From: Octopus vulgaris
Taxonomy: Eukaryota
Direction of reading: 5' to 3'
Assembly: GCA_951406725.2 (NCBI GenBank)
Contig: OX597824.1
Location: forward strand, 68,076,001 to 68,140,000
DNA length: 64,000 bases
Made by a program: the position numbers and the translations under genes. Shown one piece after another: positions 1 through 64,000 of the stretch (within the stretch, counting starts at the first letter, position 1; each line of letters begins with the position of its first letter). A model generated the notes under the pieces. It had not been told where the DNA came from. It was given only the letters and a program-made list of their open reading frames with translations, and did not search any database.

Positions 1-549
1 GGGTTATTAGCTAATATTCAATTGGGTATACAACAAAATTTTACGATAGAATTTGTTATTCTGGGGAACTTTCTAATACCCATAATAATATTTATGGCAA
101 AATAGGCCTTAATTTCATTTAAGGTTGTGGGAAATAACAAACTATCGTTTCTTTCGCTTTGTTTAGGTTGAGATCAAATACCACATGCTTTTTTTTTCAG
201 TCATAGAGTTAGATTTATGAAGGTCTTCAGTAGAAAATCCTTCGAATTCTGACTCGTTGCTTGATATAATGAAATTCGTATCCATTTTTTGTCAGAATTA
301 CAAATTTTGAAAACACAATAGGAACAAATTTCGGAAAAAAATCTCCCATAATTCACGGAATTAAAATTACACTTCGATTTTTGTACAAAACTGTAGTTGA
401 ACTGTTTACGAAGTATAATACGTGTTTTCACGAATGTTCTAAAGAGATTTACTCTGATATTCTCATTTAAATATGAATAGGTAAATTCGGGCGGCTTGGT
501 CACATTAACCAAAATTTTTTTCGGGCGGTTTGGTAACGAAAGGGTTAAA
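1..549. mobile_element. End of a probable piggyBac-type non-autonomous element
   Basis: Ends in ...gtaacgaaagggTTAA (CCCTT-type terminus next to a TTAA site); the other end is not visible. Confidence 0.35.
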
Positions 550-953
550 CGGATGCATACATTTATTAATAACTATATATAAGTGTCGTCTGTTTATACA
601 TAAACACTGTTTCATACTGCAATTATATATACATATATCTATATATAATATTATATAATAAAATATATACAGAGTAAAATAAAAACCAATTTACCTTTTG
701 TGTATTGTTATTCGACCGTCCGTGTGTCTTTGCAAATGTGTTGGAATGATAAGTGAGTTGTGTTTTGGCGCCTTCTTTTACTAATAACAAACACACACGT
801 GTTTGTATGTAGTTGTTTGAAACGTTTGTGTTTGCCACTCTCATATATGTATGTGTATGCGTGTGTGTGAGGAATGACACACACACACTCACGCACGCAC
901 GCACACATGTACATCAATGCTTTTATGAACGTCATAGAGAGAAACAAATATTA

Positions 954-1020
954 CATCGCCATCGCCATAGCCATCGCCATCGCCATAGCCATCGCCATAG
1001 CCATAGCCATCGCCATCGCA
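954..1020. repeat. (CATCGC/CATAGC)n hexamer microsatellite
   Basis: Directly visible; gives the HRHSHR artefact ORF. Confidence 0.9.
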
Positions 1021-1231
1021 TTCTATTTTCTACCTGTCAACACACAGTGAATTAGTTTCAGTTTATTCATTGCACACTGTGTGTGTGCGTTTGCGTGTGG
1101 TGTAAACCAGACTAAGAAAAGCATTTGACACACACACCAGAATGTGAGTTTTCCGTAAATTTTGCTTAATTGGAGTTTAAATTTTAAAAACTGGACCTGG
1201 CATGACGCGATGCATTGTACTCTTAAAATTG

Positions 1232-1321
1232 CTAGGTAAATTGTAATTGAAGAAATCCTATATTGTAGATTTGTATAACTCCCAAAGGGAGGCAGATAAA
1301 ATCTGCCTTTTATAATAAGAG
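1232..1321 (-). mobile_element. Helitron 5' terminal fragment, same family as 47075-47169
   Basis: Shares aattgaagaaat(c/t)ctatattgtaga...ggcaga.aaaatctgccttttat.ataaga with the Helitron 5' end at 47075-47169. Confidence 0.55.
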
Positions 1322-1758
1322 ATATATAATGATAAATCTTAGAGCGAGTTATGAACAGTAGCGGCAACACATCGTGACGCATATTTGCCATTTGAATATG
1401 GCTAACCCCTAAGGGTGGATGCTACTGTAGTTTGTAGCCCCAGGAAGACACCTCCTCCTGCTGGCTATAGACACACTTTCTGTGCCCTATCAGTATTTGT
1501 GAAGGGAAGTCATCCTTCCCGTCTTCAACTTATGATACACACGGACTCGAGTTTCAAGGTATTGACCTATCATCGGCGTGTGACAATCATAGTTGTCGAC
1601 GAGAAGTCAGTTCCCCTCACAAATACATATACTTTTTCCAGTATCGATTGACACTGATATTGAAAAAGTGAAATCAAACAATGATAAATCTCAGAGCAAG
1701 TTATAAACAGTAGCGGCAACACATCGTGACGCATATTTGCTATTCGAATATTTGCCAT

Positions 1759-1835
<77 letters not shown>

Positions 1836-2470
1836 GCATACAGGTTTTCAGAACGTGAATCTAAAAATCTGAAAAAAAGGAAGCCTAAGATTGAGCGCTT
1901 GTTCATCTTCTTTAATTTCGATTTTTAATATGCAGTTATTCCTATTGTATGATGGGTTCTGCAGAATTTTCGTCTTATAAGTGTTATTAACATGTGATAT
2001 GTGCGGTGAAGTGACAGAATTGTTGGAGCATCAGACACATTACTTTAAATTTATTATTATTTTTCTTTCTTTTGTATATTTAATTTTGAATGAGAGAACA
2101 GCACACGCCATCAATGTGACGCTGAAGTACAAATATACGAAGCGCAATATATTCATCAGGACTAAAAAGTAGCATTTCGTCGGTTACAACGAGGAGGGTT
2201 CCAGTTGATCTAATTAACGTAACAGCATATTTCGACATCTCGTGTCTTCCACAGGTTCAGAAAATGAACTTGTCAATCTACTTCATTTTGCTTAATATTT
2301 ATAGGACTGAGGTAACTCCTCTAGAAGATATAGAAGCAAAAATAGAAGAATGCCCTTGTTATTCTATTTTACAAGAGTGCCCTTGTTATTTTATTTTTTT
2401 AACCAGTGGATTACACACGAGATGTCGAAATATCGTTCACTTGATAACAATGGCACTCTTCTATGTTTGC

Positions 2471-2473
<3 letters not shown>

Positions 2474-2522
<49 letters not shown>

Positions 2523-2541
2523 TTTATTATTGTTGTTGTTG

Positions 2542-2611
<70 letters not shown>

Positions 2612-2630
2612 CATCATCATCATCATCATT
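2474..2630. repeat. (ATT)n/(GTT)n/(ATC)n compound microsatellite
   Basis: Directly visible. Confidence 0.95.
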
Positions 2631-2634
2631 AGGG

Positions 2635-3095
2635 GGTGGACAGTGAGCTGGCAGAATCGTTACCTCACCGGGAAATGTGCTTAGCTGCATTTCGTCCGTC
2701 TTTACGTTCTGAGTTCACATTCCATCAAGGTCGACTTTGCCTTCCATCCTTTTGCGGTCAATAAAATAAGCAGCAGTGGAACACTAGGGTGGATATAATC
2801 GACTAGTAGAAAGGATTATAATAATAATAATTATTATTATTATTATCATTATTATTATTACTTGAAAGTTACTTACGGGCAGCGGATTAGTAGAATCGTT
2901 AGAACAAAATATCTTGTAATTCTTCCTGTCGTTTTTGTTCTCAGTTCAAATCCACTGGAGATCAACTTTTCCTTGTCATCACTTCGAGGCCAACAAAATG
3001 AACTATCAGTGAAATATTGGGTGTGGGTGTCAACGTAATCAACTAACTCCTCCCCTCAAAATTGGCCGACCTTATGCTGAAATCGAAAACAATTA
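2635..3095 (+). mobile_element. Two degenerate tRNA-derived SINEs (family 1)
   Basis: gagctggcagaatcgtt...ctgagttca.att...gtcgactttgcctt.catcctt consensus shared with 21310-21545. Confidence 0.75.
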
Positions 3096-3184
3096 TTTAA
3101 AAGGTAATAAAGGATAGAATCCATAATGCACTGAATATCTTGCAGCACTTATTTACGTCCGTTTAAACTATAATCATAGGGGTT

Positions 3185-3525
3185 TCAAATGCCAGGTTTT
3201 GCAGATTACCCAGTGAATATATTGTACAGATCTATCATGCCTGTTGAGATACTTTGTAGGCGCTAGAAGACTGCACTTGGAGACAACATGATCAATGGTT
3301 TCATTTTGTTGTTGACATACACGACATGTTGGGCTACTGCCGTTCTTTAATATGTTGGCCTGGTAGTTCCTTGTTGGCAGGCATTGATCTTGAGCTGCTA
3401 TGATAAACCCTTCTGTTTCAGATGTTAAGCCAGAGGCCATTAGCCATTGATGTATCAAGGCTTTGTCAACCTCTGCATTATTCGCTCTCTTTGGGTATTT
3501 TCCACAGAGAGGTTTTTCTTGCCAA
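3185..3525 (-). mobile_element. R4/Dong-clade non-LTR retrotransposon fragment (CCHC finger before the RLE domain)
   Basis: SETEGFIIAAQDQ...CRVCQQQNETIDHVVSKC...RHD; near-identical to 6210-6550. Confidence 0.85.
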
Positions 3526-3967
3526 CAACAGTTTCTTGTTTGTTTCCACTAATACAGGAAATAAATTGTGCTCAAAATTGTTAATTTCTTACAATTTACC
3601 AACTAGATTGTTGTGTCATGTAAGTTTTAAAAGTAAAATTTAGTAGTTAATGCAGTATAGAATTTTGGTTCACGGTTAATTTCTAATTTATATTCTGCTG
3701 CACACATATGTTTGATTAAATCCCTGTAGTTACGTGACTTATGTAAATTCAGTGTTAATGCACTTGGGAAGTTTGTACATATATTTTAGTTTTAAGTAAA
3801 AAAATAATTTACCAGATTTAAACTTATATTCTCGCACCAAAGAATGGTACATAATTCCAGTAATTTATATATTGGAAAATTCATACGATCTGACTTTATT
3901 CCCTCATACATATATATATATATATTGATAAACGGTAAAATCTAGATCTACCGAGAACGGAAACAAT

Positions 3968-26920
<22,953 letters not shown>

Positions 26921-27362
26921 ATATCGTTAGAAAACGCTGTAACAATACGACAAATATATCAACGATATAATCGTTACAATATGAGGAGACTAGATATAAT
27001 CAGAGTTAAGAATGATTACATTTTTTTTTAAATTCAAAATACGAAGGTCATATTTCTCTAACATATCTATAAAATATATTATGATTATAGCAAATTTTTG
27101 ACTCTTTCTTCTATCATTAGACGGCAAAGGGCTCTTCACCAAATGTCTTTCTCTCCTATAATCTCCGGTTAAATGTATTTAGCTATTTCAGACAATATGC
27201 TTGTATACCTGTATATATGTAATTGTGTGTTTATGCATGAGTGTATGTCTATCTATCTACCTATCTAGCTATCTCGCTATCCATCTATGCGTATATCTGT
27301 CTTTCTCGCTCCCTTTGCAGAAATATGTGTGAGGGTGTATGCATATATATGTGTGTGTATGC

Positions 27363-27427
<65 letters not shown>

Positions 27428-27428
<1 letters not shown>

Positions 27429-27891
27429 AAAAAATAAGACAACAAAGCCAAAGCTGTGTGGAATTTTCAGGACATTTATAAAGAGAAAGTTAGTCTTACA
27501 GCTGTTTCAGGGATATTAGGGATATCCCTTCATCAGAGACGATGTGAGATGGTTAAATAGAGGAAAAATTAGAGTTCAATATAGGGAGTTATTTTGGAAA
27601 AGAAAGTAAATAAGGAGTATACAGGGAAATAGGAGAATGAATACACAAATAAAAATGTATAAAGATGTTATAATTGCAGTTCCATTATCTGAGGAAAGTG
27701 GTAGAAATGCTTCTTAGTGGTATGTAAATTCCAATGGAAGTTCATATTTTATCATCACAAATGAAAAGTGTGGAGACGTAGATTCCATGTGCTGTACATT
27801 CAAATGGATCTTGTGGTGTGAATGAAAATATAAGAATGTAGTGGTAGAGAGGGGAGAAGAGATGTGTATGTTAAAATGAAGTGAGAGGTCA
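27428..27891 (-). mobile_element. Penelope-like terminal (pLTR-like) repeat with hammerhead; inverted partner at 29951-30450
   Basis: Colinear reverse-complement similarity with 29951-30450; contains the hammerhead motif. Confidence 0.7.
27493..27540 (-). ncRNA. Minimal type I hammerhead ribozyme
   Basis: Minus strand: gucu CUGAUGA agggauau-cccua-auaucccu GAAAC agcu GUA^ agac; perfect stems I and II, palindromic loop III. Confidence 0.88.
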
Positions 27892-27930
27892 TGCATACAT
27901 GCACACGTACACACACATACAGGCGCACAC

Positions 27931-28012
<82 letters not shown>

Positions 28013-28195
28013 AAAGGGCTTAGTAAAATAAATTACTTCGCCGCATACTGAACTCATTAGAAATAGCAGCCCAAAAACTTTTTTAAAGCTATTTCTAATA
28101 CTTAAAGAAAATCTCTCTCATATATAGCGTTTGCCTAATTCAACTCACAAAAGTTTGGGGGTAAGGACATTAAAAAATCAAATGCTAAGGTTATT

Positions 28196-28247
28196 TGAGT
28201 ACGTACGTTTCAAGATTAGTCAAAACAACACTTCTATCTTCAGCTCA
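28196..28247 (-). ncRNA. Minimal type I hammerhead ribozyme, unit 1
   Basis: Minus strand: ugag CUGAAGA uagaagu...acuaaucuu GAAAC guac GUA^ cuca; stem I perfect, stem II irregular. Confidence 0.75.
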
Positions 28248-28741
28248 GAAATTCCTTGGTTTGGATTTGGAAACACTGAAAGTAAGAACATACCCTTTCG
28301 AAGATTCGCTCGTTACTAACAGTGCCAACAAACCCAAAATAAGCAAGTGAAGAATTTCTGTCCTCCCCTTTCCACCAGCGTGGGTTAAAATCATCAAACG
28401 CTATGCTTATTTCGGTAAAATCCGAAGCATTAATTAGAGGGAGATTAATTATAATTTCAACAATTGAGGGTAAAATTAATTAATTATTAATCAATTTCAC
28501 CAAGTGTTCAGTATGCAAAGGGACCATTTAAGGCGAATTCAAATTATTACATTATATAAAAGGGCTTAGTAAAATAAATTACTTCGCCGCATACTGAACT
28601 CATTAGAAATAGCAGCCAAAAAACTTTTTTAAAGCTATTTCTAATACTTAAAGAAAATCTCTCTCATATATAGCGTTTGCCTAATTCAACTCACAAAAGT
28701 TTGGGGGTAAGGACATTAAAAAATCAAATGCTAGGGTTATT

Positions 28742-28793
28742 TGAGTACGTACGTTTCAAGATTAGTCAAAACAACACTTCTATCTTCAGCTCA
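28742..28793 (-). ncRNA. Minimal type I hammerhead ribozyme, unit 2
   Basis: Identical to unit 1. Confidence 0.75.
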
Positions 28794-29286
28794 GAAATTC
28801 CTTGGTTTGGATTTGGAAACACTGAAAGTAAGAACATACCCTTTCGAAGATTCGCTCGTTACTAACAGTGCCAACAAACCCAAAATAAGCAAGTGAAGAA
28901 TTTCTGTCCTCCCCTTTCCACCAGCGTGGGTTAAAATCATCAAACGCTATGCTTATTTCGGTAAAATCCGAAGCATTAATTAGAGGGAGATTAATTATAA
29001 TTTCAACAATTGAGGGTAAAATTAATTAATTATTAATCAATTTCACCAAGTGTTCAGTATGCAAAGGGACCATTTAAGGCGAATTCAAATTATTACATTA
29101 TATAAAAGGGCTTAGTAAAATAAATTACTTCGCCGCATACTGAACTCATTAGAAATAGCAGCCAAAAAACTTTTTTAAAGCTATTTCTAATACTTAAAGA
29201 AAATCTCTCTCATATATAGCGTTTGCCTAATTCAACTCACAAAAGTTTGGGGGTAAGGACATTAAAAAATCAAATGCTAGGTTATT

Positions 29287-29338
29287 TGAGTACGTACGTT
29301 TCAAGATTAGTCAAAACAACACTTCTATCTTCAGCTCA
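29287..29338 (-). ncRNA. Minimal type I hammerhead ribozyme, unit 3
   Basis: Identical to unit 1. Confidence 0.75.
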
Positions 29339-29722
29339 GAAATTCCTTGGTTTGGATTTGGAAACACTGAAAGTAAGAACATACCCTTTCGAAGATTCGC
29401 TCGTTACTAACAGTGCCAACAAACCCAAAATAAGCAAGTGAAGAATTTCTGTCCTCCCCTTTCCACCAGCGTGGGTTAAAATCATCAAACGCTATGCTTA
29501 TTTCGGTAAAATCCGAAGCATTAATTAGAGGGAGATTAATTATAATTTCAACAATTGAGGGTAAAATTAATTAATTATTAATCAATTTCACCAAGTGTTC
29601 AGTATGCAAAGGGACCATTTAAGGCGAATTCAAATTATTACATTATATAAAAGGTCCCTTTGCATACTGAACACTTGGTGAAATTGATTAATAATTAATT
29701 AATTTTACCCTCAATTGTTGAA

Positions 29723-29753
<31 letters not shown>

Positions 29754-29809
29754 AACATACGTACATAATCTGCATACGTACGCATATGCATGTCTATATG
29801 TGTAGTATT

Positions 29810-30450
29810 AAACAATTAAAATAAGATTAGATAGTTAATAAATTTTATGGAAAGTCAAATAGGGTTGTTGGGGGTTACCTAAGTGATGTTCGGGATATGT
29901 GCTGTGTGGTTATTTAGCTTTCATTTAGATTTGTGGTAAAATTTTCCTTTTGACCCCTCGCTTCATTTTAACATACACATCTCTTCTCCCCTCTCTATAT
30001 ACTTAATACTACCACTACGTTCTCAAATTTCCGTTCACACCACAAGACACCTCTGAATGAACAGCACATGGAATCTACATCTCCACACTTTCCATTTGTG
30101 ATGACAAAACATGAACTCCTATTGGAATTTACATACCACGGACAGGAAGCATTTCTACCACTTCTACATACCACATTCTTTGGATAATGAAACTGCAACT
30201 ATAAAATGTTTATACATTATTATTCTCTTATTCTCTTATTCTCTTATTCCCCTAAATACACATTAGCTTCTTTTCCAAAATAACTCCTCATATTGAACTC
30301 TAATATTTTCCTCTATTTAACCATCTCACATCATCTCTGATGAAGGGATATTACAAATATCCCAGAAACAGCTGTAAGACTAACTTTCTCTTCATACATG
30401 TCCTGAAAATTCCACACAGCCTTGGCTTTTTTGTTTCATTGTTTTAAAAA
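29810..30450 (+). mobile_element. Penelope-like terminal repeat with hammerhead (inverted partner of 27428-27891)
   Basis: Colinear similarity from 29951; hammerhead motif. Confidence 0.7.
30333..30380 (+). ncRNA. Minimal type I hammerhead ribozyme
   Basis: aucu CUGAUGA agggauauu-aca-aauauccca GAAAC agcu GUA^ agac. Confidence 0.8.
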
Positions 30451-30561
30451 TATACATGCTCATACAAGACCCGCATTAAACTCCTTACTCATATCATTAT
30501 CGAACCGAGAGTTTAACTAGAGTCCTTGCGTAACGCTTACATCTTCTGGATACCAATACAC

Positions 30562-30615
<54 letters not shown>

Positions 30616-30719
30616 GACAGAAAATGGAGAATAAAAATATAAGATTTTAGGATAAGTTTCTTACGTTTGAAGCATTTATTAGTTTTGTAGTTGGATTCAT
30701 ATTAATAGAGTTTCTTCTT

Positions 30720-30790
<71 letters not shown>

Positions 30791-30929
30791 TATCATTATT
30801 ATTATTGTTATTATTATTATTATCATTATTATTATTGTTACTATTATTATTACTATTATTATCAATAATATTATTATTATTATTATTATTATTTATTATT
30901 ATTATTATAACTATTGGAATGATTGTTTT

Positions 30930-31500
30930 TATTTGTATTGTTATGCTTATTAATTCAAAGTATAGGTTCATTTTCATCTATAGACAATTTATCATTTATC
31001 TTGCTGGCTGTTTGAGAGTTAGCATTATTTTGAAATTTAATTTTATGTGTATACGCTGCCTTAGCTAATGCTGAGTTATAATAGTCTTTAATATTAAAAA
31101 TTTCTTTGTTAGATGAGAGGTAATTCTGTGTTGAATATTTTTAACTAAACATTTAGTTATTGTTTGGGGATGATTACTATCCTAATTAATATAAGTTAAC
31201 TTTGAATTAGATTTTTGATATAGTGCATGGTTGCCTGTGAGTAGGTTAAGGTTTACATCTAATAAATGTACGGAATTATGCTCATTTTCTACAGAAATTT
31301 TCAAGCTAAATGTATTAAAGAATTAGTGAAATTTCTTCCTGTATTTTCTAATTTTATGTTACTGGTAATTTTAATTATAAATAATGCATCGTCTCTATAT
31401 AACCCTCCGGCTATTTCTGGAAATTCATTAATGAACTTGTACAGAATATAAATTCCTGCAATTTCAGAGTAAGCCCTTCTATTTATAAATGTTCTGAAAT
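30930..31500 (-). mobile_element. Penelope-like retroelement RT remnant
   Basis: EIAGIYIL...GLYRDDAL catalytic motif, LLDVNLNL and YINRDSNHP thumb motif on the minus strand, with frameshifts. Confidence 0.78.
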
Positions 31501-33097
31501 CCTTCACAGCCTTGGATTTTTATCTCATTCTGTAAATATTTTTATATATTCATATATATATGAATACTGTTCACATTCATACATCTATACAGCAGTATAA
31601 ATACGTGTATAGAGATGCTTGTAATTATCATTCAAAATTTTGAGGATGTAATTTTCTCGTAAGAGATTGTTAGTAACAATCCAAATGCCAACTGGCTTTA
31701 TCAAATATATTGAAAGAAAGTACCTCAATATATATGTATAAACAGTCTAATGAATTATAGAAATAATAAAAGAAAATGATGAAGAAAAATTATAATAGAT
31801 ACTTGGTTCATTTTATTTGTACCACAATGAAAAACTAATGCAAAATAAAAGTGAATCCGATAAGGATAAGGATAAAAGAAACCGGATCAACAAAACAACC
31901 AAGATATATCGGAAAAAAATTTTACACATGTTTCAATCCGACAGTATGTTCGAATCATCAACATTCAAACGATTATAGATGTAAGAAACCATATATTGCC
32001 GGGTATCTCCAGGGAAAAGTAAGTATATTTTCCGGTCTTGAATTACGAAATAACTAATTTGTGGACTGTGTTTTGAAATTTTCAAATGTAAATAACAACC
32101 TACTAGTACGCGGAGTTAATGTGATTAGATATCGATCGTTGAAATTTGGCTAATATTGATCGTTGAAATGTTGCTAAAACATCAAATGCATTAGAAAAAT
32201 ATATTTATAAAAGTTTATGGGAGGAATATGGGATAAAGAAAAATGTAACGCCTTAAAGATGAAGGAACTTCATACGAAATTAAATGGAGAAGAATAGAAC
32301 TGCCGGACCCTGTATAAACTGCTGCGGATGATGCAAACTTTACATTGTAGAGTAGGCAAGGATCCTTAACTAGGCTCGCTGGACCCGGATTCTCTCTTAA
32401 ACTCAAGACACGACATCTATACCCTTGCCCCAATTTCAAACGCTACCTGCTGCAGGCGTGAGATTTCTCGTTCGTCGCTTAGGGATGTAAAATTTATTTG
32501 CAGGCCGGAACCAACCTAGGGGTGGAAATTCCCGTTCACACTTTAGGTCCATAAGATTTGCTGCCTGGACCGGACTAGGGGTGATAACTCGTCCCGTTTA
32601 AGGCCTAGGCTGTGTATATTATTCTTTTGTTTACAAATTAACTGACCGTAACGGTTCTCTACTTCCAAGCTGAAGAGAGATTAAATGCCCATGGTCATTG
32701 AAGCTCCAGCCGTGCTAGTGTGTGTGTTTGGGTGTATAACGTTTCCATTACAAACGGTACTTTTTAATTCGGAATTTAACTAACACAAGTGCATTGCCGT
32801 TGCATATCATCTAACAATTTTCACACTATTTGTATATAGCAATACACTAGGGATTCAGTTGATTCTAGGTTCGAACCAGGCGCGTGGTGTTCATAAGCCA
32901 CACAGTATTAGCGAAATATTGGAAATGTTGATATCCGCCACTCTTGATTCAATCGGGACGTATTGTCTCACTTTTTCTATAACTTCAGGTCTTTTAACAC
33001 CCAGCATTATTAGGCAGTCTCTCCCCAAACAATAAACTGCAGCAAGTTTGGCGAATAAACAGAACACATGCACTGTGGATGAACGATCGATAATGTT

Positions 33098-33149
<52 letters not shown>

Positions 33150-33669
33150 AGGCAATGAAGAAAATGGAGAAGATAATTAATTGACAAACATTAGCTAGAT
33201 CTATTTATTAATTGCAATCATATGAATAAATAAGAATAAATGGGTGAATATAGCATGCCAAAGTTGACATATCATACAAAAATTATACAAAAATTGTACA
33301 AAAAATTGAACAAATATTGGATAAAAATTGAACCTCAAAGCTTCATCAGAGAGTCCCTAATGGTAAGAATTAAACAAGTAAAAAAGTAAAATAAAATGAT
33401 AAAAAGTAGTAAAAATTAGTAAAAAAGTAAATTCCAAGGTAATATCCAGATGTTGTGAGATCACATCTTATTTCAATCTAATGGGGGAGATAGTGAAGAT
33501 AAAACGTTATGGGGTGGGGTTAATGTGATGATCCATATAACAGGGGTCATTAGTTAGAAACTAAAAACTATGCAAAAGAATAGTAATAAAATTTAGTTAA
33601 TGTAAACATAGTTGGGGAAATCATTACGTAATAATATCATTATAAATTAAGTGTGCTGTTATTACTCTC

Positions 33670-34035
33670 TCTCTTTTTACTTGTTTCAGTCATTTGACTG
33701 CGGCCATGCTGGAGCACCGCCTTTCGTCGAGCAAATCGACCCCCGGAATTATTCTTTGTAAGCCTAGTACTATCCTGTTTTGCCGAACCGCTAAGTTACG
33801 GGGACGTAAACACACCAGCATCGGTTGTTGGGAAGACAAACACAGACACACAAACATTTACGCACACACACATATATACGACGAGCTTCCTTCAGTTTCC
33901 GTCTACCAAATCCACTCACAAGGCCTTGGTTGGCCCGAGGCTACAGTAGAAGACACTTGACTAAGGTGCCACGCAGTGGGACTGAACCCGGATCCATGTG
34001 GTTGGTAAACAAACTATTTACCGCACAGCCACTCC
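33670..34035 (-). mobile_element. SINE family 2 copy
   Basis: Reverse complement of 23311-23722. Confidence 0.85.
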
Positions 34036-34509
34036 TGTGCCTATGTTATTATTTACATAAAAATTATCATTATAATACTCATATGATAAGTAGAGTAACG
34101 CTATTGTCAGTCTTATAATTTAACTGGTCAGCTATTATTTAAAAACAGTAGTGTTGTTTGGGTCTGTTAAAGCTATCATTAAAATACAAAACAAATTTTT
34201 TTAAAATATTCAAGAAAAGTTTAAGAAGAAATTGTGTAAGGGGGCTTAGATACGAAGGGAGATAAGAAATAAATACGTACGGTGAAGGATCTGTTATTAT
34301 GTTATGAATACATCTAAGATAAATTTCTTATCGAAAAATAATTATCTAACTGAAAAATTTACATTTTTGTGAAATCTAGCTAAAGGGAGGTAACCGTGCA
34401 AAAGATTTAAATATTAAAATACCAATTACTCCTCATGCATTTCAACATTTCAATATTGCCATAAGCTATATGTCTAGTGAAATGAATTTGATATTTGTTC
34501 GGTTCTGTA

Positions 34510-35120
34510 AAGCGACAAGCTGATAGAATCGTTTGAACGCCGGGGAAAATGCTTAGCGGCATTTAGTCGGTCTTTATGTCATTAGTTCAAATTACGCCGA
34601 GGTCGACTTTGCCTTTCATGCTTTCGGGGTCGATAAAATATGTTGGATAAAATAAGTAGAGATAAAATAAATCGATAAAATAAGTTGAACACAGAGGTCG
34701 ATGTAAATGTCTTACCCCTTTTTCACGAAATTTCTGGCCTGGTGCCAAAATTTGATGCTAACAATTCTGCTAGCTCGCCACCTTCTGTTTTCCAGTTTTG
34801 GCACAATGCCAGCAATTTTGAGAAGGAGGAAGAGGCCAGTCGATTATATCATCTTCAGTACGTAACTGATACTTTATTTTATCGATCATGAAAGATGATA
34901 GGCAAGGTAGACTTCAGTTGCATTTTAAATTAGAACGTAGAGCGATGGAAGAAATGCTTCTTAATTTCTTACATTCTGAGTACAAATTCTGCTGAGATCC
35001 AGTTTGCCTTTTATTCTTTCGGGGTCGATAAAATAAGTACTAGTTGAGTACTGATGTCGACGTATTCGACTTACCCCTCTCACAAAATTCGGGCTTTATG
35101 CCTATAGCAGAAAGGATTAT
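34510..35120. mobile_element. Cluster of degenerate family 1 SINEs in both orientations
   Basis: Consensus fragments. Confidence 0.65.
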
Positions 35121-35493
35121 TATTATTCCATATACGCTCAACAGGTTAGACTGTTAGAAAAGAAAAATTCCTAACATCAGGCTACAACAAGTAACCTTAG
35201 ATGCCAAAATCCCACCTACTTATCCTAGCTGCCCCTAATAACCCTGTTTTCTGGAGCTGTACTAAATTGGGTTTTATGCCTATTTCCTCTATCCCTCTAT
35301 TCAAATCTTTTGGGATAGTTCCTAGTGCACACATAGCTACAGGTATACATTATACTCGCACTTTCCATCGTCTCTGTAAGTCAATGGCTAGGTCCCAGTA
35401 CTTAGATATTTTCTCTATACCTCTAATATTGTAAAGTCCATTATATGGAACTTTCTATTCTCTCTATCAACTACTACTAAATCAGGCCTTGTC

Positions 35494-36680
35494 TCAGGTC
35501 ATTAAGAATTAAATGTCCGATTTTCTTATAGACCATGTTTGACAGCCGCTAACTCTAAAGTTTTATCATGACAATTTTTTGTTTTACAACATTGAAGAGT
35601 TACATCATCACTTTTCGAAATGTATCTGATTATATTGTGACTTTTCTCTTCTAAATCAATTTTTGTTAACCCATGGATAGATAAAAAATTCGTGTTGTTT
35701 ATGAATACAAGTTTTGTCGTGGGACCAATGCATCCCAGACAGCTCGAAACATCAATTAGGTGTTTGGTAAAGATAACGCGAATGAGCGCTCTGTACGTTG
35801 ATGCATTGAGCAGTTACGGTCTGCTGACTTTACTCTTGAAAATCAGCTCCGTGGTTGACCTGAGACCAAGATGTAAAACTGATCTGCCGGAAACTGTAGT
35901 GGAAGCAGATAGATCTCAAACTACGCGTGAGTTAGCAGCAATGTTTGATGTTTCAATTCCAACTGTATTGGACCATCTGAAACAAATCAGCAGAGTAAAG
36001 AAGCTGGACAAGTGGGCACAACACGAACTGAACAAACATCAAATGATATGTCATCTTGAAACTTGCTGTTCTTTGCTGTTACGGCATAAAAGTGAGCCAT
36101 TTTTGCATCGTACTCTTTCGTGTGATGAAAACTGAATTCACTTCAACAATAGCAAGCGTTCTGCATGGTGGTTAGATAGAAGCGAAATGCCAAAACACAG
36201 TCCAAAAAACAATATTCACCAAAAAAAGCTAATGGAGTCTGTTTGATGGTCCAGTGCAGGTATCATCTATTACAGCTTCATGAGACCTGGTAACCCAATT
36301 ACAGCTGATGTATACGTCAACCAGTTGGATGAAATGATGAGTGAACTTGAAATTAAACAACCGAGATTGGTCAATAGAGACAGGCCAATTCTCTTGTATG
36401 ACAATGCTCGAACACATGTTGCACAAAGAACGCTACTCAAGTTACAGAAACTGAACTTGGAAGTGCTCTGTCATCCACCATATTCACCAATCCTTGCACC
36501 AACTGACCATCATATTTTCCAGGTATTAGACAACTTTTTGCAAGGAAAAAACTTCAAATCTGAAGATGCAAAAACAGCCTTTCGTGATTTCATCACCTCT
36601 TGCTCTCCAGAATTCTTCGCTGCCGGCATAAATATGCAACAGATAAAATGGCAAAATTTACATTCATACTTTGATTAACT
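35494..36680 (+). mobile_element. Mariner transposon, defective
   Basis: KKLDKWAQHEL, CDEN, ILLYDNARTH, HPPYSPILAPTDHH motifs with frameshifts and stops. Confidence 0.88.
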
Positions 36681-36697
36681 GCATTGCTTTTTTTTTT

Positions 36698-37040
36698 GGA
36701 ACAGGCGGATCAGAGTGGAGAGGGAGATGCTCCCTTCTAGCAAATTTATTGTAGGGTGGATGAGAGTGGCGATCATGGTTCGTGTGAACGGGCCTGCTCT
36801 GAGCATGCGCTTCTGAATGGAATAAGAGAGGAAGAACTTGTCTAAGTGGACAGGGAAACTGTAATTTTCTATGGGTTTGTACGATTTTCCCTTGGAAGTC
36901 TATTTTGGGAATTGTAATTGTTTAATCTTGTTCATTTTTTTGTTATTGTTTTATATATTTACACGGTAAACCCTGCCCTTTGTACCTTTGTATTTGCGTG
37001 TCTGTGCGTTCTATACAAGCCCATGTGGCCAATAAAGACA
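36698..37040 (+). mobile_element. Probable LINE 3' end fragment
   Basis: Coding-like remnant, then a T-rich 3' UTR ending agcccatgtggccAATAAAga, similar to the SINE family 1 tail. Confidence 0.45.
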
Positions 37041-37049
37041 CATTATTAT

Positions 37050-37262
37050 TAAGGCAGTGGGCTAGCTGAATCATTAGCACGCTGGGCGAAATTCTTAGCA
37101 GTATTTCGTCTATCGCTACGTTCTGAGTTCAAATTCCGCCGAGGTCGACTTCGCATTTCATCCTTTCGGAATCGATAAATTGAGTACCAACGAGACACTG
37201 GGATCAATGTAGTCAACCTACCTCCTCCCCGAAACTTCAGGCCTTGTGTCTGCAGTAGAAAG
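37050..37262 (+). mobile_element. SINE family 1 copy
   Basis: Consensus match. Confidence 0.8.
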
Positions 37263-37308
<46 letters not shown>

Positions 37309-37309
37309 G

Positions 37310-37977
<668 letters not shown>

Positions 37978-38707
37978 GCTGCTGCTGCTGCTGCTGCTGT
38001 TATTATTCACTGAACTACCGCATAATGTATCTATAACGTTACTTAGAAAGCCAGTGTGCTGTAGGTACCCATTTTAAGGTCTAATCAGGTCCACTTTGAT
38101 AAGGTGACATACTGTAAGGTTTATCGTCTCTGAAGTGTTTTATTGAAACAGAACCCAGTATGGCATTTAGTAGAAAGACTTTCCTTTCATCGTTCTACTC
38201 TTCACAGACCTGCGACCTTAGATAAAGAGCAGACTGAGAATGGATATGCATTGATTTTCCTTAATAATTTTTAATACAAGGAACTGATACAGTGTGGACT
38301 GGTCCCAAAGTAAACATGCAGGAATTCCCTCCCATTCTCAAAAGATCGCCACCATCATGCCCTACATAAAAGTCGTATAAAATGTACATTTATAAAGTGT
38401 AACAGTTGAAATACAGAAATAGGCGCAGGTGTGATTGTGTGGTAAGAATTTGCTTCCTAACCACATGGTTGGAACCTTAAGCAAGTATCTTCTACTATTT
38501 ACCTCGGGTCGACCTAAGCCTTATGAGTGGATTTCGCAAACTGAAACTGAAAGAAGCCTGTCGTATGTATGTGTGTTTGTGAGTGTGTGTCCCACACCAT
38601 CGCTTGAAACCCGGTGTTTGTTTCTTTACGTTTCCATAAGTCAGCGATTTGACGAAAGAGACCGATAAAGTAAGTACTAGTCTTTAAGAGAAATTAAAAC
38701 TGGAGTC

Positions 38708-38833
38708 CATTTATTTACATTATTTACATTCGACGGATATTTATCCTCATCTTGTACGCATATGGCGTAGTGGTTAAGAGCGCGGGCTACTAACCTCAAG
38801 ATTCCGAGTTTGATTCCAAGCAGTGACCTGAAC

Positions 38834-38901
<68 letters not shown>

Positions 38902-39093
38902 CAATAATAATAATAATAACATCGAAGAATACCTTAGGAATGAGAACCCAGGTTCGAAATTTCCCCAAGACACCTGAAGAAGGCTGGAGGGTATATCAGC
39001 CGAAACGTTGTGTTAACAACAAACAAGATGAGGACAAATATCCGTCGAATGTAAATAATGTACATAATTACTCATCTCTTAAATATAGAACTG
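38708..39093 (+). mobile_element. tRNA-headed, hammerhead-containing SINE-like element with an inverted copy of its tail at the 5' side
   Basis: A box TGGCGTAGTGG (38763-38773), B box GAGTTTGATTCC (38806-38817), (AAT)n, hammerhead, tail; aactggagtc duplicated at 38698 and 39089; nested in a family 2 SINE. Confidence 0.8.
38970..39013 (+). ncRNA. Minimal type I hammerhead ribozyme
   Basis: acac CUGAAGA a ggcug-gaggguauau-cagcc GAAAC GUU^ gugu; perfect stems I and II, palindromic AACGUU in place of stem III. Confidence 0.78.
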
Positions 39094-39583
39094 GAGTCGA
39101 TTTCTTCGCCTAAACACTTCAAGAGGGTATCCAATATGGCCATAGTGTAATGAGTAAAACAAGTAAAAGATAATTTGTTGTAATTTGTTGTAATTCGATT
39201 TATTCTGAATAATGTTAACATTTTGTGACAATAATATGAAAACAAATACATTAAAATACTGTGAAAACTTAAACCAAGATGTGAGGAAAATGTTATAATT
39301 CAAAGGAAATTCTGGATAGTAGCACCAATGATAACTATACACTAATGTCTCGGTATACGAGTTAATTTGTCCTTTGAGACCGCTCGTAAAGTGAAAACTC
39401 GTAAAACAGAGCAATAATCCCCCATAGTAGCAATGTTATAATTGTAATTCGTTCCCAGAAAAATATTTAATCTATAAAATTTATAATATTCGTAAATAGA
39501 TGGCAATAAAACAATAGTAAAATGTAAAGAACAATGAATGTAAAGATCATTTATGATAAATAATGTTATTATTCTTCTTCTTC

Positions 39584-39626
<43 letters not shown>

Positions 39627-40099
39627 CGTTTTCAGAATCACTTTCACTCGCACTAAACTCGCGCCCACCATCACTTGTAGAAGTAATCGCTGATTCACAA
39701 GCACTTGTAGACGGACTTAGAGAGTTATTTCCTTAGAAGAAGCATTTTATAAATTTCCCGGTAACAAGTTGAAGCGTTTGTTGTGGTAGCAGAAACTTTT
39801 GCACTTCGTTTACTTGTGTTCGAAAAATAAAACTCGTAAACCCAGAGTCACGTAAAGTGGGTCCCCTTAAAGTGAGGTATTACTATATTTATTTTAATCA
39901 TTGACAGACAACAATAGATTTGTGTGACAGAGCAAACTGTTGATCAATATGACTTCTGTATATTATTTTACTTTTCATTTATACAAGGGAGATAAAAAGC
40001 GAAATTTGATCTTAAACATAAACGGGTGTGATGAAATATGCCTTTTGTTTGCTGCTCTACTATTTCTGATAACCACATGTCCCACCATTTTTATCGTAA

Positions 40100-40250
40100 T
40101 TTAAGAGAAATTAAAACTGGAGTCCATTTATTTACATTATTTACATTCGACGGATATTTATCCTCATCTTGTACGCATATGGCGTAGTGGTTAAGAGCGC
40201 GGGCTACTAACCTCAAGATTCCGAGTTTGATTCCAAGCAGTGACCTGAAC

Positions 40251-40290
<40 letters not shown>

Positions 40291-40396
40291 TCGAAGAATA
40301 CCTTAGGAATGAGAACCCAGGTTCGAAATTTCCCCAAGACACCTGAAGAAGGCTGGAGGGTATATCAGCCGAAACGTTATGTTAACAACAAACAAG
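40100..40396 (+). mobile_element. Second, 3'-truncated copy of the tRNA-hammerhead element with the same upstream flank
   Basis: Near-identical to 38683-39027 except for a shorter (AAT)n. Confidence 0.85.
40339..40382 (+). ncRNA. Hammerhead motif, stem I weakened (gugu changed to augu)
   Basis: Same core as 38970-39013 with a G>A change right after the cleavage site. Confidence 0.6.
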
Positions 40397-40899
40397 CATG
40401 GATAGAGCAAAGTCACGAATGTGGGTGGGGTTTGAAATTACATAATAGTTTATATTAACTTGGCTGGTACTTTGTTTTATCTTCCTCAATAGAGTATGAT
40501 AAAAAGACAAGATCAACCACGGTGAGATTTGAACTTAAATCATAAAATGACGTAACTTCATACTGCAGAGTACATTGACTTTTGTTCAATCGATATTGCC
40601 AGTTTCCTCTCTCGTTACCACTAACCCTTCGCCTGTCCTATGTATCATGTGATGTACAGGGCATATTTCCCTAGCACCCATGCATTAGATATGATACACA
40701 TACGCAATTTTTTTAACAACCAAAGTAACTACGAACTTATGAAAGAAAAGTTTTATATTACTCAGCATATGAAACAAGGGTGTGACTAAAAGTTTGCAAA
40801 TAATTATGGATGATTAATACAGATGTATTAAAACGCTTTGCACAGATAAAAGTTTAATTAACGCAAGACGCAGAGGCACTTTTATTATTTTTAGAGTAA

Positions 40900-42140
40900 A
40901 AGGCAACGAGTACACCTGACAGAATGCTTTGCAGCATTTCGTCCAAATTTACGTCCTGAGTTCAAATTCCGCCGACGTCGACTTTGCCTTTCATCCTTTC
41001 GGAGGCGATGAAATAAGTACCACCTTACGCACTGGGGTCGATGTAACCGACTTATTTTCCCCCACCCCCACCAAAAAAAATGTCAGGCCTTATGTCTTTA
41101 GTAGAAAGGATTATTTATAGAACAAAAGGCGGTGAGTTGACAGAATCATGACCGTGCCGGACAAAATACTTTGCGGCAATTCTGAGTTCAAATACTGCCG
41201 GAGTCAACTTTGCCTTCATCCTTTCGGGAACGTTGAAATATGTACCAGTTGATCACTAATATCAATATAATCGACTTATCTCCGCCCCACTTTGAAATTG
41301 GTGGCCTTGTACCAGAATTTGAAATCATTGTATATAGAAGGATAAAGCGACGAGATGACAAAATCCTTATAGCGCCGGACAAAATGCTTAGCAAAATTTC
41401 TTCCAGCTCTTTACATTCTGAGTTTAAATCCCGCCGTGGTCAACTTTGTCTTTCGTCCTTTCGAGATCGATATAATAAAGCGCCAGTCAAGTACTGGCCT
41501 TGTGTCAAAATGTTTAACATTTATAGAATAAAGGTAAGGTAGCAATCTGGCAGAATCGTTAGCGCGTTGGACAAAGTGCCTCTAGGCACTCGTTCTATCT
41601 CTTTATGTCCCGATTTCAAATCCCACCGAGGTCAACTTTGCCTTTCGTACTTTCGGGGGTCGATAAAATCAAGTACCAGTCAAGTGCTGAGGTCACTGTA
41701 ATCAACTTCTAAATACCATCGGCCTTGTGCAATAAATTGAAACAAATACATTGGACTTTTTATTTGTTGTGTTTACGATATGAGTTAATTCTGCCTACAT
41801 TCACTTTGCTTTACCAAAGACGATAAAATAAAGTACCAGTAATGTACAGGAATAGATTTAATTAGCTAATTCATGCCCCTCAAATTTCAAATCATGTCCT
41901 TAAGTTTAAAACGATTAATTACTGAAGAAAGATGGTGGATTAGCAAATTCTTTACAGCCTCAGGCATATATCCCTTTCAGTATTTTTCTTTGTAGTACTT
42001 TGCGTTCTGAGTTCAAAACCTATCGAGATCAATTTTGCTTTTCGTATTTCTGAGAACGATGAGATAAAATATCAGTCTACTTTTAAGGTTCCTTTGATTG
42101 ACTAAAAATTCGTCTCCAAATAGCTGGCGTTGTACCTAGA
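40900..42140 (+). mobile_element. Head-to-tail run of about 6 degenerate family 1 SINEs
   Basis: Repeated ctgagttcaaat...gtc(g/a)actttgccttt...ataaaat units. Confidence 0.75.
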
Positions 42141-42216
42141 TAAGACATCTTTAACCCAAAAATAAATCCAGATCCTCATGAGTAAAAGTGTGATTGAAAG
42201 CTTTTTTCTTCCTTCC

Positions 42217-63856
<21,640 letters not shown>

Positions 63857-63920
63857 CTGGAAACGGTATAGAGTTGGTCTTCTTTATTATACATACATAC
63901 ACACATACATATATATATAT

Positions 63921-64000
63921 ACGAAGGTGGGCCGAACAGTTCATAGGCTAACTAAGAAGGACTTAGCATACAATATTTAAACTTGGCATGCATTAAATTC
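63921..64000 (+). mobile_element. Start of another probable mariner-type element
   Basis: TA followed by cgaaggtgggccgaacagttcatagg, a mariner-like TIR; runs off the window. Confidence 0.4.

Follow-up and report, generated by a model that had tools for sequence, protein, structure and literature searches.

A hammerhead-bearing tandem array in the Octopus vulgaris genome as a probable non-autonomous Penelope-like insertion with two fixed ends

The locus studied here raises the question of how three nearly identical non-coding units, each with a candidate hammerhead ribozyme, came to stand in tandem beside an inverted fragment of themselves in a (TA)n tract of the Octopus vulgaris genome, and what form of RNA was copied to produce them. 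We analyzed a window of 64,000 nucleotides (assembly GCA_951406725.2, contig OX597824.1, positions 68,076,001 to 68,140,000, forward strand), and all coordinates below are those of this window. The array is probably a young insertion of an abundant non-coding family with predicted hammerheads, that is, a non-autonomous Penelope-like element (PLE; non-LTR retrozyme), likely copied in trans by a Penelope-type RT/GIY-YIG protein.

The locus has the standard two-armed form, with an arm A of 1,650 bp and an arm B of 70 bp (Table 1). The initial annotation, made from the letters alone, had described three near-identical units of 546, 546 and 545 bp without a credible protein, a 70-bp inverted piece at one end and (TA)n on both sides, all of which was borne out. 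The units differ pairwise at 2, 2 and 1 positions, and the 546-bp periodicity spans 28005-29654. The inverted piece (29648-29724) is 99% complementary to 29545-29621 over 77 nt; 70 nt of it (29655-29724) lie outside the forward arm, and the two arms meet in a 6/7-nt microhomology at 29648-29654. No ATG ORF of more than 55 aa lies wholly within the array, the longest being 45-55 aa, and the RT plus GIY-YIG ORF of an autonomous PLE is absent. The unit G+C content of 33% is below the 45% limit used for retrozymes. Unit positions 64-66 (28070-28072), on the margin of a poly-A run within a hairpin, are recurrently variable and differ between units in many loci, including this one.

Table 1. Features of the two-armed array and its flanks, in window positions
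Feature	Position	Strand	Description
Arm A (long arm)	28005..29654	-	three full units and an 11-nt stub; ends on the outside at fixed start site A (unit position 1); the minus strand has the RNA sense
Unit 1	28007..28552	-	546 bp, 33% G+C, non-coding
Unit 2	28553..29098	-	546 bp
Unit 3	29099..29643	-	545 bp
Arm B (short inverted arm)	29655..29724	+	inverted copy of unit positions ~448-517; ends on the outside at fixed start site B
Left (TA)n target remnant	27979..28006	.	(TA)n tract itself 27979-28012
Right (TA)n target remnant	29723..29753	.	(TA)n
Structured 3' module	28440..28660, again at 28997-29197	-	three hairpins around sites A and B, spans the unit junction; common to four sister families
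Type I hammerhead 1	28196..28247	-	predicted cut between 28200 and 28199 (GUA)
Type I hammerhead 2	28742..28793	-	predicted cut between 28746 and 28745
Type I hammerhead 3	29287..29338	-	predicted cut between 29291 and 29290

Genome-wide copy number, proposed earlier as a check on the array, was obtained from exact 18-mers across the cleavage site. In the 2.8-Gb genome (227 contigs) these matched 1,857 times (255 GUA and 1,602 GUU), and a reversed-pattern control 18-mer gave 0 matches. A search with the whole unit returned 1,390 candidates, of which 40 were scored and gave 202 matches. Near-identical copies of the unit are present at other loci. The window locus belongs to a young GUA branch, and older branches of the family have units of ~558-563 bp that are 82-91% identical. 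The head-to-tail joint is present in contigs of 4/4 further public runs, which bear four organism labels (one may be the source sample) and cover 29/29 bins. At the level of the family this excludes an assembly artefact, the doubt raised beside the first reading, though the number of units in the window array comes from the assembly only. Contigs of four runs only guessed to be RNA also cover 29/29 bins and show the joint; as evidence of expression they were dropped, since a tandem transcript, a circle and DNA would all give it. Contig ends at 28199 in these four runs were considered as a trace of cleavage and are explained by an assembly bubble at the GUA/GUU variant (28200). A GUU excess in the run contigs, considered as a sign of GUA cutting, mirrors the genome, where 86% of copies have GUU.

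The outer ends of the insertions are the most informative feature of the family. We inspected 93 loci, made up of 13 best hits, 40 from pattern lists (mostly GUU copies on one contig, C1) and 40 from best-hit and GUA lists. Two inverted arms with the RNA 3' ends outward were found in 69 of the 93, and the other 24 were one-armed or incomplete. Site A (unit position 1) was paired with site B (440-448) in 64/69 two-armed loci, and the other five have shifted ends (A/17, 22/B, 404/12, 454/A and A/456). Exact A+A or B+B pairs occurred in 0/69, where independent choice of sites would give about half same-site pairs. The A and B ends adjoin (TA)n in 153/154 cases. The array ends are two fixed sites, not free permutation points; this weakens the earlier reading of the array ends as a sign of a circular template, as internal initiation by Penelope RT gives two fixed ends on a linear template too (PMC11167929).

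Inside the insertions, the unit is joined head to tail on itself in all 93 loci, and no arm among them continues into an ORF. In the dispersed loci an arm has 0-12 full units, though the maximum, 12 identical units in locus L151, is flanked by runs of N and possibly unreliable; in young loci, at least two full units occupy 38/186 arm slots. Inner ends fall throughout the unit, with 4/126 near the cut site (3.9 expected), and 108/126 arms pass the cleavage site. Junction indels at the cut site were seen in 0/288 segments, and one segment lacks the bases 5' of the triplet. This clean read-through points to a template that had not been cleaved or had been religated. Jumping of the enzyme from one cleaved monomer to the next was rejected on the lack of cut-site scars in the 288 segments. 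Family-wide, units differ by 0.14% within an arm and by 0.30% between arms, seven compound or rearranged loci (L084, L100, L102, L114, L120, L172 and L177) having been left out of the arm-distance, substitution and core-column counts and inspected separately. The low within-arm difference and the near-identical copies elsewhere support the view, also taken in the initial annotation, that the array is a recent insertion, as judged from sequence divergence.

The tail-plus-inversion form with A+B ends is a Penelope signature, and twin priming by a Penelope-type enzyme is therefore likely. In LINE-1 twin priming, two cDNAs are made from both target strands on one RNA, and a microhomology joint leaves an inversion. 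The array family resembles it in its apparent two-strand priming and its microhomology joint, but the second start of LINE-1 is variable and internal, whereas both starts of the array family are fixed and almost always at different sites.

Each unit carries on the minus strand the CUGANGA / GAAA / NUH core of a type I hammerhead. The CUGAAGA cores begin at 28243, 28789 and 29334, and each motif has a UGAG/CUCA stem I followed by GAAAC-GUAC-GUA. Helix I is 4 bp long, U/G/A precedes stem II, and stem II has 3+3 bp around an internal loop and opens with a U-U mismatch and then an A-U pair. Helix III consists of two pairs round an 8-nt palindrome, and its dimer duplex is worth -11.8 kcal/mol. The motif had earlier been called a minimal dimer-type hammerhead; the dimer type agrees with the palindrome, and the strictly minimal form does not agree with stem II. 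The bare CUGANGA..GAAA regex has 18 matches in the window, so the motif needed outside support. At E<=1, Rfam gave no hammerhead and only 14 sub-threshold miRNA/snoRNA-type matches, and the ViennaRNA MFE structure of the monomer was not folded as a hammerhead, the forced fold costing 6.9 kcal/mol locally and 5.9 in the circular monomer. Comparative support was therefore required.

Such support came from within the family and from two related ones. Among 171 family copies, changes fall at N7, the nucleotide ahead of stem II, loop II and the nucleotide at which cleavage is predicted. Over 68 loci, 0/13 core columns are variable against 111/511 columns overall, a difference of about p 0.04 on its own. 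In 17 aligned sequences of three families (A, the array family, and its sisters B and D), the core columns are invariant, 98.5% of cells are paired, and 7/12 pairs change on both sides; these sequences were chosen out of 63 listed variants and, as the families are related, amount to ~three independent solutions. The stems contain 39 double changes, a number equalled by 0/500 shuffles, and slid-alignment controls were 19-44% paired. The compensatory changes lie in stems I and II, and the helix III pairs are invariant and contribute no covariation. These comparisons support the assignment of the motif as a real dimer-type hammerhead, still a prediction, and the minus-strand hammerhead noted in each unit by the initial annotation is upheld. 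The cut-site triplet is GUA at the window locus, as annotated, and GUU in most family copies. G or C was found at the cut site in 0/1,857 copies; selection against G was considered as a cause and judged weak, as only a few G copies are expected anyway.

A profile of the 3' region revealed four sister families, B to E. In family B, a tandem unit of 562 bp is identical to the array family at 367/584 columns (shuffled mean 49%), and the copies are young with a GUC triplet. In families B and D the corresponding position also holds a hammerhead, whose stems differ in sequence and whose triplet is GUC, GUU or GUA, and both have the G-C closing pair of stem II (in B after A-A); family D units are about 600 nt with a long stem II. 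The core is kept across families that are about 63-70% identical. Units of B, D and E close on themselves at about 560-600 nt, family C was seen as short truncated ends only in the 14 loci fetched, and no ORF was reached in any of the four families. Families B, C and D (loci L121-L145 and L186-L243) have the 3' module and two-ended insertions in common with the array family. The module with sites A and B is strongly folded (z -7.4), and its long helix shows paired changes between families. It is predicted to be the RT-binding and initiation element, and the array family and families B to D form a superfamily probably served by one RT. Family E has 1,520 candidates genome-wide, and a truncated copy with the 3' module lies in the window at 53354-53650 (+). 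In longer family E copies the first core half is mostly UUGAUGA or UCGAUGA before an intact GAAAC..GUC, and their ribozyme may be variant or decayed.

We looked for an autonomous partner among the PLEs of this genome. A young, intact Neptune-type PLE has two ORFs (479-aa ORF1 and 781-aa RT-GIY-YIG) and many full-length copies (L061-L070, e.g. L069:1081-4781). It has a 40-nt tail, and in (TA)n 14 of its ends share one site while 2 lie 40 nt beyond it; no hammerhead was found in it by regex. A young, intact Hydra-type PLE encodes 727 aa and has a 1-kb 3' UTR (L294-L313, e.g. L301:1821-4001); its clade was named from the RWK, DKT and CxCx5C motifs described in PMC8557442, and it gave no Pfam match. 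Its hammerhead has a very short stem II, and its insertions end in (TA)n at two fixed sites separated by about 70 nt; 5/6 of its two-armed loci have one arm that stops at the first site and one that continues past it. At the end of one Hydra element (L303:7600-8300), a ~483-bp tandem repeat in (TA)n has a 20-23-nt piece of the module in common. The 3' module of the unit had no counterpart in 50 GIY-YIG and 50 Hydra-type loci, a sample in which the Penelope/Poseidon, Nematis and Naiad families were not deliberately included. Tblastn of the Neptune-type ORFs against the unit gave no match, and four short unit motifs gave 0 matches in the octopus Hydra and Naiad consensus text of the PMC8557442 supplement, in which line breaks or cut runs could hide one. 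Since no partner with the 3' module was found, mobilization in trans is argued from the architecture of the insertions. The earlier claim of Penelope mobilization stands for the insertion footprint (the A+B pairs and the (TA)n ends) and not for a link to a mobilizing partner, of which the 100 loci gave none.

From its sequence features, the array family may be classed as a non-LTR retrozyme that works like a non-autonomous PLE. The operational definition of a non-LTR retrozyme asks for non-coding repeats in tandem, of which two or more successive units contain a complete type I hammerhead (bioRxiv 10.64898/2026.07.22.740005), and 3/3 units of the array contain one. As in the metazoan non-LTR retrozymes of coral, mussel and axolotl (PMC7229834) and of the vertebrate survey (Li, Clavereau and Pollet 2026), the tandem units are non-coding with one type I hammerhead each; they likewise have a G+C content below 45%, run from dimers to long multimers and coexist with autonomous PLEs, which the two studies put forward as the source of mobility (PMC7229834; bioRxiv 10.64898/2026.07.22.740005). 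The unit of 545-563 nt is longer than the 170-400 nt of tested retrozyme circles (PMC7229834) and falls within the 51-972 bp of the survey (bioRxiv 10.64898/2026.07.22.740005). The retrozyme class, its proposed PLE origin (PMC7229834; bioRxiv 10.64898/2026.07.22.740005) and the circle-template model are already published. The accessible text of these two papers does not describe two-armed insertions with fixed ends and does not report cephalopods, and a search of published titles and abstracts, with most subscription papers, Repbase and Dfam outside its scope, returned no description of the array family or of the A+B rule.

The likeness to EN+ PLEs lies in the form of the insertion. EN+ PLEs form partial tandems with an inverted copy, a tail at one end only and a (TA)n bias (PMC8557442), and with the purified anole PLE protein, a predicted dimer, both strands are cut and then extended, synthesis starting from two internal sites that bound the tail (PMC11167929). 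The array family has the same tandem and inverted copies, one-end tail, (TA)n bias and, apparently, two internal RT starts, but it has no ORF, and its tail is about 100 nt against the 30-40 bp described for such elements. Non-autonomous Chlamys elements (MRC1) also form head-to-tail insertions of multiple copies and as a rule share 3' ends with an autonomous family (PMC8557442), a link not found for the array family in the loci sampled. Its hammerhead resembles PLE-type hammerheads (PMC4209133) in the short helix I, the extra nucleotide before stem II and the palindromic helix III/loop 3 suited to dimers, and GUU triplets occur in mollusc and nematode PLE-type hammerheads (PMC4209133, supplement). 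It departs from them in stem II, where U-U and then A-U, split by an internal loop, replace the G10.1-C11.1 pair and the 7-8 bp helix II (PMC4209133).

A mechanism for the insertion can be proposed on this basis. The arrays would be transcribed on the hammerhead strand, and the weak hammerheads, paired through their self-complementary stem III, would be active chiefly in dimeric form. Cutting would release monomers and short multimers, and some of these would be circularized by a host ligase. A borrowed protein, itself probably dimeric, would bind the structured 3' module and nick both strands of a (TA)n tract. Of the two cDNAs, one would be primed at site A and one some 100 nt downstream at site B, on an RNA with intact cleavage sites. 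Each cDNA would continue through successive units until drop-off, and the two inner ends would then be joined into a tail-out two-armed insertion. At the window locus, arm A would have been copied for three units and arm B for 70 nt.

The form of the template was examined through unit-by-unit variants. In 41/49 loci, no other sampled locus was closer to the arms than they were to each other, and in 31 of these the two arms were strictly closest, which points to one template for both. In 59 young loci, 21 locus-private variants were present in all covered units, against 73 private in some units only. Most insertions are clonal; several loci carry ordered or periodic unit variants. Among 19 loci with four or more long segments, 5 had a variant that was shared by at least two of the units and missing from others. 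Locus L148 alternates with period 2 over 7 units, read through one single-base deletion, and L171 repeats a 4-unit pattern twice. Ordered differences among units were found in L146, L155, L090 and L163; the arms of L090 and L146 are shifted against each other by one unit, and those of L120 derive from two different templates. Unit-specific variants recurred in the matching unit of the other arm in 3/26 cases, two of the three being one L163 site. The ordered and periodic variants indicate that some templates were multimers.

These data bear on a possible, though rather doubtful, reading in which the same Penelope-type twin priming used uncleaved linear multimer transcripts only, without a circle; the hammerhead would trim the RNA or ride along, and long arrays would grow later by DNA-level duplication. 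For the anole PLE, uncleaved RNA was the dominant substrate in vitro and hammerhead mutants had no effect on insertion (PMC11167929), and only 1/9 Xenopus retrozyme dimers was cleaved in vitro (bioRxiv 10.64898/2026.07.22.740005). The weak predicted monomer fold of the octopus hammerhead and the ordered unit variants of L146, L155, L090 and L163 point the same way. Yet linear copying alone can only shorten arrays, and 38/186 arm slots in young loci hold at least two full units. Long arms reappear at the tips of the tree, which suggests that the copying of linear transcripts is insufficient by itself. The 21 variants fixed across all units of their locus, the low recurrence of unit-specific variants in the other arm (3/26, with the single L163 site counted twice) and the core kept between diverged families also argue against it.

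For the template, we lean towards a circle, either a monomer or a small multimer, in view of the 21 locus-wide private variants and of the patterns in L148 and L171. The periodic patterns would fit multimeric circles or later DNA-level block duplication. In its most specific form, which we put forward tentatively, a dimeric Penelope-type RT would always use two different start sites on one circular RNA, one per cut DNA strand, and roll round hammerhead-made monomer, dimer or tetramer circles. If this were true, the 64-to-0 pairing and the periodicity of L148 and L171 would preserve, in an animal genome, the trace of rolling-circle reverse transcription, a step that so far has only been proposed. 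Whether retrozyme circles serve as the template of transposition is not settled in the literature, and how tandem and inverted one-tail PLE insertions form is stated as an open question in PMC8557442. The value of the array family is that of a test system, which is young, abundant and ORF-free and offers a sharp A+B rule with a defined structured RNA module. Its unit-by-unit variants discriminate circular from linear templates, and with the A+B rule and the periodic variants in hand, the way in which PLEs and retrozymes insert becomes open to direct tests.

Substitutions showed an asymmetry that was weighed as a possible trace of RNA editing carried into the DNA. Among inherited, tree-polarized changes in RNA sense, A>G outnumbered T>C by 56 vs 24 (p 8e-6), with counts of 5 vs 11 for within-locus singletons and 8 vs 9 for locus-private fixed changes. 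No ADAR-type neighbor preference was found at the A>G sites (p 0.38 and 1.0), which lie in stems, where A-U to G-U is tolerated.

It is very improbable that the array lacks a self-standing unit and is a stack of pseudo-LTRs, in which the 3' ends of some autonomous Penelope-like element, truncated on their 5' side, would follow one another. PLE insertions are often partial tandems of 3' ends (PMC8557442), and the short truncated ends of family C would suit such an origin, but the unit closes head to tail on itself in 93/93 loci with no arm into an ORF, sister families B, D and E are self-closing as well, and the unit has no protein similarity to the Neptune-type ORFs. That a hammerhead-like motif arose by chance in a satellite, a MITE or an artefact of assembly, to which the missing Rfam match, the common bare core and the non-ribozyme MFE fold might point, has a negligible probability; chance and artefact were ruled out by the anatomy of dispersed loci with the same two ends and varying unit numbers, by the contigs of the further runs and by the compensatory changes in stems I and II, and the outer ends are not inverted repeats of each other as those of a MITE would be.

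The surroundings of the array contain older and unrelated elements. Two copies of an older PLE-type 3' end, unrelated to the array, face outward on either side of it at 27426-27891 (-) and 29951-30447 (+); they are identical at 408/501 columns, and each has a palindromic stem III next to its hammerhead core (27536 and 30337). An old two-armed insertion may thus have been the place into which the young array inserted, between its arms. A decayed RT fragment with a YRDD motif, Hydra- or Penelope-like, lies 1.6 kb right of the array at 31304-31519 (-). Another hammerhead-bearing repeat has copies at 38974 and 40343 (+), inside a direct duplication about 1,370 bp apart. Exon-like pieces of a sugar/MFS transporter were seen at 10928-11524 (+), 16541-16972 (+) and 59545-60018 (-), and no further host exons were found among the 73/123 listed plus-strand frames that were scanned. 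Mariner fragments are present at 12532-13011 and 36247-36675, and Pif1 helicase pieces at 44897-46096 probably belong to a Helitron.

What the first reader, a model, noticed from the sequence alone, without database searches (positions are those of the whole stretch)
28037..28537. The 546-nt monomer is extensively self-complementary, like a viroid-type RNA
Nested complementary pairs within one unit: ttcgcc 28037-42 / ggcgaa 28532-37; gcatactgaac 28043-53 / gttcagtatgc 28506-16; attagaaatagc 28056-67 / gctatttctaat 28088-99; atagcgtttg 28124-33 / caaacgctat 28395-404. There is also a long hairpin agaaattc...cactg...agtaa / ttact...cagtg...gaatttct at 28247-28359 and atgctt..ttcgg / ccgaagcat at 28403-28430. 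Together these give a branched, closed fold around the hammerhead, suggesting selection on RNA structure rather than on plain satellite DNA.
Basis: partly seen in the sequence, partly recalled or inferred. Interest (0 to 1): 0.7.

Follow-up and report, generated by a model that had tools for sequence, protein, structure and literature searches.

The report
Folded hammerhead retrozyme, Penelope-style insertion
This 546-base repeat unit pairs with itself far more than chance gives and related copies keep the pairing through matched changes on both sides; it carries a predicted self-cutting RNA motif and is likely a "retrozyme", a known kind of non-coding jumping element that would be copied from a circular RNA by a Penelope-type enzyme, not a viroid.

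Summary
The self-complementarity is real. All listed pairs are exact. The unit folds at z -5.6 (+) and -7.5 (-). The conserved fold belongs to the minus strand, which carries a type I hammerhead (28243-28200). Against a 76%-identical subfamily, 12 of 139 pairs change compensatorily (null 4.2, p=2e-4), and G-U wobbles favour the minus strand. One listed pair (ttcgcc/ggcgaa) is probably a register artefact. The unit is one of thousands of dispersed genomic copies, so it is not a viroid. Insertions sit in (TA)n; 51 of 57 inverted ones have one arm starting at fixed site A and the other at site B, about 100 nt away, and none has A+A or B+B. Both arms share locus-private variants and run through the cleavage site. 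Active Penelope-like elements here show the same geometry. Verdict: new member of the non-LTR retrozymes, whose self-paired circles are already described. The scan noted this kind of element before, in this and other genomes. Cleavage, circular RNA and the partner enzyme are untested.

The parts
27979..28005 (.). left (TA)n target tract
28006..28551 (-). retrozyme unit 1 (546 nt); its left edge is start site A of the insertion
28552..29097 (-). unit 2 (2 substitutions from unit 1)
29098..29642 (-). unit 3 (545 nt; one substitution and a 1-nt deletion from unit 1)
29643..29654 (-). first 12 nt of a fourth unit; overlaps the inverted arm in a short microhomology (TAAAAGG against TAAATGG)
29648..29724 (+). 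inverted 77-nt arm (reverse complement of 28454-28530); its outer edge is start site B
29723..29753 (.). right (TA)n target tract
28196..28247 (-). type I hammerhead: stem I UGAG/CUCA, core CUGAAGA 28243-28237, stem II with U.U at its base, GAAA 28211-28208, short palindromic stem III, GUA triplet 28202-28200, predicted cut between 28200 and 28199; repeated with cores starting at 28789 and 29334
   Evidence: cleavage not tested
28043..28053 (-). helix P1, one strand (partner 28506-28516); 100% of cells paired, one compensatory change in subfamily F1c and a further U-A to C-G change in sister family F2
28506..28516 (-). helix P1, partner strand
28055..28100 (-). hairpin attagaaatagc/gctatttctaat; 98% of cells paired, 2 pairs changed on both sides
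   Evidence: helix 15
28124..28154 (-). long interrupted helix with 28374-28404; 96% of cells paired, 4 pairs changed on both sides
   Evidence: helix 8
28264..28338 (-). long hairpin; 88.5% of cells paired, 4 of 32 pairs changed on both sides; F1b and F1c carry a 17-nt insertion at its tip
   Evidence: helix 12
28450..28458 (-). site B sequence inside unit 1 (A+T-rich, about 100 nt from site A across the unit junction)

Best explanation
The 546-nt unit is a self-pairing, non-coding repeat with a hammerhead motif on the minus strand, and is likely a non-LTR retrozyme whose fold is kept by selection on its RNA stage. Shown: fold stability, compensatory change, strand bias, hammerhead motif conservation, dispersal, (TA)n targets, two fixed outer ends in inverted arms, shared variants between the arms. 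Inferred: tandem copies are transcribed on the minus strand, the hammerheads cut out monomers, a host ligase closes them into circles, and a Penelope-like RT-endonuclease nicks both strands of a (TA)n tract and starts cDNA at site A from one DNA end and at site B from the other, on one RNA molecule or on sister molecules of one source. Each cDNA runs round the unit for a variable length and the two are joined by short microhomology, giving tandem-plus-inverted arrays such as this one (3 units + 77 nt). The fold probably protects the circle and presents sites A and B beside helix P1 to the enzyme (least supported step).
For: Fold: z -7.1 minus, -4.2 plus (circular); the three other subfamily/family representatives give -7.6, -5.2, -3.3 on minus. 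Covariation: pairs predicted from the window unit alone against F1c (76% identical): 12 of 139 compensatory, null 4.2, p=2e-4; 9 of 94 at pair probability >0.9, null 2.5; 16 of 150 pairs change on both sides in 9 copies, slid controls 0-4. Polarity: single changes keep the pair in 17 of 36 on minus, 4 of 28 on plus, Fisher p=0.007. Variants shared between loci or fixed in a locus keep pairs in 42 of 72, single-unit variants in 16 of 57, p=7e-4. Hammerhead core pattern in 63 of 65, 29 of 33 and 29 of 31 full F1 units with the N7 position varying A/U/C; it forms without moving any of 463 outside positions, at a cost of 4.3 kcal/mol. 4546 exact matches of a P1 motif, 0 for the control. Of 84 F1 elements with both ends in view 57 are inverted, 51 of these A+B, 0 A+A or B+B; 68 of 84 have a TA tract on both sides. 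Arms of one locus differ by 0.36%, units of one arm by 0.21%, different loci by 2.08% (F1a). 89 of 114 arms cross the predicted cut site, 32 of 114 at least twice; 4 of 114 end within 5 nt of it. Two Penelope-like families with open ORFs (717 aa; 775 aa with RVT_1 and GIY-YIG) target (TA)n; 11 of 11 inverted loci picked for the 775-aa family have one short and one tailed end. Two internal RT start sites that bound the 'tail' are shown in vitro for a Penelope-like element (PMC11167929, parts 1-2 of 4 read).
Against: No cleavage, circular RNA, strand or level of RNA was observed. Rfam finds no hammerhead (0 at gathering score, none among 21 matches to E=10); stem II has U.U at its base in 43 of 63 F1a units, and in Xenopus only 1 of 9 predicted retrozyme dimers cleaved in vitro (bioRxiv 10.64898/2026.07.22.740005). 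24 of 139 predicted pairs are broken in F1c, paired positions do not change less often than unpaired ones (70 of 278 against 57 of 250), and the closer subfamily F1b gives weak signal (2 against 0.7, p=0.14; 4 against 1.4, p=0.04). The contrast is partly confounded: transmitted variants are richer in transitions (100 of 149 against 63 of 150), and single-unit variants include sequencing errors. No sequence homology to either Penelope-like family was found (best E 0.5), so the partner is unnamed; of 3 loci of the 717-aa family with both ends in view one is short+short. Read-through of the cut site fits an uncleaved multimer as well as a circle, and PMC11167929 found unprocessed RNA the dominant substrate in vitro. 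Loci were chosen by likeness to full units, which favours long young insertions.
Confidence: 0.8

Rival explanations
1. Same element and enzyme, but the template is a long uncleaved multimeric transcript rather than a circle; the hammerhead is weak or idle, and the fold serves only RT recognition and RNA stability.
For: U.U at the base of stem II and a 4.3 kcal/mol cost of the active fold in the window unit; arms cross the cut site freely; hammerhead activity was dispensable for insertion in vitro in a Penelope-like element (PMC11167929).
Against: The core is conserved across subfamilies down to 76% identity with change confined to N7 and the stems; arrays of 12 or more units exist while most loci seen hold 1-3; the axolotl hammerhead with the same U.U cleaves well as a dimer and yields circles (PMC7229834).
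Confidence: 0.12
2. A viroid-like replicon: the circle also copies itself RNA-to-RNA and is only occasionally captured into the genome.
For: Branched rod-like fold with covariation; 2% difference between loci but 0.2-0.4% within them shows a varied template pool; RNA-RNA replication is raised as a possibility for mussel retrozymes (PMC7229834).
Against: Hammerhead in one polarity only; thousands of dispersed genomic copies can supply the variety; integration footprints are stereotyped and routine; 0 pattern matches in viral and metagenome contigs (exact pattern, close relatives only).
Confidence: 0.05
3. A DNA-level fold-back or satellite element whose self-complementarity reflects single-stranded DNA hairpins, chance or past inverted duplications.
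For: Inverted arms and tandem arrays; the plus strand also folds well (z -4.2 to -5.6) and shows the same Watson-Crick double changes (10 of 129).
Against: G-U-type single changes are tolerated on the hammerhead strand only; the two ends are different fixed sites, not terminal inverted repeats, and the B arm holds sequence that a short A arm lacks (e.g. L070, L075), so it is no fold-back copy of it.
Confidence: 0.03

Closest known systems
Metazoan non-LTR retrozymes (Cervera and de la Pena 2020, PMC7229834; parts 2-4 of 6 read, supplement not readable; Li, Clavereau and Pollet, bioRxiv 10.64898/2026.07.22.740005; parts 1-3 of 5 read, supplements closed)
   Same: Non-coding tandem units with one type I hammerhead each, GC below 50%, predicted highly self-paired circle that leaves the hammerhead free, U.U at the base of stem II as in axolotl HHR_Amex2, co-occurrence with Penelope-like elements.
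   Different: 546-580 nt against about 170-400 nt in the 2020 paper (but inside the 51-972 bp range of the 2026 preprint); (TA)n targeting, inverted arms and two fixed ends are not described in the parts read; no homology to a Penelope pLTR was found here; circles and cleavage not shown here.
Penelope-like elements: insertion architecture (Craig et al. 2021, PMC8557442, passages and section 11 read; Frangieh et al. 2024, PMC11167929, parts 1-2 of 4 read)
   Same: Partial tandems with an inverted copy, (TA)n target bias, a 'tail' at one end only, explained in vitro by two internal RT start sites and nicking of both strands.
   Different: No ORF; the offset between the two starts is about 100 nt (about 125 nt in F2) against 30-40 bp; the unit is copied round several times.
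Hammerhead viroids (Avsunviroidae) and viroid-like satellite RNAs (features recalled, not from a call)
   Same: Small, non-coding, branched self-paired RNA with a hammerhead and compensatory change.
   Different: Chromosomal DNA phase with thousands of copies, ribozyme in one polarity only, retrotransposition footprints, no evidence for RNA-to-RNA replication or infectivity.

Membership tests
non-LTR retrozyme | tandem repeat units with a type I hammerhead in each unit | tested here: met
   three cores at 28243, 28789, 29334 on minus; pattern in 121 of 129 full F1 units; Rfam models did not score it
non-LTR retrozyme | no protein coding, no LTR structure | tested here: met
   longest ATG frame in the window unit 49 aa, no tblastn similarity to the two PLE proteins (best E 0.29); array made of units only. 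PBS and PPT were not searched
non-LTR retrozyme | dispersed multi-copy family | tested here: met
   200 listed-or-counted matches at the top 40 of 1384 candidates; 4546 motif matches
non-LTR retrozyme | stable self-paired monomer fold that leaves the hammerhead able to form | tested here: met
non-LTR retrozyme | self-cleavage of the transcript | not testable with these tools
   needs in vitro transcription
non-LTR retrozyme | accumulates as circular RNA | tested here: inconclusive
   only assembled contigs of runs not on record as RNA were available; read-through of the cut site in 89 of 114 arms is indirect
non-LTR retrozyme | homology to the pLTR of an autonomous Penelope-like element | tested here: inconclusive
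   none to the two families examined; other PLE families of the genome were not enumerated
Penelope-like insertion product | partial tandem plus inverted copy | tested here: met
   57 of 84 F1 elements inverted
Penelope-like insertion product | two fixed ends, the extension at one end only | tested here: met
   51 of 57 A+B, 0 A+A or B+B; F2 15 of 27 A+B, 2 A+A
Penelope-like insertion product | A+T-rich or microsatellite target | tested here: met
   TA tract within 30 nt on both sides in 68 of 84
autonomous Penelope-like element | RT plus GIY-YIG ORF | tested here: not met
hammerhead viroid | ribozymes in both polarities (recalled) | tested here: not met
   core found on minus only; no ribozyme family on plus
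hammerhead viroid | no DNA phase (recalled) | tested here: not met
hammerhead viroid | autonomous RNA-to-RNA replication and infectivity (recalled) | not testable with these tools
   needs strand-specific RNA and transmission tests

The most novel reading that the evidence does not exclude
The fold is a docking device: helix P1 with its flanking hairpins, conserved between families only about 51% identical, holds two A+T-rich start sites about 100 nt apart so that a dimeric Penelope RT primes both nicked target strands on one and the same RNA circle, always one at A and one at B, and copies it by rolling-circle reverse transcription. The unit would then be a minimal natural substrate that explains the tandem/inverted/tail signature of all Penelope-like insertions.
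Probability: 0.4. Interest if true: 0.65.

Novelty: new member of a known kind. Interest (0 to 1): 0.4.

Why it matters
Retrozyme circles were called highly self-paired from single-sequence predictions; here subfamilies of one genome give comparative support for the fold and show its strand. The footprints (one A end plus one B end, same template for both arms, read-through of the cut site) tie a retrozyme to Penelope-type enzymes by mechanism rather than by co-occurrence and give a small, protein-free template for testing how Penelope-like elements make tandem and inverted insertions, a cycle that PMC8557442 calls still undefined. The class, the self-paired fold and the proposed Penelope link are already in print, and this scan has noted such elements several times, which limits the surprise.

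Tried and rejected
Rfam: no family at gathering score in the window; the E-value scan gave only generic hairpin matches to the inverted tail and microsatellites. Idea that the two arms are joined at helices of the fold: rejected, 2 of 57 junctions lie within 6 nt of a predicted pair, null 1.0, p=0.28; 28 of 57 show 1-5 nt overlap, 5 are blunt, 17 have a gap (BLAST ends, approximate). Classical twin priming on a linear RNA with one arm stopping at the other's start: not seen, inner ends are scattered. Linear cleaved monomer as template: disfavoured. ADAR footprint: no significant A>G excess on the RNA strand among shared (21 against 16 T>C), locus-fixed (10 against 9) or single-unit (6 against 16) variants; only the unclassified set leaned that way (11 against 3, p=0.01). 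Autonomous partner: the ten other loci with a similar hammerhead stem III, the 30 loci of the sister-family search and two PLE families showed no RT gene joined to these ends. Expression: no RNA holder listed; 15 runs guessed to be RNA hold 30-72% of the words; four runs were laid, contigs only, which show presence in runs labelled as four other organisms but no strand, end or level; a comparison with a silent stretch was not obtained, so expression stays open. Viral and metagenome contigs: 0 matches each. The 717-aa PLE protein matched no Pfam family and no solved structure; its Hydra-clade label rests on the RWK, DKT, CxCX5C, CxxC and CxH motifs of PMC8557442 section 11 read. Literature: seven searches listed no paper on a cephalopod retrozyme, on covariation in animal retrozymes or on their inverted two-ended insertions; most subscription papers and the supplements of PMC7229834 and of the preprint could not be seen and may hold such data. 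Earlier findings by sequence: none.

Full report
Observation. The window holds three head-to-tail copies of a 546-nt unit (28006-29642), 12 nt of a fourth, and a 77-nt inverted copy of 28454-28530 at 29648-29724, between two (TA)n tracts. The copies differ at 1-2 positions. The unit folds at z -5.62 on the plus strand and -7.53 on the minus strand, with 0 of 100 shuffles as stable, and at -4.2 and -7.1 as a circle (30 shuffles). Of 11 control stretches (from 61 without simple repeats) 10 gave z between -1.9 and +1.0; one gave -4.4/-3.3 with 14 shuffles and -1.34 on refolding with 100.

Hammerhead and strand. A type I hammerhead core lies on the minus strand of every unit (28243, 28789, 29334) and none on the plus strand of the array: stem I UGAG/CUCA, CUGAAGA, stem II with U.U at its base, GAAA, a short palindromic stem III, GUA at 28202-28200. 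Rfam does not score it. The pattern is present in 63 of 65, 29 of 33 and 29 of 31 full units of three subfamilies and 7 of 15 older units of a sister family; N7 varies (A, U, C). Forcing the active fold costs 4.3 kcal/mol in the window unit and 0.3 in subfamily F1c and changes no partner outside the motif (463 of 463 and 467 of 467 positions); the two other reference copies did not match the pattern and were not tested. PMC7229834 (parts 2-4 of 6 read) reports the same U.U in an axolotl hammerhead that cleaves weakly alone and well as a dimer.

Family. The genome is 2.8 Gb in 227 contigs; 'octopus-like' is my inference from size and recall. The unit has 1384 candidate places, and the full-length matches among the 40 scored are 97-100% identical. 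A 21-nt P1 motif occurs 4546 times, its control 0 times. Searches gave subfamilies F1b (89-92% identical), F1c (76%) and a sister family F2 (about 580 nt, about 51% identical overall, 62-71% around the ends). Contigs of runs labelled as four other organisms hold the unit, two of them with the paired changes 28128 C>T and 28400 G>A (same change as in F1b, so not independent).

Is the fold under selection? Pairs predicted from the window unit alone (circular, probability >0.5) were read in other copies. Against F1c_L148: 86 unchanged, 12 compensatory, 17 kept by one change, 24 broken, of 139; null for compensatory 4.2, p=2e-4; at probability >0.9, 9 of 94 against 2.5; the reverse direction gives 16 of 151 against 3.9. 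F1b gives 2 of 145 (p=0.14) and 4 of 148 (p=0.04). Paired positions do not change less often than unpaired ones (70 of 278 against 57 of 250). On 9 copies, 16 of 150 pairs change on both sides, against 0-4 when partners are slid (the tool warns that a structure taken from one row exceeds slid versions partly for that reason); RNAalifold finds 18 of 142. Single changes keep the pair in 17 of 36 cases on the minus strand and 4 of 28 on the plus strand (p=0.007), which marks the hammerhead strand as the folded molecule. Within subfamilies, variants shared between loci or fixed within a locus keep pairs in 42 of 72 cases, single-unit variants in 16 of 57 (p=7e-4), with the caveat that the first class is richer in transitions. 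Helix by helix: 28043-53/28506-16 100% paired; 28056-67/28088-99 98%; the helix starting 28124-33/28395-404 96%; the long hairpin 88.5%; 28403-28430 56-83%. F2 keeps P1 with a U-A to C-G change and keeps the neighbouring hairpins (read by eye).

How copies are made. Of 84 distinct F1 elements with both ends in view (dropped: under 80 nt, within 150 nt of a locus edge, N in a flank; loci chosen by likeness to full units; a few may be segmental duplicates), 57 are inverted; 51 have one outer end at site A (unit junction) and the other at site B (about 100 nt away), none has A+A or B+B; 68 have a TA tract on both sides. In F2, 15 of 27 inverted elements are A+B and 2 are A+A. In both arms the plus strand reads inward from the flank, as cDNA primed on minus-strand RNA would. 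The window copy is A on the left, B on the right. Units of one arm differ by 0.21%, opposite arms by 0.36%, different loci by 2.08% (F1a); F1b 0.48/0.90/4.09; F1c 1.13/1.56/2.93; rare arm-fixed variants are shared by the other arm in 12 of 14, 64 of 68 and 4 of 5 cases, so both arms come from one template or one source. 89 of 114 arms cross the predicted cut site, 32 twice or more, and 4 end near it: the template was a circle or an uncleaved multimer. Junctions show short overlaps and no link to the helices.

Enzyme. Two Penelope-like families with open ORFs are abundant: one of 717 aa with the Hydra motifs of PMC8557442 section 11 (80 of 80 scored matches 96-100% identical) and one of 775 aa with RVT_1 and GIY-YIG domains (Neptune-like by its CX4CxxC linker, my reading). 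Both sit in (TA)n with a short and a tailed end; 11 of 11 inverted loci that I picked for the second have one of each, 2 of 3 for the first. PMC8557442 (passages) describes tandem/inverted insertions with a 30-40 bp tail at one end; PMC11167929 (parts 1-2 of 4) shows that the tail is the interval between two internal RT starts, that both strands are nicked and extended, and that hammerhead cleavage is not needed in vitro. No sequence homology links either family to the retrozyme ends, so the partner is not identified.

Comparison and novelty. The element meets the sequence-level definition of a metazoan non-LTR retrozyme (PMC7229834; bioRxiv 10.64898/2026.07.22.740005, parts 1-3 of 5 read), whose circles are described as highly self-paired and proposed to be mobilised by Penelope-like elements. 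It fails the viroid tests that can be made. Seven literature searches listed no paper on a cephalopod retrozyme or on this two-ended architecture in retrozymes; unread supplements may bear on that. Eight earlier notes of this scan describe such elements in this and other genomes, several with the two fixed ends; I recorded my reading before seeing them and count them as leads, not support.

Verdict. Observation confirmed, interpretation partly supported; new member of a known kind; interest 0.4. Cleavage, circular RNA, expression and the partner enzyme remain untested.

Noticed in passing
window 27426-27847 and 30009-30447: An older inverted pair (88-92% complementary arms) flanks the array; each arm carries its own canonical-looking type I hammerhead (cores at 27536 minus and 30337 plus). 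Probably another Penelope-type two-armed insertion into whose middle the retrozyme landed.
   Followed up: partly
window 26744-26920: 59-codon frame ending in a stop that looks like the last exon of an SLC22/MFS transporter (recalled; no Pfam match), about 1.1 kb upstream of the array.
   Followed up: partly
L283:5361-6722 (minus); G000 C1:27838500-27848400: The 775-aa Penelope-like family has a 4271-nt unit with a second, 454-aa open frame upstream of the RT frame with no Pfam match, and no canonical hammerhead by my pattern; many copies are identical over the query, so it looks very young.
   Followed up: partly
L238 and L233-L262: The Hydra-like 717-aa family has a 2589-nt period and only a degenerate hammerhead-like motif (CAGAUAA...GAAAC) in its 3' region, although canonical hammerheads are reported as universal in that clade.
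   Followed up: no
L101-L142, L203-L232: Sister retrozyme family F2 (about 580 nt), older, same A/B architecture with about 125-nt offset; many copies are tiny A+B palindromes of 170-350 nt lacking the hammerhead.
   Followed up: partly
L082:5034-5590 and L090:3658-4915: Other tandem units (periods about 252 and 627 nt) next to hammerheads with the same stem III; possibly further retrozyme families.
   Followed up: no
L284 right end, L262, L073, L131: Retrozyme and Penelope-like insertions are nested in each other's TA tracts, consistent with a shared target.
   Followed up: no
window 21358-21723: Two tandem copies of a 183-nt unit (88% alike), a common dispersed repeat by the look of related loci.
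   Followed up: no
window 46411-46956: Control stretch with several strong local hairpins; low z in one test (-4.4) but not in a better-sampled one (-1.34); no repeats of 20 nt or more.
   Followed up: yes
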